Assembly (NCBI GenBank): GCA_963662545.2
Contig: CAXXLL010000002.1
Location: 2,208,001 to 2,272,000, forward strand
Direction of reading: 5' to 3'
Length of the DNA: 64,000 bases
From: Gammaproteobacteria bacterium
GTDB lineage: Bacteria > Pseudomonadota > Gammaproteobacteria > Ga0077536
Part shown: positions 1-64,000 of the stretch, piece after piece
Numbering within the stretch: position 1 is the first letter of the stretch
Layout: each line of letters begins with the position of its first letter
The notes under the pieces: model-generated
What the model was told of the DNA's origin: nothing
Database searches by the model: none
Seen by the model: only the letters and a program-made list of their open reading frames with translations
Made by a program: the position numbers and the translations under genes

Positions 1-2
1 AC

Positions 3-1319
3 GACCCCGAGTTCAACCACATCTATCTCGGCACCGGTAACGGCACGCCCTGGAACCAGCGTATCCGCAGCCCGGGCGGCGGCGACAACCTGTTTCTGTG
101 CGCCATCGTCGCACTCGATGCCGACACCGGGAATTACAAGTGGCACTACCAGACCGTTCCCGGCGAGACCTGGGACTTCAATTCCGCCATGGACATCGTG
201 CTCGCCGACATTACCGTTCACGATCGTGATCTGAAAGTTCTGATGCACGCGCCCAAAAACGGATTCTTCTACATCATCAATCGATCCAACGGTAAACTCC
301 TCTCGGCACGTCCGTTCGCCAAGATTACCTGGGCCAAGGAAATCGATATGAAGAGCGGGCGCCCGATCGAGACCGAGGGTGCACGCTACCCAAGCGGCGA
401 GGTGACCATCTGGCCGGGCCCGCTGGGCGCGCATAACTGGCAACCGATGTCGTATAACCCGGGGACGGGGCTCGTCTATCTGCCGTACCACGACCTCGCC
501 GGCTACTACAACGACTCTAAGATCATTCCGGCCGAGTGGCAGCATACCGCGCTTCAGTTCGACGTCGGGGTGGCCGGCTATCAGGATGACTTCCCCGTCG
601 AAGGAGCAACTAGCGGCCTGATGGGTTGGGACCCGATCACGCAGTCACCCAAGTGGACCTCGGTGAATCCGGGCATGTGGAATGCCGGCACCATGACGAC
701 CGCGGGCAACCTCGTATTCCAGGGACACGCCGACGGCAAGCTCAAGGCTTACCGCGCCGATAATGGCGACATCATCTGGGATTTCGATGCCAAGCACGGT
801 ATTTCCGCCTCGCCGGTGACCTTCGAGGTCGACGGCACGCAACAGGTGGCGATGCTGGTCGGCTGGGGCGGCGGTGTGGCCGCTTTGGGTGGTTCCATGG
901 GCGCACAGCACGGATGGATGTACGGGGTCCATCCACGCCGCTTGCTGGTATTCGCGCTGGGTGGCAAGGCGCAGTTGCCACCAACGCCGCCGCCGCGAAT
1001 GGCCAAAGTACTCCCTGCCCCCAAGTTCGAAATCGATCAGGAGCTCGCCTCTGCCGGCGGTCTGGTATGGGAAAAGAATTGCACCTGGTGTCATGGACCG
1101 GGGGTCGTCGCCGCGGGAGGCGCACCGGATTTGCGGGCATCCGCAATCCCGCTCGACCTAGCCACGCTCAAGGCAATCGTGCTGGACGGCAGCTTGCGCA
1201 CTCGCGGGATGCCGTGGTTCCCGCATTTAAACGGCGACGATATCGTGGCCGTGCAGCATTTCATTCGCAAGAAGGCGCGGGCTTCAATGACAGAGCTTGC
1301 TGTTACGCGACGGGATTGA
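3..1319 (+). CDS. PQQ-dependent quinohemoprotein alcohol dehydrogenase (type II ADH), 5'-partial
   Basis: The frame is open from the window edge (DPEFNHIYLGTGNGTPWN...HYQTVPGETWDFNSAMD). It has PQQ beta-propeller motifs (APKNGFFYIINR, GAHNWQPMSYNP) and a C-terminal cytochrome c domain with CTWCH and a distal Met (GMP). Confidence 0.93.
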   Translation, partial: DPEFNHIYLGTGNGTPWNQRIRSPGGGDNLFLCAIVALDADTGNYKWHYQTVPGETWDFNSAMDIVLADITVHDRDLKVLMHAPKNGFFYIINRSNGKLLSARPFAKITWAKEIDMKSGRPIETEGARYPSGEVTIWPGPLGAHNWQPMSYNPGTGLVYLPYHDLAGYYNDSKIIPAEWQHTALQFDVGVAGYQDDFPVEGATSGLMGWDPITQSPKWTSVNPGMWNAGTMTTAGNLVFQGHADGKLKAYRADNGDIIWDFDAKHGISASPVTFEVDGTQQVAMLVGWGGGVAALGGSMGAQHGWMYGVHPRRLLVFALGGKAQLPPTPPPRMAKVLPAPKFEIDQELASAGGLVWEKNCTWCHGPGVVAAGGAPDLRASAIPLDLATLKAIVLDGSLRTRGMPWFPHLNGDDIVAVQHFIRKKARASMTELAVTRRD

Positions 1320-1376
1320 CCTGGGGTGGCCCCCGGTCCAATAGTGATGCCTCGAAGGCGCGACGACCGCTAGCTA

Positions 1377-3073
1377 GTGTCCGTCCATAAACAGGCATTT
1401 TCTTCGATGGGCACGGAGAAATCGAGGTGTTGAAAGTAGGTTGTTGGAGCGGTAGCGGCGGTTCGGTGGGGGTCGAAGGGCTCTTCGAGCGTAATTGTGA
1501 GTACGTTCGCCGGCCGCAGAGCGCTGCAACCCAAAGTCGCCCGTTCGACGATATCGAGGAGGTCAGTTAGTGCGAGTGAACGTCGCTATTCGAGTTGATA
1601 GCGCGCGAGCAGGCTGAGGTTGTAGGCGACCACAGAAGACCACACGTAGGCTTCGAAGTGCGGCAGGCTCTTCCAGGTGCAACGTGCCAATCCGTATGCA
1701 CGCTTCAGGCAGGAGATACCGGCCTCGATGCCGGCGCGGAAGTTGCGCAAGCGTCGATAGACCCACTGACTCTTGACCATGTCGGCGATCGCGAGCCCGC
1801 GCTTCTTGTGGAAGGCAACGTCTTCGATGCCTTCTGCTTTCGCCGCCCGGAGATTGTCGAGGCTCGCATAGCCGCCATCGGCGGCGACCTGTCGTGGCAT
1901 CGTCCCGTAGTGTGTTCGATGCCGTTCGAGCATCGGCATGAAGCGCTGACTATCGACCGGATTGCCTCGCTCGATGACCACGTCGAGGATGAGGCCACTG
2001 CGCCCCGAAGCCAGATTGATTTTGTGTCCGTACTGAACGTCGCGCGCACCCTTTATGATGATGTCGGTATGCGGCTCGAACAAGCTCACGCACTTCTCGC
2101 TCGCGGGGACCTTCTCACCGCCGAACACCCGCCGCTCAGTTTGCGAAATCACCTGCAGAACAAGTGTTTCGTAGTGCGCTACCTGCGCTAGCCAGTCCGG
2201 CAGTTCAACGCCGGTGACGCCCGGGCTCAGCAGCTGCTCACGTACCCTCGCTACCGCTTCCAAGGTTGAACGCGTCGCCCCAATCAAATCGCGATACAGA
2301 CGTTGGCGTTGCTTCGCACCACGCGCATACCACAGCGCCCGCGCACGCTTCTTCGCCAATCGAGTGTGGTTCACGAAGCACAACTCCGGCGCGCCAGGCA
2401 ACTCGCGCGCCTGTGCGAGCAGACGAACCACAACACGCACGCCATCCCACAGCAGATGACTGTCGCTCGGCGCGTGGATGGCACTGTCCGTTACCGTGCT
2501 ATCAATCCGTACACGCTGTGCCGGCTCAATGCGCGTCTCTTTCGCCGTCGCCAGCAGGGCGCGATGAATAGACTCCCACGTCGATACCTGGATCGCCGAG
2601 ACCACCCGCTGTAAGGCAGACTTCTTCGGACGTTCATTACCCGGCAACCGGGCGAAGGCCTGAAAGCTCGCCGAGTCCTGCAGGTGAAAGGCCAGCTCCT
2701 CGTAACTCAATTGCCGGTGCTGCTTGAGCACCGCGCAGCGCAGCACCGACTCCGCCGACAGTCCGCGTCGACCGGTGGGCTTCAAACCCCGCCGACACAG
2801 ATCGTTCATGACCGGCGTGAGGACCTTGGGGTGAGCATCGAGCCACTCGGACATGCCCTGCAGCTCTCGCCCCAGGTCATGGTCAGCAAACAGCTCGTAT
2901 ATACTCGCTTGGGCCGTGCGTTTCTGACGCATTCCCCCTCCTGTGGTGTCGATGATTGTGTGGAAAATCAGAGGTTTGAAGTTCCATTAGATCACGACCT
3001 ACCGGAGGTTTCGATCCCTTAAGCGACAAATTTTCCTTTTTATTTCAACCGCATCGCGTTTAGGGATGCACAC
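1377..3073 (-). mobile_element. ISNCY-like insertion sequence, copy 1 (1697 bp)
   Basis: Imperfect terminal IRs GTGTGCATCCCTAAA / GTGTCCGTCCATAAA. Flanked by TAGCTA at 1371-1376 and 3074-3079. Near-identical copies at 7388 and 49861. Confidence 0.93.
1586..2932 (-). CDS. DDE transposase, ISNCY-like (448 aa)
   Basis: RIDSTV, AADGGY and RAGIEAGIS motifs (D-D-E). The same protein is encoded by the other complete copies. Confidence 0.92.
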   Translation of the reverse strand: MRQKRTAQASIYELFADHDLGRELQGMSEWLDAHPKVLTPVMNDLCRRGLKPTGRRGLSAESVLRCAVLKQHRQLSYEELAFHLQDSASFQAFARLPGNERPKKSALQRVVSAIQVSTWESIHRALLATAKETRIEPAQRVRIDSTVTDSAIHAPSDSHLLWDGVRVVVRLLAQARELPGAPELCFVNHTRLAKKRARALWYARGAKQRQRLYRDLIGATRSTLEAVARVREQLLSPGVTGVELPDWLAQVAHYETLVLQVISQTERRVFGGEKVPASEKCVSLFEPHTDIIIKGARDVQYGHKINLASGRSGLILDVVIERGNPVDSQRFMPMLERHRTHYGTMPRQVAADGGYASLDNLRAAKAEGIEDVAFHKKRGLAIADMVKSQWVYRRLRNFRAGIEAGISCLKRAYGLARCTWKSLPHFEAYVWSSVVAYNLSLLARYQLE

Positions 3074-3092
3074 TAGCTAAAGGAGAGAGCAG

Positions 3093-3401
3093 ATGAGAAG
3101 TGTTGCAAGCCTGGCTGTGGGGGCCTTATTCGTATTGTTCGCAGTTGGGACCACGGGTATTTCCGTTGCGGTTGCCGATGAGGATATCCAGCTGGTATTT
3201 CACATTGAAGGAATGACCTGAGGCAGCTGTGCACGGACAGTCCGTGAGACCGTCAAAATAATTGCTGGCGTGACACGCGTTCGCGTTGATTTGCAACAAA
3301 AGCGAGCCTGGGTAAGCTGCAGTTCCGAAGTGTCTGCCCAGCAAGTGGTGGCGGCAATAGAATCGAATGGAAGGTTTCAGGCAAAGCTTGTCGAAGAGTA
3401 A
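3093..3401 (+). CDS. Exported heavy-metal-associated (HMA/MerP-like) protein with in-frame TGA, candidate selenoprotein (102 aa, U43)
   Basis: RBS AGGAG at 3081, ATG at 3093, signal peptide ending AVA. The sequence reads FHIEGMT-TGA(3219-3221)-GSC and continues in the same frame as ARTVRETVKIIAGVTRVRVDLQQKRAWV...QQVVAAIESNGRFQA to TAA at 3399, matching the HMA pattern. Absent from the ORF track. Confidence 0.8.
3222..3254 (+). promoter_or_regulatory. Candidate bacterial SECIS hairpin
   Basis: CACGGA-CAG-TCCGTG stem-loop at 3232-3246, with the loop 16 nt 3' of the UGA. Possible lower pairing GGC/GUC. Confidence 0.5.
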
Positions 3402-3686
3402 CTCCCTCACACGGTGCTGTTCCAGGTCAGCAACCAGGGGACAACTTGCAGGGTTCGGTCAAAGGAATGATTTAGGCTCATCAAGGCTCCACCGGAGAGC
3501 ACGATGAGCAAGAGAAGCACGGGTCATGCGACGGCAGACGAACATCGATTCAGATTACCTCTGCAATGCGCTCGAACGCAGTTGCTCAGTAGCGTTCGAC
3601 GGTGTGACCACGACGAGCGGCGGCGACTCCTTGAATACGACCCGGAGCTTGATTTCAAAGCCTGAATATAGAAGCCGGAATGATGC

Positions 3687-5759
3687 CTATAACGCGCGGC
3701 CCAGGGTCTCGCCGTCGACCAGCACGGCCGCGACATCCCTTGGCGCCGCAACGTCGCCGATCCTCGAAACGTCGGGGAACGAAGCCTGTGCCTCGAAATA
3801 CAAATCATCGTTGGGAACACGCAGGATCGAAAGGACGACGCTGTCGATCCCGGTGCGCGTTTCGAGGGCTTCCGCGCCGGCCCAAATGTCGTAGACATCA
3901 ACTTCGTCGGTGCGGATTGCCTCGATGAAATGCTGATGGGTTATCCGGACGCCGAGTTTCTTCAAACGCGGGAAGATGTACAGCATGTCCAGGTTGCGGT
4001 AGATGCGTTCGCCTGCGTACATGCGCGGGCTCATGATTTCGACGTCCACACCTACCTTGGCAAGTATCTCGGCCAATGCAAACGGCAAATGTGCGCCGGA
4101 TTCGTCGAGGATCAACACGCGCTTGCCGAGGAGCTTCGGATCGTCGAGCGCACTCGCGGTGGCCGTACCGACGTCGAACACATGATTGAGCTCGGCGCCC
4201 GGGATCCCTTCGCGATCCGGGCGATAGAGGCTGAGCCCGGTTTTCTCGTAGGACGCGCCCGTGGCGATGACGACGGCGGATGCGTTTACCGCGCGTAGCA
4301 TGTCGATGTCAGCCTCGGTCTCTAGCCGAACCTCAACGCCGCAGTTTTCGACTTCGCGCTCGAGGTTGTCGATCGCAATCGACCAGTCGCTCATCGACGG
4401 CAGGCATTCGAGCATCCGCAGGTGTCCGCCGAGTCGCTCCCGGCGCTCGACCAGGGTCACGCTATGTCCGCGCCTGGCCGCGACGGCGCCCGCTTTCATG
4501 CCGGCCGGCCCGCCACCCACGATCAATATTTGCCGGCGCTCGGATTCCGCCACCTTTTGCAGCGAGCCGTCGCCCCAATAGGCTTCCCTACCGCTGACGG
4601 GATTCAGAGCACAGATGAGTTCGCGGTGCTCCCACAGGCGACCCGCGCATTCGTTGCAGCGATTGCAGCGAATAATTTCGTGCTCACGCCCCTCTTGCGT
4701 CTTTTTGATCGTGTGCGGATCGGTAAGCAACTGCCGCGCCATCGCGATCATGTCCGCCGATCCGTTCGCGAGAATTTCTTCTGCCTTATACAAGTCCCGG
4801 ATCTTACCGACCACGAAGACCTTGGCGCGCTCGCCCACGATCTCCTTGGCCTTTTTGCTGAACGGCTCGAGCCAGCCTTCACCTTCACCACCCACCATAC
4901 TCGGCAGCGCGAGGTGGATGGTGTGGTAACCCCCGGCCGAGATATCGAAGAAATCGAACAGTCCCGTTTCCGTCAGCACTTCGAGCTGCTCCTCCGACTG
5001 CTCCGGCGTGATACCGCCCCGTGGCCCCAGGAATTCATCCCAGGACAGGCGCAGACCGACCACGAAATCGTCACCGACCTGCTCGCGCACCTGCCCTGCT
5101 ACTTCGATCACGAGCTTACAACGCTTGGTAGGCGATCCACCGTAGGCGTCGGTGCGCTTGTTGTAGGTCGGGCTCAGAAACTGTGCAAGACCGTAGCTGT
5201 GCGCGCCGTGGATCTCGACGCCGTCCAAGCCCGCGCGTTTAACGTTGGCGGCCGATTGACCGAAATCATGTACGAGCTGTTTGATTTCCGCCGGCCCCAT
5301 GACCAGCGGCATCTCGTTGTGCATCAGCGATGGGATGCGGGACGCGCCCCAAATCGGCTTGTTCTGATCGATGAACATCCGGCCCTTGTCGTGTACGCCC
5401 ATGGACGCGAGCTGCACCATGATGCGACCGCCGTGTTCGTGTACGGCCTCGCCGAGCGCGTTCATCGAAGGTATGCATCGTTCATTGTAGACGTCGACGA
5501 TGTGATAGAAGGAACCGACCGCGCTTCGGGCCGCCGCTACCGTCTCGGTGATGCAGAGCGCGACGCCACCCTTGGCGCGTTCACTAAAATAGGCGATCTG
5601 CCGATCCGAGAAGACGTGCTCGCGTGGGTCGCCGTGCTGTGAACTGTGGGCGGGTTGCAGGATCCGATTTCGCAGCGAGAGATTCCCGAGCGTGAGGGCT
5701 TGCCATACGTGCGAAAGCTTGTTTCGGGTCGAGCCTGAGGTATTTTCGGAATCGTTCAT
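3687..5759 (-). CDS. Old-yellow-enzyme family NADH:flavin oxidoreductase with 4Fe-4S and FAD domains (DCR/TMADH-like)
   Basis: LRNRILQPAH, DGVEIHGAHSYGLAQFLSP, NKRTDAYGGS, CNRCNEC..C cluster motif and GGGPAG. Start placed at ATG 5759 after GGAG. Confidence 0.9.
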   Translation of the reverse strand: MNDSENTSGSTRNKLSHVWQALTLGNLSLRNRILQPAHSSQHGDPREHVFSDRQIAYFSERAKGGVALCITETVAAARSAVGSFYHIVDVYNERCIPSMNALGEAVHEHGGRIMVQLASMGVHDKGRMFIDQNKPIWGASRIPSLMHNEMPLVMGPAEIKQLVHDFGQSAANVKRAGLDGVEIHGAHSYGLAQFLSPTYNKRTDAYGGSPTKRCKLVIEVAGQVREQVGDDFVVGLRLSWDEFLGPRGGITPEQSEEQLEVLTETGLFDFFDISAGGYHTIHLALPSMVGGEGEGWLEPFSKKAKEIVGERAKVFVVGKIRDLYKAEEILANGSADMIAMARQLLTDPHTIKKTQEGREHEIIRCNRCNECAGRLWEHRELICALNPVSGREAYWGDGSLQKVAESERRQILIVGGGPAGMKAGAVAARRGHSVTLVERRERLGGHLRMLECLPSMSDWSIAIDNLEREVENCGVEVRLETEADIDMLRAVNASAVVIATGASYEKTGLSLYRPDREGIPGAELNHVFDVGTATASALDDPKLLGKRVLILDESGAHLPFALAEILAKVGVDVEIMSPRMYAGERIYRNLDMLYIFPRLKKLGVRITHQHFIEAIRTDEVDVYDIWAGAEALETRTGIDSVVLSILRVPNDDLYFEAQASFPDVSRIGDVAAPRDVAAVLVDGETLGRAL

Positions 5760-6281
5760 TTCATTGAATCTCCCGAGCAGGGAAGAACGACCGGGGACTG
5801 GCAAGTTAGGTAGCTCTGAGAAACCATTCCGGGATAAATCAAGCCACCAAGCTGCATATACGTCATCGATTTCCGTCAGCCATTATTCAACATGCCGTCC
5901 GTCTCTACCAACGATTCGAGCTGAGTCACCGCGCCAGTTCGACGACGGCGGGTGCAAGGGTGACGAAAATGAACGCTTCGATTGACCGAGCATACCCGTT
6001 CATACCGTGCAGCGTGGCAATGCGCGCCCAGCACAAATCATGAATAAGGGGTTAACCATTCTCCCGTTTCCACATTCCCTCCATCATTTGTGCGAATTAG
6101 CACGCTAGCGTGTCAGGGTCACGGATCGCAGGCTCGGCGCCCCAATATCCTTGAAATTCGCGATAGGAACAACGCAGCCCATGGACCGCCAAGGCTACTT
6201 TATCCACGCCACATATCGGCATCGCTTCGCTGCAACGGACCGCTGGCGTAATTACTCGATGCTCGGGAACGGAGTTGCAAT

Positions 6282-6560
6282 ATGTCTGAAACTACAAAAC
6301 GCGTGCTGCAGCGCGAGCTCTTCCAGCGATTCGAGGCGCCCGCGCTGAATGTCGTTTTTGCTCGTTATCGTCAACCCGATACCGAACCTCGCGGCGATCC
6401 GCTCTTGATGGCCGAACGCATCGCCGAACTTACCTCGTGCTCGCTCGACGAGGCCCACCGCGGAATCCGGGCCGCATTCGAGATCTACGATAATCCACGC
6501 GATGTGCAGACGCTGGTGGACGAATTTATCGGTTGTTTTGTAGTGCCGACCTTGCGCTAG
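6282..6560 (+). CDS. Hypothetical protein (92 aa)
   Basis: GGAG upstream of the ATG and plausible codon usage. No recognisable motif. Confidence 0.5.
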   Translation: MSETTKRVLQRELFQRFEAPALNVVFARYRQPDTEPRGDPLLMAERIAELTSCSLDEAHRGIRAAFEIYDNPRDVQTLVDEFIGCFVVPTLR

Positions 6561-6961
6561 TGAAGCGCACGATCGCGAGACTAAGGTGAGATCGTCCGGC
6601 CAAAAAATCTTTCGATAGCCCGGGGGCGGGGATGCCGGTGCGCGATACGCACACCTTCCACAATCCCTTCATATTTCCTCCATCGTCGCTCCTCGTTTAG
6701 CGCTCAAGATCCGTCATATGAATCGCTTCATCGCCCACGCAAGAACAAAACATGTACGCTCGGGCGGGCAGAACGTAATCAGGCGGCGTAGAAGCCTGGC
6801 GGATATCCGAGTTCCCCCAACTCTTTTGTATCCTGGCTTCACACCAGTACGCCGTCTGTTTACCCCATTCCGGCACATCGCATGACCACAAGCGCTCGTC
6901 GATGCGATGAAAGAAGGCGATCCGCTTTCGCGACCACCCCTACCAACTAAGGAGAACGGCT

Positions 6962-7375
6962 ATGTCCTTTAAACCAAAAATTATCGCCATCTGTTCGACC
7001 TTGATCTTAATGATGTCGGCACCCGCGCTTGCCGGGTTTCAGATGTCGGGTGAAGATCAACGTCCCCGCTGGGAATCGATGCCCGATGGCGAACGCGACG
7101 CGATGCGCAGCGAGCGCAAAGCACGCTGGGACTCGATGTCCGAGGAAGAACGTACAGCGAAGCGCGATGAGCGCAAGGCACGCTGGGACTCGATGTCCGA
7201 GGAAGAACGTATAGCGAGGCGCGATGAGCGCAAAGCACGCTGGGACTCGATGTCCGAGGAAGAACGTTCGGCGAAGCGCAATGAGCGCAAAGCACGCTGG
7301 GACTCAATGTCCGAGGGGGAACGTTCGACGATGAGAGAACGGCGCGGATCCGACGGAAGCAGGCGGATGCACTAA
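6962..7375 (+). CDS. Exported charged helical-repeat protein (RWDSMSEEER repeats; DUF3106-like)
   Basis: RBS TAAGGAG, signal peptide ending ALA, then 19-aa repeats ERKARWDSMSEEERxAxRD. Confidence 0.8.
   Translation: MSFKPKIIAICSTLILMMSAPALAGFQMSGEDQRPRWESMPDGERDAMRSERKARWDSMSEEERTAKRDERKARWDSMSEEERIARRDERKARWDSMSEEERSAKRNERKARWDSMSEGERSTMRERRGSDGSRRMH
7112..7326 (+). repeat. 57-bp coding tandem repeat (about 4 units)
   Basis: Units start GAGCGCAA(A/G)GCACGCTGGGACTC at 7112, 7169, 7226 and 7283. Confidence 0.92.
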
Positions 7376-7387
7376 ATTAGTTAGCTA

Positions 7388-9077
7388 GTGTGCATCCCTA
7401 AACGCGATGCGGTTGAAATAAAAAGGAAAATTTGTCGCTTAAGGGATCGAAACCTCCGTGGAACTTCAAACCTCTGATTTTCCACACAATCATCGACACC
7501 ACAGGAGGGGGAATGCGTCAGAAACGCACGGCCCAAGCGAGTATATACGAGCTGTTTGCTGACCATGACCTGGGGCGAGAGCTGCAGGGCATGTCCGAGT
7601 GGCTCGATGCTCACCCCAAGGTCCTCACGCCGGTCATGAACGATCTGTGTCGGCGGGGTTTGAAGCCCACCGGTCGACGCGGACTGTCGGCGGAGTCGGT
7701 GCTGCGCTGCGCGGTGCTCAAGCAGCACCGGCAATTGAGTTACGAGGAGCTGGCCTTTCACCTGCAGGACTCGGCGAGCTTTCAGGCCTTCGCCCGGTTG
7801 CCGGGTAATGAACGTCCGAAGAAGTCTGCCTTACAGCGGGTGGTCTCGGCGATCCAGGTATCGACGTGGGAGTCTATTCATCGCGCCCTGCTGGCGACGG
7901 CGAAAGAGACGCGCATTGAGCCGGCACAGCGTGTACGGATTGATAGCACGGTAACGGACAGTGCCATCCACGCGCCGAGCGACAGTCATCTGCTGTGGGA
8001 TGGCGTGCGTGTTGTGGTTCGTCTGCTCGCACAGGCGCGCGAGTTGCCTGGCGCGCCGGAGTTGTGCTTCGTGAACCACACTCGATTGGCGAAGAAGCGT
8101 GCGCGGGCGCTGTGGTATGCGCGTGGTGCGAAGCAACGCCAACGTCTGTATCGCGATTTGATTGGGGCGACGCGTTCAACCTTGGAAGCGGTAGCGAGGG
8201 TACGTGAGCAGCTGCTGAGCCCGGGCGTCACCGGCGTTGAACTGCCGGACTGGCTAGCGCAGGTAGCGCACTACGAAACACTTGTTCTGCAGGTGATTTC
8301 GCAAACTGAGCGGCGGGTGTTCGGCGGTGAGAAGGTCCCCGCGAGCGAGAAGTGCGTGAGCTTGTTCGAGCCGCATACCGACATCATCATAAAGGGTGCG
8401 CGCGACGTTCAGTACGGACACAAAATCAATCTGGCTTCGGGGCGCAGTGGCCTCATCCTCGACGTGGTCATCGAGCGAGGCAATCCGGTCGATAGTCAGC
8501 GCTTCATGCCGATGCTCGAACGGCATCGAACACACTACGGGACGATGCCACGACAGGTCGCCGCCGATGGCGGCTATGCGAGCCTCGACAATCTCCGGGC
8601 GGCGAAAGCAGAAGGCATCGAAGACGTTGCCTTCCACAAGAAGCGCGGGCTCGCGATCGCCGACATGGTCAAGAGTCAGTGGGTCTATCGACGCTTGCGC
8701 AACTTCCGCGCCGGCATCGAGGCCGGTATCTCCTGCCTGAAGCGTGCATACGGATTGGCACGTTGCACCTGGAAGAGCCTGCCGCACTTCGAAGCCTACG
8801 TGTGGTCTTCTGTGGTCGCCTACAACCTCAGCCTGCTCGCGCGCTATCAACTCGAATAGCGACGTTCACTCGCACTAACTGACCTCCTCGATATCGTCGA
8901 ACGGGCGACTTTGGGTTGCAGCGCTCTGCGGCCGGCGAACGTAACAATTACGCTCACAATTACGCTCGAAGAGCCCTTCGACCCCCACCGAACCGCCGCT
9001 ACCGCTCCAACAACCTACTTTCAACACCTCGATTTCTCCGTGCCCATCGAAGAAAATGCCTGTTTATGGACGGACAC
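7388..9077 (+). mobile_element. ISNCY-like insertion sequence, copy 2 (1690 bp)
   Basis: Same IRs, with TAGCTA at 7382-7387 and 9078-9083. Relative to copy 1 it has a 16-bp deletion near the left end and a 9-bp duplication (ACAATTACG) near 8944. Confidence 0.93.
7513..8859 (+). CDS. DDE transposase, ISNCY-like (448 aa)
   Basis: Same protein as 1586-2932. RBS AGGAGG precedes ATG 7513. Confidence 0.92.
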   Translation: MRQKRTAQASIYELFADHDLGRELQGMSEWLDAHPKVLTPVMNDLCRRGLKPTGRRGLSAESVLRCAVLKQHRQLSYEELAFHLQDSASFQAFARLPGNERPKKSALQRVVSAIQVSTWESIHRALLATAKETRIEPAQRVRIDSTVTDSAIHAPSDSHLLWDGVRVVVRLLAQARELPGAPELCFVNHTRLAKKRARALWYARGAKQRQRLYRDLIGATRSTLEAVARVREQLLSPGVTGVELPDWLAQVAHYETLVLQVISQTERRVFGGEKVPASEKCVSLFEPHTDIIIKGARDVQYGHKINLASGRSGLILDVVIERGNPVDSQRFMPMLERHRTHYGTMPRQVAADGGYASLDNLRAAKAEGIEDVAFHKKRGLAIADMVKSQWVYRRLRNFRAGIEAGISCLKRAYGLARCTWKSLPHFEAYVWSSVVAYNLSLLARYQLE

Positions 9078-9324
9078 TAGCTACCAAAATTCGTTGCAAA
9101 ATTCGGGCGCCGACGATCCACCTAAACTCAAGCGACCTAAATCGAAGGGTTTATGGGTATCGCGTTCATTGGGTGTCTCGAAAATCGACACGTCCACCGT
9201 GTTAAGTCAAATAAGTCAACTCCGGCCCCCCCACCCGCCGTGTTTAGTCAATTAAGTCCCGGCTGGCACCCGCCCCCGTGCTCGGCGCAGTGGTACTCGA
9301 AGTCCGCGACGGACTGCTTGGGAT

Positions 9325-10302
9325 TCAATCAGGAGCAAGCGCCAATATTGCTTTGCGTGTCGCGATCAATCGATCTTCGTTCACCGGGCTCACCGCGAGC
9401 AGCGGCACATCAACCCCGGCGTCGCGGAACGCCTGCAGTTGCTTGCGGCAGTGGTCCGGTCTGCCAAACACGCAGACCTCATCGACCAGTTCGTCAGGGA
9501 TCTGCGCCGCGGCTTCCCGGCGGGTGCCCGATCGCCAGATTTTCTGCACCGCGTCCATCGCGCTCTTGAAGCCGGCGCGTCGCCACTGGCGCCGGTAGTT
9601 GGGAAGTTGGGCAAAGAAGGCGAGGTTGTAGCGCGCGGCGGAACGCGCCGCCGATTCGTCCTCGCTCACGAATGTCGGCACGCTCAAGATACAGCCGAAG
9701 GGCTCGGCGTCGCGTCCCGCCGCAGAGCGCGCCTCGGCGGCGGCCTCGATGAGTTTCGGCAGAGACGATACCGGCGACAGGAACGGCATCAGACCGTCGC
9801 CGAGCGCACCCGCTACCGCCGCACTTTCGACCGTGTTACCCGCGACGTAGAGCGGCACCGGATACCTCGAAGCCCGCAGCTTGAGGATCCCGTTGCCGGC
9901 CTCGCCGCGGAGTGCGTCCCGCACGGTAGCGACATACCGGCGCAGGTTCTCGCGCGCATCGCCCATGTCGATGCCGATCGAAGCCAGCAGGCTGCGATGG
10001 CTCATGCCGAGGCCGAGGATGAACCGACCGTTGCAAAGTTCGGTGACCGTTCGCGCCGTCAACGCCGCGAGGAAGGGGTGGCGCCAATAGATATTGGCGA
10101 TGTTGGTGCCGGTATCGATGTGCTGAGTGCCGAGTGCGATCGCCTCGGCATAGGCGATCGCGTCGCCGCGGCCCTCGTTGACGAACACCGACTCGTAGCC
10201 ATGTGCTTCGGCGAGTTGGCCGATTTCCACGAATTCCAGCGCCGGAGCCTCAGTCACCGTCGACAGCACGATCCCTAAACGCTCGCTGGAGCGTTTTGTC
10301 AT
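9325..10302 (-). CDS. LLM (luciferase-like) class oxidoreductase, possibly F420-dependent
   Basis: AEAHGYESVFVNE, GTNIANIYWRHP, GRFILGLGMSH and VPLYVAG motifs. Confidence 0.88.
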   Translation of the reverse strand: MTKRSSERLGIVLSTVTEAPALEFVEIGQLAEAHGYESVFVNEGRGDAIAYAEAIALGTQHIDTGTNIANIYWRHPFLAALTARTVTELCNGRFILGLGMSHRSLLASIGIDMGDARENLRRYVATVRDALRGEAGNGILKLRASRYPVPLYVAGNTVESAAVAGALGDGLMPFLSPVSSLPKLIEAAAEARSAAGRDAEPFGCILSVPTFVSEDESAARSAARYNLAFFAQLPNYRRQWRRAGFKSAMDAVQKIWRSGTRREAAAQIPDELVDEVCVFGRPDHCRKQLQAFRDAGVDVPLLAVSPVNEDRLIATRKAILALAPD

Positions 10303-10425
10303 TGCGTTGAAGGTGCCGGAGTTGACCGAGCTTGAATCTTTCTAGAGGCAGCTGTCGGCCTTGCAGTCGGATTCGAAGCGGGCCAGCACCACCATCGCAG
10401 CCGTCTCTGGCCGGCGCTCCTCTTG

Positions 10426-11190
10426 CTAATCGTCCGTCCCCAGCCAGCCGCCGTCGACCGGCAGGATGGCACCGCTGGCGAAGCTTGACGCGGCGCTCGC
10501 GAAATAGAGCGCCGCGCCGACGATCTCCTCGGGTTGGCCGCCGCGCTCGAGCGCGGCCCGCCGGGCGCGTCTGCCAAAGACTTCCATGTCCCAAGCCTTC
10601 GAGATGTCGGTCAGAAACGGACCGGCCATGATGCAATTAACCCGTACCTTGGGGCCGTATTCTTGGGCAAAAGCCCGGGTGATGGCATTCAGCGCCGCTT
10701 TCGCCGCACCGTAAGGCTGCGCTGTCGGGCTTGGCGTCATCGCCGCCGTGCTCGAGATATTGATGATCGAACCGCCCTCGCCCTCCATCATCTGTTTGCC
10801 GACGACTGCGCTCAGACGAAACGGCCCCTTGAAGTTGAGTGCCACGACCTTGTCGAACAATTCCTCGGAGATCTGTTCCAGCGAAGGATAGAGTGGCGAC
10901 AAGCCGGCATTGTTGACCAGGATATCGATCCTGCCGAAATGGTCGTTGACCGCAGCGACCATCGGATCGAGTTCGTCCCAATGACCGATGTGGCAGGCGT
11001 AGGGAAAGGCGCGGCGGCCCTTTATTTCGATTTCAGCAGCCGCTTTTTCGCATTGCTCGAGCTTGCGGCTCACGATGGCGACATCGGCACCGTGGTCCGC
11101 GAATGCCAGCGCCATCTCGCGCCCGAGGCCGCGGCTGCCGCCGGTAATCAAGGCGACCTTGCCGGTCAGATCGAATAGATCTTCAGTCAT
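10426..11190 (-). CDS. Short-chain dehydrogenase/reductase
   Basis: TGGSRGLG, NNAG and YGAAK motifs. Confidence 0.93.
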   Translation of the reverse strand: MTEDLFDLTGKVALITGGSRGLGREMALAFADHGADVAIVSRKLEQCEKAAAEIEIKGRRAFPYACHIGHWDELDPMVAAVNDHFGRIDILVNNAGLSPLYPSLEQISEELFDKVVALNFKGPFRLSAVVGKQMMEGEGGSIINISSTAAMTPSPTAQPYGAAKAALNAITRAFAQEYGPKVRVNCIMAGPFLTDISKAWDMEVFGRRARRAALERGGQPEEIVGAALYFASAASSFASGAILPVDGGWLGTDD

Positions 11191-11355
11191 AAAAAAAGCC
11201 TCGTGTCCTCAGTCGTTCCATAGGTTGTGCGCCGTATCAGTGGACGCTGCAGTGCCTTGTTCGCCCGCAAGCGGACTACTACAAATGTGTCACCTTAGGA
11301 GCCCGCTTGCGGGCGAACGGGCCGATCATCGGTCACATAAGCTCCACCGCGCAGA

Positions 11356-11858
11356 TTAATCTTCGTAATCGTCCGGCATGCGGTAACCCGTGATGCCCGG
11401 AATGCTCGGCAGATCCCCGCCGCCAGCACCCGCCACGAGCTGGGCCTTGAGCCCCTGCTCCATGTGGTGCGAGATGTCGCAGTGCACGAGATAAGTGGCA
11501 TCGTCGCTGGGCACGATGAAGGTACCGCTCTTCGCCGCCTTACCGTTGACCTCGAGATGAAACATCCCTTGCGGGTAAAGGTAACGCGGCAGACCGTGCA
11601 CCATCCACTGATGCCGAACCGCGTCCTCGTTGGTCAGGGTCACGGTGATGCGGCTGCAGGGCGCGACCCGCCATGCGTGGGCATCGTAACCGAAGGTTCG
11701 CCCGCGGATCGCGTGGGCGCGCCCTACCCGGACGCTCAATTCAAGCTCGTCTGTGATCGCCTGGCAATCCTCCGGCAGCCGATCCTTGTTCTCGTTCATC
11801 ACCATACCGTCGCGTGATGATGATGGTGCGCGGCATCCGCTGGCGTTAACCGAATCAT
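11356..11858 (-). pseudogene. Cupredoxin-domain (type-1 copper) protein, N-terminus apparently frameshifted
   Basis: HQWMVHG and HCDISHHMEQG copper ligands lie in the frame starting at ATG 11805. An upstream ATG at 11858 reads MIRLTPADAAHHHHHA in another frame. No signal peptide is in frame. Confidence 0.6.
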
Positions 11859-12064
11859 AGGGCCGACGCGCGATGGGTTCAAGCCGGCGGTCCGCGTTTT
11901 TCAAGCAATTTCAATGTATTAATCGGCATCAAGAGCAAACCCCGGGGGCGGCGATCGGCGGTGCGATACGCGGTGAAGTTCGCGTCAAGGCGAATCGTTG
12001 CCCGTGCGCGACGCCGGCCGAATTCGGCGCGTTCGACCGCACGCGGGGTCCGCCGGATGATGTC

Positions 12065-12088
12065 AAAAAAAGGGGCCGTCCCGGCCCC
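12065..12088 (-). terminator. Rho-independent terminator of the frhB-like/korAB operon
   Basis: The minus strand reads GGGGCCG-GGA-CGGCCCC followed by T7, about 90 bp after the reconstructed beta-subunit stop. Confidence 0.8.
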
Positions 12089-12174
12089 GCAAAAGAGTTG
12101 CCACCATGCTGGCATCGCGCTGTGCAGCGCGATCGGCACGGCAGTGTGGGAGGAAACAAGTTGTCGTCTACGCT

Positions 12175-13003
12175 TTACCTCATGAATGACTGCATCGTTT
12201 CCTGGTATCTCGCCAAGAGATCCGGCGCTGCGATGTCTTGTAAGGCCGCGGGCGCGAATTCACCCGTACGTGCGAGCGATTCCAGTGCCGGACGCTCGCC
12301 GCGATAGATCAATCCCAGGGGCAATCTCCCGGCGGCGCGGAGTTCATTCATACGCGCGAACGCGGCGGCGCGATCGCTCGGGTCATAGCCCGAATCCGCA
12401 TCGACGTCGTATACCGAAGTCCGCCATTCCCGATAGGTATCGTTATAGGTTACGTCCGTTAGTGGAATGTCTCAAGGCCTCGATGGTGAGCTTGAGCAAC
12501 TGCGCAGGCTGGCCGGTGTAAGCGCGCGCGAGAAAACTGGATCCGGGAATGCTCAAGCCGAGCATGATGGGATCAAAGTCCTCTTCGATATTGTTACCGA
12601 ATCCGGCCGGGCTGGTCGGCGACGGCTGACCTTTGGTCAGGCCGTAGGTGCCGTTTTGCATGACGGTATAGGTCACGCCCGGATTCCGTTTTAAGGCATG
12701 CACAAAATGTCCACAGCCGATGGCGTAGCCATCGCCGTCACCGCCGACACCGATAACAGTGAGTTCGGGGTTGGCGAGCTTTACGCCGGTCGCTGTTGGC
12801 AGCACGCGACCGTGCAGCGCATGATAGCCGTAGCACGTCACATTGTTCTGCAAGGAGCCGGAGCATCCGATGCCGGCGACGATCAGGCGCTCGTGTACGG
12901 GGACTTCGAGTTCGTCTAACGCGTTGACGAGCGCCTGCTGAACACCGAAATCACCGCAACCGGCGCACCAAATCGGGCGAACAGGATCAAATGTATGAGT
13001 CAT
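12175..13003 (-). pseudogene. korB: 2-oxoacid:ferredoxin oxidoreductase beta subunit, frameshifted by an internal deletion
   Basis: WCAGCGDFG, GIGCS, HGRVLP and GGDGDG motifs are present. The frame breaks after EALRHSTNG. The C-terminus (VTYNDTYREW...LPLGLIYRGERP...FMR*) resumes in another frame from 12453 to 12175. The expected segment ending SPC is missing. Confidence 0.85.
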
Positions 13004-14787
13004 GCGACTTCCGCCTTCTGATTGCTAACGTCGTTCGACACATGGTCGACGATGTCTTCTGCACGCATCGGCGTGCCGTCATATTTGAGAACGCTGTCGA
13101 TATGCTTTCTGTCGCCACCCTGACCTATGATCAGATTTGCAAGCTGCGCAGTGGCGTTGTACTCGACGACGTAAACCTTGCGACAGCTGTGCGTGAAAGC
13201 CACGGTCTCATCAAGCATCGGCCACAGGGTGCGTGGCTGGTGATACTGCGTGGCGATCCCTTGGTCGGCGAGCAAATCCATGGCTTCGAGAATGACGCCA
13301 TAAGCCATGCCGACGCCGATGAATCCAATCTCCGCATCGTTCGGTCCATGCGATATTGCGAGCGGTAAATCCGGCACTACAGACCGCATCTTTTCCATGC
13401 GCTTATCCATCATTCGCTTGCGATTGATGGGGTCGGTCGAGACGTGCCCGAACTCGTCGTGTTCGTTGCCGGTGACGAGCCACATCCCGCCCGGCGTGCC
13501 GGGCTGAGCGAATGCAGATACGCCGTCATCACTGAACGCATAGCGTTTGTAAACCTCCATCCCTGCCAGCGTCTCGGCATCGAGGCGTTTACCGCGGTCG
13601 ATGTCTATCTCATCGAGATTGAAGGGATCGACAGTAGCAGTGTTCTGGGCCAGGCCTTGGTCCGACGCAATGAACACCGGACATTGATAACGCGCCGCCA
13701 GGTTCGTCGCCTTGATGGCCAAATGAAAACACTCTTCCGGGTGACTCGGCGCGAGTACGATGCGGGGGAAATCGCCGTGTCCGCCGTACACGAGCAGGTT
13801 GATGTCACTCTGCTCAGGCTTGGTCGGTAGCCCCGTGCTCGGTCCGCCGCGTTGCGCGTCGACGATAACCAGCGGGATTTCCGCCATACCGAGCTGTCCT
13901 ATGCCTTCCTGCATTAGCGACAGGCCGGGGCCACAGGTTGCACACATCGCGCGGGTCCCGGTCAAGGCGGCACCGATCGACATGTTGATAGCCGAGAGCT
14001 CATCTTCGGCCTGACGTACGATGCCCCCAAACTTCGGCATCCATTTGACCAGCCATTCCATGATTTCGGTGGACGGCGTGATCGGATAGCCGGCATAAAA
14101 ACGCCCGCCCGCCACCAGGAAGCCAAAAGCCAGGGCTTCGTTGCCGGTGATCAACATGTGTGGCCGTGCGTCGACGGGAACGATTTCATACATACCGTCT
14201 TCCTTCGTCAGGCCCACTTCATCGGCGAGTGATAATCCCACGGTCAGCGCGTTGAGGTTGTACTTGAGCGCCTGGGCGCCGCGGCGCGAAAAGCGTCTCT
14301 CGAACGCGCGCCGCATCTCTTCGTCGTCGAGACCAAGCAGGCGGCCGATGACGGCAAAGGAAATACTGTTTTTGTAGAGATCGCGTCGGAAGGTGCGCAC
14401 TGCATGGCGGCTCAAGGGCACACCGAACATGCGTGCGCCCTCGGGCACACCGGCATCATCCGGTAGTCCTCCGCCCGAGTTGTCGTAGATAACGACGCTG
14501 CGGTCGTTAAGACGATAAGCATGTTTTTTCACCGCGGCCAGGTCGAATGCGACCAAGAGATCGATATGGCTGCCAATACACAGACGCTCGCCGGCGAATG
14601 CGCGCAAGGTAGCCGCCGTAATTCCGCCCTTGATGCGCGACAAGACGTCGCGTTCGGTGTAGACACGCATGCCGCTCGAGCGTAATACGTCGGCTAACAC
14701 GTTAACGACGGTCAGCGATCCGTCGCCGCCCTGGCCGGAAACGATGACGTTGAGATCTTCCAGCAATGGTTTCGTCGTAGTGTTCAT
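13000..14787 (-). CDS. korA: 2-oxoacid:acceptor oxidoreductase alpha subunit (gamma-alpha fusion type)
   Basis: SGQGGDG, TGNEALAFG, YPITPST, QAEDE and QRGGPSTGLPT motifs. ATG 14787 overlaps the upstream TGA and has RBS GGAG. Confidence 0.93.
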   Translation of the reverse strand: MNTTTKPLLEDLNVIVSGQGGDGSLTVVNVLADVLRSSGMRVYTERDVLSRIKGGITAATLRAFAGERLCIGSHIDLLVAFDLAAVKKHAYRLNDRSVVIYDNSGGGLPDDAGVPEGARMFGVPLSRHAVRTFRRDLYKNSISFAVIGRLLGLDDEEMRRAFERRFSRRGAQALKYNLNALTVGLSLADEVGLTKEDGMYEIVPVDARPHMLITGNEALAFGFLVAGGRFYAGYPITPSTEIMEWLVKWMPKFGGIVRQAEDELSAINMSIGAALTGTRAMCATCGPGLSLMQEGIGQLGMAEIPLVIVDAQRGGPSTGLPTKPEQSDINLLVYGGHGDFPRIVLAPSHPEECFHLAIKATNLAARYQCPVFIASDQGLAQNTATVDPFNLDEIDIDRGKRLDAETLAGMEVYKRYAFSDDGVSAFAQPGTPGGMWLVTGNEHDEFGHVSTDPINRKRMMDKRMEKMRSVVPDLPLAISHGPNDAEIGFIGVGMAYGVILEAMDLLADQGIATQYHQPRTLWPMLDETVAFTHSCRKVYVVEYNATAQLANLIIGQGGDRKHIDSVLKYDGTPMRAEDIVDHVSNDVSNQKAEVA

Positions 14788-16103
14788 GCCGGATTCTCCT
14801 TTTTCGGTTGTGCCTTTTTCTTCGGCGGTGGGGGTGGCAGCGGCCGCCAATCCTTCGCGGAATTACCCTCCTCCCAACCACGATAGTAGTTCTTGGGATC
14901 CAGATTGCCGATTTCCTCGCGCTCGGAAAGCGTCGGCATCAAGGCCGGCAACGGCCGATTACGTTTGTATTTGGATAAACGGATCAGCAGATCTCTGGCT
15001 TTCGGCACTTCGTCCAGCGCCATGATCTCGATCCAACCGAATTCGCGCAGGGCCTGGAATGCCTTGTGCCCCGCTGCCGTTCGGATCACGGTGAAAGTCC
15101 AGCCACTGAGCCCGATACCGCCGAGACCAATGTCGGCATTGTCGGCCGCGTAGTCTTTGCAATACAGACATGCCGGTCGCGCATATTTGCCAAACTTCTT
15201 CAGCGACAGGACTTCCTCGCGGCCGTCCCGCAGGGTGATTTCGACTTTGCCCTTGATGTTGATCTTGGAGATATCACGCCGCAGCACGTCGAGTTCCTGC
15301 GACAGCCAGTCGATGCCTTTCGAGGTGAAAGCCTCAGAGCAGAACAAACCGATGACGAGGCCGATGTTTTCGCGGTACCACTCGGCTACATCGAGTCGGA
15401 TGGCGCTGAACTGCTGCTGGCGCACGCCGTCGACCTGACAGGGCACCCCGACGACTGCGAGCGGGCCAATGCCGCGCTTCATGGCATCGATGAGCGTCAG
15501 CGTATTGGGTTGGTAGGTATATCGCGACCGCACGCTCTGCATCACTTCCTCTTCCGTCGTGGCCAGCCTGGCGTAGCCCATCGACGGATCCTCCGGATCT
15601 TCGTTGCCGACGACTGCTGCCTTGATGGTGCCCTGCTGCATCCCGTGGATGATCAGCGCACTGCAGATGCCGCCGTCCTGTCCTTCCTTGAGGATGTAGT
15701 CCTTGGTGGTGCGCGCGAGTACGCCGTAGGAGTACGGTCCAAAGCCTTCGTCCTTGATCGGTTCTCGCAACCCGATCTGTTCATTCAGATCTTGATCCGT
15801 CGGGCGCAAAATCGGACACGCATCCACGCACAGTTCGCAGAACACACAGGCATCGTCACGCGTGTCGACGGGTTTTTCATCCTCGTAGTCGAAGACATCC
15901 ACCGGGCAAATCGTCACACAGGCCGCGCACCCTACGCATTTGCCGGCATGGACGACTTCGTCCATGAGCATATCGACCGCCTTGAACCCGCCGCGGTTGA
16001 ATTCCGAGCGCCAGGCATAGGCCCATTCATTGGGGTCCGCGCCCTCCTCGACCAGCGCGCGATAGCGCCCGTGTACTTCTTCGGTCAGACTGTCGAGATC
16101 CAA
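14784..16103 (-). CDS. Coenzyme F420 hydrogenase/dehydrogenase beta-subunit (FrhB/FdhB) family protein with N-terminal 2x[4Fe-4S] ferredoxin domain
   Basis: CVGCAACVTICP, CVFCELCVDACP, GQDGGICSAL, VGVPCQV, IGLFC and ACLYCKDY..NADIGLG motifs. TTG start after AAGGAG. Confidence 0.9.
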   Translation of the reverse strand: MDLDSLTEEVHGRYRALVEEGADPNEWAYAWRSEFNRGGFKAVDMLMDEVVHAGKCVGCAACVTICPVDVFDYEDEKPVDTRDDACVFCELCVDACPILRPTDQDLNEQIGLREPIKDEGFGPYSYGVLARTTKDYILKEGQDGGICSALIIHGMQQGTIKAAVVGNEDPEDPSMGYARLATTEEEVMQSVRSRYTYQPNTLTLIDAMKRGIGPLAVVGVPCQVDGVRQQQFSAIRLDVAEWYRENIGLVIGLFCSEAFTSKGIDWLSQELDVLRRDISKINIKGKVEITLRDGREEVLSLKKFGKYARPACLYCKDYAADNADIGLGGIGLSGWTFTVIRTAAGHKAFQALREFGWIEIMALDEVPKARDLLIRLSKYKRNRPLPALMPTLSEREEIGNLDPKNYYRGWEEGNSAKDWRPLPPPPPKKKAQPKKENPA

Positions 16104-16242
16104 AATCGAACTCCTTCGTTCATACGAAACGTGATCAATTTGAGTTTAGGTGTAGTCAAGGCCGGAAACACAGTGTGGAATCGTGCACGCGCGCGGCCAA
16201 AGTCGGTGGGGCGTGGTCGAAACGCGCAGACCCAGCGGAACG

Positions 16243-16815
16243 ATGACTAAACCGGCCAAACAGACCTTGCATCGGGACGGCTGGCTCAAGAAGGCGCTGG
16301 ACGTCCTCTTCTCGCACGGCATCAACAATGTCAAAGTCGAAATCCTCGCACGTGAACTCGACGTTACCAAGGGCAGCTTCTACTGGCATTTCAAGAACCG
16401 GGACGAATTGCTCCAAGACATGGTCGATTGGTGGCGCAACAATCAGATCGGGTTCATCGACGGGCTCGACGTCCTGCACATCACTGATGCGCCCAACCTG
16501 ATCAAGTCTGTTATCGAATTCACGCATCATACCGATGACTCGCGCCACGACGTCGCCATGCGCGAATTCGCCCGGTTCGACGACTACGCGGCGGTCGCCG
16601 TCGCTGAAATCGACCGCCGGCGGATCGAATATCTGTCAGCCCTGTTCCGGGCCGCGGATTTCGACGAAGCCGAATCTCTGCTGCGCGCGCAGGCGCTCTA
16701 CTTCTACCAGGTGGGCGAGTACACGACCTCCTTAAATATCGATTCGGACCTACGCGACGAACTCGCAGAACGCCGTTTCCGGTTGCTCATCACGCATCCG
16801 CAAGATCCCGATTAA
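16243..16815 (+). CDS. TetR/AcrR family transcriptional regulator
   Basis: HTH segment LARELDVTKGSFYWHFKNRDELL. Divergent from the frhB-like operon. Confidence 0.93.
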   Translation: MTKPAKQTLHRDGWLKKALDVLFSHGINNVKVEILARELDVTKGSFYWHFKNRDELLQDMVDWWRNNQIGFIDGLDVLHITDAPNLIKSVIEFTHHTDDSRHDVAMREFARFDDYAAVAVAEIDRRRIEYLSALFRAADFDEAESLLRAQALYFYQVGEYTTSLNIDSDLRDELAERRFRLLITHPQDPD

Positions 16816-16880
16816 ACGACCCGAATGAATTGTCTGATCCACTGTTAAATCAGTTAGTTAATCGCTCTAAACGCGCTTAC

Positions 16881-16900
16881 TCCGTACGGCACCGTATGGA
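16881..16900. promoter_or_regulatory. Imperfect palindrome, possible operator
   Basis: TCCGTACGG-CA-CCGTATGGA, 9-bp arms with 1 mismatch, downstream of tetR. Confidence 0.3.
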
Positions 16901-17116
16901 CGCGATGCCGCAGTGTAACGGCGCTGTAGCCGCATTGCAATCCCGTAAGCGTTCTATACAAAGAATAATCAAGACTGGGCGGCGGCGGATTCGAAGCTGG
17001 TGATGAAGGGCTGACAACGCGGCACTGCTAAGGCCTCCGTGCCATTTGCGAGACGTAGGGATCTTGCCTCGATATTGAAAAATTACGTGGCGACGGGCAA
17101 GGCGATTACGTATCCG

Positions 17117-17965
17117 TCAATGGCACTTTTCTTTGATGCCGCGCTTCAACATGAAGTAATTGACGGGATAACCGGCCGCGTAGCCGGCGACTACCGCGAT
17201 GGCCATCGCGATCCAGAATTGCGTCGTGAAAATCGAACCGGCCGTCATGCCACCGACCAGATAGTCGACTGCGTTCATCGCGATCTCCATCGTGCCGATC
17301 GAGATGGACTCGCCCAGCCACACGAGCTTAAAGGCCGCCCCGACAGCCATCCCCTGGCGCAAGGTGAGTGGGATCAGGGTCAGGGAGAATCCACTGATGA
17401 AGGCGAGCGCGGTCGCGAAAAGTGCGATCGCCACAGGGGGCCAGCCGAGGGCGACACCGATCAACAGCCCAATGCTCTCACCGATCACACAACCGGTCAG
17501 GCAGTGCAGAGTTGCGGACGCGACGAGGCCGGTGCTGAAGACGGTCTTTGGGGATGGTACGTCGATGTGTTCTTCGGTCATCGTCATGTTTCGATCGCTC
17601 GGTTCTGCGGGAACGGCATCGCCCGCCTTGCGTAAAAGATTTAGTACCAAGGTACGGACGCGCGGGTCAATATAAACGGATTGTTCGTCGAATGCCCCTA
17701 ACAGTGCACGCAGGTCGACATCTCGCGAATCCTGGAACGTGGGCGTTGCGGGGTATTTCCCAGGGCGCGTACCGGAGTCGACCTTAGCGATTCGTACGCC
17801 CTCTGCCTCGCTCCATAAAAAAGCGTGTTCTTCTGCACCACTGGATACCGTCAATTGTAGCGAAGCGACCACGTCCGTTTCGCTGTCCCACACGAACAGG
17901 TCCAAGGCATCGCCCTGGAACCAACGGGCGCCGTCCGGCGTCTGCGTTTCGATTTCTCGCATCAT
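17117..17965 (-). CDS. Two-part ORF: soluble hypothetical domain fused to DUF4396-like membrane domain
   Basis: The C-terminal half has ATLHCLTGCVIGE, ESISIGTMEIAMN and YPVNYFML with 4 TM segments. The N-terminal ~125 aa is hydrophilic. Confidence 0.7.
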   Translation of the reverse strand: MMREIETQTPDGARWFQGDALDLFVWDSETDVVASLQLTVSSGAEEHAFLWSEAEGVRIAKVDSGTRPGKYPATPTFQDSRDVDLRALLGAFDEQSVYIDPRVRTLVLNLLRKAGDAVPAEPSDRNMTMTEEHIDVPSPKTVFSTGLVASATLHCLTGCVIGESIGLLIGVALGWPPVAIALFATALAFISGFSLTLIPLTLRQGMAVGAAFKLVWLGESISIGTMEIAMNAVDYLVGGMTAGSIFTTQFWIAMAIAVVAGYAAGYPVNYFMLKRGIKEKCH

Positions 17966-17978
17966 CGCTCAGTGCGCG

Positions 17979-18326
17979 TCAATTGTCCCCGCTCCAAGCG
18001 CCGTAACCGCCTTTGAGCGACATGACCTGTTCAAAGCCCATGTCCTGCATCACTTTCGCCGCCAGCGCCGAGCGTCCCCCGCCCTGACAGTAGACGACGA
18101 CCGGAGCCGATCGATCCGCCAGCGCCGCCTCGGAACTCACTTTCCATTCGATGAGTCCGCGCGGGACCTGAAGAGCCCCCGTGATCGTGCCTTTGGCCCA
18201 TTCCGGCGATTCGCGTACGTCGACGAAGGTGACGGCAACGTCCAGCAGTTCCTTCGCTTTTGCAACATCGATCTCGGTGATCTCTGCCTTTGCTTGCTTA
18301 ACGATATCTTCAACCGTTTTTGCCAT
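17979..18326 (-). CDS. Rhodanese-like domain protein
   Basis: VDVRE, VVYCQGGGRS and LKGGYGAW motifs. Confidence 0.92.
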   Translation of the reverse strand: MAKTVEDIVKQAKAEITEIDVAKAKELLDVAVTFVDVRESPEWAKGTITGALQVPRGLIEWKVSSEAALADRSAPVVVYCQGGGRSALAAKVMQDMGFEQVMSLKGGYGAWSGDN

Positions 18327-18366
18327 CAGTAATTCTCCCTCGTCTTAAATCTACCACCGAACCACC

Positions 18367-19063
18367 TCAATCCGTGCTCATCGCGAGCACGCGACTGACA
18401 GTGGTGAGATCACGGCCCGACTCTTCGCACCAGCTATTCACGGCCCGACTCTTCGCACCAGCTATTAAAGGCTTGCTGCACCGCTGCCATGTCGCGCTTG
18501 GCGGTCGGTGATTTCGTCACGATAGCTTCGGCAATGAGGACTTTCACGACATCGCGCGCCAGCACGAACGAATCCTTACCCATGCGACGCAAAAAATACT
18601 GCGCCGAGCTACCGCCCATACGGCTCGCGCGTTTTTTCAAGACCTCGAGGAGGCCGACGTAATCGTGCGATGGGTGGGTGGCGAAAAACTTCGCCGCGCT
18701 GCCGTGTTCCGCCGCAAGATCGAGCATGAAGGTTGCGTTTTCGCGCGTTGACAGGATCTTTTTGTGGTGCCGTATGATCGCCGGATCCATTACCAGGCGC
18801 TCGATGTCTTCATCCGAAAGGTAGGCGACTGCGTGGGGATCGAAGCCTTTGAATACGCGTTCAAAATCGGGCCATTTGTTCTCAACTACGCGCCACACGA
18901 AGCCCGCCTGAAAAACGCCCTTCGTCATTTCCGCCAACCAGCGATCGTCCGTTATCCGCGCGAGTACCGCTTTAGATTTAGGCTTGGGGATCTGCGCTTC
19001 AAGAGCTTTCACACCGCCCTTGCGCGCCGCAGCACGGTCATATAGTTCGGCAAAACTACGCAT
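18367..19063 (-). pseudogene. DNA-3-methyladenine glycosylase I family protein, C-terminus truncated by a 28-bp duplication
   Basis: VFQAGFVWRVVENKWPDFERVFKGFDP and IIRHHKKI motifs. The current stop is at 18434. Removing one repeat unit restores ...ESGRDLTTVSRVLAMSTD* ending at 18367. Confidence 0.8.
18411..18466. repeat. Perfect 28-bp tandem duplication
   Basis: CACGGCCCGACTCTTCGCACCAGCTATT at 18411-18438 and 18439-18466. Confidence 0.95.
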
Positions 19064-19083
19064 GGCTTACGATTCGAATCGCT

Positions 19084-19830
19084 TCAACGATGGAGCCCAC
19101 CGTCGATGACGAACTCACTGTTGGTGCAATACGCGCTTTCGTCGGATGCGAGAAACAAAACCAGGTTCGCCACCTCGTCCGGTTCGGCGGTACGTCCCAG
19201 CGGGATCAAGCGCTTGATGCGGTCGAGTTTGCCAGCGATGACGGCTGGCGTCTGCTGCATCATGTCGGTCTCGATGAATCCCGGATGCACTGAGTTAACG
19301 CGCACGCCGTGGCGGCCGAGTTCCTGGGCGGCGTATTTTGTCATGCCGCGCACCGCCCACTTACTCGCTCCGTAAGCGAACGCGGCGGCACTACCCTCCA
19401 TGCCGCCCAACGACGAGATATTGATGATGGAACCGCGCCCGGCCGCGCACATGTGTGCGGCGACAGCCTTCATGCCGAGAAAGACGCCCGTTTGGTTGAC
19501 GGCGATGACGCGCTCGTAAACGTGGAGCGCAGTTTCTGTCATACGTGCGATGTTGAAGATGCCGGCGTTGTTGACGAGGACATCGATCTGTTCATGCGCC
19601 GCCATCACGGCAGCGACGACTGTATTCCAATCCGTCTCACTCGCGACGTCGTGGGTCATGAAGGTCGCGCCTGTCTCTTGCGCGAGTTCGCGCCCTTCAT
19701 CCTCGAGTACATCGGTAGCGAACACGGTCGCACCCTCATTAATGAACAAGCGTGCTTCGACCGCGCCCTGGCCCTTGGCGCCGCCCGTAATCAACGCGAC
19801 CTTGCCTTCGAGTCGACCCACCTCAGGCAT
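19084..19830 (-). CDS. Short-chain dehydrogenase/reductase (3-alpha,20-beta-HSD-like)
   Basis: TGGAKGQG, NNAG, YGASKWAVRGMTK and NSVHPG motifs. The start overlaps the upstream stop. Confidence 0.92.
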   Translation of the reverse strand: MPEVGRLEGKVALITGGAKGQGAVEARLFINEGATVFATDVLEDEGRELAQETGATFMTHDVASETDWNTVVAAVMAAHEQIDVLVNNAGIFNIARMTETALHVYERVIAVNQTGVFLGMKAVAAHMCAAGRGSIINISSLGGMEGSAAAFAYGASKWAVRGMTKYAAQELGRHGVRVNSVHPGFIETDMMQQTPAVIAGKLDRIKRLIPLGRTAEPDEVANLVLFLASDESAYCTNSEFVIDGGLHR

Positions 19831-20608
19831 CCAGAAATGCCAGCACGCGTTCGGCCACCGCATCGGGTTGGTCGAGTTCGGCGAGGTGCCCCGCGCCTGC
19901 GATCTCGTCGATCGTGGCCGCACCGGGTACGCCCCGCGCGAAGCGGTCCAGATAAGACGCCGGCATAACCCGGTCCTCCGATCCACGCAGCAGGAGCACC
20001 GGACACTCGATGCGCCCCAGGCGCTTGGCGAGCCCCGTATTGCCGTTTGGAAAGAGATAACGCGCGTGCGCTGCGAGTGCCCGCATTTGTTCGACCTTCC
20101 ATTCCATCGGATCGGCATCGTCCGGCTGCTCGATGAACGCTTTATAGATCTCGCGATCGGCACACATCAAATCGCTCAAATGACCGGGCCGCTGCGCCCA
20201 AATGTCGGCGCTCGGATCGACAGCGTCGAACAGACCGAACGGCGCCAGCAAAACCAACCGGCGCACCAGTCCCGGCCACACACCGGCCGCATCGGCCGCG
20301 AGCGCGCCCGACACGGAGACCGCCATCAAGTCGGCCCCCTCGAGACCGGCGGCGAGGAGTACGTCGCGTGTCGCGAGCAGCCAATCGAAGATCGTATCGA
20401 GCTCGTCGTGTCCCGCAGCACCGGGGAATCCAGGCAGCGATGGTGCGATCACCGTGCGCTGTTCCGCCATTCGATCGAGAAACGCCGTCCACTTTGGAAG
20501 ACCGCCGACACCCGGCAGGAACCCGAGCGGCTCGCCCGCACCCTTGCGCCACACCCGGCTGTCATGTCCGTTCACGCGGACCGTGTCCGCTTGGAGCGCT
20601 GCGGTCAT
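19823..20608 (-). CDS. Alpha/beta fold hydrolase
   Basis: APSLPGF, AVSVSG nucleophile elbow, GSEDRV and GAGH. ATGA overlap with the upstream gene. Confidence 0.88.
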   Translation of the reverse strand: MTAALQADTVRVNGHDSRVWRKGAGEPLGFLPGVGGLPKWTAFLDRMAEQRTVIAPSLPGFPGAAGHDELDTIFDWLLATRDVLLAAGLEGADLMAVSVSGALAADAAGVWPGLVRRLVLLAPFGLFDAVDPSADIWAQRPGHLSDLMCADREIYKAFIEQPDDADPMEWKVEQMRALAAHARYLFPNGNTGLAKRLGRIECPVLLLRGSEDRVMPASYLDRFARGVPGAATIDEIAGAGHLAELDQPDAVAERVLAFLDA

Positions 20609-21861
20609 GCAGCAGCCTCCACGCCCGCCCTGCCGGACGCCGCCATCGGCTTGATCCACCAATGATCTTCCCACTGATCATCGAACAGGTCGCGGATCTG
20701 CGGGATCACCTTTTCGGCAAAGAGACCGGTGTTGTACTTCACGAGATCCTTGCCCATGTTACCGAACTGCATCAGAAGCATCAGGTGGCCAACGCCGAGG
20801 TCCAACGCGATCTCGCGTAATTTTTCTGCCACTTCGTCCGGGCTGCCTACGATCACATAGCCGTTGTCCACGATGCCTTCGAAATCGGTCGCGCTCTGCC
20901 GGATCGAAGGGCCCCCGCCCGCCGACACTTTCGCGGCGAGCTGCATCTGGCTTTCGACACGCGCGCGGATGGTGGCCTCGGTCATGTACCCGGGTGGCAC
21001 GACCCAGCGCGGATCGACGTGCAGGGAACGGCCGTAGAAATACTCGGCGGGCTCGCGGTAGAGCTTCATCGCCTCCGCGCGTGTCTCAGCAACGCCCACG
21101 AATTGGAGGAAACCGGCGCGATAGGGATTGCTGTCCTTGCCCAGGCGCTCCATCTCCGCCCAGTAGCCGTGCATCTGTTCACGCGCGAGCTTGTAGCCGA
21201 AATAGGACAGAAAGCAGTAGACATAATCGTTCTCGGCACAATAGTGCCAGGTTTCGACCGAGCCGCCGCCCGGGATCCAAACGGGCGGATGCGGGACCTG
21301 GACGGGGCGCGGCCAGATATTGACGTAGCGCTGCTGGTTGAAACGCCCGTCGTAGCTGAAAACGGCGTCCGCCGTCCACGCCCGCAGAATGAAATCGACC
21401 GCTTCAAAATACCGCTGGCGCAGCATGCTCGGGTTCTGTCCATAGGCGAAGCAGGTGTCTTGGGGGCTGCCGACCGGAAAGCCGGCGATCACTCGCCCGC
21501 CGGAGATGCAGTCGATCATCGCCATTTCCTCGGCCACCCGGGTCGGTGGATTGTAGAGCGCGATGGAGTTCCCCAAAATGCAGAGCGCCGCGTCCCGTGT
21601 GCTGCGGGCGAGCGCCATCGCGATCAGATTCGGCGACGGCATCAGACCGTAGCCATTGGAGTGATGTTCGTTGACGCAGACGGCGTCGAATCCCACTTCG
21701 GCTGCGTATTCGAGTTCGTCGATGAACTCGTTGTACATGTGGTGGCCGCGCGCCGGGTCGAACAAGCCCGGGTCGATATCGATCCACACAGAGGAATTTT
21801 TCTCCTGAAAATCCTCCGGGAGTTCCGTGTACGGCATGAGGTGGAACCACATCAGTTTCAT
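20605..21861 (-). CDS. LLM class flavin-dependent oxidoreductase/monooxygenase
   Basis: GFDAVCVNEHH, PTRVAEEMAMIDCISGGR, WPRPVQVPHPPVW and VGSPDEV motifs. Confidence 0.92.
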   Translation of the reverse strand: MKLMWFHLMPYTELPEDFQEKNSSVWIDIDPGLFDPARGHHMYNEFIDELEYAAEVGFDAVCVNEHHSNGYGLMPSPNLIAMALARSTRDAALCILGNSIALYNPPTRVAEEMAMIDCISGGRVIAGFPVGSPQDTCFAYGQNPSMLRQRYFEAVDFILRAWTADAVFSYDGRFNQQRYVNIWPRPVQVPHPPVWIPGGGSVETWHYCAENDYVYCFLSYFGYKLAREQMHGYWAEMERLGKDSNPYRAGFLQFVGVAETRAEAMKLYREPAEYFYGRSLHVDPRWVVPPGYMTEATIRARVESQMQLAAKVSAGGGPSIRQSATDFEGIVDNGYVIVGSPDEVAEKLREIALDLGVGHLMLLMQFGNMGKDLVKYNTGLFAEKVIPQIRDLFDDQWEDHWWIKPMAASGRAGVEAAA

Positions 21862-22107
21862 CGGTTTACTCCGTTACAAAACCCAGTGTGCTGCCCCTTA
21901 GTGATCGTCATACGACTCACGCAGGGCTCGTGCCGCGATACCAGGCGCTAGCGGGCTTTGTATCGGCGGCACGGCCAGGGTCGCAAAGCCTTTGCGCGGC
22001 GCGGGGAACCCCGAATTATGAAGGTTTATTGCGGGACAGCATACCCGGAGAATGACCGTGACCAGCCGCGTGCGGCGCGTTTTAGACCTTCGTTCTGAAC
22101 CCTCGTC

Positions 22108-22135
22108 TTGACAAATCATGATATGTCATGACAAT
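22108..22135 (+). promoter_or_regulatory. Sigma70-type promoter with overlapping TCATGA operators (TA autoregulation)
   Basis: TTGACA at 22108-22113 and GACAAT at 22130-22135. TCATGA occurs at 22116 and 22126, the second inside the palindrome TGTCATGACA. Confidence 0.65.
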
Positions 22136-22142
22136 GGTCTTC

Positions 22143-22355
22143 ATGGCGATGATCAAGATCAGTTCGAAGGTAGACGAGGGGACCTGGCGCGCATTGCAGG
22201 CCTTGGCGCGGGACACGCATCAGAGCATTTCGGGGCTGCTGACCGAAGCGGTGCAGTTGTATTTGCAGAACCGCGCCGTGCGGCCGGCGGTGATGGTCCG
22301 ACTCGAAGCCTCGATCAACGACAATGCGGAACTCGGGCACCTCCTCGCCCGTTGA
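22143..22355 (+). CDS. Ribbon-helix-helix-like antitoxin
   Basis: Small protein (IKISSKVDEGTWRALQALA...ISGLLTEAV) directly upstream of a Doc-like gene. Confidence 0.7.
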   Translation: MAMIKISSKVDEGTWRALQALARDTHQSISGLLTEAVQLYLQNRAVRPAVMVRLEASINDNAELGHLLAR

Positions 22356-22737
22356 GCCGGTTCGCCACCTCTCGGTGGAGGAAGTCGTCGCGATTCACGC
22401 GCGCATGCTCGACCGCTTTGGCGGAACGCCGGGGCTCGGCGATCCCGGCCTCCTGGAAAGCGCCCTCTTCCGCCCGCAAACGGGTCACTACGGAGATGTG
22501 GTCACGATGGGCGCGGCGCTGTTGGAATCCCTGCTCATCAACCGGCCGTTCGACGACGGTAATACCCGTACGGCGTTTTTCGCCGTCGACGTTTTCCTGC
22601 GCATGAACGGCCAGCAGATCCGTGCCGACGCTCAAGATGCCCATCGATCGCTCGTCGAGCTTATAGAAGGGCAGAGCGCCGACTTAAAGCGTCTCGAACC
22701 CTGGTTGCGACAGTACACGGTGAAAATGCACCGATGA
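22324..22737 (+). CDS. Doc/Fic-family toxin with degenerate active site
   Basis: LSVEEVVAIH and GLLESALFRPQ motifs. The catalytic motif reads NRPFDDGNTR rather than HPFxDGNKR. The start codon is uncertain. Confidence 0.82.
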   Translation: MRNSGTSSPVEPVRHLSVEEVVAIHARMLDRFGGTPGLGDPGLLESALFRPQTGHYGDVVTMGAALLESLLINRPFDDGNTRTAFFAVDVFLRMNGQQIRADAQDAHRSLVELIEGQSADLKRLEPWLRQYTVKMHR

Positions 22738-22813
22738 CGGCGGGGATAACGACCATTCGCCCGCAAGCGGGCGAACAAAGCGCTGAGCGTCGCTCAACAC
22801 ATCACCTCACCGC

Positions 22814-24016
22814 TCACCGATCGCCCGACGCCAGCAGACCCGCCTCGACCTGCGCGGCCACTGTAGCCTGGTCCCAACCCAGAACCTCCTCCAGGACGGC
22901 CTCATTGTGTTGTCCGAGAAGCGGCGCAACGCCGGCTGAATAATCCTGCTGCGAGGAGAACCTCAGGGGAAAGCCCGGCAATTTCATCTCGCCCAGAACG
23001 GGGTCGGTGACCGTGCGAATGGTGCCCCGCCCTTCGAAGTATTCGTGCCCCAGGGCGTCCAGCGGACTCAACACGGGCGCGCTAGGCACGCGGTTTTCCT
23101 CCAGTACATCAAGCGCGGCCTGGTCGTTCGGAAAGGTCTGCAACCAGGCCTCGACGAGGGGAATGAGTTCATTTTGATTTTTGGCACGGGATTCGAGCGA
23201 ATCGAAACGCGGGTCGTTTTCCAGCTCGGGCTGGCCGAGCGCCTTGCACATGCCGGCCCACTGCCCCGGCGTGACCAGGATGGCCACATAACCCTGATGA
23301 GCCTTGAACACGCCACAGGGACACAACAGCGTGTGGTGCCGCCCCATACGTTTCGGCACAAATTCGCCGTCGGTCAGTTGGTGAACCTGAAGATTGACTT
23401 CATGGAGGTGAAAGAGCGAATCGATCATCGAAATGTCCATGTACTGCCCTTCACCCGTCCGTTCGCGGTGAAAGAGTGCATACCCGATGGACGCGAATGC
23501 ATGCACGCCGGTCGAGATATCCGCCATGCCGACGCCGACCGGGTGCGGCGGACCGTCGGCGGGCCCAGTCATGTGCATGATGCCGGCGAAGGCTTGGGCG
23601 ATCCAATCGAAGCCCGTCTTGTGCGCTAGCGGGCCGGTGCGGCCGAACGCGGACACCGACGCCATGATCAGTTTCGCATTGATCTTCAACAGCGAGTCGA
23701 AATCCCAGCCGCGCCGCTGCATGACGCCTGGACCGAAGTTCTCGACGACCACGTCGACTTGCTCGACTAGGTCGTGAATGAGCGCATCGGCGTCGCCGTG
23801 ATTTAGATCGACGCAAAGGCTCCGCTTGCCGAGATTCTGCTGTACGAAGTAGCCGCTGCGTCCGTCCTTGATCGCGGGCAGCAGCCGCGCCGGATCTCCG
23901 AGCGGTGCGCGTTCGATCTTGATGATGTCGGCGCCCATCTCAGCCATCAGCCGGGTGACCGTCGGACCGGCCAGGTATTGGGTGAAATCCAGGACACGAA
24001 TTCCTTTGAGTATCAT
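22814..24016 (-). CDS. Family III (CaiB/BaiF) CoA-transferase
   Basis: LKGIRVLDFTQYLAGP, GADIIKIE, DVVVENFGPG and APLLGQHN motifs. Confidence 0.94.
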   Translation of the reverse strand: MILKGIRVLDFTQYLAGPTVTRLMAEMGADIIKIERAPLGDPARLLPAIKDGRSGYFVQQNLGKRSLCVDLNHGDADALIHDLVEQVDVVVENFGPGVMQRRGWDFDSLLKINAKLIMASVSAFGRTGPLAHKTGFDWIAQAFAGIMHMTGPADGPPHPVGVGMADISTGVHAFASIGYALFHRERTGEGQYMDISMIDSLFHLHEVNLQVHQLTDGEFVPKRMGRHHTLLCPCGVFKAHQGYVAILVTPGQWAGMCKALGQPELENDPRFDSLESRAKNQNELIPLVEAWLQTFPNDQAALDVLEENRVPSAPVLSPLDALGHEYFEGRGTIRTVTDPVLGEMKLPGFPLRFSSQQDYSAGVAPLLGQHNEAVLEEVLGWDQATVAAQVEAGLLASGDR

Positions 24017-24166
24017 GTTGCGGACCCTATACGATTCTTAACAGTAGACAATTATTCACCGTTTACCGTCTACGGAGCCAGGGGTGTTCTGAAATTTCTG
24101 ATACGCATCACGGGGAATCGTGATATATGGTTTTCAGTGCGACGGGTTTCGGAGGTCGAGATTGCC

Positions 24167-24637
24167 GTGGACACACTCAATCATATTCTGCTGGCTACGG
24201 ATGGCTCGGATCACGCTTTGCATGCCGCGCGGTTCGCCGGCATGCTGTCCCGCTCTACCGGCACGGACGTGACGATAGTATCGGTGCACAACGACGATGC
24301 CGTGATGCTCAATGCCATGGGCCCGGCGATCTGGCCGGCGACCGTAGCTTATTCGTCAATGACGGTTGAAGAGATCCGTAATACCGTCGAAGAAAACGCG
24401 GCGCAAACCATCCTGCCCGCAACCGAAAAGGCCTGCGGCGACGGCGCGAAGATCAAGGACAAGGTGCAGCTCTGGGGGCAGGTGGCGGAAAAGATCTGCG
24501 AATATGCCGACGATAATCAGGTCGATCTGATCGTCCTTGGTACGCGCGGTCAATCGACCTTTTCCAAGCTCCTGCTCGGCAGCGTCAGCACGCAGGTCAC
24601 CAATCACGCCCACTGCCCCGTCACGCTCGTTCGCTGA
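24167..24637 (+). CDS. Universal stress protein
   Basis: ILLATDGS and DLIVLGTRG..LLGSVS..HAHCPV motifs. GGAGG precedes GTG 24167. Confidence 0.92.
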   Translation: MDTLNHILLATDGSDHALHAARFAGMLSRSTGTDVTIVSVHNDDAVMLNAMGPAIWPATVAYSSMTVEEIRNTVEENAAQTILPATEKACGDGAKIKDKVQLWGQVAEKICEYADDNQVDLIVLGTRGQSTFSKLLLGSVSTQVTNHAHCPVTLVR

Positions 24638-24680
24638 CGGCGTTCCGGCGGGGAGACGCCGCCGCACACGGGACCTCGGG

Positions 24681-26108
24681 TCAAATCTTCGGCCGCGTAC
24701 CGCGCCAGGGTCGTGCTTTCTCGAACGCCGCAGCGATTTGAAAAACCGTCGGGTCATCAAAGGTACGCCCGACGATCTGCATACCGGTCGGCATGCGGTC
24801 GTCACCGAAACCGCTTGGTACGCTCATCACCGGGCACCAGGCCATGCTGTTGAAACACCAGGTCATCGCCCAGCCGACGTAGTTGCTGACCAGTTGACCG
24901 TTGATCCTGAGGTCGGTGCCCATGTCGTCGTGCTCGACCGGCAGGCTCGAGATCGCGAGGGTCGGACAGATCAAGGCGTCATACTTCTCGAGAATCGGCC
25001 CCAGCGTCTGCCACTGCTCATAACGCCCGGCGTTCGTGTTGTAGAAGCGATCGGCGCTGTGATGGAGACCGTTTTCCGCAATCTGTGCGCACCATGGCGT
25101 CATTTCGTATTTCCAGCGCGGCAGCAGGTCACCGACCAGGCCGCCGAAGGCACCCTCCCATCGCGTCATCCAAGTGTCGAGCGCACCCCAGTTCCAGCCG
25201 ACGTCGACCTCTACGACTTTCGCGCCGAGCCGTTTCAGCGTGCTGGCCGCCGCGCGGAGGTTCTTCTCGACGTCCGGCGCGACCTCGAAGAAACCGAGAT
25301 CGACTGACAGGGCGATCTTCAAACCGCGGATCGATTCGAAGGTCTCCGGCAGCACCTGTTTTTCGCGGAGCGAACACATATCGACGACGTGCTGCCCCGA
25401 CATCACGTTTTGCATGAGCGCCGCATCGCCGACGCTGCGTACGATGGGCCCGTAATGCAGGAGATTTTCGAGCGGGTGCTCGCGGTCCATGGGATTGCGC
25501 CCGAACGGCGGTTTATAGCCGACGCAACCCGCGAAACTCGCGGGGATGCGACATGAGCCACCGCCATCCGTGCCATCGGCAATCGTGGTCAGGCCGCCGG
25601 CGATAGAGGCGCTCGCCCCGCCCGAAGAACCACCGGGCGTGCACTTCGTGTTCCAGGGATTACGGGTAATCCCCCACAACGGGCTCTTGGTGACACCGGA
25701 ATGGGCAAATTCCGGGGTCGTCGTCCGGGCGAAGAGGATTGCGCCCGCTTTCAGCAACCGCTCGACCGTGGGCGCGGTATTATCCGGGCGGTTATTTTCG
25801 AACGCCTTGGACCCGTAGGTCGTGATCTCGCCCTTGACCGAATGGAAATCCTTGATGGAAACGGGAATCCCTTCGAGCGGACGTACACGTGCGCCTTTTG
25901 ATTTCTTGTATTTCGCTTCCGCCTGGCGCGCTTCTTTCAAAGCCCGGTCAAAAAATGTGTAGGTGGTCGCGTTGAGCTTTTCCCCGATTTCCGTATTTCT
26001 CTGGATCAGCGCTTTGCACAAAGCGACCGGCGACAATTCGCGGGATTTAAATTTCGAGAGTGCCTCGGTTGCGCTTAGGTAACAAAGCTCCAGATCGGCC
26101 TTCTTCAT
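24681..26108 (-). CDS. Amidase signature family enzyme
   Basis: GIPVSIKD, TPGGSSGG and GTDGGGSCRIPAS motifs. Confidence 0.94.
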   Translation of the reverse strand: MKKADLELCYLSATEALSKFKSRELSPVALCKALIQRNTEIGEKLNATTYTFFDRALKEARQAEAKYKKSKGARVRPLEGIPVSIKDFHSVKGEITTYGSKAFENNRPDNTAPTVERLLKAGAILFARTTTPEFAHSGVTKSPLWGITRNPWNTKCTPGGSSGGASASIAGGLTTIADGTDGGGSCRIPASFAGCVGYKPPFGRNPMDREHPLENLLHYGPIVRSVGDAALMQNVMSGQHVVDMCSLREKQVLPETFESIRGLKIALSVDLGFFEVAPDVEKNLRAAASTLKRLGAKVVEVDVGWNWGALDTWMTRWEGAFGGLVGDLLPRWKYEMTPWCAQIAENGLHHSADRFYNTNAGRYEQWQTLGPILEKYDALICPTLAISSLPVEHDDMGTDLRINGQLVSNYVGWAMTWCFNSMAWCPVMSVPSGFGDDRMPTGMQIVGRTFDDPTVFQIAAAFEKARPWRGTRPKI

Positions 26109-26327
26109 ATCAGTCCCCCTTCGATTCGGCTTGATTGGCGTTATTCACGGGCACCGAATCGTAACGACAGTATATGACACCGAGGCGCACCACCGCCTGC
26201 CTCGAGACCCCCTCGGATGCACCCGCCGATGGGGATGTAAATGCCGTTTGCATCCGGTCCGGATGAATGTCTAGCGGCCTCGGCAGTACGCATCCGCCAA
26301 TCGCCCCCAGAAACGGTCGTTTCCAAG

Positions 26328-26540
26328 ATATTTAATTTAGATTAATTATATGATTTAACAATTTAATTAATATAGTTATTTATCTCTTTTATTTTACCAG
26401 TAATTACGAGTACTCATTTTGAATAATCTCTAGTATTCAATGGCTTGAATTTACACTCAGCATTATCTAATATTAAGCTAATTTTATATATATAATACAT
26501 ATATTTATAAAAGTTATTTAATGTTATTTATATGATTTGC
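26328..26540. other. Extremely AT-rich intergenic tract (~210 bp)
   Basis: Long A/T runs (e.g. TTTTATATATATAATACATATATTTATAAAAGTTATTTAATG) with sharp boundaries in a GC-rich background. Confidence 0.9.
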
Positions 26541-26557
26541 GTATGGGCTCACGGCAC

Positions 26558-26671
26558 CCCCTGGATGACCTTCAGGGCACCCAATGCCCTGTCGGTCAGC
26601 CCTGGGTGGCGACCACCGGAGAGTCCGCCGGCTCAAGTCTTGAGTACAGGGCTGGATCGGCGTGGCGGCAT
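26558..26671 (+). ncRNA. Putative structured non-coding element (multi-branch junction), family unknown
   Basis: Closing stem CAGCCCTG/CAGGGCTG is extended by GTCGGT/ATCGGC and ATGCC/GGCAT. It encloses hairpins GGTGG/CCACC, GGA/TCC and GCTCAA/TTGAGT. A TATGAT box sits at 26531. The strand is inferred. Confidence 0.4.
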
Positions 26672-26720
26672 CACCACATAGCTTTGAGACGGGTTTGAAA
26701 AACAGGTTCCGCGTGTTCGT

Positions 26721-28319
26721 TTAATCTTCGCGATTGCAGATGATCGATATGCGATAGAGCGCAACGCGGTCGCTCGCCCCTTCCGGCATCGCCCGAACCT
26801 CCTCGAGGTGGTAGCGACCGGCCAACTCGGCACGACGCCGGGCGAGGGTCAGTACGTACAAAGCGGGACCGGCAATCTCGTCGAGTGCCCGCTCGAGTTC
26901 GTCCATGTTGCGCAGTCGCGGAATCATCCGCCCGGATTCGTAGACGTAGACCGCCGGCGTGAGGTCGAGGCTTACCAAGGGGACGTCGGGCGCGATGTCC
27001 ATATTGATCGATCGCGCGAGCGCCTGTTTGTTTCGCCGATCGGCGCTCCAGAAAACCTCAGCGTCGGCAAATCCAGCGAAACAACTGGCGACCACCACCA
27101 CGAGTGCTACCGCCACGCCGCTGAACGGCGCGACGCTCAGCCTGCGGCCCAGCAATCCCGCAACGATCGCCGCACCTACCCCCGCCACCAGGACGGTTGG
27201 CCGTGCGTCATCGAGGTACAGCCAGCTTGCCGCGCCTAAAACGACGGCGGCCTGCACGGCGAGTACGATGAAAAAGACGGGCCCTCCTGCGGCGAGCATC
27301 CGTTCGACGCCACGCCCGGCGAGCAAGCACATGATCGGGAGCAGGGGCAACAGATAGAAGTACCGCTGCTGCCCACCTAAACTGAACACTAAGACGGCCA
27401 CCAGAATAGTCGTAGCCAGAAACATGCAGGCTTCGCGGCCTTCGTCGTGCGCGCGCAGGGCGATGATCCACGCCACCGGCATCAAAGGCAGCCACGGCAG
27501 CACCAATTGCAGCGGCCGATAGAGATAATATCCATTCAACAAGTGCTGGAAGTCCGGCACCAGCAGGCTGCCGGCCAGTTGGAAACTGACGACCTGCTCA
27601 CCCGCAAGCCCCTGCTTGAGCAACCACCACCACGGTATCGTCAGCGCCGCCAGCAGGGCGAGCCCTCCGATCGGTTTCAATAACCACAAGCCAACGAGTC
27701 CTCGGCCCTGAACGAACGCCAGGAACAGACCCGATGCCACCAGCAACATCGCCGGGACCTGCGGCCCTTTCGTTAGGATCGCGAACGCATACGCCACCCA
27801 CATCAAGTAGATCCAACCGGCAAAAGCTCGCGCTCGGGTGAGCGTCGCCAGCATGAAACTGCCGACACCCGCCGTGCAGAAGAAAGCATAGACCAGCTCC
27901 GGGCGCGCATCATGCGCGTAGCTGAAGAAACCCGCGCTCGTAGCAAACAGACCGGCACCGTAGAGGGCAGCGCGACCGCCGAAAAAGCGCGAACCGACGG
28001 TCGTCATTATCGCAAGAAGGCCGATTCCGGCGAGCAGCGAGGGCAGCCTGCCGTGCCATGGTTCAACGCGGTCGGAGGACCCCGCCACCGCGGCGGCCAA
28101 CCCGGTTAACCAGTAGCTCATCGGCGGCTTGTTGAGACGCGGTTCACCGTTGAAATACGGCACGATCCAGTCGTCCCTTTCATGCATTTCCTGGCTGGTT
28201 CGCAACACCAGTACTTCGTGATCATCGGCAGGCAAGCTTGTCATTGCGGCGCTGCCCAGCACCGCGCCCAACACGATGACGAATAGCACGCCGGGCAGCG
28301 ATGCTGCGTTCTTCGTCAT
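26721..28319 (-). CDS. ArnT/PMT-family (GT39/GT83) membrane glycosyltransferase
   Basis: EMHERDDWIVPYFNGEPRLNKPP, GRLPS and LTKGP motifs, with many TM segments. Confidence 0.9.
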   Translation of the reverse strand: MTKNAASLPGVLFVIVLGAVLGSAAMTSLPADDHEVLVLRTSQEMHERDDWIVPYFNGEPRLNKPPMSYWLTGLAAAVAGSSDRVEPWHGRLPSLLAGIGLLAIMTTVGSRFFGGRAALYGAGLFATSAGFFSYAHDARPELVYAFFCTAGVGSFMLATLTRARAFAGWIYLMWVAYAFAILTKGPQVPAMLLVASGLFLAFVQGRGLVGLWLLKPIGGLALLAALTIPWWWLLKQGLAGEQVVSFQLAGSLLVPDFQHLLNGYYLYRPLQLVLPWLPLMPVAWIIALRAHDEGREACMFLATTILVAVLVFSLGGQQRYFYLLPLLPIMCLLAGRGVERMLAAGGPVFFIVLAVQAAVVLGAASWLYLDDARPTVLVAGVGAAIVAGLLGRRLSVAPFSGVAVALVVVVASCFAGFADAEVFWSADRRNKQALARSINMDIAPDVPLVSLDLTPAVYVYESGRMIPRLRNMDELERALDEIAGPALYVLTLARRRAELAGRYHLEEVRAMPEGASDRVALYRISIICNRED

Positions 28320-28367
28320 GCGGGAATTAAGCGCCGCTCCGGCAGCGGTTGTACGCGCGTGGTTCCA

Positions 28368-30167
28368 TCATTGCGCCGCTTGCGCCGGTGGCACGACCGA
28401 CGATGCCGCTTCGGCTTGCATCAATCGCTCGAGGTCGGACCGCGCGGCGGCTACCATCGACAGCAGTTTCTCTTGATCGTCACGGACCGCGTGAAGCTCG
28501 AGAAGCGTCTGTTCGTCGTGCGCTTCGAACAGCAGGCCGGCCTGATGCGCACGGTCATGGTCGAATCCCAAATTCGTCAAGGCCTTGACCCCTGTGTTGA
28601 GCGCCGCGGCGAATGTCTCGCGTTCAAAACACTCGACCCCGCGATCCAGCATTTCGTAAGCCTGTGTGCGTGCACGCACTCGGACGATCATCGGCAGTTG
28701 CGGAAAGTGCTCGCGCGCGAGGTCGACAAGGCGCAGTGTTGCTTGCGGGTCATCCAGCCCGACAACCAACAGGCGGGCCGATCCTGCCGCCGCCGCCCGC
28801 AGCAGATCAAGCCGGGTTGCGTCACCGTAGTACACGGTGTGACCGAAGCGGCGCAGGAGTTCGATCTGATCCGGATCGTGATCGATGACCGTAGTTTCGA
28901 ATCCGTTGGCGTTGAGTAGGCGGCCGACGATCTGACCGAAACGGCCGAACCCCGCGATGATGACGGGATGCCGCGCACCGTCGATCACGTCGGGCTCTCG
29001 CGCCTGCCGACCGAGGCGCCACTTCACCACCGCTTCGGCGGCGCCGAGCGCAACGGGCGTCAGGATCATCGACACGACGATCACCGCGGTCAGTAAATCA
29101 ACGATGGATTGCTGCATTACGTCGGCCGCGGCGGCGGCGCCGAACACCACGAAACCAAATTCGCCGCCCTGACACAGCAAGGCGGCGAGCCGCCAGCGCT
29201 GATGATTTTCGAGACCCAGGCGGCCCGCGAGCACGAACAACACCCCGAACTTCGAGACCATGACGACGGCGGTCAGCCCCAGTATGGTCAGCGGTGCCTC
29301 CAGGCACAGGCCAACGTCCATCGACATGCCGACCGCCATGAAGAACAGGCCCATCAATAAGCCTTTGAATGGTTCGATCTCGATTTCGAGTTCGTGGCGG
29401 TACTCCGATTCCGCGAGTAATACGCCGCCCATGAACGCGCCGAGCGCCATCGACAGGCCGACCGCGTCCACCAAGAGCGCCAATCCAATAACGATCAAAA
29501 GCGACAAAGCGGTGAAGAGTTCGCGCGAGCGGCTGGCGGCGACGATGCGGAAAAGCGGACGCGCGAGGCGCGGCCCGACTACCAGAATCGCCCCGACCAG
29601 AGCGATCGCCTGGGCGATATTCATCCAGACTTCGGCGGGCGCCAGCGGCGTGGTCCGGCTGCCGAGTATCGGAATAATGGCCAGTAGCGGGATCACCGCG
29701 ATGTCCTGGAACAACAATACCGAGAACGCCGTTTTCCCCGTAACAGTCTCGATCCACTGGCGTTCCTCCAGCAACTGCAATACGAAGGCCGTCGAAGACA
29801 GCGCCAGGACCAGGCCCACGACGACCGCACTGCGCAGCCCCAATCCGAACGCATAGGCGAAAGCGGCGAGGACGAGCGCGCTCGCGACGAGCTGCGACAC
29901 GCCGGCGCCGAGAATGGCGCGTCGCAGTTCCCACAGCCGCGCTGGCTTGAGCTCGAGACCGATCAGAAAGAGCAACAGCACGACACCGAATTCCGCGAAA
30001 TGCAGGATCACATCGCCGTCCGGAATGATGCTGAGACCCCAGGGTCCGATGGCTAGTCCGGCGAGCAGATAGCCGAGAACCGAACCCAAACGCAGCCGCT
30101 TCGCAATCGGCACGATCACGACGGCAGCGAGAAGAAAAACCATGACGCCGCCGAGAATAACTTCCAC
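28368..30167 (-). CDS. KefB/KefC-type potassium-efflux antiporter (CPA2 + KTN domain)
   Basis: LGSVLGYLLAG, LLFQDIAVIP, ESEYRHELE and IIAGFGRFGQIVGR motifs. Confidence 0.94.
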   Translation of the reverse strand: MEVILGGVMVFLLAAVVIVPIAKRLRLGSVLGYLLAGLAIGPWGLSIIPDGDVILHFAEFGVVLLLFLIGLELKPARLWELRRAILGAGVSQLVASALVLAAFAYAFGLGLRSAVVVGLVLALSSTAFVLQLLEERQWIETVTGKTAFSVLLFQDIAVIPLLAIIPILGSRTTPLAPAEVWMNIAQAIALVGAILVVGPRLARPLFRIVAASRSRELFTALSLLIVIGLALLVDAVGLSMALGAFMGGVLLAESEYRHELEIEIEPFKGLLMGLFFMAVGMSMDVGLCLEAPLTILGLTAVVMVSKFGVLFVLAGRLGLENHQRWRLAALLCQGGEFGFVVFGAAAAADVMQQSIVDLLTAVIVVSMILTPVALGAAEAVVKWRLGRQAREPDVIDGARHPVIIAGFGRFGQIVGRLLNANGFETTVIDHDPDQIELLRRFGHTVYYGDATRLDLLRAAAAGSARLLVVGLDDPQATLRLVDLAREHFPQLPMIVRVRARTQAYEMLDRGVECFERETFAAALNTGVKALTNLGFDHDRAHQAGLLFEAHDEQTLLELHAVRDDQEKLLSMVAAARSDLERLMQAEAASSVVPPAQAAQ

Positions 30168-30339
30168 TTAATGCTCCGATTGCGTGCCGCAAAAACCAGT
30201 ATGACACGCTTTCGCGGAGCCACGGTCTGAGGTCCGTACGCGTGAGTGTTGCGGGCGAGGTGTTATGTTTTGGGTCGGTCAGGATCGCTTTCTTCGCCCG
30301 CTTGCTGGCGAATAGCCGCCGCCGCGCACTTGAAACAGT

Positions 30340-31536
30340 TCAGAAGAAGCGCAGCAATTCCAGCTGCACGTAATCATCGCGATGTAGGGAACGCAGCGGA
30401 TCGGTCTTATCGACGTCGAGCAAGAGCCTGAGTTCGAGTTCTACCTTCCAGAAATCGCCGAAACGCCGGCTCGCTTCGATGTTCAGAAAATACCCGCCGC
30501 CATTCAGATCCGACACGATGCCGGAGAGCAGTTGACTGTCGGCCGCATCGTTGATGGCAATGCGCGAACCGACGAATACGTCGTTGTTGAACGCGGCCGG
30601 CGCGCGCCGGCCGCGTTCGTCGAAATGGTATTCGCCGAGCACGCCCAAGTCGACGCTGGTGCCGAGAAAGCCGACGAAGGTGTATTCATATCCACCCACC
30701 GCCGCGGCGTACGTCTCGCCCTGTCCCTGCCGCCGCAGGGCCTCGAACTTGAGCAGCCAGTTGCCGAGGGTCGCCTGCAGATCCGTACCCGATTGATGAA
30801 TGACGTCGTAAATGGGTGCCAGGATCGGTTCGCCCGCCGCTGTCCGCTCAACGGCGAACCGGGGCTCACGACTGGTGCCCCAGAAGTGGTAAAGGCCGAC
30901 GTCGAAAACGCCGAAGTAGTGCGAATACCGCGCTGCGTAGTCCACATGATTCTGCTCGGCCGCGGATTCGTACTCCGCGGCGCTGGTATCGACGCGCAGC
31001 GGAGACTGAAAGCGCCCGTCGCGACCGGGGAAACTGCGCTCGCGAAATCCGGGCAACACGAACAGGTCGACAGTCCCCCAATCTCGAACATAAGCCAAAT
31101 TCACCATCGGTTGACCGAACTTGTCCTCCTGATCGAGATTTTCCACCAGATCGGTCTGATTGACGATGTCCACCAGGTGATTGGACTCGGCCACGCCCCA
31201 GAACAGCCTGCGTAACCCGAAGCGAAATTCCCAACTCTCTGCGGCGTATATGTAGGTCAGCTCACGGACGTCATAATGCGTACGCCGGGTGTCGTTCTGG
31301 TCGAGGCGGACAAAGGGCACGAACAGGAAACTTTGATCGCCGTCGTCCCACTCGAAGTAGACCTCGGGCTTGAATGACAAACTGCCGGTGGCGCCGCTGA
31401 GATCGGGACCGCTGGGGTCCTGAAAGAAAATGCGCGTTTCGGTGCCGACGTGGCCGCTGATCTCAAAATCCGCCGATACGGCGCCCATCCATACCGGGGT
31501 GCAGCAGAGAAGCCTCGTGATGAACGATCGAATCAA
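30340..31536 (-). CDS. Putative outer-membrane beta-barrel protein
   Basis: N-terminal signal peptide, alternating beta-strand pattern and C-terminal YVQLELLRFF. Confidence 0.7.
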   Translation of the reverse strand: MIRSFITRLLCCTPVWMGAVSADFEISGHVGTETRIFFQDPSGPDLSGATGSLSFKPEVYFEWDDGDQSFLFVPFVRLDQNDTRRTHYDVRELTYIYAAESWEFRFGLRRLFWGVAESNHLVDIVNQTDLVENLDQEDKFGQPMVNLAYVRDWGTVDLFVLPGFRERSFPGRDGRFQSPLRVDTSAAEYESAAEQNHVDYAARYSHYFGVFDVGLYHFWGTSREPRFAVERTAAGEPILAPIYDVIHQSGTDLQATLGNWLLKFEALRRQGQGETYAAAVGGYEYTFVGFLGTSVDLGVLGEYHFDERGRRAPAAFNNDVFVGSRIAINDAADSQLLSGIVSDLNGGGYFLNIEASRRFGDFWKVELELRLLLDVDKTDPLRSLHRDDYVQLELLRFF

Positions 31537-31658
31537 GGTCGCGGATTGCCATTTCTACTAACCGCGACTTTAACATAGACTTTTTAAATTAGTAAGTTAC
31601 TTATATTATCTAATACTAGTTCTAACTTTAAAAATCAGTCTTAAGTCAACTATTTAGT

Positions 31659-34043
31659 TCAACCCGACCCAAGGCGATCGAGCGCCGCGCGAGCCTCTTC
31701 AAGGCCCTTGAACTCGACGTTTGATTCAACCGCCTTGCTGAGATGATCCCGCGCCTGGACCTCGTTGCCCTGCGCCAAATAGGCCATGCCGAGGTGATAG
31801 CGCATGATCGCGGCATTGGGCGCTGCGTCCACCGCTTTTTCCAAAAACAGGACTGCCTGCTCATTTTCGCCGAGTCTGTATTCCACCCAACCGACCGTAT
31901 CAAGATAGGCCGGCTGAGCGGTATTGCGCAAAGGCGTCACGAGATCCCGCGCGCGCTGCCAGCTGTCCTTATCCTCCCGGTATTCGATGAGAAGCATGGC
32001 GAGGTTGTTCGCGGCGAGGGCTGAATTGGGTTTTTCGCGCAGCACGTTCTCATACTGCTCAATTGCCGAATCGAGATTGCCGGTCCGCTCCAGGTACGTG
32101 GCGAGGCCGGTCACCAATAGGGGCGCTCCGCTTGTTGCCTCGATGCCTTGCTTCAGCCACGACACCGCCTCTTCACCCCTGTCCTCGGCCACGGCGATCG
32201 TCGCGAGGTTGCGATATGGGATAGGCCAGGCCGGATTCAATTCGACGGCGCGTTCGAGTTGTGGTTTAGCTTGATCGAATTGCTTCTCCCTCAGGTACAG
32301 TTCGCCCAAGAGGTTGCGGGCCACGAAATGGCGGTCTTCGGCTGCGATGACCTCGAGGAGCCTCGCTTTCGCGACATCATCTTGCTCGAGCGCAAGATAG
32401 CTTTTCACCAACTGCGAAAGCGGCTGCACGGCGAGCGGTGAGACGTCCAGTGCCGACTGGAATTCGCCGACACTCGCTTCGACGTTGCCGGTGGCCTGAT
32501 GGATGAGGCCGGCGAAATGGTATCCCGTGGCGAGTTTCGGCGCCGCTGATTTGAGCTGCTCGCTGACGGCCATTGCCGCATCCCAGTCCTTGCTGTAAAC
32601 GAGGATCTTGAACTTGCCTTCGAGTGCCTGGACGTGGCCCGCCGAGCGCTTGAGGATCTCGTCGAGTTGCCTCAGAGCCTCATCCAGTTCGCGGCGCGTG
32701 GTGTGATAATTGGCGAGCTCGAGTCTCAGGACTGCAGCGGTCGGCGTGACTTCCAGCCCCTGCTTCAATACGTCCTTGGCGAGTTCCGGTTCTTTGTTCG
32801 TTAGGTGCGCACGGGACAACAAGCGTACGACATTAATTTTCGCGGGAGCATCCCGCAAGACGGTACGAAAATCGGCGATAGCGCCGGGTGAGTCACCATC
32901 GTTCAGCAACAAGGTGCCGCGCAGGATCAACGAATCGGTGTCGCGCGGGTTATCCGCGAGCACTTCCTCCACGAGCACGCGTGCGCCGGCCAGATCGTTC
33001 TGACGCGCTTTGACGATCGCCAGGCGGCTCTTGGCCGTAAGGTAATCCGGCCCCTCCCTTTCCGTTTCGGCAATGAAGGTGTAGATACCGCCTGCTTCGT
33101 CGAGGCGCGTGGCCGCCTCGAAGACCTTGCCGAGGGCAAACCGGTAGCGAAGCTCGTCCGGATTCTCAGCGATGATGCGGTTGAGTTCGTCGATGGCGGT
33201 ATCGACGCCGCGGTTCGCCGCCAGGAACTCTACATAGGCCAAGTGCGCGGCCTGCTCGCCGGGTAATGCCTCGATGGCGTCTTGCAAGGCCTCTTCGGCG
33301 GCGTCGAGGCGCTTCAGCCCGATTAAAAACCGCGCGAATGCATTCCGGTATGCAAGCACATCGGGCTCCTGCTCGATGACCTGCCGAAATACCTCGACCG
33401 CGTCGTCGGGCCGCTTAAGGCCGGCATAGACTCGAGCGAGGTTAATTTTTAACGCCACTTGGTCCGGGTGCCTGGCGATAGTGTCGTTGAGCAGTTCGAT
33501 GCTTTCCTCGCTCAGGCCTTCGGCCAGAAGAAGAGACGCCATCAACGATGCGGCCTCCGCATTCAGTGGTTCGAGTTCGAGCGCGCGGGTGATCGTTTCT
33601 TTGGCATCTTCCCGGTTGCCGGCCTTGGCCTTGACGCCGGCCAGCAGCGTCAGCGCTTCCACGTCATCGGGCGCCGCCTGCAGCACCCTCTCCGCATTTT
33701 CGCGCGCCTTCTCATCGTTGTTGCTCAGCAAGTACAGGCGCCCCATCCGCATGAGGGCATCGCGATGATCCGCCTGCTCCGAGATGATCGCGAGATAATG
33801 GCCGGCCGCACCGCGCCAGTTCTCGAGCTTTTCCAAGGTTTGCGCGAGGGCGTAACGCCCGTCGAGATCCTTTGGATCGATCTGGAGGACGTTCTTGAAC
33901 TCGAGCCGCGCCTTTTCAAAATTGCCCTCGTCGAAGAGCGCCTGCCCCTTGTTCATATAGGCCGTCTTGCGGTCTTCGGCGCCGCCGCAGGCGACCAGCA
34001 GCACGGTCAATCCAATCAGGGCGAGACGGAATGGTTTATTCAT
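31659..34043 (-). CDS. TPR-repeat lipoprotein, PrsT-like (exosortase-system associated)
   Basis: Lipobox LVAC, ARLEFKNVLQIDP, many TPRs, and C-terminal NNLA..DTVGW..YHLGMAY. Confidence 0.87.
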   Translation of the reverse strand: MNKPFRLALIGLTVLLVACGGAEDRKTAYMNKGQALFDEGNFEKARLEFKNVLQIDPKDLDGRYALAQTLEKLENWRGAAGHYLAIISEQADHRDALMRMGRLYLLSNNDEKARENAERVLQAAPDDVEALTLLAGVKAKAGNREDAKETITRALELEPLNAEAASLMASLLLAEGLSEESIELLNDTIARHPDQVALKINLARVYAGLKRPDDAVEVFRQVIEQEPDVLAYRNAFARFLIGLKRLDAAEEALQDAIEALPGEQAAHLAYVEFLAANRGVDTAIDELNRIIAENPDELRYRFALGKVFEAATRLDEAGGIYTFIAETEREGPDYLTAKSRLAIVKARQNDLAGARVLVEEVLADNPRDTDSLILRGTLLLNDGDSPGAIADFRTVLRDAPAKINVVRLLSRAHLTNKEPELAKDVLKQGLEVTPTAAVLRLELANYHTTRRELDEALRQLDEILKRSAGHVQALEGKFKILVYSKDWDAAMAVSEQLKSAAPKLATGYHFAGLIHQATGNVEASVGEFQSALDVSPLAVQPLSQLVKSYLALEQDDVAKARLLEVIAAEDRHFVARNLLGELYLREKQFDQAKPQLERAVELNPAWPIPYRNLATIAVAEDRGEEAVSWLKQGIEATSGAPLLVTGLATYLERTGNLDSAIEQYENVLREKPNSALAANNLAMLLIEYREDKDSWQRARDLVTPLRNTAQPAYLDTVGWVEYRLGENEQAVLFLEKAVDAAPNAAIMRYHLGMAYLAQGNEVQARDHLSKAVESNVEFKGLEEARAALDRLGSG

Positions 34044-34195
34044 AGATGAAAGTCCGTGGTCGATGCTTTGTGCGGAGCACCATTTTACACTTCACCCGGT
34101 AAAAATGCCGTAACCGTTGGCAAAACAGGCCACCGCGCCGATTACGAAGCACACGGGTGGCTCGAAGAAGCATTTCACGTAACGCTGGAACGGTA

Positions 34196-34545
34196 TCAGT
34201 CGTAGGTCGACCGAATACCGGTGTCGAGGTCGATCCGTGTACGCGAACCCATGCCGGACAATTTCTGGACATCCACGAGTTTGTGCGGTGTGTCATCCGG
34301 TTTCGATCGGTCGTGCTCGATCGTGCCCTCGAAGACCGCGATCCATGCAACGGTTACGGCCAGATCGTTAATGGAAATATCTTGAGCGAGCCCGATATTG
34401 ATCCGGCCATCCGCCTCATGATCCTGCATCAGAAAGAGGCCGGCGTCCGCGCAGCCGTCCACATGCAGGAACTCACGCATCGGCGCTCCCCCGAGCCCCA
34501 AATCGTCACGGTGTCCGCTGCCTGAACCTTCGCTTCGCGAAACCT
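34196..34545 (-). pseudogene. fcl: GDP-L-fucose synthase C-terminal remnant
   Basis: RFREAKVQAADTVTIWGSG, then a frameshift, then PMREFLHVD...INIG...SKPDDTPHKLVDV. The N-terminal part is absent. Confidence 0.8.
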
Positions 34546-34658
34546 GCCAGGGCGCCGCTGGCCATGTACGGGGAAAGGCGCTAACCGGTAAAGAGAAAGT
34601 GACGGTGTTGCCCCGCCCAGTCGGTTAATAGGAGATTAACCCTTGAGCAGGGGCTCGC

Positions 34659-35303
34659 TCAGGCAGCTCGCGACGGGTCGCGATCTCGACGGATCATGGC
34701 CAGGCCGATCAATGCCGTACTGAGAAGCACGACCGATGCCGGTAGGGGTATCAGGGTAATAGTGACCTCGAGGCTGGCCATAGTCTTCTCGATGTCGGCG
34801 CCGTCCACGGCAAACAAGGCGTTCGAGATGGTCACGGTAACCTCCTCAACCAAACCGCCGGAAAAATCGAAGCTGGTGCCCAGACCCCAAGGACCGACGG
34901 CGCCGGAGCTGAATACGATCGACGCGAGGCTATTGGTCATGCCGTTAGCTGTTATGGAGCCGGTCGCGATGGCCGTGCCGCCCCCGGTGCTGTCGCCGTC
35001 GCCGGTTTCGGCATAAATGACGCTCGTGATGCGGTAGCCGTTCGGCGCGGTGATGCTGAGGCTCAGTGTGTCGAAGGCGACGATGACGCTACCACCCGCC
35101 TTGAAATCTTCTAACCCGATGACGAGGATATTCGGGTTGCCGCCGTCGGGTGCGGTGGTGCTGATCTTGAATAGGTCGGGAGGACCCGAGACAGCATCAC
35201 TGAAGTCGGAAAAGGTGACGGTGGCGGCTCCTGCCGGGGCTGCAAGGACGATTCCACCAACGACAAGGCCTGCGAGAACTAAAGATCTGAATTTGTGGTT
35301 CAT
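34659..35303 (-). CDS. VPLPA-CTERM sorting-domain surface protein
   Basis: Signal peptide, Gly/Ser/Thr-rich body, then IPLPAS + TM helix + RRDR tail. Confidence 0.88.
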   Translation of the reverse strand: MNHKFRSLVLAGLVVGGIVLAAPAGAATVTFSDFSDAVSGPPDLFKISTTAPDGGNPNILVIGLEDFKAGGSVIVAFDTLSLSITAPNGYRITSVIYAETGDGDSTGGGTAIATGSITANGMTNSLASIVFSSGAVGPWGLGTSFDFSGGLVEEVTVTISNALFAVDGADIEKTMASLEVTITLIPLPASVVLLSTALIGLAMIRRDRDPSRAA

Positions 35304-35429
35304 TTCTCAGTTTTCCTTTGGCAATCTAATAGTTACGTGACGTCCGCCCATTGACAGATCGAACTCGGGCCTGGGTTGGCCGGCCCGTCGGCCACACTCG
35401 GTAGCGCCTACGTCGTCGAAGGTCGTGAA

Positions 35430-35454
35430 TGTAAACAAATGTTACAACATTTGT
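35430..35454. promoter_or_regulatory. TGT-N11-ACA site overlapping a perfect palindrome upstream of the CTERM gene
   Basis: TGTAAACAAATGTTACA at 35430-35446 and ACAAATGTT-AC-AACATTTGT at 35435-35454. Confidence 0.55.
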
Positions 35455-35610
35455 GCTCCGGTTCGTGATAGTCAGGCAGTCAAAACCGTGAACGGGTCCA
35501 CAAAAGACTAATTTCGGCCCGTCGTCAGGCCGACCTCGATCAGCCGCCGCGGTAGCACACGAAGTAAGCCGCGCCTGCTCGCGCACCCCGCGCCGCTGCG
35601 GCTGGCGACG

Positions 35611-37269
35611 TCACCCGGCGACGGGAACGTCGAACAGCAGCAGCCGCCCCGCGAGCAAGGTCAGCACTACGCAGGCGCCTGCCCGCACGTGCCATACCCG
35701 CACGCGTACTTCGGCCAGGATGAGCTCGACTGCGTAGAACATAACCAAGGTCTTGATCGCGACTTCACCGATGTAGGCCTGCGGCAGCAGCCGGCCCGTC
35801 AAAGTTGGCACTAGTAAGGCGATTAGGATGATGAGGAAATCCGTCGGCGTCACCTTGAACGACCGGTTGTAGCCGAAGCGGTAGGCAATCAGCACGCCAA
35901 CGCCGAGCATGACGAAATAGACGTTTTCCGCGAGGTCGGAAACGGCCCCGGGATCCTTTGCTGCGCACCAGTAAAAGACGATGGTGGTAATGGTGATGTA
36001 GAGCACCAGGCGTTCCGGCAGCGAGAATTCCGACGCACGCCAGCGCAGTGCAAACGCGACCAGCGTCGCGCACCAGAGCGCGACCGCGGTGGCCTTGCCA
36101 TCCGCCGGAATGACGTCGAGATTGACGATTGCGTAAGCCGCGAACAGAGGCATCGTAAAAGCGGCAAAAAGCATCGGGATGCGAGTCAGCACGGCGTGGC
36201 GTTTGAGGCCGCGCGCGAATTGAGTCACCGCACTCGGCGTATCTTCGCGCGGACGTTGCCGCACTCGCCAGCTGCGGTTCGAGGCGACGGTGAATACCAC
36301 AGCGAGGCCGAACAGCACGGCCGCGAAAACGCCCACGTTGAGGAGATCCGACTGATAGCGAAACAAGAAGGCCATCGTCACCAGCGCCGCCTGCAAGGTA
36401 TAAACCGTGATCACCGATTCGTAGTGGTCAAGCCCGAGCTGCAGTAATTTATGGTGGACGTGATTGCGGTCGGGCTTGAACGGCGAGCGCCGCTCGATAA
36501 CGCGCTGCCCCATCACGAGGAAAGTGTCGATCAGCGGCAGACCGAGCAGCAGCAATGGCATCGACGGGCTCAGCACCACGCTCGAACGCTGAGTGAGAAT
36601 GATCACCAGTACCCCCACTGAGAAGCCCAGAAACTGGCTGCCGGCATCACCCATGAACACCTGCGCAGGGTAGGTGTTATAGCGTAGAAAGCCGATGATG
36701 CTGCCCATCACCGCCATCGACAGCACGAACAGCGTGCCGTCTCCCGCAAGATAGGCCAGCAGACTCAAGGTGCCGATGCTGAGCAGCGTCGTGCCGCCGG
36801 CAAGCCCGTCGAGACCGTCGGAAAGGTTGATCGCGTTGGTGATGCCGAGCAGCGCGAAGATCGTGAGCGGGATCGATACTGATTCCGGGATGGGATCCAC
36901 ACCCGCAAACGGCACGAACCGGATCACGATGTCACCGTAGAAAACTGCGATCGACACCGCGATGAGTTGGCCCGCAAACTTGAGCCGGTAGTCGAGCGAG
37001 CTGCGATCGTCCCATAGGCCGAAAATTAAAAGTACTGCGACGCCATAAAGCAGCCCCAGTACCTGCCGGTTCGGTTCGACCCACAGCAAAATCGGTGTGA
37101 CCGCGCCCGCCACCATTGCCAGGCCGCCGATACGCGGCGTCGGCACGTCGTGCACTTTGCGCTCCGAGGGTAGATCGACGAAGGCGTACCGCCGAGCCGA
37201 GCGCATCAGCGGCGGAATCAATACCATCGCGATAAACATGGCGACGATAAAGGCGAAGAACGCGGTCAT
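35611..37269 (-). CDS. WecA/MraY-family undecaprenyl-phosphate sugar-1-phosphate transferase with C-terminal membrane extension
   Basis: RKVHDVPTPRIGG, GLWDD, NAINLSDGLDGL, FMGDAGS and PDRNHVHH motifs. Confidence 0.9.
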   Translation of the reverse strand: MTAFFAFIVAMFIAMVLIPPLMRSARRYAFVDLPSERKVHDVPTPRIGGLAMVAGAVTPILLWVEPNRQVLGLLYGVAVLLIFGLWDDRSSLDYRLKFAGQLIAVSIAVFYGDIVIRFVPFAGVDPIPESVSIPLTIFALLGITNAINLSDGLDGLAGGTTLLSIGTLSLLAYLAGDGTLFVLSMAVMGSIIGFLRYNTYPAQVFMGDAGSQFLGFSVGVLVIILTQRSSVVLSPSMPLLLLGLPLIDTFLVMGQRVIERRSPFKPDRNHVHHKLLQLGLDHYESVITVYTLQAALVTMAFLFRYQSDLLNVGVFAAVLFGLAVVFTVASNRSWRVRQRPREDTPSAVTQFARGLKRHAVLTRIPMLFAAFTMPLFAAYAIVNLDVIPADGKATAVALWCATLVAFALRWRASEFSLPERLVLYITITTIVFYWCAAKDPGAVSDLAENVYFVMLGVGVLIAYRFGYNRSFKVTPTDFLIILIALLVPTLTGRLLPQAYIGEVAIKTLVMFYAVELILAEVRVRVWHVRAGACVVLTLLAGRLLLFDVPVAG

Positions 37270-37277
37270 CGGCGTAA

Positions 37278-38870
37278 CTAGCCCGGAATGTACTCCGGCA
37301 ACAGCGGGCTGATATCGCCCGCGAAGTCGCTCAGGACACGATCGAGTTCCTCGATGTCCTGCCCGGGATGCGAACTCACGATCAGCCGTACCAACGCACC
37401 ATCCGTTCGATTCTTCGTCAGGGCGTCCCAGAAAACGAACCATTTGACGAAATATTCATTCGTCACTATGCGTCCACGCTGCTGAAACCAGTAGTAGACA
37501 AGCTGTCGTGAATTGCCCTGAGAAATGAGGACTCGATTGACCTTCAAAGGGATACCGGCGATCGAGATGCCGTCGAGGTTTCGCGTCTCGAGCGACTCGA
37601 TTACCCAGCCGCCACCCGGCAAACAGGATCTGGGCGAATGTGCCGATTGGCCCTTTTTCTGCGAATCGTAGTAGGCCGAGTAAAAGTTCACCACCATCCC
37701 CGATTCGTTCGCGTAGTTCACTAGCGAATAATCGCTAAGCTTCAGCACGTTGAGGTAGATATCCTCCATCGTGATCGCGCGCCCGGTCCAGTCATCAACT
37801 TCGAGCGGTAAGGTCGCAAAGCGCTCGCGAGCCGGCGGCACCTCGGTTCGATTGGGGATCGAAAGGGCCGGATAAAGGGCAGCCACGGTCAACAAGGTGA
37901 CTGCGATCGCGGCCGCAGGGATACGTCGCGGGATCCAGGTCGCGCCCTCTTCCGGCGGCTGTGGCGGATCAATGCCGAACACCTGACGGAGCGGGCGCCG
38001 GTCGCGGCTCAGGCGCATCAGGAGCCACATTTCCAGGAATAAAATGCCGAAGCAGGCCATGAAGATCGCCCAGCCTTCGAAATCATGCAGGAAGCCTTCG
38101 GCCATCGACTGACCCCAGTACTCGACCATCACGCCGATGATGCCGATCCGAAAGCTATTCATCAGGATGGTAATGGGAATGGTGGAAACGAAGATCAGGA
38201 TCCGCTTCCACATTGCGGCATGATAGAAGTACGCCACGATCACGCCGAGTGTCATCAAGGGGAAGAGATAGCGCAGCCCGTCGCAGGCCTCAACCACCTG
38301 CAGCTTGTAGCTGCCTAGGTCAATGACGTTGCCCTCGAGAAAGACGCTGATACCGAAGAGCCGGATCACCAAGACGCCGATCTCGGAAGACAGCAATTGC
38401 AACTGCGATGACAGATTGTTGTAGATGAAATTCGGGAACGGCACCATGAAGAACAGCAGCAGCAGCGGCACTGCGAGAACGCGGAAGGCGGGGGTGCCGA
38501 CATAGGCCCAGGCGACGCCTGCGACAAAGAAGATGAAGCCATACTGAATGACGGTGTAGATGGTGCTGAGCTCGCCCAGGAGATACAGAAATAGCCCCGA
38601 GGCCGCGAGTACAACGCCCCACCACGAGCCGTCGAAGCGCAGTTCGCGCAGGAGGTCGCTGCGCTGCCAGATGAGGTAGGCGGTGATGATCGGAATGAGG
38701 AAGCCGTGGCTGTATTCCTCGCGGTTCGACCACCACTGGACCATCAGCTTCAGGCTGTCGTAATAGATGACGACGCCAATGGCGGCGATCGCGGCGAGAA
38801 GCAGCCAGTTGCGGCTGTCTGTTTTCCAGTAGTCGGTCGTAGGTATCGCGCTCCCGTCCATGCCCTTCAT
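37278..38870 (-). CDS. xrtD: Exosortase D (VPLPA-CTERM-specific) with fused EpsI domain
   Basis: EEYSHG, LQVVEACDGLRY (Cys), NSFRI (Arg) and HDFEGW (His) motifs, plus EpsI HSPRSCLPGGGW. A VPLPA-type substrate lies nearby. Confidence 0.88.
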   Translation of the reverse strand: MKGMDGSAIPTTDYWKTDSRNWLLLAAIAAIGVVIYYDSLKLMVQWWSNREEYSHGFLIPIITAYLIWQRSDLLRELRFDGSWWGVVLAASGLFLYLLGELSTIYTVIQYGFIFFVAGVAWAYVGTPAFRVLAVPLLLLFFMVPFPNFIYNNLSSQLQLLSSEIGVLVIRLFGISVFLEGNVIDLGSYKLQVVEACDGLRYLFPLMTLGVIVAYFYHAAMWKRILIFVSTIPITILMNSFRIGIIGVMVEYWGQSMAEGFLHDFEGWAIFMACFGILFLEMWLLMRLSRDRRPLRQVFGIDPPQPPEEGATWIPRRIPAAAIAVTLLTVAALYPALSIPNRTEVPPARERFATLPLEVDDWTGRAITMEDIYLNVLKLSDYSLVNYANESGMVVNFYSAYYDSQKKGQSAHSPRSCLPGGGWVIESLETRNLDGISIAGIPLKVNRVLISQGNSRQLVYYWFQQRGRIVTNEYFVKWFVFWDALTKNRTDGALVRLIVSSHPGQDIEELDRVLSDFAGDISPLLPEYIPG

Positions 38871-38874
38871 TGTT

Positions 38875-39085
38875 TCACGTCGGCGCTGCGGCGACATCTT
38901 TTAGGACGTCAACGTAGTATCCGGCAAGCGCGTTCCGATCGAAATGGGCACGCATATGGTGGTGTACACGATTGCGCATCTCCTCTCTCAGGTTGGGAGT
39001 ATCGGACAACCGGCGAATAGCATCAGCCAGTTGGTTCGCATTATCGGGCGCGACAGCAATCCCGCCGCCGGCAGCTCCGGAGATC
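38875..39085 (-). pseudogene. C-terminal remnant of a second GT4 glycosyltransferase
   Basis: GGGIAVAPDNANQLADAIRRLSDTPNLREEMRNR...HFDRNALAGYY resembles a GT4 C-terminus and lies after the stop of the upstream GT. Confidence 0.6.
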
Positions 39086-39114
39086 ACACCGAACCCCAAC
39101 CTGCGCATCGTGCT

Positions 39115-40284
39115 TTAGGCACAGACGAAATCGGCAATGCGCCGAGGGCCGTCGGTTGGCATGATGTACTGTTCGTTGCGCGGCTGCATGGAAAGCTCCT
39201 CCAATCGGCTCAGGATCTCATCGGGCCCAGCGTCGGAATCGACACAGGCGCCGAGCCCCAGTTTCTCGATCTCGATCGCCGTGTCGGCATCACGTGGGCC
39301 CACGAACAGCGTCGGGATACCCGTCGCCGCGATGCCGTAAAGTTTGCTGGGCACGATGATCCCCTCCCAACCGCGCTTCATTGTCACGACGTGAACCGTT
39401 GCCGCGTTCAGCAGATCCGCCGTTAATTCCGGCGGCTGATAGTCCAGGATCCTCACGTTGGCCATGCCCTGTGCAGCTGCCTCCAGAGCCAACCGTTCCG
39501 CACCGCGGGCGACGAATACTAACAACCACTCGTCATCACCACGCGCCATCAGGGTTGTCGCAGCATCTAACAAATTTTGGAACGAGTGCGCCTCCCCGAG
39601 GTTCCCCGCATAGAGCGCAATCTTCTTCTCCGCCCAGCCGAACTTGGCGAGGAACCGATTATTCTTCCGTTCGACCTTCGGCAGCGCCCGGTGATCCCAA
39701 GGTGGCACGACGACGCACCCGCTCGTGGAGCCATCAAAGCTACCGTACTTTGTCAACAACCGCCGCTGGGTCGGCCCGAGGGCGATTACGCCTGTCGTCC
39801 GTCGCAACCCCTCATTGTTCATTCCGCGTAGGATTCGGGCGGCGAGGCCATCTGCCCTGATCATCCCCTTGGCAATCATCGCCTCGGGGTAGAGGTCCAT
39901 CGTCCACCAGAAAAGCTTCTGGGAGCTGCGATGCAACCGCCGGCAGAATCTTGCTGCGTAAAGCATGAACGGCGGATCGGTCAGCACGACACATCGATCC
40001 CACCGGGAAAACGGAATCGCTAGTATTGCTCGTAGCCAGAATACGCCCCACTGCACGAACCGCGAGGAGCCGGATCCGGTCCAGACCGCCTTGATCTGGA
40101 CCTGGTCGAAGCCGCCCGCCTCGGCTTCGATGCCGCCGTAGCTTTGCTGTTGGGAAGTTAGGACCTGGACCGAATGTCCGGCGTCAATAAGGCAGCGGGC
40201 GACATCTTCCAGCATCCGCCCGGTGGGCGTCTGCTTGCCGCCGTAGAACCGGTTGACCAACAGGATGCGCTTGGGGTCGCTCAG
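39115..40284 (-). CDS. Glycosyltransferase family 4 (WcaI/WbuB-like)
   Basis: [28 protein letters not shown] and VPSKLYG motifs. The frame extends to a CTG overlapping the upstream TGA. Confidence 0.88.
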
Positions 40285-41333
40285 ACCTTCAACCTCGAAT
40301 ACCAGCTTTCGACAATCTGGTCGAACGTCTCATCCAGGCTGACCGAGATGTCCCAAGAAGGACAGTGCTCGCGCATGCGGCTGAGATCGCTGTAGTAACA
40401 GATGTGGTCGCCATCGCGGTTCTTGTCGGAGTACTCGCTGACCATTGGCTTGCCTGTACGCTCGGCGACCGCGTCGAAGGCCTCCAGGATGGAGCAGCTA
40501 TTGGCCTTGCCGCCGCCAATGTTGTAGATCTCAGCCACACGGGGCGACTCGATGAAAGCATGGATGAAGCGCGCCACGTCCAGGCTGTGGATGTTGTCCC
40601 GCACCTGCTTACCTTTGTATCCGTAAATGGTGTACTTCTTGCCCTCGACGTTGCACTTCACGAGGTAGCTTAGAAAACCGTGTAGCTCGACGCCCGAGTG
40701 GTTGGGACCGGTCAGACAACCGCCGCGCAGGCAACAGCTTTTGATGTCGAAGTAGCGCCCGTACTCTTGCACCAGCACGTCCGCCGCTACCTTGCTGGCC
40801 CCAAAGAGCGAGTGCTTAGAAGCGTCGATCGACATCGTCTCGGGAATGCCTTCGGCGTAGGTCGCGTCGTCGTAGTCCCAGCGTGTGTCCAGCTCCTTCA
40901 TCTTAATGAAATTCGGGCGGTCGCCGTAGACTTTGTTCGTCGACATGTGAACGAAAACGACATCCGGACAATGGCGGCGCGACGCCTCCAGCAGGTTGAG
41001 GGTGCCGACGGCGTTAGTGTCGAAATCGTCGAAAGGAATCTGCGCGACGAGGTCGTGGCTGGGTTGCGCAGCGGCGTGCACGACAACTTCCGCTTTCAGC
41101 GCCTCGAACAGGTCGAGAACACCCTGTCGGTTGCGGATGTCGAGTTCATGGTGCTCGAAATCGGGAAGCTCGCGCGTGAGCAGCTTTTCGGTCCAACGGG
41201 TGTCGCCAGAAGGTCCGAAGTAGGTCGCCCGCTGGTTGTTGTCCACACCGTGCAGTGTATGGCCCAGCTTGCCGAAGTAGCGGCACACTTCCGAGCCAAT
41301 TAAACCACTGGAGCCGGTTACGATGATCTTCAT
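40281..41333 (-). CDS. NAD-dependent nucleotide-sugar epimerase/dehydratase (CDP-paratose 2-epimerase-like)
   Basis: [25 protein letters not shown] and GKQVRDNIH motifs. Confidence 0.9.
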
Positions 41334-41514
41334 GCGTAGAAATCCATTGGAATCGATCCGGATTGTGGCCGGCACCGCCAGAACGGTATGGAGTTTGGCG
41401 GCTTAATTCAACCCTGGCTGGGGTGGCCACGTCGATGCGCGGAATTCGTTGATGAGGCCGGTTCGTGAATACCGGCAGTCCTCGTATTTTGCTGCGACCA
41501 GATACGGGCATTGG

Positions 41515-42657
41515 CTAATCAGTCAGTTGATGCATGATATCCACCAAGCGTCCGTATCTTTGCTCGGCGGACGGTAAGCTCTGCTGTCGACGGTCCCCCC
41601 GTCGAGTGAGACGAGTTCGCAGTTCAACATTTTTGGCAACCTCGCTCACTTTTTCCGCCGCATCCCGCGCATCGAGAGGAGAAAAATAAACCGCTGCGTC
41701 TCCACAAATCGCTCTTGCAAACGGCAGGTCTGATGCGACGATTGGTAGGCCCATTACCATAGCTTCGGGATAGGTCGCTGAAAAGGTCTCGAGCAAGGAC
41801 GGATGGAACAAGACGTCACATGAACGATATAGAGCAGGACCATCCATGATTTTGACCGGCCCGATGTTTCGCACATATTCAGAAACGCCGAGAGATTCTG
41901 CTTTCGCTTGGAGTCGTATTGCAGCCTCTGATTCCTTCTCAATCGTAATAATGAATTCAAAATGTAGTGTCGGCGCAATTTCGCGCACTGCAGCAGCTAC
42001 GTCTGGAATAATCTCGAGGTGTTTGTGGCGGTAATATGACGCAAAGCTTAATACGCGGACTTCAATATTGTCCTCGAGATAAAAGGGGCCGTGTCGCGCA
42101 TTGACATAGTGCAAGGCGCAGTTATTTGGGACAACATCGATGTTCTTGCGTGGTATTCGCAGCCGTCGATGAAGACCCGAGCGCGCACTTTCTTCTTCCA
42201 CGTACCACCGATCCGCGAAGCGGTACCAATAACCCTTATAAATACACATTAACGCCATCGTCAATCGTCGCAAAGGACCGCGCATTAAATGGAAGGATGC
42301 GAACGACGAATGCGTTACCCACCCGTCGGCAACACCACAGAGGTGGGGAGCGGAGAACTTCACATAAGCCGGGCCGAAAAAGGTAAATACTGCGGACGGT
42401 GATAAATCCGCTTCAAGCTCCAACAGTGTTCGACGTGCCTCGCGGCTTCTTGCCGGCGACGAGTCCATCACGTACACGCAAAGTTGGTCGGTGAGAAAGG
42501 ACCCAACGTCCATTTGCTCCTTAATTTGTTTCGATACAATGCAACTCCATTCATCCGCCTGGCCGGAAGTCACAAGGTAACGAATGAACGAGATGACGGC
42601 CTGCAGGCCTCCGCCGAATTTGATCGTGCTCGCGTTCAGGAGGTAGGCACGGTTCAT
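41515..42657 (-). CDS. Glycosyltransferase family 4
   Basis: HPSLLETFSATYPEAMVMGLPIVASD motif. Confidence 0.9.
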   Translation of the reverse strand: MNRAYLLNASTIKFGGGLQAVISFIRYLVTSGQADEWSCIVSKQIKEQMDVGSFLTDQLCVYVMDSSPARSREARRTLLELEADLSPSAVFTFFGPAYVKFSAPHLCGVADGWVTHSSFASFHLMRGPLRRLTMALMCIYKGYWYRFADRWYVEEESARSGLHRRLRIPRKNIDVVPNNCALHYVNARHGPFYLEDNIEVRVLSFASYYRHKHLEIIPDVAAAVREIAPTLHFEFIITIEKESEAAIRLQAKAESLGVSEYVRNIGPVKIMDGPALYRSCDVLFHPSLLETFSATYPEAMVMGLPIVASDLPFARAICGDAAVYFSPLDARDAAEKVSEVAKNVELRTRLTRRGDRRQQSLPSAEQRYGRLVDIMHQLTD

Positions 42658-42748
42658 GGTCCGGTCTGTGCCATACCTTCCGTCTTATGATGTAGCGCAA
42701 TGGCGTGGACACAGCCGGCGGTTGCCTGCCATTGTGATTCTTGCTCGA

Positions 42749-43642
42749 TCAACCACACTCGTCGACCCAACCCGCCCCCCCTACGTAGCCCAACCGGCGT
42801 AGTTCCTGCCCCGCGATTTCGTCGAATAAACAAGCCGCGGCTCGATCGAACTTATCTTTCCAATCGCTCGGTTTGCCCTTCCGCAGAAAACTCTTCCGGT
42901 TTTCTACGCCCGGGGCACGCTTCGCCTGGTTATGAAATGAATACTTCTCTGCGATGTTGGAAACTCGGCCAATGTCCACAGGTTCCCCAGTATGTGCAAG
43001 AACGATACGCTCCAGTTCCGAGACTGAACTGGCAACCATGCTCTCGTATTTCGTAAAAACCACGTCGCGATCAAACCAACTTCGCACGAACTTTGCCCAC
43101 GTAAAATGATACGGGCTGAACGAGCGTTCCTCGGAAGCAGTCACATACTCGATGAAACTGCGCATGTTGGCACGAACATCTTCATAATCACGAAATCCCA
43201 AACGTCGGCGCATTTTGGCCACTAGAGTGGGGGAGTTCTTGTCATTTTCGAAAAGCATATGAAAATAGAGAGAAGCCATGGCGTCGCGTCCATCGCGGAA
43301 AACGACTGTCACGTTCCGCATCAATGGCGAGTACAGCATATGACCATGCATGACGCATGACCGGAACCCAGGGTGGCGATTTCGTGGAAATGGAATGTCG
43401 AGATATTCGGCTATCATCTGCGATATCCAGGTGCCACCGGATTTCGGATACTCAGATACGATATACAGTGGGAGAATACCTGACACGGTATTCGTCATGA
43501 GCAATCGCTGCAATGCGTCGAATTTAATGAGGAACTGATTTCGAGTATCCATTTGGCATACCGATATAGCGGCGATTTCCCGGCTCGACCTGCCGAAGAT
43601 CGAACCTAACGGCTTGGAGAGAAGCCTCGTCGCATGATACAC
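42749..43642 (-). CDS. PAPS-dependent sulfotransferase
   Basis: EYPKSGGTW, RDGRDAMAS and FLRKGKPSDW motifs. The start is uncertain. Confidence 0.88.
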   Translation of the reverse strand: MYHATRLLSKPLGSIFGRSSREIAAISVCQMDTRNQFLIKFDALQRLLMTNTVSGILPLYIVSEYPKSGGTWISQMIAEYLDIPFPRNRHPGFRSCVMHGHMLYSPLMRNVTVVFRDGRDAMASLYFHMLFENDKNSPTLVAKMRRRLGFRDYEDVRANMRSFIEYVTASEERSFSPYHFTWAKFVRSWFDRDVVFTKYESMVASSVSELERIVLAHTGEPVDIGRVSNIAEKYSFHNQAKRAPGVENRKSFLRKGKPSDWKDKFDRAAACLFDEIAGQELRRLGYVGGAGWVDECG

Positions 43643-43721
43643 AGCCGTGACCCCGCACTGTGGCCTCTATCTCGAAGGGTTCGACCTGTTTCGAACTCGA
43701 GCGTCGAGGACCGCGACCTTC

Positions 43722-45482
43722 CTATACGTCAGGTTGCCGTCTCATGATCAAGTAATCGCTAATTACGAGAATGTCCATTTTCGTGCGAATGAAGCAATCA
43801 AGCGCCTCCGAAGGATGGCATACGATCGGTTCATTTTCGTTAAACGATGTATTGAGGAGGATCGGAACCTGCGTCAACTGATGGAAAGCTTGTATCAACT
43901 GATAATACCTTCGATTGTGCTCGCGAATGACGGTCTGCAGCCGGCCTGACCCATCGACATGAGTCACTGCGGGAATTAACGATCGCTTATCTTCTCGGAT
44001 TTGAAACACTTTCATCATGAACGGGACATCGTCGTCCTCTTCAAACCATTCATTCACGTGCTCGCGCAATATAGAGGGTGCGAATGGTCGAAACGACTCT
44101 CTCCTCTTAATCTTTGAATTCAAAATGTCTTTCATATCCGAGCGACGCGGGTCACAGAGAATAGAGCGATTTCCCAGAGCCCGGGGACCCCATTCCATTT
44201 TTCCCTGAAACCACCCAATAACCAGACCTGCTGCAATATATTCCGCTGTTCGTGCAGCCAAAGTCGGAAAATCCTCTAACAGCTCAATGGTGCAATTTCT
44301 TTCGAATTGTTCACTCGCTTGGCCGATCACAGATTTGATGTCCGAGTTGGAATAGCTTGGCCCAAGGTAGGCGTGCATCATTCTGTCCGCAGGTACGCGA
44401 CCATTAACACCGCGCCACGCCTCGTACGCGGCCCCGATGGCGCCACCTGCATCGCCGGCGGCAGATTGAACATAACTGCGCTCGAACAAGGAATTGCGTT
44501 TGATCTTGCCGTTTGCGACGGAGTTCATGCCGCAGCCGCCGGCAATAGCGATTGAGTCGAGCCCGTATGTCTCGCGCAATCTCGCCAGTAAATTGAAATA
44601 CACTTCCTCGTACCTGGCTTGGACCGAATGGGCAATGCTCTTATGGCGTTCTTCCAGTGGTTCGTTACTCCGCCGCGCCGGCCCTAAAAGTTCCATGAGC
44701 TGCGGTGAAAACATTGTGCCAACCGATGGAACCCCTCCGCTCCAGGCATAATCTATCTTTTCCCTGTGATGTCTGAAATATTGGAGATCTAGTTCGAAAC
44801 TTCCATCGGGATGACTGCGGACGATCTCGCGCATCTCCTCCATGTAAATTGGCTTCCCGTATGGCGCAAGTCCCATCACCTTGTATTCGTCACCATAATT
44901 TGGAAACCCGAGAAATTGTGTCAATGCCTGGTAGAAAACACCGAGCGAATGAGGGAAAAACACTCGCCCTTCAATTTTAATTCGGCCGTCCGCGCCGACA
45001 CCCCACGCTGCGCTCGAAAAATCACCGAAGCCATCGACAGATACTACGACGGCCTTTTCGAATGAGCTCCCATAAAAGGCCGAAGCCAAATGACACAGAT
45101 GATGTTCAACGGCAACAATCTCCGCATTCAATCTTCTTCCGGGAAAGTGGCTCTCGAATTCAGTTTTGATCGAGTGGCGCTTTTTTCTATTTCTAATCCG
45201 ATCAATGATCAACGAAAGAGGGGCTTGACCGGATAAGGCATAACGAAGTTTCTTAGTGAAGTGCGATCGCGAATTACTGTTAACGGCTATGTGGGTGATA
45301 TCTCCTACATCGATTCCACCTTCTTCAAGGCAGGAGGCTATCGCCTGCTGCGGGAACCCGGCCCAATGTTTCAGGCGGCGAAAGCGCTCCTCTTCTGCGG
45401 CTGCGACCAAAATCCCATCGACGACGAGGCAAGCAGACGAATCACCATGGTACGCATTGAGCCCGATTATGACGTTATTCAA
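43722..45482 (-). CDS. O-carbamoyltransferase (NodU/CmcH family)
   Basis: HGDSSA, EEERF, EHHLCH, EYKVMGLAPYG, GPRALGNRS and LNTSFN motifs. Confidence 0.94.
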   Translation of the reverse strand: MNNVIIGLNAYHGDSSACLVVDGILVAAAEEERFRRLKHWAGFPQQAIASCLEEGGIDVGDITHIAVNSNSRSHFTKKLRYALSGQAPLSLIIDRIRNRKKRHSIKTEFESHFPGRRLNAEIVAVEHHLCHLASAFYGSSFEKAVVVSVDGFGDFSSAAWGVGADGRIKIEGRVFFPHSLGVFYQALTQFLGFPNYGDEYKVMGLAPYGKPIYMEEMREIVRSHPDGSFELDLQYFRHHREKIDYAWSGGVPSVGTMFSPQLMELLGPARRSNEPLEERHKSIAHSVQARYEEVYFNLLARLRETYGLDSIAIAGGCGMNSVANGKIKRNSLFERSYVQSAAGDAGGAIGAAYEAWRGVNGRVPADRMMHAYLGPSYSNSDIKSVIGQASEQFERNCTIELLEDFPTLAARTAEYIAAGLVIGWFQGKMEWGPRALGNRSILCDPRRSDMKDILNSKIKRRESFRPFAPSILREHVNEWFEEDDDVPFMMKVFQIREDKRSLIPAVTHVDGSGRLQTVIREHNRRYYQLIQAFHQLTQVPILLNTSFNENEPIVCHPSEALDCFIRTKMDILVISDYLIMRRQPDV

Positions 45483-45565
45483 TCAATTTCCCTTTGCCGC
45501 GCGATACTCAGCACGGCGTGATAGCACGGACGCAGCACTAGAGTTCGAAGTATCGCAGGCCTTCA

Positions 45566-46666
45566 TCAATGGGCACTCGCGCTCGGGCCGCCACCGAGCA
45601 CGCGCGCGTAAAATATCTTGTAAGCCATGGCCATTTCGTCCGGGCGCAAGAAGTTCATATCCTCCTGCATTACCTTAATGTCTCTCAGGCGCAATGGACG
45701 CGCAAGAATATCAGTAAGTATCGCGCCGAGTTCCGCCGGATCCGCCGGGTTGAAAAAACACGAACTATCTGCATTCGGGAACAGCGCCTGATGTGCCGGT
45801 ATATTCGACAATAGGACCGGGAGACCGAGATACACCGCCTCCATCACAGCGTTGGGCGCGCCCTCGTAAAGAGAAGGTGATATCAAGAGATCTGCGTCGC
45901 ACATCGTTGCTGCTATGTCGGGTTGATAACCGACCAGCTTTATGCGCCCATCCATTCCGGCTGAAGAAATGAGCGATTTCACGATTTCACTACCCTCGCC
46001 TTGTCCACATATCGTTAAAGTCCACCGCGGATCATCGGCCAGGTCTCGGAGCGCAGAAATTAGGCACAACAAATTTTTCTGTCCGGTGATACGACCGACG
46101 AACAGCAACCGAAGACGCCCATTATTATTAGACCGCACGGCACTGTTTCTTGCCGCGTCTGGTAGATCGAGCGCATTGCCGATAACCGCGCCGATCTTTC
46201 GCAAGAAAAGTCGGCGATACTGAATCGCGTTTTGGGACACTGAATTATTCGACACAACTCCGGCGCAGGTGATAATTGCGCTGAAATATTCGACCACCCG
46301 CCGCATGTCTCGAAACCACATTCGATTTCGGTATGACAAGATGCATGGTCGCCCTTCCAGCCAGGCCGCCCACATCGCCGGTATCGACATCGACGGTGGT
46401 AGCCACGCATGCACAATATCAGGATTGCGGTCGCGAATTAATTGCCGAACACTTTTCATAATCGCTACCGGCTTGCGGTCCGCCTCCGGAAACGACATAC
46501 ATGATTCCCCTAGTTGTGAGGCATAGCCGGCATCGTGAATGCAGAAAATTGACGACCTCACGGCCGCCGTGTGGAGCGCCTCGTGAAGAAGTCGTAGTTG
46601 GCGCTCGGCGCCCCCCCTTCCAAAGAATGGATGCAATGCAGGACATGCATAGAGTGATGGGATCAA
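45566..46666 (-). CDS. Glycosyltransferase family 4
   Basis: GGAERQ, FVGRITGQKN and PSLYEGAPNAVMEA motifs. Confidence 0.9.
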   Translation of the reverse strand: MIPSLYACPALHPFFGRGGAERQLRLLHEALHTAAVRSSIFCIHDAGYASQLGESCMSFPEADRKPVAIMKSVRQLIRDRNPDIVHAWLPPSMSIPAMWAAWLEGRPCILSYRNRMWFRDMRRVVEYFSAIITCAGVVSNNSVSQNAIQYRRLFLRKIGAVIGNALDLPDAARNSAVRSNNNGRLRLLFVGRITGQKNLLCLISALRDLADDPRWTLTICGQGEGSEIVKSLISSAGMDGRIKLVGYQPDIAATMCDADLLISPSLYEGAPNAVMEAVYLGLPVLLSNIPAHQALFPNADSSCFFNPADPAELGAILTDILARPLRLRDIKVMQEDMNFLRPDEMAMAYKIFYARVLGGGPSASAH

Positions 46667-46723
46667 TAGATTCGCTAGCTGTACAGCACATTAAATCATA
46701 CGGGCCGACGAACTACCGAACTC

Positions 46724-47584
46724 TCAACCGTGCCGTTGCGCGAACTCCGCACGCATCTTTTCATAAAGCGGCGTCAGCTTAGTGCGAATCACGTCCAGTT
46801 CCTGCTGAGTGAATTTGCTGATCGCGCCGCGATTGACGTCTTTCACGATCGCTATTTGACCAATCCTTACGTTCCGCAATGCGAAGCCAGGACGGTTTTC
46901 GCTGTCCTGCCTCTTCAGATTCACGGCACGTGGCTCGAGGCACGCCCATTGGGCGACCCTCTCGCAGACCTCATCCGTATTAGCGACGAGCGTTTCATAA
47001 CTAATCCCCGTCACCAAGTCTCTAAAGTCTGCTGATTCCGCCATAAAACGTTCATGAAGAATAATCCAGAAATCGCAGAGCTTTTCAAGCGGCGCATTGC
47101 GGAAGAGCGTCCATTTTCGTCGAAGACCCTCGATGTGACTCGCGGGTTCTCTGAACACGAGTACAAAGTGACCTTCGGGATAGGCCGCGTGCAACTGCCG
47201 GCTTCGCAGAAGATGTGCGTTAGGCGCCTTATCTATGACCACTCTACCCAGCTTCGGAAGCGGCGATTCCCTGCAGTACTGACGTGCAAGCGAACGTCGG
47301 AGCGTTGCTTGATCGATTTCCGCCGGTATCTGCAAGGCGTCGGTGAATTGCGCAAGCGATGCAAACTTAACGGTTGATTCCAAGAAAAACGGCGATCCAA
47401 AAGGTGCTCGCAGCGCACTCTCATCCGCGAATGCGCCAACTCGATACCTTTCATGCAGCAGCGCGGCTAAAAGCGTATTGCCACAACCGGCAATGCCACA
47501 GACAAATAACGGTTCGAAGTCGTCATCACCTAAATGCATCAGTCCCCGAATGGATTTAAGGGCTCCCGTTAGCGTAGGGCGCAT
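46724..47584 (-). CDS. Sulfotransferase-family protein
   Basis: PLFVCGIAGCGNTLL, IDKAP, FREP and ISYETLV motifs. The 5'-PSB loop is atypical (no Arg/Lys). Confidence 0.72.
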   Translation of the reverse strand: MRPTLTGALKSIRGLMHLGDDDFEPLFVCGIAGCGNTLLAALLHERYRVGAFADESALRAPFGSPFFLESTVKFASLAQFTDALQIPAEIDQATLRRSLARQYCRESPLPKLGRVVIDKAPNAHLLRSRQLHAAYPEGHFVLVFREPASHIEGLRRKWTLFRNAPLEKLCDFWIILHERFMAESADFRDLVTGISYETLVANTDEVCERVAQWACLEPRAVNLKRQDSENRPGFALRNVRIGQIAIVKDVNRGAISKFTQQELDVIRTKLTPLYEKMRAEFAQRHG

Positions 47585-47599
47585 GCAATGTCTCCGCCA

Positions 47600-48127
47600 C
47601 TAATCGCAAAAGCGCTTCTCAAGCAGCTCACGCTTCTCCCGTAGTGATTTGCTACGGATTCGAAATGCACGGGGTTCGATCTTTTTACGATACGCGTCTA
47701 TGGATCCGAGCACACGAGCCGGCGAACCTGCAGCCACAGAATTGGCAGGTATGTCACGTGTGACCACGGATCCGGCTCCAATAACGACATTGTCACCGAC
47801 ACTCACCCCAGGCAAAAGAATAGTCCCGAAACCGACGAAAACATTGTTCCCAATGGTAATCGGTCCGATTATGTCGAGTTCGGGATCCTCGGACCTAAAT
47901 ACCCACACGCCCCCATCGTGGGTAACGAATTGTACGCGCGCCGTTATGGTTACGTGGTTCCCGATCGAGACCAGGTACGGTTCACGTCCGAAGGTACCGC
48001 CATGAATACCAATGAGCCGCGCGTTCTCTCCTACACGGACGCCGATCGAACGAGCGAATTTGACAGGATCAGACTTAATCGCCCATAGATTTAGAAATGC
48101 TCTGTATGCTTTCGCGACGACGCTCAT
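47600..48127 (-). CDS. Hexapeptide-repeat O-acyltransferase
   Basis: EPYLVSIGNHVTI, FVTHDGG and IGAGSVVTRDIP..AAGSPAR motifs. Confidence 0.92.
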   Translation of the reverse strand: MSVVAKAYRAFLNLWAIKSDPVKFARSIGVRVGENARLIGIHGGTFGREPYLVSIGNHVTITARVQFVTHDGGVWVFRSEDPELDIIGPITIGNNVFVGFGTILLPGVSVGDNVVIGAGSVVTRDIPANSVAAGSPARVLGSIDAYRKKIEPRAFRIRSKSLREKRELLEKRFCD

Positions 48128-48188
48128 AGTAAAAGCTATTTAGGCCATTTCACGTTCGATCAACGATTACTCACTGAAATTCTAGCTA

Positions 48189-49600
48189 GTGTCCGTCCAT
48201 AAACAGGCATTTTCTTCGATGGGCACGGAGAAATCGAGGTGTTGAAAGTAGGTTGTTGGAGCGGTAGCGGCGGTTCGGTGGGGGTCGAAGGGCTCTTCGA
48301 GCGTAATTGTGAGTACGTTCGCCGGCCGCAGAGCGCTGCAACCCAAAGTCGCCCGTTCGACGATATCGAGGAGGTCAGTTAGTGCGAGTGAACGTCGCTA
48401 TTCGAGTTGATAGCGCGCGAGCAGGCTGAGGTTGTAGGCGACCACAGAAGACCACACGTAGGCTTCGAAGTGCGGCAGGCTCTTCCAGGTGCAACGTGCC
48501 AATCCGTATGCACGCTTCAGGCAGGAGATACCGGCCTCGATGCCGGCGCATAGAAGTTGCGCAAGCGTCGATAGACCCACTGACTCTTGACCATGTCGGC
48601 GATCGCGAGCCCGCGCTTCTTGTGGAAGGCAACGTCTTCGATGCCTTCTGCTTTCGCCGCCCGGAGATTGTCGAGGCTCGCATAGCCGCCATCGGCGGCG
48701 ACCTGTCGTGGCATCGTCCCGTAGTGTGTTCGATGCCGTTCGAGCATCGGCATGAAGCGCTGACTATCGACCGGATTGCCTCGCTCGATGACCACGTCGA
48801 GGATGAGGCCACTGCGCCCCGAAGCCAGATTGATTTTGTGTCCGTACTGAACGTCGCGCGCACCCTTTATGATGATGTCGGTATGCGGCTCGAACAAGCT
48901 CACGCACTTCTCGCTCGCGGGGACCTTCTCACCGCCGAACACCCGCCGCTCAGTTTGCGAAATCACCTGCAGAACAAGTGTTTCGTAGTGCGCTACCTGC
49001 GCTAGCCAGTCCGGCAGTTCAACGCCGGTGACGCCCGGGCTCAGCAGCTGCTCACGTACCCTCGCTACCGCTTCCAAGGTTGAACGCGTCGCCCCAATCA
49101 AATCGCGATACGACGTTGGCGTTGCTTCGCACCACGCGCTACCACAGCGCCCGCGCACGCTTCCGCCAATCGAGTGTGGTTCACGAAGCACAACTCCGGC
49201 GCGCAGGCAACTCGCGCGCCTGTGCGAGCAGACGAACCACAACACGCACGCCATCCCACAGCAGATGACTGTCGCTCGGCGCGTGGATGGCACTGTCCGT
49301 TACCGTGCTATCAATCCGTACACGCTATGCCGGCTCAATGCGCGTCTCTGCCGTCGCCAGCAGGGCGCGATGAATAGACTCCCACGTCGATACCTGGATC
49401 GCCGAGACCACCCGCTGTAAGGCAGACTTCTTCGGACGTTCATTACCCGGCAACCGGGCGAAGGCCTGAAAGCTCGCCGAGTCCTGCAGGTGAAAGGCCA
49501 GCTCCTCGTAACTCAATTGCCGGTGCTGCTTGAGTCAGTTCGCGCAGCGCTCACCTAACTCCGCCACAGTCCGCGTCCATCGGTGGGTCAAACCCCGCCG
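48189..49600 (-). mobile_element. Partial, indel-rich ISNCY-like copy (probable assembly artefact)
   Basis: The right end and TAGCTA flank match copy 4. The transposase is broken by many short indels and the left end is missing. Confidence 0.7.
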
Positions 49601-49602
49601 AC

Positions 49603-49860
49603 ATTGTACGCGCGCCGTTATGGTTACGTGGTTCCCGATCGAGCCACCAGGACGGTTCAGTCCGAAGGTACCGCCATCGAATACCAATGAGCCGCGCGTT
49701 TCTCCTACACGGACGCCGATGGAACGAGCGAATTTGACAGGATCAGACTTAATCGCCCATAGATTAGAAATGCTCTGGAGCTTTCGCGACGACGCTCATA
49801 GTAAAAGCTATTTAGGCCATTTCACGTTCGATCAACGATTACTCACTGAAATTCTAGCTA
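49603..49860. repeat. Error-rich duplicate of 47929-48188 (acyltransferase 5' part and upstream spacer)
   Basis: Same sequence at an offset of about 1673 bp, with scattered substitutions and indels. Confidence 0.9.
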
Positions 49861-51557
49861 GTGTCCGTCCATAAACAGGCATTTTCTTCGATGGGCACGG
49901 AGAAATCGAGGTGTTGAAAGTAGGTTGTTGGAGCGGTAGCGGCGGTTCGGTGGGGGTCGAAGGGCTCTTCGAGCGTAATTGTGAGTACGTTCGCCGGCCG
50001 CAGAGCGCTGCAACCCAAAGTCGCCCGTTCGACGATATCGAGGAGGTCAGTTAGTGCGAGTGAACGTCGCTATTCGAGTTGATAGCGCGCGAGCAGGCTG
50101 AGGTTGTAGGCGACCACAGAAGACCACACGTAGGCTTCGAAGTGCGGCAGGCTCTTCCAGGTGCAACGTGCCAATCCGTATGCACGCTTCAGGCAGGAGA
50201 TACCGGCCTCGATGCCGGCGCGGAAGTTGCGCAAGCGTCGATAGACCCACTGACTCTTGACCATGTCGGCGATCGCGAGCCCGCGCTTCTTGTGGAAGGC
50301 AACGTCTTCGATGCCTTCTGCTTTCGCCGCCCGGAGATTGTCGAGGCTCGCATAGCCGCCATCGGCGGCGACCTGTCGTGGCATCGTCCCGTAGTGTGTT
50401 CGATGCCGTTCGAGCATCGGCATGAAGCGCTGACTATCGACCGGATTGCCTCGCTCGATGACCACGTCGAGGATGAGGCCACTGCGCCCCGAAGCCAGAT
50501 TGATTTTGTGTCCGTACTGAACGTCGCGCGCACCCTTTATGATGATGTCGGTATGCGGCTCGAACAAGCTCACGCACTTCTCGCTCGCGGGGACCTTCTC
50601 ACCGCCGAACACCCGCCGCTCAGTTTGCGAAATCACCTGCAGAACAAGTGTTTCGTAGTGCGCTACCTGCGCTAGCCAGTCCGGCAGTTCAACGCCGGTG
50701 ACGCCCGGGCTCAGCAGCTGCTCACGTACCCTCGCTACCGCTTCCAAGGTTGAACGCGTCGCCCCAATCAAATCGCGATACAGACGTTGGCGTTGCTTCG
50801 CACCACGCGCATACCACAGCGCCCGCGCACGCTTCTTCGCCAATCGAGTGTGGTTCACGAAGCACAACTCCGGCGCGCCAGGCAACTCGCGCGCCTGTGC
50901 GAGCAGACGAACCACAACACGCACGCCATCCCACAGCAGATGACTGTCGCTCGGCGCGTGGATGGCACTGTCCGTTACCGTGCTATCAATCCGTACACGC
51001 TGTGCCGGCTCAATGCGCGTCTCTTTCGCCGTCGCCAGCAGGGCGCGATGAATAGACTCCCACGTCGATACCTGGATCGCCGAGACCACCCGCTGTAAGG
51101 CAGACTTCTTCGGACGTTCATTACCCGGCAACCGGGCGAAGGCCTGAAAGCTCGCCGAGTCCTGCAGGTGAAAGGCCAGCTCCTCGTAACTCAATTGCCG
51201 GTGCTGCTTGAGCACCGCGCAGCGCAGCACCGACTCCGCCGACAGTCCGCGTCGACCGGTGGGCTTCAAACCCCGCCGACACAGATCGTTCATGACCGGC
51301 GTGAGGACCTTGGGGTGAGCATCGAGCCACTCGGACATGCCCTGCAGCTCTCGCCCCAGGTCATGGTCAGCAAACAGCTCGTATATACTCGCTTGGGCCG
51401 TGCGTTTCTGACGCATTCCCCCTCCTGTGGTGTCGATGATTGTGTGGAAAATCAGAGGTTTGAAGTTCCATTAGATCACGACCTACCGGAGGTTTCGATC
51501 CCTTAAGCGACAAATTTTCCTTTTTATTTCAACCGCATCGCGTTTAGGGATGCACAC
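49861..51557 (-). mobile_element. ISNCY-like insertion sequence, copy 4 (1697 bp), in the last codons of wzx
   Basis: Both IRs are present, with TAGCTA at 49855-49860 and 51558-51563. Confidence 0.93.
50070..51416 (-). CDS. DDE transposase, ISNCY-like (448 aa)
   Basis: Same protein as the other complete copies. Confidence 0.92.
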   Translation of the reverse strand: MRQKRTAQASIYELFADHDLGRELQGMSEWLDAHPKVLTPVMNDLCRRGLKPTGRRGLSAESVLRCAVLKQHRQLSYEELAFHLQDSASFQAFARLPGNERPKKSALQRVVSAIQVSTWESIHRALLATAKETRIEPAQRVRIDSTVTDSAIHAPSDSHLLWDGVRVVVRLLAQARELPGAPELCFVNHTRLAKKRARALWYARGAKQRQRLYRDLIGATRSTLEAVARVREQLLSPGVTGVELPDWLAQVAHYETLVLQVISQTERRVFGGEKVPASEKCVSLFEPHTDIIIKGARDVQYGHKINLASGRSGLILDVVIERGNPVDSQRFMPMLERHRTHYGTMPRQVAADGGYASLDNLRAAKAEGIEDVAFHKKRGLAIADMVKSQWVYRRLRNFRAGIEAGISCLKRAYGLARCTWKSLPHFEAYVWSSVVAYNLSLLARYQLE

Positions 51558-52767
51558 TAGCTATCTGGATGCCTTGAAGGGTGAATTTCAAGGCTGCACC
51601 CAATAAAACCGAGATAGCCGCGCCACTCATCCCGTATAGAGGAACAAGGACGTAACAACCGGCACCGACAGCCGCCGTAACGGGCACCGAAACTATGGCC
51701 TGAGAAACAAAGCTCCGAGAAGCAGTTACGCCCACGCCGATGATCGCCGCAACATACGTTGCAGCGCCGCCGAGCATCACCCAGATAAATACATCCTCAT
51801 GTCCGGAGTATTCTGAGGTATATAGTAATGAAAGGAGAGTATTCCCCCATCCCATCGCAAGCAATACTCCGAATACGCCTAATAATAATGCAGCCACTAC
51901 GAGCTTTACCATCAGCCGTTTAAACGCGACTATGTCCTCACGAAAATAAACTGCGAGTCGGGGTAGTGCGGTCTGGCCCATAGCGTTAACGACGGTCGCA
52001 CCCGTCATGGCTACATAAGCAATACCGGCATATATCCCGACCATGCTTTCATCAAAATATTTATCGAGCGCGAAGCGCGGTAAGCTCAGTTGCAAGGTGT
52101 TCAGCGCCAAAACGATGCCTATCGGAAACGCGAGAATCATGAGCCGCCGCATCTTATCGGGCGCAAAATTAGGGGCGATAGATTCAGTTTCTCCGCCTGG
52201 TCGAGCGTGTGTCTGACGCACAATAATATTATCGTAACCGAGCACGGGTACAATTCTGGACAATGCGAACGCAACTGATACGAGCACGATATTGGAAAAA
52301 TACTCGGCCGCTATGAGGATAAACAATACCGAAGTCACGCCCTTAATTGTCTGCGAGATCGATATCTCTCTGTACATCTCGCGCCTCTGCATGAATCCCT
52401 GTGCGATATCTCCAAGGGATTCCGCGGCTTTCGCAATAGAGACCCACAGAACCACCGCGCTGGTAGTATCGCTCCACCAGAAAATGGTCATCATGAATAT
52501 CAGGAGCAGTGACACGGCAGACGCTGCGATCCGCAATCCGAGATAGAGCGAAAAAGAGTACTCGGCGTTCACGTCCGTCGCCTGCACCGCTCGCAATCGA
52601 AAGCCTGCGAATGCGAATATTGGCGATGCGACGGCGAGTCCCAATGCGAACTGACCGACGGCCTGCGAGCCAAGCCATTTTGCGATCACGACAAGAACGA
52701 GCCACTGGGTCGCCGCGTAGGTAACATTTCCGCCGAGCATCCATGCGAACCCTCTTCGCAACGACAT
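51544..52767 (-). CDS. wzx: Oligosaccharide flippase (Wzx family), final codons supplied by the IS
   Basis: Multi-TM protein with FAWMLGGNVTYAATQW and LRAVQATD. It now ends ASVHP*, while the reconstructed native end is ARISVSNR*. Confidence 0.88.
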   Translation of the reverse strand: MSLRRGFAWMLGGNVTYAATQWLVLVVIAKWLGSQAVGQFALGLAVASPIFAFAGFRLRAVQATDVNAEYSFSLYLGLRIAASAVSLLLIFMMTIFWWSDTTSAVVLWVSIAKAAESLGDIAQGFMQRREMYREISISQTIKGVTSVLFILIAAEYFSNIVLVSVAFALSRIVPVLGYDNIIVRQTHARPGGETESIAPNFAPDKMRRLMILAFPIGIVLALNTLQLSLPRFALDKYFDESMVGIYAGIAYVAMTGATVVNAMGQTALPRLAVYFREDIVAFKRLMVKLVVAALLLGVFGVLLAMGWGNTLLSLLYTSEYSGHEDVFIWVMLGGAATYVAAIIGVGVTASRSFVSQAIVSVPVTAAVGAGCYVLVPLYGMSGAAISVLLGAALKFTLQGIQIASVHP

Positions 52768-52777
52768 TGCGGTCTAA

Positions 52778-54355
52778 TCAGGGCGAGATGGAGAGTCGCT
52801 TCGGCGCCGGAGGATTGCGGCGCCCAACGATCGGAAAGACCCGAGTGATAATCTCCCAGATCACCAAAATGATAAAAAGAAACCCCAAGGGTTTGACGAA
52901 ATTCGAGAAATCGTTTCGCACCGTGCGAAGGAATGGCCACAAAGCCGCTCCGCAGAACACCAAAAGGAAGGGATGGAGCAACAGATTCATTGAATCGAGG
53001 CGCCCCAACAAGACCCCGACCAAAAGAAAAAAACAGACTACGCCAGCCGTACCAAAATTAATATACGCCTCTCCCACGGACGTAAAACCTACGCCTTCGC
53101 CCCGGCGAAACTTCTGCGGCGCGATCCTGTATGTTAGCCACGAGCCTGGTGGCAAATCGAGGAGCGCTTCGTCTTTAAGGATGGAATCTTGCACGCGCTT
53201 ACGTTTCGACTCGCCGATTTTCGGCAATATGTTGGGAATCGCTTCCGGCAATGTTTTCAGATACGTCATCCCCCAACGATACGGGTCCTCATGGGGAGTC
53301 AGTTTCAGAATATGGGCCAGTACACCCGCAGTACGCCCCTGCTCGAGCGTCTGCCGCGCTTGTGTTTTTTCGAAAGAGCTTACAACCGTCTCCTGGTCAA
53401 TCTCACTGTAGGCGTTGAACGACCGCCACAGGCCCGCGGCGGGGATTGCCAGAACTGTACCAGCGAACACGATCACGGCAATGACCAAGGGCACCCGATT
53501 CCCAGCCTTTATCCACAGCACGATTCCTATGAGGGTTGGGAAAAGAGCAGCCGAACGATAGCCGATCAGGAGGAAAAACGCGGCCGCAAAAAATGCAAAC
53601 ATCACTGCGTAGATTTTCCCTGTGCGTGTTTGCGCACCCAGGCAAAGCAAAATCGCTGCAGACGGCAACGTCATCATGAAAGCGCCCCATCCACGACTGT
53701 CACCAGCACCGCGAAATAATTCCGTGCGCTCATACGCAAATATGTTTCCATACGATGCAATTGCAAGCACGAAAAAGAGCACAGCAGCACACAGCAGTCC
53801 GATACCAGCCCAAGCTGCTGTTCGCTTCGTCTCTTGCGAGACGGCCGCGAAGGTATCTTTCGAAACGTCTTCAAGGAGATTCTTTCGACAGCCAAAAAGA
53901 AAGCCGATTCCGATACAACCAAGGGCGAGGACGGTGTACCAGCCGGCGAGGCTCAACCACGGTGCGAGACGTGTAACACCCCACGTGATATCTGGAAAGA
54001 TCTTAAAACCGTCGGGCAAGGTTATACCCAGATGAAACAGTGAAAACGCGATGACATAAGTACTTGTCAACAGGTACACCGAGCCCGAAATGAGGAACGA
54101 CGAGAGAAAATAAATCACGAGCCAGACTGAACTCGCCACGGCTATCGGAACCGCCCAGTCCGAGCCGACCACGCTATCACCCGCAATCTTCATCAGCGCG
54201 ACAATCACAACGACTGCACTGACGGTCGCCAGCATCGCGCGCCCAATACCAATCGCCATGGTTCGCGAACCGAATGCGGGCGCCGCAGTTCTCTTTCGGA
54301 CTGAAACCCCGGCAGGTGCGAAATCGGCGGCGTCGTTATTCGCTACATCCCGCAT
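52778..54355 (-). CDS. wzy: Polysaccharide polymerase (Wzy-like)
   Basis: About 10-12 TM segments, GYRS, a large periplasmic loop and GFTSVGEAYINFG. Adjacent to wzx. Confidence 0.78.
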   Translation of the reverse strand: MRDVANNDAADFAPAGVSVRKRTAAPAFGSRTMAIGIGRAMLATVSAVVVIVALMKIAGDSVVGSDWAVPIAVASSVWLVIYFLSSFLISGSVYLLTSTYVIAFSLFHLGITLPDGFKIFPDITWGVTRLAPWLSLAGWYTVLALGCIGIGFLFGCRKNLLEDVSKDTFAAVSQETKRTAAWAGIGLLCAAVLFFVLAIASYGNIFAYERTELFRGAGDSRGWGAFMMTLPSAAILLCLGAQTRTGKIYAVMFAFFAAAFFLLIGYRSAALFPTLIGIVLWIKAGNRVPLVIAVIVFAGTVLAIPAAGLWRSFNAYSEIDQETVVSSFEKTQARQTLEQGRTAGVLAHILKLTPHEDPYRWGMTYLKTLPEAIPNILPKIGESKRKRVQDSILKDEALLDLPPGSWLTYRIAPQKFRRGEGVGFTSVGEAYINFGTAGVVCFFLLVGVLLGRLDSMNLLLHPFLLVFCGAALWPFLRTVRNDFSNFVKPLGFLFIILVIWEIITRVFPIVGRRNPPAPKRLSISP

Positions 54356-56574
54356 GACGCAGATTCCGTTGATTCGAATCGAATATCAAGGATTCCAAAT
54401 TCACCCGCTTGCAGCTTTCCATGTGCTATTTGGGCGTCGAATGAAAGGTCTTCGATGCCGAAAGATCCTCCGAGTTCAAGTGGACCAGGGTCACTGCACC
54501 CAATGAACGCATCACCTACAGGATGCCGAAACATCTGTGCGACATCGGTCGTATTGACGAGTACCGTCAGGGCCGTCCCAGAGCGGTATTGTAAATAATG
54601 GCTGGCGAGCACGAAATTTCCGCTTTGTCGCATAGGTGACAGCCAGTAACCGCGAAACTTCGCGCGATATATTTTATTTCGGTCCAAATACTCGAGAAGC
54701 GGGCGCCGCATCTTCAAGGGTGCAGAAGTCCACATTTGAATATCGTGAAGCATCGCTAAGCCAAAATAGCCGTTCAAGCCATGTCGATAATCTCGGGTTT
54801 CAAACCATTCACGCCGGGCCATTTCCCCGCGCATACGCATGTGTTTAGACCACAGCACCGAAAGCCAGTAGGTAGGGATCCCATATTGGCCTGGCGAATA
54901 CGCTGAACGGAGTTCTGCGATGTCTACATTTGTAATGTAATCTGGTTTGTTCATTCGCACGCGGTACTCTTCACCCTGCACCATTCCACTTACCAATGTA
55001 TATGCCGGAATCACGGGTGATGCTGAATTATGGACGAAAATGTAGCCCGGTTTTCCCTTTAAATAAAAAAGTGTCGCAAGACGCTTGAAAAACATTCGCA
55101 TACCGAGGATATCTGTCGCTGAGCGAATCCGATCGTTCGCGTCCGTCCAGGCGTGGTCTGCGTTCACCGAATCGATTACACCGCCTTGATCGAAATATAG
55201 CCCGGTAAATCCAAGTTCGTCGATCAGTTTGTCGAAGCGAGATAAAAGATAATCTGCGTACTCCGGTGAACGGTGCGATAACCAGGGGCGGGACAATTTC
55301 GAAGTAAACGGGCCGTCCGAACTTTCCGGGATTACATAGGGCGGACGCGCAGCCCATTGGTCACCGAATGCAACAAACATGGGATCGATCGCGGACAGTG
55401 CGTGTGCGGAAAAATAAGGCAATCTATGGACACCATTCCGGCGGGCGTCATGGATTATTCGACGACCGGCTGCCGCTCCCTTGTAATGCTCCACGTCATG
55501 CCTGGGCAAGCGACTTTCCGCACCGGCAGGAATGACGGTGTAGGGCAACGTTTGGTGTGCGAATGCATCGATCCACCAGAGTTGAACGCTTCCATAACGA
55601 CCCTCTTCGCGCCCTCCGTTCAATGCAACGCGAGTTCGCCTCCAATCGGCGCCAGTCTTTATGGGCGTCGCCAGAAAATTGATTTTCAGCGTGCGCGTGC
55701 CGGAAATCGTCGACGGGCGCGCTATCAGCACCTGACGGATGACCGCGGTATCCGGCTCGGTGCGCTCGATTGTGAGGGCAGGACTTTCGTCGAACACCCA
55801 GTTTCGCGCGTCATCGGCGAAAAACCAAAATGAATGCTCTCCGGTCGCGATACCGAAAGCGTTCGAAAAGCCCCCCTGATAATCAATGGGAAAAACAAAT
55901 CGTTTCTTGCGTTTGCGAATTGTTTTCGCGTCGAAACGCAAGAGCCGTGCACTTTGCGGCGCGTCTACCACTAAGGTGAGATCCAAATATTCCAGCCGCG
56001 CCTGTGGGCTCGCCTGGAGCTCGATCGAAACCATGGCGACACCGTCGTATTCGACCCTCGTTGAAACCCGAACGGAAACACCTTTGCCGATAACAGAACT
56101 CGCGACTACGTTGGCGTGATGCCCACCGACATTTACTATCTGCGGAGGTGAATCGGCGATTAATTCCTGCAGTTCGCCATCCACTTTGACTCTAAGAAAC
56201 ATACCTTGCGCGACGGAATTACCCGCGTGTCGTATCCTGGCGGGCAATAGTCCGTCCTCGTTCCACTCATAGCTGCGGACACCGTCGAGCACGATCGAGA
56301 GACCATCGGTTCTTATTGGGTCGAATTGCGGAAGTACTATTTCATCACGGCCGATAGCGTTATTTTTCCATACGACCGGAGGTTCTGGCGAGGCAGCGTG
56401 CAGCGCCGTGGATAGAAGCGCGACAATCAATGGCAGTGGGTAAAACAACCGATAGCTGAGGTGGACGGGAAACCGGAGCCCACTTAATACCGACACCATA
56501 ATCGCTGATATGCAGACCGGCCGTCGATCGGACCGATCCCGAGAGATTGTGCGAGCGCGCTTCACAATATCCAA
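54343..56574 (-). CDS. Large exported protein, putative glycoside-hydrolase-like
   Basis: Signal-like segment LIVALLSTALHAA, a beta-rich N-domain, then a barrel-like region (LPYFS, GFTGLYFDQ, GEEY). The start is uncertain. Confidence 0.55.
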   Translation of the reverse strand: MDIVKRARTISRDRSDRRPVCISAIMVSVLSGLRFPVHLSYRLFYPLPLIVALLSTALHAASPEPPVVWKNNAIGRDEIVLPQFDPIRTDGLSIVLDGVRSYEWNEDGLLPARIRHAGNSVAQGMFLRVKVDGELQELIADSPPQIVNVGGHHANVVASSVIGKGVSVRVSTRVEYDGVAMVSIELQASPQARLEYLDLTLVVDAPQSARLLRFDAKTIRKRKKRFVFPIDYQGGFSNAFGIATGEHSFWFFADDARNWVFDESPALTIERTEPDTAVIRQVLIARPSTISGTRTLKINFLATPIKTGADWRRTRVALNGGREEGRYGSVQLWWIDAFAHQTLPYTVIPAGAESRLPRHDVEHYKGAAAGRRIIHDARRNGVHRLPYFSAHALSAIDPMFVAFGDQWAARPPYVIPESSDGPFTSKLSRPWLSHRSPEYADYLLSRFDKLIDELGFTGLYFDQGGVIDSVNADHAWTDANDRIRSATDILGMRMFFKRLATLFYLKGKPGYIFVHNSASPVIPAYTLVSGMVQGEEYRVRMNKPDYITNVDIAELRSAYSPGQYGIPTYWLSVLWSKHMRMRGEMARREWFETRDYRHGLNGYFGLAMLHDIQMWTSAPLKMRRPLLEYLDRNKIYRAKFRGYWLSPMRQSGNFVLASHYLQYRSGTALTVLVNTTDVAQMFRHPVGDAFIGCSDPGPLELGGSFGIEDLSFDAQIAHGKLQAGEFGILDIRFESTESASCGM

Positions 56575-57728
56575 TCCAGATGCGCATCGAATATCGCGAT
56601 AATGGGCCGGACGTTCGGCGTAGCAATGTGGGGCACCTTGTCTACTCGAATAGTTAAGTGCTACCGGAATCTATCCAAAGCTCAGAACTCGTACCTTTTT
56701 GCGAGCACGTTCAGTATCCTCAGAGAGGCGTGACCGTCCCAAAATTCCGGTACCCGTTTGTTGTCAGAGTTCATCGGAGTTACAAGTACGCGCCGCGCTT
56801 CGGCGACAATACGCTCCGGATTGGATCCAACAAGAGTATTCGTGCCCTCCTCTATCGTGATCGGCCGCTCGGTGTTCTCCCTAATTGTCAGACACGGGAT
56901 TCCAAGGGCCGTCGATTCTTCCTGCAACCCACCACTGTCCGTCAGTACTAGTAGGGAATCACGCCATAGTGACAAAAACTCCCGGTAACCCAGCGGCTCC
57001 GTCGCGATTATCTGATCTGCGAACCGAATGCCATAAGTATCGAGCATCTTGCGCGTTCGCGGATGGACCGCGAATACTAGATCAAGCGACTGTGAGATAT
57101 CATTCAGTGCATCAACGATGCCACGAAGTACAGCTTCATCGTCGACATTAGATGGTCGATGCAGCGTAACGACGCCATACCGCGATGTTTTCTTCCGAAT
57201 CTGTTGCACGACTGAACTGCAGTGCGGTACATCATCCAGTTTGCTCAACTCATGGTAGAGGTTATCTATCATTACGTGTCCAACAAAAAACACGCTGTCC
57301 TTGCCATGCCCTTCGCGCATCAGGTTCTCACGCCCACTACGCTCGGTCACGAACAATAGATCCGAAATTGAATCCGTGACGATTCGATTTATTTCCTCTG
57401 GCATCTCACGATCACCGCTTCTCAGGCCGGCTTCAATATGAGCGACGTCGAGTTTGAGCTTCTTCGCAACAATGGAACACGCAAGTGTCGAATTGACATC
57501 CCCGAAGACCACCACACACGCGGGTTTTTCAGCATTACATATGGGCTCAAAGGCCGTCATAACCTTCGCGGTTTGCTCGCTGTGCGAGCCACTTCCCACA
57601 TTAAGGTGGTAGTGCGGTTGTGGGATCTCGAGATCGCTGAAGAAGACCTCGCTCATATCTTCATCGTAATGTTGCCCCGTGTGAACAAGTACAAAATCGA
57701 ACTCCAAAGGGCGTTGTTGGGTAACCGG

Positions 57729-59312
57729 TCAAACGGCGGCGTCTGGTAATTGATCTCGTGTTGCGGTAACGACGGCCAAGTTAGAACGCAGCGGTTGGGT
57801 AGCGAACAATGTCTTCCACACCCGAGGCGTGAGTTGTTCCACTGCGCTATCCGGATGGATCGCGATCCTCTGGAGTACATCAACCAGGTAGGTGTACGGA
57901 TTAATGCCGTGTATTCGGCAAGTACAGATCAAACTTTGTATGATCCCAACGTGTTCAGCGCCCACCTCAGTCCAACAGAACATCCAATTCTTTCGGCCCA
58001 TCGGAATGGGTCTCAGAGCGCGCTCTAAATGATTCGTGTCGATCGCGACGCTCGCATCCGATAAGTAAACACGTAACGCGCCCTCACGCTCGGCTGCATA
58101 GGCCAGCGCCTTCGTAAACGGCTGACTCGGTAATAAACCCATGCACTGGCGTTGCTCGTCAAGCCAGGCAAAAAATGCATCAACCGCAGGCAAGGCGTAC
58201 CGGCTGCGGTAGGTCTGGGTCGCCGCTTCATCCATTGCCTGGTCACGGATGGTGGCCTCAACGGCATACAGTGCCGCGATCAAATCAAGTGCCTGCGCCG
58301 CACTTTGTGGCCTATCGGATAATGCCCTTTCGAACTGACGACGCGTGTGCGCCCAGCATTGCGCATGCACGACTTCATCGCCGCGATCGGCGGCAAAACG
58401 CGCATAAGCCGCGGCGCCATCGGTTAGTAAGGTGCCTTTAAAGTCCACCAACGTTTTGTCGATGTGCGACCGCGCCTTGGTTCGCGCAAACGTGAACGCA
58501 ATCTCATCCGCTTCGCCATAAATTGGCCAATACCACGCCGCGTTCATCTTGCCCTTGCCCGAGCGACCCGCCTTAATCGGCGTTTCATCCATCGCCAGCG
58601 TCTTCGATAACAAGATATGCCGCAACTGCGCCAGATAAATCGGCTTCAACAGGTCACTTGCCTTCTGCACCCAGTGCGTCAGACTCGACCGCGCCACGGT
58701 AATGCCGTTCAGCCCCATTCGTTGATGTTGACGGTACAGCGGCAGGTGATAAGCGAACTTATCAACCAGCATCCCCGCAACCACACTCACATCCGCCAAT
58801 GAGCCGGACCACAGACCATCGGGCGCCGGGATCGTGAAGATCTGACCGTCGCTTTTGCGCTTCACTACCGGTTGGATGTACTTCAAGACCACATAGGCCG
58901 CCGGCCGTTGCGCTAAACGATAGGTGATCTTTTCACTGCTCGCTTCAAACGCATCCGCGACATCTTCAGGTACCGACAATTGGATGCATTCAATCGGCAC
59001 CGAGTCATCGAAACGTAACCCTTGATCAGTCACACAATCATCGCCACGGCGCTTTCCTTTGCGCCGCTGATAAGTGATCGTTTCTTTCTCAACCGCCGCC
59101 GTCGATGACGACTCATCCTCGAAGCCATTGAGTAACCGTTGATCGGGATTGGGATCAATCAGCCGCCGTTCAGACTTGCGACCGAACAGTTGGCGTTTGA
59201 ACCAGTCGAGTTGTTGGGTGAGTGTGGCGACCTGCGTTTTGAGGGCTGTGTTTTCCGCTTGTAACACCGCCGCATCAAGTGATATTTCCGGCGTTGCATA
59301 ACCCCCATTCAT
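57729..59312 (-). CDS. tnpC: IS66 transposase TnpC
   Basis: LFGRKSER, KFAYHLPLYRQ, MDETP, TDG, CWAHTRR and DTNHLERALR motifs. Confidence 0.95.
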   Translation of the reverse strand: MNGGYATPEISLDAAVLQAENTALKTQVATLTQQLDWFKRQLFGRKSERRLIDPNPDQRLLNGFEDESSSTAAVEKETITYQRRKGKRRGDDCVTDQGLRFDDSVPIECIQLSVPEDVADAFEASSEKITYRLAQRPAAYVVLKYIQPVVKRKSDGQIFTIPAPDGLWSGSLADVSVVAGMLVDKFAYHLPLYRQHQRMGLNGITVARSSLTHWVQKASDLLKPIYLAQLRHILLSKTLAMDETPIKAGRSGKGKMNAAWYWPIYGEADEIAFTFARTKARSHIDKTLVDFKGTLLTDGAAAYARFAADRGDEVVHAQCWAHTRRQFERALSDRPQSAAQALDLIAALYAVEATIRDQAMDEAATQTYRSRYALPAVDAFFAWLDEQRQCMGLLPSQPFTKALAYAAEREGALRVYLSDASVAIDTNHLERALRPIPMGRKNWMFCWTEVGAEHVGIIQSLICTCRIHGINPYTYLVDVLQRIAIHPDSAVEQLTPRVWKTLFATQPLRSNLAVVTATRDQLPDAAV

Positions 59313-59330
59313 GGGTACGTATTGTACCGT

Positions 59331-59699
59331 TTACACTGCTGACCGTCGATCGTTTTCCGGTAATCGAAACCGTTTTAATCGACGCACTGAGCGTAGATCG
59401 ATCCCTTCAATAATGCACTGCCATTCGCTGCGTTGCAGCCGCTGTTTGACCTCGCTATTCCACCGAACCTGGAACTGACCGCGTTCGAGTTTCTTACTCC
59501 ACAGACAATATCCGTCCGACTCAAAGTACAGCGCTTTTAATAACGTACGCCGGCGATTGACGAAAACGTACAGTGCCCCATCGAGGGGCTCCTCGTGTAA
59601 CGCCTGCCGCACCAACGCCGATAAACCATGGAACGATTGACGCATATCAGTCGGTGCCCGACATAACCATATACGCAAACCCGATGGGGGCGACCACAT
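59331..59699 (-). CDS. tnpB: IS66 accessory protein TnpB
   Basis: PTDMRQSFHGL, YVFVNRRR and KKLERGQF motifs. Confidence 0.94.
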   Translation of the reverse strand: MWSPPSGLRIWLCRAPTDMRQSFHGLSALVRQALHEEPLDGALYVFVNRRRTLLKALYFESDGYCLWSKKLERGQFQVRWNSEVKQRLQRSEWQCIIEGIDLRSVRRLKRFRLPENDRRSAV

Positions 59700-59989
59700 C
59701 AGTGCCGTGACACACGTAGCACGATGTCATCACCGAGCGCTAACTCGATATCCCATTGTGCATTGGTTAATGGTTGTAACGGGGCCAACTCGACGAAACG
59801 TGTTTCCGCCTTCCCTATCTGAGCGTCCCTCGCTGACCTCGACTTCCTTTTACTGAACGTCGAATATCCAATTCCTCGCTCAGCACAGAATGCGCGGATC
59901 GATGAACCGCTTTGTGCCTGCTCCGCTAATAGGCCACGCCACTCATCCGCACTACGTCGTTTGTTCCGAGGTTTTCCGTGATCATTCAT
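59699..59989 (-). CDS. tnpA: IS66 accessory protein TnpA
   Basis: EWRGLLAEQAQSGSSIRAFCAERGI HTH and FVEL. Confidence 0.88.
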   Translation of the reverse strand: MNDHGKPRNKRRSADEWRGLLAEQAQSGSSIRAFCAERGIGYSTFSKRKSRSARDAQIGKAETRFVELAPLQPLTNAQWDIELALGDDIVLRVSRH

Positions 59990-60183
59990 TTACCAAGCTC
60001 CCGATTGACTGGGAAACCTGGCAAACTAAACCATCTGCCCGAGACCGTGAATAACGGCCTGGATTGACCGGTTACCTTGTTGGATCTGTCGTATTATGGG
60101 CGCAACTTTCATGAAATTGGGACGCGCGCCGGCGACGAGCAGCAATTTGATGGGACCAGGCATGCTCGATGAGTAGCCTACGG

Positions 60184-61137
60184 TCAGGTGTTCGCAGCGC
60201 GAGCTATCTTCGATCTCGAGCCGGTAATTTTCAGATCAACTTTCGCCCTCGCAAAATTTACTTTGAGGATCTCCTGTCCGCGGTCCGGAAAATCGAGGTC
60301 CACGGTTTCCGCTGTCATCCCTGCTCCGAACAACCCGCCCTTTATACGCTCCAGCGCCATGTTGTAGACAAGCTTGCCGGAAATCCTCGCGGCCCCCTCG
60401 GCAAACGCATATACCAGCGCGGTGTCGCACATCGAATTTATGAGCCTGGGTATGCCTCCACACTGATAATGGATCATTCTTCTTGCGAGAGGCACAAAAA
60501 TATTCTCGTCGCCTCCTGCAGTGGTAAGGCGGTGCACTATATAGCTGTCAGTTTCATCTGCCGCCAGAGGCGGCAGATGATAATCAACACCGATACGTTG
60601 AAAAAATTGTCGGAGTTCGGGTGCTCGCAGAGTAACGCGTAACTCGGGCTGCCCAACCAATACTAGCTGCAACACTAAATCTTTATCCGCATTTATGTTC
60701 GTCAATAATCGCAATTCTTCGATACTTGTAGCGTCTAGATTCTGCGCCTCGTCGATGATTAGCAGAGTGCGTTGTCCTTTCGCGTATTGGTCAATAAGAA
60801 ATTCACGAAAACGATCGAAAAGAATGGGTACCGGCTCATCGTTAAACGGCAAGCCGAATGATAAAGATACCCAATGGATTAGCGTCCCAAATGATTCATG
60901 AGCATTCGAAATTAGACCAACCGTAAGATCCTCGCCGATTTCATCCAGCAATTTCCGGATCAGAGTGGTTTTCCCAGATCCGATTTCTCCGGTAAGCACC
61001 GATATACCCAGGCGATTCGCCAGTCCGTATTGCAGCATCGTCAATCCGGTCGAATGCTTCGACCCAAGATACAGAAAGGCCGGATCAGGGAGCAGTGAAA
61101 ACGGTTTTTCGCTAAAGTTGTAGAAATTCTCGTACAC
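60184..61137 (-). CDS. ExeA-family AAA ATPase (exosortase-system associated)
   Basis: YENFYNFSEKPFSLLPDP, GEIGSGKT, IIDEAQ and LVGQPEL motifs. Confidence 0.92.
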   Translation of the reverse strand: MYENFYNFSEKPFSLLPDPAFLYLGSKHSTGLTMLQYGLANRLGISVLTGEIGSGKTTLIRKLLDEIGEDLTVGLISNAHESFGTLIHWVSLSFGLPFNDEPVPILFDRFREFLIDQYAKGQRTLLIIDEAQNLDATSIEELRLLTNINADKDLVLQLVLVGQPELRVTLRAPELRQFFQRIGVDYHLPPLAADETDSYIVHRLTTAGGDENIFVPLARRMIHYQCGGIPRLINSMCDTALVYAFAEGAARISGKLVYNMALERIKGGLFGAGMTAETVDLDFPDRGQEILKVNFARAKVDLKITGSRSKIARAANT

Positions 61138-61157
61138 CTTGTATCCCTATCAGATCC

Positions 61158-61970
61158 TTAAGGTGCATGTCCGTGTTCGCGTGAGACATTATTTAGAACC
61201 GTCCCCAGCAGATGCACTCCCTTCATCATCTCCACCGCACGTACGAGTTCATCCTTGGTCGTAACTCCGTCCTCCACGACCAGTAAGGTTGCATCGACAA
61301 AGGGAGAAAACGCAAGCATGTCATCCGTTGAAAGTAATGCCGGCAGATCACAAACAATGATCCGCGACGGATACCTTGATTTGAGTTCCTCGACAAGGCG
61401 AATCATCTTCGGCGATGCCAAGAGCTCGGAAGAATTCGACGTCGGCCTTCCAGCAGGAAGAACGACGAGGCGATCAATGCCAGGGTTGATCAGAATCTGA
61501 CTCAGTGGCAGGTCATCGAGTAAATAATCCACCAGACCATGCTCGATATGGTGCTCGAATCGCTCGTGGATACAAGGTTTTCGCAGATTTAGATCGACAA
61601 GCAATACCGTGCGATGAATTTCCTTCGCCAACGCCACTGAAAGATTAATCGCAGTTAAGGTCTTGCCGTGCCCAGCGCCAGGGCTCGTAACGGCGACGAC
61701 ATTCCAATTATTTGCCGCAAGCCGATGTTCAACCTGAGTGCGCAAAATCTTATAGGCCGTAGAAGCCTGCTCAGGTTCTCCGTTGACAATAATCTTGTTT
61801 CGTTTCAATACCTCGGCATTGATCGGAATAACGCGTGTTTGCGAATAGTTGATCTTTCCATCCGTATTCGTATGGGGGCTGTGGTCAGCCGATTCCGCTC
61901 TAATTTCCGATCCCGTATCACCCTGTGCTTGTGCCCGCGCCAGCTCCATCGCCTTTTTTATTTTTTCCAC
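61158..61970 (-). CDS. CpsD/CapB-family tyrosine kinase
   Basis: AYKILRT, TSPGAGHGKT, LVDLNLRKP and DLPALL motifs. Confidence 0.9.
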   Translation of the reverse strand: MEKIKKAMELARAQAQGDTGSEIRAESADHSPHTNTDGKINYSQTRVIPINAEVLKRNKIIVNGEPEQASTAYKILRTQVEHRLAANNWNVVAVTSPGAGHGKTLTAINLSVALAKEIHRTVLLVDLNLRKPCIHERFEHHIEHGLVDYLLDDLPLSQILINPGIDRLVVLPAGRPTSNSSELLASPKMIRLVEELKSRYPSRIIVCDLPALLSTDDMLAFSPFVDATLLVVEDGVTTKDELVRAVEMMKGVHLLGTVLNNVSREHGHAP

Positions 61971-61987
61971 AGGCCAACGTTTCCTGC

Positions 61988-63509
61988 TTATATGCCGATC
62001 TTTCTCAGCAACACGAACCAGAGCACATCGAGTGGTTTCACCGTCGTATGGACAGTCACTAATGCCGCCGCAATGACGACCACGGCGATTCCGGTCGCGA
62101 TACTCATCGATCTATACCTGTGAGTCCGCATCCCTTCATCCCTAATGCTAGGAATGATTGCCAGTGGCGGTGCGGTCAATAGATTCTGAATTCCACGACG
62201 CCCGCGTACTCGAGTATCCATGGCTTCCGCAATCCCAACGCTCCCTAGTCCAGCCGTCATCGCGAGCAAGGTCCCGACCAGCATGAGGGCTATTCGGTTT
62301 GGTTTAGAGGGACGTTCAGGGTGAATTGGCGGCTCGATCAGCACGAAACGCTCGCCCTTATTGTCTATCTCGAGGTTTTCAGATACACGCGCTTCCATCT
62401 GCTTCGCTGTGATTTCCTGGTATTTTTGAAGAGCGTTTTCATGTTCTCGCTGAAGAGCTCGGTACTCGGCCTCAACATCCGGAATCGAGAGCAGATAACC
62501 CGTGTGTCTATCTATCCTGCTTTGGAGTGCTCGACGTGTCTCGCTCAGCGTTCGGATTTCCGCCCGCAGCCGCTCAATTTGAGAGCGAATGCTTATATAT
62601 GCGGGGTTATCGGGTTCGCCCGGATCCAGGTTCGGGATCGATTCGAGTAATGTCCTAAGATTATCGACAACTCTTCTGGCTTTCTGAACATCAGGGTAAT
62701 TTTCGCCATATGTATCGACGAGTGCGGCTAGATCCTGGCTCTTGAGGACGAGTTGTTTTTCGTACAGGTCTTTTGCCTTGGCGGGGTCCACCTGCAATCG
62801 CAGCGCATCAACCTGCTTGTGAAGCCGTTTAACATCGGGGTGCGAATCCCCGTAGCCGGCCTCCGCAGCGACCAACTGCGATTCGGCGTCCATTAAACGC
62901 TGCAATGCAGCAAGCTCTGTCGGCGAAGCGGCTGCGAGGTAGGGCTCGATTTTTATCAGTTCTGCTTCAAAATAAATCAGCTGTTGCTCGGCGGAATGTT
63001 GGCGTTGCTCAATTTCCAAGTGTCGCATTTCAGCCCGGCTGATGATTTCTCGCGTGATACCCTCTAGTTCAGGGCGATTTTGAGGGTGATCGCGCTTGAA
63101 TTGCGCCAAACGTGCTTCAAATCCGGCCACGCGCTGCCTCAAACCTTCAGCTTCATCAGTGAGGAATTCGGAGGTCTCCGCCGCCGCTTTCGTGCGTGAC
63201 TTAATGTTTTCGTTCAGGAAAAGCGAAACCAGTTCGTTCGCGACCTTTTGCGCAGTGGCGGGAGCCGGGCTTTCATAGGAAATACGAAAGGCAATAGTCG
63301 CTTGCGTGGGTCGCCCACTCCGAGGGTCGACGACATCAGCACTGATCGTCTCCTGATCGATATCGTCGCGCATTTTCTCGACGACGATTTGGATAGGCTC
63401 TCGTTGTCTCTCATCTACATAAAGATCGAACTTCTCAATAATGCCGATCAAGTTTCGCGACGTCATAACCGTTTGGCCGATGACCTGAATACGTTGATCG
63501 GCGAAGCTA
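61988..63509 (-). pseudogene. Polysaccharide co-polymerase/chain-length regulator (GumC/Wzc-N-like), interrupted by IS630
   Basis: SFADQRIQV, coiled coil, YGDSHPDV and GERFVLIEPP..PSKPNR + TM. The N-terminal TM part is replaced by IS sequence beyond 63509. Confidence 0.85.
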
Positions 63510-64000
63510 AATAGGTGTTCCAAAAACTCGATCAAATAAAAAGAACTCAGGTGACATTCAGAGATCAGAGGTTGTATCGAGCAATCTACGTTCCCGAAAG
63601 AGGTCACCTGAGTATGGATAGTTTAGTGTCATTGACGCGCTCACAGAAACGTCGCTTTAAGCGGTTGATTCAACGCAGCGATAACGGGCGGGTGGTTCGC
63701 CGCGCTCAAGTCCTGTTGCAGTTAGTTTCAGGCGTCTCACCGACGGCCGTGTCACGCAGTTTGTCGGTCGCGCGTTCAACGGTTTATCGATGGGTCACGC
63801 AATTCCAGACCGCGGGTGAAGCCTTTCTCGAGGCGTGCGGCTCGGGCCGGCGGGCGTATACGGTGGATGACACCCTGTTGGAGACGCTCGCCGAGTTAGT
63901 TGAGCAGCCGCCCAGTGATTATGGCTACCTGCGCAGTACGTGGACGAGCGAGATGCTGGCCGAGACGCTGAATTCGTTGCTGTCACGGCCCATTCACGCC
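63510..64000 (+). mobile_element. IS630-family element, left part (runs off window)
   Basis: Begins after a TA at 63508-63509 (TA|AATAGGTGTTCC), exactly where the co-polymerase-like sequence stops. Confidence 0.8.
63614..64000 (+). CDS. IS630-family transposase, 3'-partial
   Basis: MDSLVSLTRSQKRR...RRAQVLL...VARSTVYRWV...PPSDYGYLRSTWTSEMLA. GAGGT upstream. Not in the ORF track. Confidence 0.87.
   Translation, partial: MDSLVSLTRSQKRRFKRLIQRSDNGRVVRRAQVLLQLVSGVSPTAVSRSLSVARSTVYRWVTQFQTAGEAFLEACGSGRRAYTVDDTLLETLAELVEQPPSDYGYLRSTWTSEMLAETLNSLLSRPIHA

Follow-up and report, generated by a model that had tools for sequence, protein, structure and literature searches.

Does the interrupted reading frame at positions 3093-3401 encode a selenoprotein, or is it an ordinary metal-binding protein gene broken by a nonsense mutation? 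The window, the whole stretch of DNA that was analysed, is 64,000 nt long and corresponds to G000:C2:2208001-2272000, where G000 is the source genome (5.58 Mb); G002 denotes a genome from the same genus. A first-pass annotation, made from the letters alone, had proposed an exported HMA selenoprotein hidden from gene callers, with a hairpin directing selenocysteine (Sec) insertion. The parts of the gene are as follows.

3093-3401, forward strand: very likely selenoprotein gene, 102 codons plus stop, for a predicted exported single-HMA protein with U43-x-x-C46 and C76
3080-3085, forward strand: Shine-Dalgarno AAGGAG, 7 nt upstream of ATG 3093, recognized from the sequence
3093-3176, forward strand: predicted Sec-type signal peptide, residues 1-28, cleavage between AVA and DE, assigned by inspection
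3219-3221, forward strand: UGA very probably decoded as selenocysteine (U43), aligned with the first Cys of GMTCxxC; based on homologue conservation
3228-3230, forward strand: Cys46, predicted second ligand of the UxxC motif, invariant
3318-3320, forward strand: invariant Cys76, which closes strand beta-3 beside the metal loop and may be a third ligand or a resolving Cys

The frame runs from ATG 3093 to TAA 3399-3401, and the TGA at 3219-3221 is the only one in frame. Translation table 11 breaks it into two frames, 3093-3221 (42 aa) and 3270-3401 (43 aa), the second starting with GTG. With TGA read as U, the result is a single 102-aa protein, MRSVASLAVGALFVLFAVGTTGISVAVA/DEDIQLVFHIEGMT-U-GSC-ARTVRE... 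(the slash marks the predicted cleavage site), in which the context of U43 is EGMT-U-GSC. The ribosome-binding site named by the first-pass annotation is present; the same AAGGAG is found in the second copy of the gene in this genome (hereafter the paralog) and in G002, and its first base is the last base of an IS repeat arm that ends at 3080. The proposed signal peptide also has the look of a Sec-type signal by inspection, with an MRS start, a hydrophobic run and AVA before DE. Positions -3 and -1 of the cleavage site, A26 and A28, are invariant in 14 relatives, and so are G40, M41, U43, C46, V50-R51-E52 and C76. Judging by its signal peptide, the protein is very probably exported.

The claim that the HMA domain is complete, with the TGA at the first Cys of GMTCxxC as its only break, agrees with the Pfam HMA model (PF00403), which matches residues 35-93 across the TGA with 44.6 bits against a cut-off of 24.8 and thereby places the protein in the HMA family. 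AlphaFold2, run with an alignment of relatives, predicts a beta-alpha-beta-beta-alpha-beta domain at residues 32-99 (pLDDT at least 95), while residues 1-26 are unstructured. The Foldseek matches of this model are ATP7A/B metal-binding domains, CopZ and MerP (1osd), with TM scores of 0.8-0.9. In alignments to ATP7B domains and CopZ, U43 occupies the position of the first Cys of GMTCxxC, and in profile alignments Cys76 aligns with a Tyr of ATP7B domains. In HMA structures the position equivalent to Cys76 packs against the metal loop. In the model of the present protein, Cys76 may plausibly serve as a third soft ligand or as a resolving Cys.

The first clue regarding the nature of the TGA comes from homologues. 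All 16 full-length relatives (the genome's second copy, one copy in G002 and 13 metagenome loci), 57-81% identical, have TGA at codon 43, and one partial locus does as well. The paralog (C2:1529965-1530270, 79% amino acid identity) and the G002 copy (about 80%) each contain one TGA, in the same column. The metagenome scan was seeded with two peptide patterns that excluded the Sec codon, and it returned 25 loci. Thirteen of them are full-length at 57-68% identity, every one with TGA, and the partial locus L141 also has TGA; the UGA contexts in the metagenome loci are GMY-U-GSC, GMT-U-GSC, GMR-U-GNC, GMR-U-GMC and GMT-U-SSC. More distant HMA loci from the same scan, at most 41% identical, have Cys at codon 43 in 11 of 11 cases.

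Other collections give the same picture. Among 61 related genomes, G000 included, the other matches are at most 35% identical and have no stops; of 401 genomes sampled from the phylum, G000 alone, in its two copies, has a full-length match with TGA. A collection of 5.8 billion proteins contains no near-length relative, only three clusters of 42-residue N-terminal fragments, 81-98% identical. A HMMER search of 1.84 billion representatives gave 3254 matches, of which the best 150 are at most 41% identical and mostly multi-HMA proteins; no Cys-form relative above 41% identity is among these 150. A contig scan with the Cys-containing pattern FHIEGMTC, which is biased to Cys forms, returned 45 loci at no more than 51% identity over the best segment. 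In short contigs from 4 runs of 4 studies, the differences listed include none at 3219-3221 and 40 elsewhere, with 11 more outside the list; we give this comparison no weight. As far as seen from these sequences, the clade appears to be Sec-only among the relatives found, its members being truncated in annotation. Since gene callers cut these genes at the UGA, the family is invisible to annotation, as the first-pass annotation had anticipated for the window gene.

Is the part of the frame after the UGA translated? Nei-Gojobori dN/dS was calculated for codons 44-102. It is 0.08 between the window gene and the paralog, 0.08 between the window gene and the G002 copy, and 0.19 between the paralog and the G002 copy, with dS of 0.47-0.68 among these three genus copies. 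Among seven subclade representatives, with the codons of the SECIS excluded, 13 of 21 pairs were computable and have a median dN/dS of 0.15 and a maximum of 0.29; in the remaining 8 pairs synonymous sites are saturated, and pN is 0.21-0.28. Overall, dN/dS downstream of the TGA is 0.06-0.29, with 0.06-0.08 for the window gene against the paralog. A local control is provided by a decayed merT-like remnant beside the paralog, for which the comparison of the paralog locus with G002 gives a dN/dS of 1.00. On this comparative evidence, purifying selection shows that translation continues past the UGA.

The genome also has the machinery for Sec insertion, which the first-pass annotation had suggested looking for. 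The tRNA-Sec, at 62.2 bits, exceeds the gathering score of 47 and is called tRNA-SeC with anticodon tca by ARAGORN, so selC is present; selB (417 bits), selA (587 bits) and selD (283 bits) are all above curated cut-offs and free of internal stops. TGA is the commonest stop, ending 1529 of the 2926 open frames of at least 300 codons. Therefore, UGA is recoded locally rather than through an altered code. The selD match, C2:1272288-1273199 on the reverse strand, belongs to an open frame of 761 aa and may therefore be part of a fusion protein; Ndh-SelD fusions are mentioned in the available part of the GOS paper (PMC2398784).

Two hairpins overlap downstream of the UGA, and they are mutually exclusive.

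3232-3246, forward strand: hairpin of the first-pass annotation, CACGGA/CAG/UCCGUG, 6 bp, stems 3232-3237/3241-3246, loop 3238-3240, 16 nt from UGA to loop; centroid of the local fold
3236-3254, forward strand: proposed SECIS apical hairpin, stems 3236-3242/3248-3254, loop CGUGA at 3243-3247

Bacterial SECIS elements are stem-loops about 16-37 nt after the UGA with G/U in the apical loop (bSECISearch literature). The 6-bp hairpin exists as the first-pass annotation described it, but its role as a conserved SECIS does not stand. Its loop is 3 nt (CAG or CGG), without GU; across the family only 69% of cells are paired, 7 and 8 of the 12 distinct sequences lacking pairs 14-28 and 17-25, respectively; and it is complete only in the three genus copies. 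Thus, while the homologues do keep the TGA, the distant ones do not keep this hairpin. It is no more stable than shuffled sequences (z +1.10 and -0.23), and in 48-nt folds of the genus copies it is preferred over the hairpin at 3236-3254.

The hairpin at 3236-3254 fits the description of a bacterial SECIS, with 21 nt between the UGA and the CGUGA loop. Its pairing is kept in 89% of cells over 12 distinct sequences, compared with 19-48% for slid controls. Synonymous diversity over 15 distinct sequences drops from a pS of 0.52 overall to 0.07 in 6-codon windows from codons 49-50; the collapse spans codons 49-55, and outside the trough around codons 46-52 the lowest pS is 0.27. The frozen stretch, GTC CGT GAG nCC GTC, is the region that forms the hairpin. 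In all 7 sequences folded, this hairpin is the minimum free energy (MFE) structure of the 23-nt stretch, in 2 of them in a bulged-U, GUGA-loop register. In the window copy it is weak (-5.4 kcal/mol) and has one A.C mismatch (3239/3251), which family member L121 shares. Folding energy alone singles out neither hairpin in the window copy, and an Rfam search of 2950-3550 (E up to 5) gave two chance snoRNA-like matches only. Over the 12 distinct sequences no compensatory double change was found in any pair of either hairpin; the support for a SECIS is conservation without covariation. We propose on these grounds that the conserved SECIS is the 3236-3254 hairpin and not the one at 3232-3246.

Other selenoprotein genes in the genome were sought by two scans, one blind to hairpins (a TGA flanked on either side by coding potential, together with a redox motif) and one led by hairpins. 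Together they yielded at least 10 further probable selenoprotein genes, located in G000 as follows.

C2:1242747-1243838, C2:1394608-1395726, C3:2095538-2096185, C2:936104-937243, C2:1219199-1220098
C3:590797-591351, C3:2120132-2120683, C2:1763979-1764527, C2:938684-939151, C2:1605084-1605728

Three genes match NF041238 AhpD_rel_CFYUT, with TGA read as U, at 343, 352 and 205 bits (cut-off 175); selA directly follows one of these genes. One gene matches NF041054 WAxxUGC_long at 294.8 bits against a cut-off of 300. The other six, below cut-offs, are PrdB-like, YciW-related (CxxU), two exported peroxiredoxin-like (TxxU) and two WUPxC peroxiredoxin-like. Among the seven genes found by the hairpin-blind scan, four have a C[CG(U/G)GN]G hairpin at 15-33 nt, and a fifth has one with a bulge. 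When 48-nt segments were folded, the MFE structures of 6 of the 10 genes contained a hairpin whose 5-nt N-G-U-N-N loop begins 17-25 nt past the UGA; those of the other 4 did not. Downstream of the UGA, most of the ten carry a CGUGN loop closed by a C-G pair. This loop-and-stem type occurs 280 times genome-wide on both strands, giving an expectation of about 5e-4 per TGA at 15-33 nt, and both HMA copies carry a hairpin of the C[CG(U/G)GN]G type. Formate dehydrogenase was considered as a SECIS reference and dropped: the genome has 10 matches to TIGR01553, all of them free of internal stops. A repeated element, 'LPLC-TGA-AVRA', gives identical in-frame-TGA matches in at least 12 places (for example, C3:1526146 and C2:1453017). 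Rather than a selenoprotein, this is probably an IS translated in an incorrect or antisense frame.

The neighbourhood of the window gene is shaped by two IS copies of about 1.7 kb.

1371-3080, reverse strand: IS copy with a DDE transposase at 1586-2932, abutting the ribosome-binding site of the gene
7381-9083, forward strand: second, inverted IS copy, identical within three repeat arms

Each encodes a 448-aa transposase (DDE_Tnp_1/DUF772), and they differ only by small indels near the ends. The pair brackets 3081-7380 in the manner of a composite transposon, with the Sec-HMA gene, an OYE/FAD oxidoreductase gene (3687-5804, reverse strand) and a repeat-protein gene inside. The last of these, at 6962-7375 on the forward strand, contains four tandem repeats of 57 nt (..ERKARWDSMSEEER..) and encodes 137 aa; the product begins with what resembles a signal peptide and has no significant Pfam family. 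Homology between the window copy and the paralog spans only 3078-3457. Since it begins at 3078, the IS end has replaced everything upstream of the ribosome-binding site, and the identity of the IS copies suggests a recent insertion 12 nt before the ATG. A promoter scan found nothing upstream of the ATG and one site within the gene; on the forward strand, no terminator was detected beyond the stop, and none of the sequencing runs listed is an RNA run containing this stretch. The paralog has a catabolic neighbourhood (PQQ dehydrogenase, acyl-CoA dehydrogenase, AMP-ligase, nitroreductase, SDR and P450) whose synteny with G002 extends over 8.9 kb at 89% identity.

Some relatives have a partner gene. 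In 5 of the 13 metagenome loci (L117, L118 and L127-L129), an intact merT-like gene lies directly upstream and ends 8-20 nt before the HMA gene. Its product is a membrane protein of 123-132 aa with a GTTCCALP motif and a weak match to MerT (25.8 bits against the Pfam cut-off of 32.9; 1e-6 for NCBIfam MerT). Six loci lack the merT-like gene, and L121 has only a truncated form of it; L141 meets the contig edge at this point, and remnants are present in L120, at the paralog locus and, as judged by eye, in G002. The remnant upstream of the paralog is at C2:1529791-1529949 (L086 7585-7953), and that of G002 at L087 6056-6358. At the window gene, the IS copy stands in place of whatever lay upstream. 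In the metagenome locus L120 (2-667 and 675-962), a second exported HMA protein, of the ordinary Cys type (GMTCPFC), and a small membrane protein with a WCCIAP motif precede the Sec-HMA gene. In the genome, neither MerT (PF02411) nor MerA (TIGR02053) has a match above curated cut-offs, and no metal operon was found in the rest of the window. A DUF4396 membrane protein gene (17117-17962, reverse strand) is the only one in the first 39 kb with a conceivable link to metal handling; the other genes there are for oxidoreductases, a CoA-transferase, an amidase and exosortase/EPS functions.

How does this family relate to known systems? None of the 14 members reaches the cut-off of any curated NCBIfam model; the best models are CopZ_AFE_1862 and NF041115 UxxU_metal_bind, at about 1e-16. 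Comparison with MerP (TIGR02052; PDB 1afi and 1osd) shows clear parallels: both have a signal peptide ahead of one HMA domain of roughly 70 residues and carry the metal motif on the loop preceding helix 1, the TM score to 1osd is 0.90, and 5 of 13 metagenome relatives have a merT-like gene immediately before the HMA gene. However, the Sec-HMA family has Sec for the first Cys and an additional invariant Cys76, and its TIGR02052 score is 33.5 bits against a cut-off of 92.55. Nor was a mer operon found: the distant merT-like gene is present in those 5 of 13 relatives, and the source genome has a remnant or an IS in its place. CopZ/Atx1 chaperones (NF047957 and NF033795; PDB 2qif and 6ff2) are the best sequence-model and fold matches, but all are below cut-offs (57.2 against 85), and CopZ is cytoplasmic, lacks a signal peptide and uses Cys. 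ATP7B domains have an aromatic residue at the position of Cys76.

Several HMA-related selenoproteins are already known: the available parts of PMC9312934 and PMC13188914 list a cation-transporting ATPase (UxxC), NF041115 (UxxU) and a putative mercuric transport protein. NF041115, whose family is called 'putative mercuric reductase' in the same portions of these two papers, is likewise a small HMA-type selenoprotein, and its profile aligns end to end with residues 33-102. However, the score of 56.1 bits falls short of the cut-off of 95, as do the scores of all 14 members, and the present family has one Sec (UxxC) rather than two. NF045683, a MerT/CopZ fusion-like selenoprotein, joins in one protein a membrane part resembling MerT and an HMA part with Sec, which some relatives of the window gene encode as separate adjacent genes. 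It differs in that the HMA protein studied here is unfused, has its own signal peptide and has lost its partner in the genome, and the score is 29.4 bits against a cut-off of 375. The cation-transporting ATPase shares the UxxC in an HMA-type metal-binding motif, but there the motif is part of a large cytoplasmic-facing P-type ATPase, whereas the window protein is predicted to be a free exported domain. A 'Mercuric transport protein MerP' selenoprotein, a Sec-containing MerP, is described in the GOS survey (PMC2398784). We rejected it as the same family: the accessible part of that paper gives two identical 33-residue fragments (..GTUCQSG..) without visible likeness to the Sec-HMA family or to the HMA motif. 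The UGSC-containing protein NF041046 was also set aside, being absent from the matches at E up to 1; it and the window protein have only the U-G-S-C motif in common, and relatives of the latter have UGNC, UGMC or USSC. The lists in the accessible parts of PMC9312934 and PMC13188914 include no exported UxxC HMA family, and our literature search turned up nothing closer than the HMA-related selenoproteins in those parts of these two papers and of PMC2398784.

With these data the alternatives can be compared. The nonsense mutation in an ordinary MerP/CopZ-like gene, raised as a caveat in the first-pass annotation, would need only one substitution (TGC or TGT to TGA) in a region rich in IS elements. 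It is already contradicted and retains the slightest probability of all readings: the TGA persists in all full-length relatives down to 57% identity, the genome has complete selABCD, no near-length relative exists in the 5.8 billion proteins and no closely related Cys form is among the best 150 of 3254 representative matches, and purifying selection after the TGA is strong, whereas the truly decayed merT-like remnant beside the paralog evolves at a dN/dS of 1.00. The synonymous divergence of the homologues (pS up to 0.98) means that they are not copies of one recent pseudogene. It is also very improbable that the UGA is read as Trp, Cys or Gly by near-cognate decoding or under an altered code. 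The selection data do leave room for this, in that they establish translation past the UGA and not the residue inserted; against it are the status of TGA as the commonest stop of long frames, the complete Sec machinery, and the coincidence of the UGA with a metal-ligand Cys position, together with a SECIS-type hairpin that is shared with curated selenoprotein families. We therefore regard the locus as a genuine selenoprotein gene with high confidence, as the first-pass annotation had it.

Two further alternatives accept the selenoprotein and concern its activity. The window copy may be a recently silenced passenger, in which the IS insertion at 3080 removed the promoter, so that only the paralog is expressed. 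The identity of the IS copies within the repeat arms, the start of homology at 3078, the lack of a promoter-like site upstream of the ATG and the A.C mismatch in the SECIS are all consistent with silencing. We nevertheless find it unlikely, because the frame, ribosome-binding site, UGA and SECIS are intact, dN/dS against the paralog is only 0.06-0.08, and the mismatch recurs in L121. Moreover, outward promoters are common at IS ends. The main alternative to a metal role, to which we give a similarly low weight, is redox or chalcogen chemistry in an exported selenoprotein, with U43 and C46 forming a selenylsulfide that C76 would resolve, a cycle known from UxxC selenoproteins of the thiol-oxidoreductase kind. 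Most bacterial UxxC selenoproteins are redox proteins according to the portions available of PMC9312934 and PMC13188914, the other selenoproteins of this genome are Prx-, AhpD- and TlpA-like, and MerP itself can form a C-C disulfide (the title of PDB 1osd reads 'oxidized MerP'); in addition, the source genome has no metal genes near the gene, which was retained after its merT-like partner decayed. However, the fold is that of HMA and not thioredoxin-like, the curated models that come closest describe metal chaperones and metal-binding selenoproteins, and a merT-like gene directly precedes the HMA gene in 5 of 13 metagenome relatives. The fold and these merT-like neighbours make soft-metal binding the somewhat favoured function. 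The metal itself may be Hg, Cu or Ag.

Taken as a whole, the best explanation, and a very probable one, is an intact, exported HMA selenoprotein whose Sec is inserted under SECIS control and which would capture a soft metal. SelB and tRNA-Sec would decode the UGA at 3219-3221 as selenocysteine, directed by the hairpin at 3236-3254, with its 7-bp stem and CGUGA loop 21 nt downstream of the UGA, a type also seen after the UGA of other selenoprotein genes in this genome. After export and cleavage of the signal peptide, a beta-alpha-beta-beta-alpha-beta domain of about 74 residues would remain, presenting the selenolate of U43 and the thiolate of C46 on the loop before helix 1, with Cys76 beside the loop at the end of beta-3. 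Most probably it would serve in the periplasm to bind a soft metal ion with high affinity, as a capture or buffering protein. In the family ancestor, the metal was probably passed to the MerT-like membrane protein encoded directly upstream; in the genus of G000, this partner would have decayed and the Sec-HMA protein would act alone. It seems that the family originally supplied the MerP-like member of a merT/merP-like pair and that, in the genus, it persisted after merT was lost.

HMA selenoproteins as such were known before; what is new here is the family, its Sec-only habit, the third Cys and the SECIS. An exported, single-Sec HMA family with three cysteine positions joins the short list of metal-handling selenoproteins. 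Its partner history can be followed, since the merT-like gene is intact in some relatives and decayed at the paralog (dN/dS 1.0), while the Sec gene is constrained. The SECIS signature specific to this genome, a short stem closed by a C-G pair, with a CGUGN loop that lies 17-25 nt downstream of the UGA, could serve to complete the selenoproteome of the lineage. More tentatively, and with the odds against it, these proteins may constitute a family of obligately Se-dependent periplasmic metallochaperones with an Se,S,S site (U43, C46 and C76), derived from the MerP-like partner of a MerT-like importer and kept by selection after the importer was lost in several lineages, the source genus included. 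If that were true, the protein would have a stand-alone role in marine and host-associated bacteria, for example very-high-affinity scavenging or buffering of Hg, Cu, Ag or a metalloid held by three soft ligands. If the Se,S,S coordination were true, the family would offer a natural test case for what selenium gains in metal binding as opposed to redox catalysis.

What the first reader, a model, noticed from the sequence alone, without database searches (positions are those of the whole stretch)
12065..16815. FrhB-family flavo-FeS protein translationally coupled to a 2-oxoacid oxidoreductase
Seen: frhB-like, korA and korB overlap by ATGA at both junctions, share a terminator and face a divergent TetR. 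No hydrogenase or formate dehydrogenase subunit is present. Known: FrhB-fold proteins bridge ferredoxin-type clusters and F420 (FrhB, FpoF) or act as ferredoxin-dependent reductases (BciB, HCAR), and KorAB yields low-potential electrons. Inference: a three-subunit 2-oxoacid:F420 oxidoreductase, or a KorAB-driven reductase of an unknown substrate, possibly feeding nearby LLM/OYE enzymes. I do not know of a characterised complex with this architecture.
Basis: partly seen in the sequence, partly recalled or inferred. Interest (0 to 1): 0.72.

Follow-up and report, generated by a model that had tools for sequence, protein, structure and literature searches.

The report
Candidate bacterial 2-oxoacid:F420 oxidoreductase operon
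Three tightly coupled genes join a keto-acid-oxidising enzyme to a module that normally reduces the cofactor F420, and comparative genomics suggests this is how a group of marine bacteria charge F420 with electrons; no such bacterial enzyme has been characterised.

Summary
The operon is real and lies on the minus strand. It runs frhB-like (14784-16103), korA (13000-14787), korB (12175-13003), then a strong terminator (12072-12088). A divergent TetR gene faces it, and both gene junctions are ATGA overlaps.

It lacks 35 nt that include the codon of an invariant cluster cysteine. Contigs of 4 public runs from 4 studies are otherwise identical and carry those 35 nt. The break is therefore an assembly error or a private variant.

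- **Gene order:** frhB-like then korA is kept in 44 of 47 genome loci (the other 3 end inside frhB-like). It is also kept in 61 of 62 metagenome loci with room downstream.
- **cofE in carriers:** 45 of 47 carrier genomes have cofE, against 18 of 400 in a class-wide sample.
- **Flanking F420 genes:** F420 biosynthesis genes directly flank the operon in 10 of 47 and 9 of 80 loci, in two phyla.
- **Fno:** 1 of 47 carriers has Fno. Of 16 F420-making non-carriers, 13 have it.

The closest solved structures are the F420-reductase subunits of archaeal F420-reducing CO dehydrogenase and formylmethanofuran dehydrogenase.

The substrate, a physical complex and the activity itself are not shown. This scan noted the same operon type earlier in other genomes.

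The parts
16183..16815 (+). Divergent TetR-family regulator. The longest ORF starts at GTG 16183. Relatives align from about residue 21, so ATG 16243 is the likelier start.
   Evidence: TetR_N 44.2 bits. A TetR homologue lies divergently upstream in 17 of 47 genome loci and 7 of 80 metagenome loci. These counts are not corrected for loci that lack upstream DNA.
16104..16242 (.). Divergent intergenic region, the presumed promoter and operator. GGAG lies 7 nt upstream of the frhB-like TTG start.
   Evidence: Sequence read. No inverted repeat of 8 or more was found. No sigma-70-like site was found here.
14784..16103 (-). frhB-like gene, 439 aa. It has a conserved N-terminal extension, a 2x[4Fe-4S] ferredoxin domain, an F420-reductase (FrhB) domain and a conserved C-terminal tail.
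   Evidence: Pfam PF04422 55.7 bits and PF04432 107.1 bits. The start MDLDxLT is shared by relatives. The best solved relatives are 8rja_E (1.4e-38) and 8riu_B (6.5e-37).
15804..15968 (-). Ferredoxin-like 2x[4Fe-4S] domain of the FrhB-like protein (residues about 46-100). It is the proposed docking and electron-entry domain.
   Evidence: Fer4 family hits at residues 50-98. C56, C59, C86, C89, C92 and C96 are invariant. C62 and C66 are nearly invariant in 40 sequences.
15009..15719 (-). FrhB_FdhB_N plus FrhB_FdhB_C core (residues 129-365). It holds the predicted [4Fe-4S], FAD and F420 site.
   Evidence: C222, C255, C312, C315, the K284-G285 turn and G328-G329-I330-G331 are invariant. These align to the IGKGK turn and the S209/V210 loop of M. 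marburgensis FrhB (PMC3591093).
13000..14787 (-). korA, 595 aa. It is the fused gamma-alpha subunit (domains III-I-II) of a two-subunit 2-oxoacid:acceptor oxidoreductase.
   Evidence: TIGR03710 581.3 bits, above the 482.75 cut-off. POR and POR_N found. The best solved relative is 6n2n_A, 3.9e-107. The YPITP motif is visible in the translation.
12443..13003 (-). korB, 5' part in frame A (186 aa): the TPP-binding beta subunit, carrying the CxxC and GIGC cluster cysteines.
   Evidence: TPP_enzyme_C 71 bits. PRK11866 profile positions 13-190 matched.
12175..12471 (-). korB, 3' part in a different frame (PFO_beta_C). The two parts meet at the 35-nt gap at about 12454.
   Evidence: Contigs of 4 runs carry 35 extra nt at 12454 and are otherwise identical.
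12072..12088 (-). Intrinsic terminator after korB.
   Evidence: 7 G-C pairs, loop of 3, then TTTTTTT.

Best explanation
The three genes encode a 2-oxoacid:F420 oxidoreductase.

Proposed mechanism:
1. KorAB is a two-subunit TPP/[4Fe-4S] 2-oxoacid oxidoreductase with no ferredoxin domain of its own. It oxidatively decarboxylates a 2-oxoacid to the acyl-CoA. 2-oxoglutarate or pyruvate is the likeliest substrate, but the substrate was not determined.
2. The electrons leave the single cluster of KorB.
3. They enter the N-terminal 2x[4Fe-4S] domain of the FrhB-like protein. This domain occupies the place of the missing domain V (delta subunit).
4. They pass its third [4Fe-4S] cluster and FAD.
5. They leave as a hydride on F420.

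The reaction should run only towards F420H2, because the 2-oxoacid couples are far more negative than F420. These potentials are recalled: about -500 mV against about -340 mV.

In its carriers the enzyme would take the role that Fno has in other F420-making members of the class. It would supply F420H2 to the many LLM and FDOR enzymes.

Shown here: gene anatomy, conservation, cofactor motifs and genomic association with F420.
Inferred: the complex, the electron path, the acceptor and the direction.

The copy in this assembly has a 35-nt gap in korB. That gap is not seen in 4 independent public runs.
For: 1. **Architecture.** The protein has an N-terminal 2x[4Fe-4S] domain and an FrhB domain. 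This is the architecture of the zeta subunit of the F420-reducing CODH. That subunit anchors to its partner through the N-terminal domain (PMC11493965, passage).
2. **Nearest solved structures.** By sequence they are 8rja_E, 8riu_B, FrhB and Fsr (1e-38 to 1e-28). By fold, 8riu_B scores 9.5e-22 and 8rja_E 1.1e-21. HCAR is much weaker by sequence (1.2e-7).
3. **F420-proximal motifs.** The KGK turn and the G-(S/G)-(V/I)-G loop of M. marburgensis FrhB are kept and invariant in the family (PMC3591093 passages).
4. **KorAB type.** KorAB is the domain-V-less type. In the solved example a large pocket between domains III and VI awaits an external ferredoxin (PMC5020499 passages).
5. **Gene order.** It is kept in 44 of 47 genome loci. 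The other 3 end inside frhB-like.
6. **Gene order in metagenomes.** It is kept in 61 of 62 metagenome loci with 600 nt or more downstream. The 62nd has korA starting 538 nt downstream.
7. **Coupling.** The korA-korB 4-nt overlap is present in 70 of 82 loci.
8. **Flanking genes.** cofE, cofD, cofC or fbiC flank the operon in 10 of 47 and 9 of 80 loci, in both Gammaproteobacteria and Actinomycetota.
9. **cofE.** It is above its cut-off in 45 of 47 carriers, against 18 of 400 in an even class sample.
10. **Fno and Fgd in carriers.** Fno is above its cut-off in 1 of 47 carriers and absent from the own genome. Fgd is above its cut-off in 0 of 47 and absent from the own genome.
11. **Fno in non-carriers.** Of 16 cofE-positive non-carriers, 13 have Fno, mostly beside cofE.
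12. **Own genome.** It makes F420. It has 4 Ddn-like FDOR genes and 54 LLM-like matches.
Against: - No biochemical data exist for any member.
- Genomic association with F420 does not prove that F420 is the acceptor.
- Related genomes are not independent, so the co-occurrence counts overstate the evidence.
- 3 of 16 F420-making non-carriers have neither Fno nor an FrhB gene, so other routes exist.
- Three actinomycetotal carriers have near-cut-off Fgd matches of 400-418 bits, so the operon is not their only candidate.
- In the Fgd search at most 35 candidates per genome were scored.
- The F420-proximal loop reads G-I where FrhB has S-V.
- The AF2 model is mediocre (mean pLDDT 67; the ferredoxin domain is under 50).
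- KorB scores just under the TIGR02177 cut-off (244 against 261.9 bits).
- In the window itself korB is broken.
Confidence: 0.62

Rival explanations
1. Same pathway, no stable complex. KorAB reduces a soluble ferredoxin, or transiently the ferredoxin domain of the FrhB-like protein. The FrhB-like protein is then a free-standing ferredoxin:F420 oxidoreductase.
For: Two-subunit OFORs normally use external ferredoxins (PMC5020499). Gene coupling shows co-expression, not binding.
Against: The order is strict and the junctions overlap in over 100 loci. The FrhB-like protein has invariant family-specific N- and C-terminal extensions that nothing else explains. The solved relatives are fixed subunits anchored by the same N-terminal domain.
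Confidence: 0.15
2. The FrhB-like protein passes KorAB electrons to something other than F420. It could be a reductase of an unknown small molecule, as with HCAR and BciB, or it could reduce NAD(P)+ or a quinone.
For: The FrhB fold also serves ferredoxin-dependent reductases. HCAR 5dqr_A is a structural match at 2.1e-15. The F420-proximal loop differs from FrhB (G-I for S-V).
Against: Sequence similarity to F420-reactive members is far higher than to HCAR (1e-38 against 1e-7). The operon sits inside or beside F420 biosynthesis clusters in 19 loci. 45 of 47 carriers have cofE, against 18 of 400 in the background sample. The operon is near-exclusive with Fno.
Confidence: 0.12
3. The enzyme works in reverse. 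F420H2 drives reductive carboxylation of an acyl-CoA, as a 2-oxoacid synthase for CO2 fixation.
For: OFORs are reversible with low-potential ferredoxin. The nearest solved KorA relative, 6n2n_A, is a 2-oxoglutarate:ferredoxin oxidoreductase from Magnetococcus marinus (identity recalled from a 2019 structure paper not read here). Its title, as I recall it, describes a reverse-TCA enzyme that makes C-C bonds from CO2.
Against: F420 (about -340 mV, recalled) is roughly 160-180 mV too positive. Chadwick et al. make the same argument for the archaeal clusters (PMC9012536). No bifurcating partner is encoded in the operon.
Confidence: 0.03
4. The local copy is dead. The 35-nt loss in korB is a real mutation in the sequenced strain, so the operon is a decaying relic in this IS-rich genome.
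For: The window lacks 35 nt and shifts frame. The lost stretch includes C195, invariant in 32 KorB sequences. C195 aligns with the Cys of the StOFOR beta-subunit motif LQPCPTYN; that this Cys ligates the cluster is recalled. Two DDE transposase genes lie within 10 kb.
Against: Contigs of 4 runs from 4 studies match the window over 1,501 bases with 0 other letters, and all carry the 35 nt. frhB-like and korA are intact and 97-98% identical to L001. korB is intact in all 37 loci where both parts are seen.
Confidence: 0.2

Closest known systems
F420-reductase subunits of the F420-reducing CO dehydrogenase (ACDS zeta, PDB 8RIU chain B) and the F420-reducing formylmethanofuran dehydrogenase (PDB 8RJA chain E) of Ca. 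Ethanoperedens thermophilum (Lemaire et al. 2024, PMC11493965; passages read)
   Same: [quoted passage not shown] They are the best matches by sequence (1.4e-38 and 6.5e-37) and by fold. The logic is the same: an add-on module that diverts electrons of a normally ferredoxin-linked enzyme to F420.
   Different: Identity is only 26-27%. The partner enzyme is a 2-oxoacid oxidoreductase, not CODH or Fwd. The hosts are aerobic-type marine bacteria, not anaerobic archaea. The bacterial protein has an extra 45-residue N-terminal extension and a roughly 55-residue tail with invariant motifs.
ANME-1 FrhB6 paralogue clustered with pyruvate:ferredoxin oxidoreductase genes (Chadwick et al. 2022, PMC9012536, section 31; passages read)
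   Same: An FrhB paralogue sits next to an OFOR. The authors propose F420 reduction by oxidative decarboxylation, running only in the oxidative direction.
   Different: That case is archaeal, rests on gene clusters only and concerns PFOR. I could not compare sequences, because none of those proteins was fetched here. The relationship to the bacterial clade is untested.
Two-subunit (alpha-beta)2 2-oxoacid:ferredoxin oxidoreductases: S. tokodaii StOFOR1/2 (PDB 5B46-5B48) and the M. marinus enzyme (PDB 6N2N)
   Same: KorA has the fused domain III-I-II order, and KorB is domain VI with a single cluster and no domain V. Matches: 6n2n_A 3.9e-107, 5b46_B 4.9e-47, 6n2n_B 2.5e-46. The CxxC, GIGC and SPC cysteines are invariant.
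   Different: The known enzymes hand electrons to free ferredoxin. Here a flavo-FeS protein with its own ferredoxin domain is translationally coupled upstream. KorB falls just under the TIGR02177 cut-off.
FrhB, beta subunit of the F420-reducing [NiFe] hydrogenase (PDB 4OMF, 3ZFS, 6QGR, 9R51)
   Same: The core fold and cofactor motifs match. The Pfam families PF04422 and PF04432 are present.
   Different: It scores below the FrhB equivalog cut-off (154.6 against 331.5 bits). No FrhA or FrhG lies beside it. FrhB proper lacks the N-terminal ferredoxin domain, which in Frh sits on FrhG.
Fno (NADPH:F420 oxidoreductase, TIGR01915)
   Same: The proposed physiological role is the same: keeping F420 reduced. 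In non-carriers the gene often lies beside cofE, as this operon does in some carriers.
   Different: It is an unrelated protein with a different electron donor. It is found in 1 of 47 carriers, against 13 of 16 F420-making non-carriers.

Membership tests
FrhB/FdhB/FpoF family (Pfam PF04422 + PF04432) | Both Pfam domains above the gathering score | tested here: met
   PF04422 55.7 bits (cut-off 22). PF04432 107.1 bits (cut-off 23.3).
FrhB/FdhB/FpoF family (Pfam PF04422 + PF04432) | Four cysteines for the [4Fe-4S] cluster of the FrhB core | tested here: met
   C222, C255, C312 and C315 are invariant in 40 sequences. They align with PCQ, FC(M/A)E and CxxC of solved FrhB chains.
FrhB/FdhB/FpoF family (Pfam PF04422 + PF04432) | F420-proximal elements of M. 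marburgensis FrhB: the IGKGK turn and the loop with S209/V210 (PMC3591093) | tested here: inconclusive
   The KGK turn is kept (K284 and G285 invariant). The loop is G-G-I-G instead of G-S-V-G, and is invariant within the family. This is compatible with F420 binding but is not proof of it.
FrhB proper (beta subunit of F420-reducing hydrogenase, TIGR03289) | Score above the equivalog cut-off | tested here: not met
   154.6 bits against 331.5. PRK09325 gives 182.4 against 269.
FrhB proper (beta subunit of F420-reducing hydrogenase, TIGR03289) | Encoded with FrhA and FrhG | tested here: not met
   The neighbours are korA, korB and TetR. No hydrogenase domains appear in the Pfam scans of ORFs between 189 and 37443.
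F420-reductase add-on subunits (8RIU zeta / 8RJA type) | N-terminal 2x[4Fe-4S] ferredoxin domain fused to the FrhB-type domain | tested here: met
   Fer4 hits at residues 50-98 with two CxxCxxCxxxCP motifs. The alignment to 8rja_E covers residues 43-383.
F420-reductase add-on subunits (8RIU zeta / 8RJA type) | Stable binding to a ferredoxin-type oxidoreductase through the N-terminal domain | not testable with these tools
   It is inferred only from gene coupling. It needs co-purification or a structure.
F420-reductase add-on subunits (8RIU zeta / 8RJA type) | Catalyses F420 reduction | not testable with these tools
   The support is indirect: association with F420 biosynthesis and exclusion with Fno.
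Two-subunit 2-oxoacid:acceptor oxidoreductase (KorAB/OFOR, TIGR03710 + TIGR02177) | Alpha subunit above the subfamily cut-off, with domain III fused N-terminally | tested here: met
   TIGR03710 581.3 bits against 482.75, covering profile positions 2-560. POR precedes POR_N.
Two-subunit 2-oxoacid:acceptor oxidoreductase (KorAB/OFOR, TIGR03710 + TIGR02177) | Beta subunit above the subfamily cut-off | tested here: not met
   The intact L001 KorB scores 244.2 bits against 261.9. The window's fragment scores 193.3. It is a near miss, and the PDB relatives are clear.
Two-subunit 2-oxoacid:acceptor oxidoreductase (KorAB/OFOR, TIGR03710 + TIGR02177) | Four cluster cysteines in the beta subunit, and no delta subunit or domain V | tested here: met
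   C13, C16, C47 and C195 are invariant in 32 sequences. No separate delta gene is present. In the window itself the C195 codon lies within the missing 35 nt.
HCAR/BciB-type ferredoxin-dependent reductases | Closer to HCAR/BciB than to F420-reactive members | tested here: not met
   5dqr_A scores 1.2e-7, against 1e-38 to 1e-28 for F420-reactive chains. By fold it ranks 13th.

The most novel reading that the evidence does not exclude
A widespread, uncharacterised bacterial enzyme couples the oxidative decarboxylation of a central 2-oxoacid directly to F420 reduction. It does so through a built-in ferredoxin and flavin module. It is the main F420-charging system of F420-producing marine Gammaproteobacteria, including host-associated ones, and of some Actinomycetota, where it replaces Fno. 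The add-on F420-reductase principle, known so far from strictly anaerobic alkane-oxidising archaea, would then also operate in aerobic-type bacteria.
Probability: 0.55. Interest if true: 0.75.

Novelty: new variant of a known kind. Interest (0 to 1): 0.66.

Why it matters
F420 is made by many bacteria outside the Actinomycetota, but how they keep it reduced is known only where Fno or Fgd is present. Here, a coherent group of F420-making genomes lacks both. They carry instead a conserved three-gene unit that would draw electrons for F420 straight from a 2-oxoacid.

If this is confirmed, four things follow.
- A new reaction (2-oxoacid + CoA + F420 giving acyl-CoA + CO2 + F420H2) joins central metabolism.
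- Hundreds of genes now named 'coenzyme F420 hydrogenase subunit beta' in bacteria without such a hydrogenase would be explained.
- The modular F420-reductase principle, shown structurally for archaeal CODH and Fwd, would extend to the OFOR family and to bacteria.
- Biocatalysis would gain a compact system for regenerating F420H2.

It would also show how a two-subunit OFOR recruits a dedicated acceptor in place of free ferredoxin.

Tried and rejected
1. **Complex prediction.** KorA, KorB and residues 1-115 of the FrhB-like protein were sent with alignments. The result was no verdict: scores 0.11 and 0.01 against a mark of 0.32, and the controls were not run. It says nothing either way about binding.
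2. **Pseudogene reading.** My first reading was that korB is a pseudogene in this organism. I largely gave it up after one search showed the 35 nt in contigs of 4 runs from 4 studies.
3. **Class-wide co-occurrence table.** Only 2 of 401 sampled genomes carry the gene, so the sample could not give a 2x2 table by itself. I used the carrier genomes reached through loci instead.
4. **TetR operator.** No inverted repeat of 8 or more was found in the divergent intergenic region. No sigma-70-like promoter was found there either.
5. **Neighbouring LLM/OYE enzymes as specific clients.** The LLM at 9325-10302 is adjacent in only 1 of 47 loci. Its best family matches are F420-type LLMs but all under their cut-offs. 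The OYE-like gene resembles FadH/OYE NAD(P)H enzymes. I rejected a specific link.
6. **RNA evidence.** Four metatranscriptome runs hold only 0.05-0.09 of the sampled words.
7. **Literature.** Searches for a bacterial FrhB-KorAB or 2-oxoacid:F420 enzyme found only archaeal papers. A Nov 2026 review of PFOR diversity (PMC13768988) has 0 occurrences of 'F420' and of 'FrhB'. Subscription journals are not covered.
8. **Substrate identity.** I did not attempt active-site residue analysis beyond noting the nearest solved relatives.
9. **FrhB phylogeny.** No tree with archaeal paralogues was built, because no sequences of the ANME FrhB6 group or of the PDB chains were available as records.

Full report
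**1. What is in the window**

Three co-directional genes lie on the minus strand.

*frhB-like, 14784-16103, 439 aa.*
- It starts at a TTG preceded by GGAG. The N-terminus MDLDxLT is shared by relatives.
- Pfam finds a 2x[4Fe-4S] domain at residues 50-98, FrhB_FdhB_N at 129-201 and FrhB_FdhB_C at 215-365.
- NCBIfam places it nearest to FrhB but far under the equivalog cut-off (154.6 against 331.5 bits).

*korA, 13000-14787, 595 aa.*
- It passes TIGR03710 (581 against 482.75 bits).
- It has the fused domain III-I-II order (POR, then POR_N).

*korB.*
- It starts at 13003 with TPP_enzyme_C.

*Junctions and flanks.*
- Both junctions are ATGA overlaps.
- A 7-G-C-pair hairpin with T7 follows at 12088..12072.
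- A TetR gene is divergent at 16183/16243-16815.
- No hydrogenase or formate dehydrogenase gene is nearby.

**2. The break in korB**

In the window it is not.
- Frame A stops at 12443 after 186 aa. The PFO_beta_C part continues in another frame, 12175-12471.
- Aligned with L001, whose proteins are 97-98% identical, the window lacks 35 nt.
- In L001 KorB is an intact 287-aa protein. The missing stretch encodes HGMAYLEVLSPC.
- That Cys (C195) is invariant in 32 KorB sequences. It aligns with the Cys of LQPCPTYN in the S. tokodaii beta subunit.
- Its role as the fourth cluster ligand is recalled. The paper passages I read name only the CxGC pair.

I then laid Logan contigs of four runs from four studies on 11900-13400.
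- In each run, one long contig (10,421, 10,421, 13,488 and 10,421 letters) matches with 0 other letters on both sides of 12454.
- Each carries 34 letters between the two pieces plus one doubled base. That is 35 nt more than the window, which restores the frame.
- None of the four shows the window's junction.
- korB is also intact in all 37 loci where both parts are detectable.

The break is therefore an assembly error or a private variant, not the state of the population. One of the runs may be the assembly's own source, so I cannot decide between the two.

**3. Conservation**

*Family size and names.* The FrhB-like protein has a large and very uniform family. One search found 775 proteins at E <= 1e-3 among 7,895 candidates. 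The best 120 are 60-91% identical, and most are 413-449 aa long (a few shorter). The only names given are variants of 'coenzyme F420 hydrogenase subunit beta'.

*Genome loci.* A scan of species-representative genomes gave 47 loci.
- 40 are about 67-97% identical. Most of these records are labelled Gammaproteobacteria, Pseudomonadota or proteobacterium; a few carry other labels.
- 7 are about 57-60% identical. Most are labelled Actinomycetota classes, and one is labelled Armatimonadetes.
- korA follows on the same strand in 44 of 47. The other three loci end inside frhB-like.

*Metagenome loci.* A second scan used an alignment of more distant family members and gave 80 metagenome loci.
- Of 62 with at least 600 nt downstream, 61 have korA within 400 nt on the same strand.
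- The 62nd has korA and korB with the best match starting 538 nt downstream.

*Coupling.*
- The korA-korB 4-nt overlap is present in 70 of 82 loci.
- The distance from frhB-like to korA lies between -16 and +10 nt in 104 of 108 loci. This was estimated by extrapolating match starts.
- Identity to the window of FrhB-like and of KorA correlates across 88 loci (r = 0.92). This fits inheritance as a unit and shows nothing more.

*Family-specific features.* The family has invariant extensions absent from FrhB proper:
- DPNEWAYAWR..NRGGF.AVD before the ferredoxin domain;
- RPLPA.MP...R...G..PK.Y after the core.

**4. Link to F420**

*The window's own genome* (5.58 Mb, 3 contigs, 96.85% complete).
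- It has cofE-cofD-cofC-fbiC in a row on contig 2 at 2028407-2033132, about 175 kb from the window. Each is above its NCBIfam cut-off.

*Flanking genes.*
- With those four proteins as tblastn queries, F420 biosynthesis genes directly flank the operon in 10 of 47 genome loci.
- Seven of these are gammaproteobacterial-type loci.
- Three are Actinomycetota, where cofE sits immediately upstream on the same strand.
- The same holds in 9 of 80 metagenome loci.

*cofE in whole genomes.*
- cofE is above its cut-off in 45 of 47 carrier genomes. One more has a fragment at a contig end, and one has none.
- In an even sample of the window's class, cofE is above its cut-off in 18 of 400 genomes.
- In that sample the FrhB-like gene is found in 2 of 401: the own genome and G302. 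G302 has the same coordinates as the genome of L033.

*The usual F420 reducers.*
- Fno is above its cut-off in 1 of 47 carriers and not in the own genome (best 21.8 against 149.8 bits).
- Fgd is above its cut-off in 0 of 47 carriers. Three Actinomycetota reach 400-418 against 420 bits. At most 35 candidates per genome were scored.
- Fgd is not in the own genome (best 68 bits).
- Of the 16 cofE-positive genomes of the class sample that have no FrhB-family gene at all, 13 have Fno. It usually lies beside cofE.

*Likely consumers in the own genome.*
- Four Ddn-like FDOR genes are above their cut-off.
- There are 54 weak LLM-class matches.

These genomes are related to each other, so the counts are descriptive, not a test.

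**5. Structure and closest relatives**

*By sequence*, the best solved chains are:
- 8rja_E (1.4e-38, covering residues 43-383) and 8riu_B (6.5e-37);
- FrhB chains (about 1e-37 to 2e-32);
- Fsr (1e-29);
- FdhB (2.4e-8) and HCAR (1.2e-7), far behind.

*By fold.* An AlphaFold2 model from 40 sequences is mediocre: mean pLDDT 67, with the core mostly 70-95 and the cluster-binding ferredoxin domain under 50. Foldseek gives the same order: 8riu_B 9.5e-22, 8rja_E 1.1e-21, FrhB, Fsr, and HCAR at rank 13.

*What these entries are.*
- 8RIU and 8RJA are the F420-reducing CO dehydrogenase component and the F420-reducing formylmethanofuran dehydrogenase of an ethane-oxidising archaeon.
- That subunit is anchored through its N-terminal domain (PMC11493965, passages).

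*F420-proximal elements.*
- Mills et al. place F420 next to the S209/V210 loop and the IGKGK turn of M. marburgensis FrhB (PMC3591093, passages).
- In a direct alignment to that chain the window has ..IKGK.. and G-G-I-G at those places. Both are invariant in the family.
- The turn is kept. The loop is conservatively changed.

*KorAB.*
- KorA is closest to the M. marinus enzyme 6N2N (3.9e-107). KorB is closest to the S. tokodaii and M. marinus beta subunits.
- For the S. tokodaii enzymes the authors note that the lack of domain V leaves a large pocket between domains III and VI, where an external ferredoxin should bind (PMC5020499, passages).

**6. Mechanism proposed**

1. KorAB decarboxylates a 2-oxoacid on TPP and forms the acyl-CoA.
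2. The two electrons pass one at a time from the KorB cluster into the 2x[4Fe-4S] domain of the FrhB-like protein. That domain sits in the domain-V pocket.
3. They move on to the FrhB-core cluster and to FAD.
4. FAD collects both electrons and transfers a hydride to F420.

With recalled potentials of about -500 to -520 mV for the 2-oxoacid couples and about -340 mV for F420, the reaction is strongly exergonic and effectively one-way. Chadwick et al. argue the same for the archaeal clusters.

Shown: the parts list, the cofactor motifs and the genomic association.
Inferred: the docking, the path, the acceptor and the direction.
Unknown: which 2-oxoacid is used.

The genome has a second, ordinary KorAB on contig 3 (31-38% identical). 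The operon's copy is therefore an additional, specialised one.

**7. Comparison with what is known, and novelty**

- The principle of an add-on F420 reductase is established for archaeal CODH and Fwd (PMC11493965).
- For OFORs it has been suggested only from gene clusters in ANME-1, as FrhB6 with PFOR (PMC9012536, section 31).
- Five searches found no paper on a bacterial version.
- A Nov 2026 review of PFOR diversity contains neither 'F420' nor 'FrhB'.
- The library does not cover most subscription journals.
- This scan has already noted the same operon type in two other genomes and read it the same way. I re-tested that reading here on independent loci.
- I file it as a new variant of a known kind.

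**8. Verdict**

- The F420 interpretation is supported by comparative genomics.
- The suggested link to the neighbouring LLM/OYE genes is not supported.
- Confidence in the 2-oxoacid:F420 oxidoreductase reading is 0.62.
- Interest is 0.66.

Noticed in passing
window 12454 (korB): The assembly lacks 35 nt that are present in otherwise identical contigs of 4 public runs from 4 studies. Other genes of this 3-contig assembly may hold similar small gaps.
   Followed up: partly
window 1586-2932 (-) and 7432-8859 (+): Two DDE_Tnp_1 transposase ORFs (448 and 475 aa) have nearly the same Pfam scores. They are probably copies of one IS element and bracket a block with small unannotated ORFs. Three of the four laid contigs have the same length (10,421), as expected if assemblies break at such repeats.
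   Followed up: no
window 11356-11904 (-): A 182-aa ORF with a weak cupredoxin/multicopper-oxidase C-terminal match (23.4 bits) lies between korB and the SDR gene. In L001 the korB-SDR gap is only about 216 nt, against about 985 nt here, so this ORF looks like an insertion. A 55%-identical paralogue lies on contig 3.
   Followed up: partly
window 10426-11190 (-): An SDR gene downstream of korB is kept at 65-98% identity, downstream on the same strand, in 12 of 47 genome loci. This may be synteny or a functional link.
   Followed up: partly
G000 contig 2, 1385379-1386569 (L054:6440-7867): A second FrhB-family gene (475-aa ORF) is 30% identical to the operon's and also has an N-terminal Fer4 domain. 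It stands alone between a glyoxalase-like gene and SoxY, SoxA and 5'-nucleotidase-C (SoxB-like) genes. G302 has a similar second copy in a 597-aa frame.
   Followed up: partly
G000 contig 3, 2405375-2407996 (L055): A second KorAB pair: KorA scores 590.6 bits on TIGR03710. It is 31-38% identical to the operon's copy, with no FrhB-like gene detected beside it by tblastn.
   Followed up: partly
G000 whole genome: There are 54 matches to the LLM-class F420-G6PDH model, all far under its cut-off. This is a very large luciferase-like oxidoreductase repertoire. Many carrier genomes give 50-96 first-look candidates.
   Followed up: no
class sample genomes G219, G371, G361, G205, G098, G029, G385, G010, G011, G230, G099: In F420-making genomes without the operon, Fno lies within about 1 kb of cofE (coordinates). 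This mirrors the cofE-adjacent position of the operon in some carriers.
   Followed up: partly
I did not examine it.
   Followed up: no
L017 (3-kb contig in a MAG labelled Dehalococcoidia) and L021 (MAG labelled Poribacteria): These carry gammaproteobacterial-type operon copies (76-78% identical). They may be mis-binned contigs or recent transfers. The L017 genome is the only carrier with Fno.
   Followed up: no
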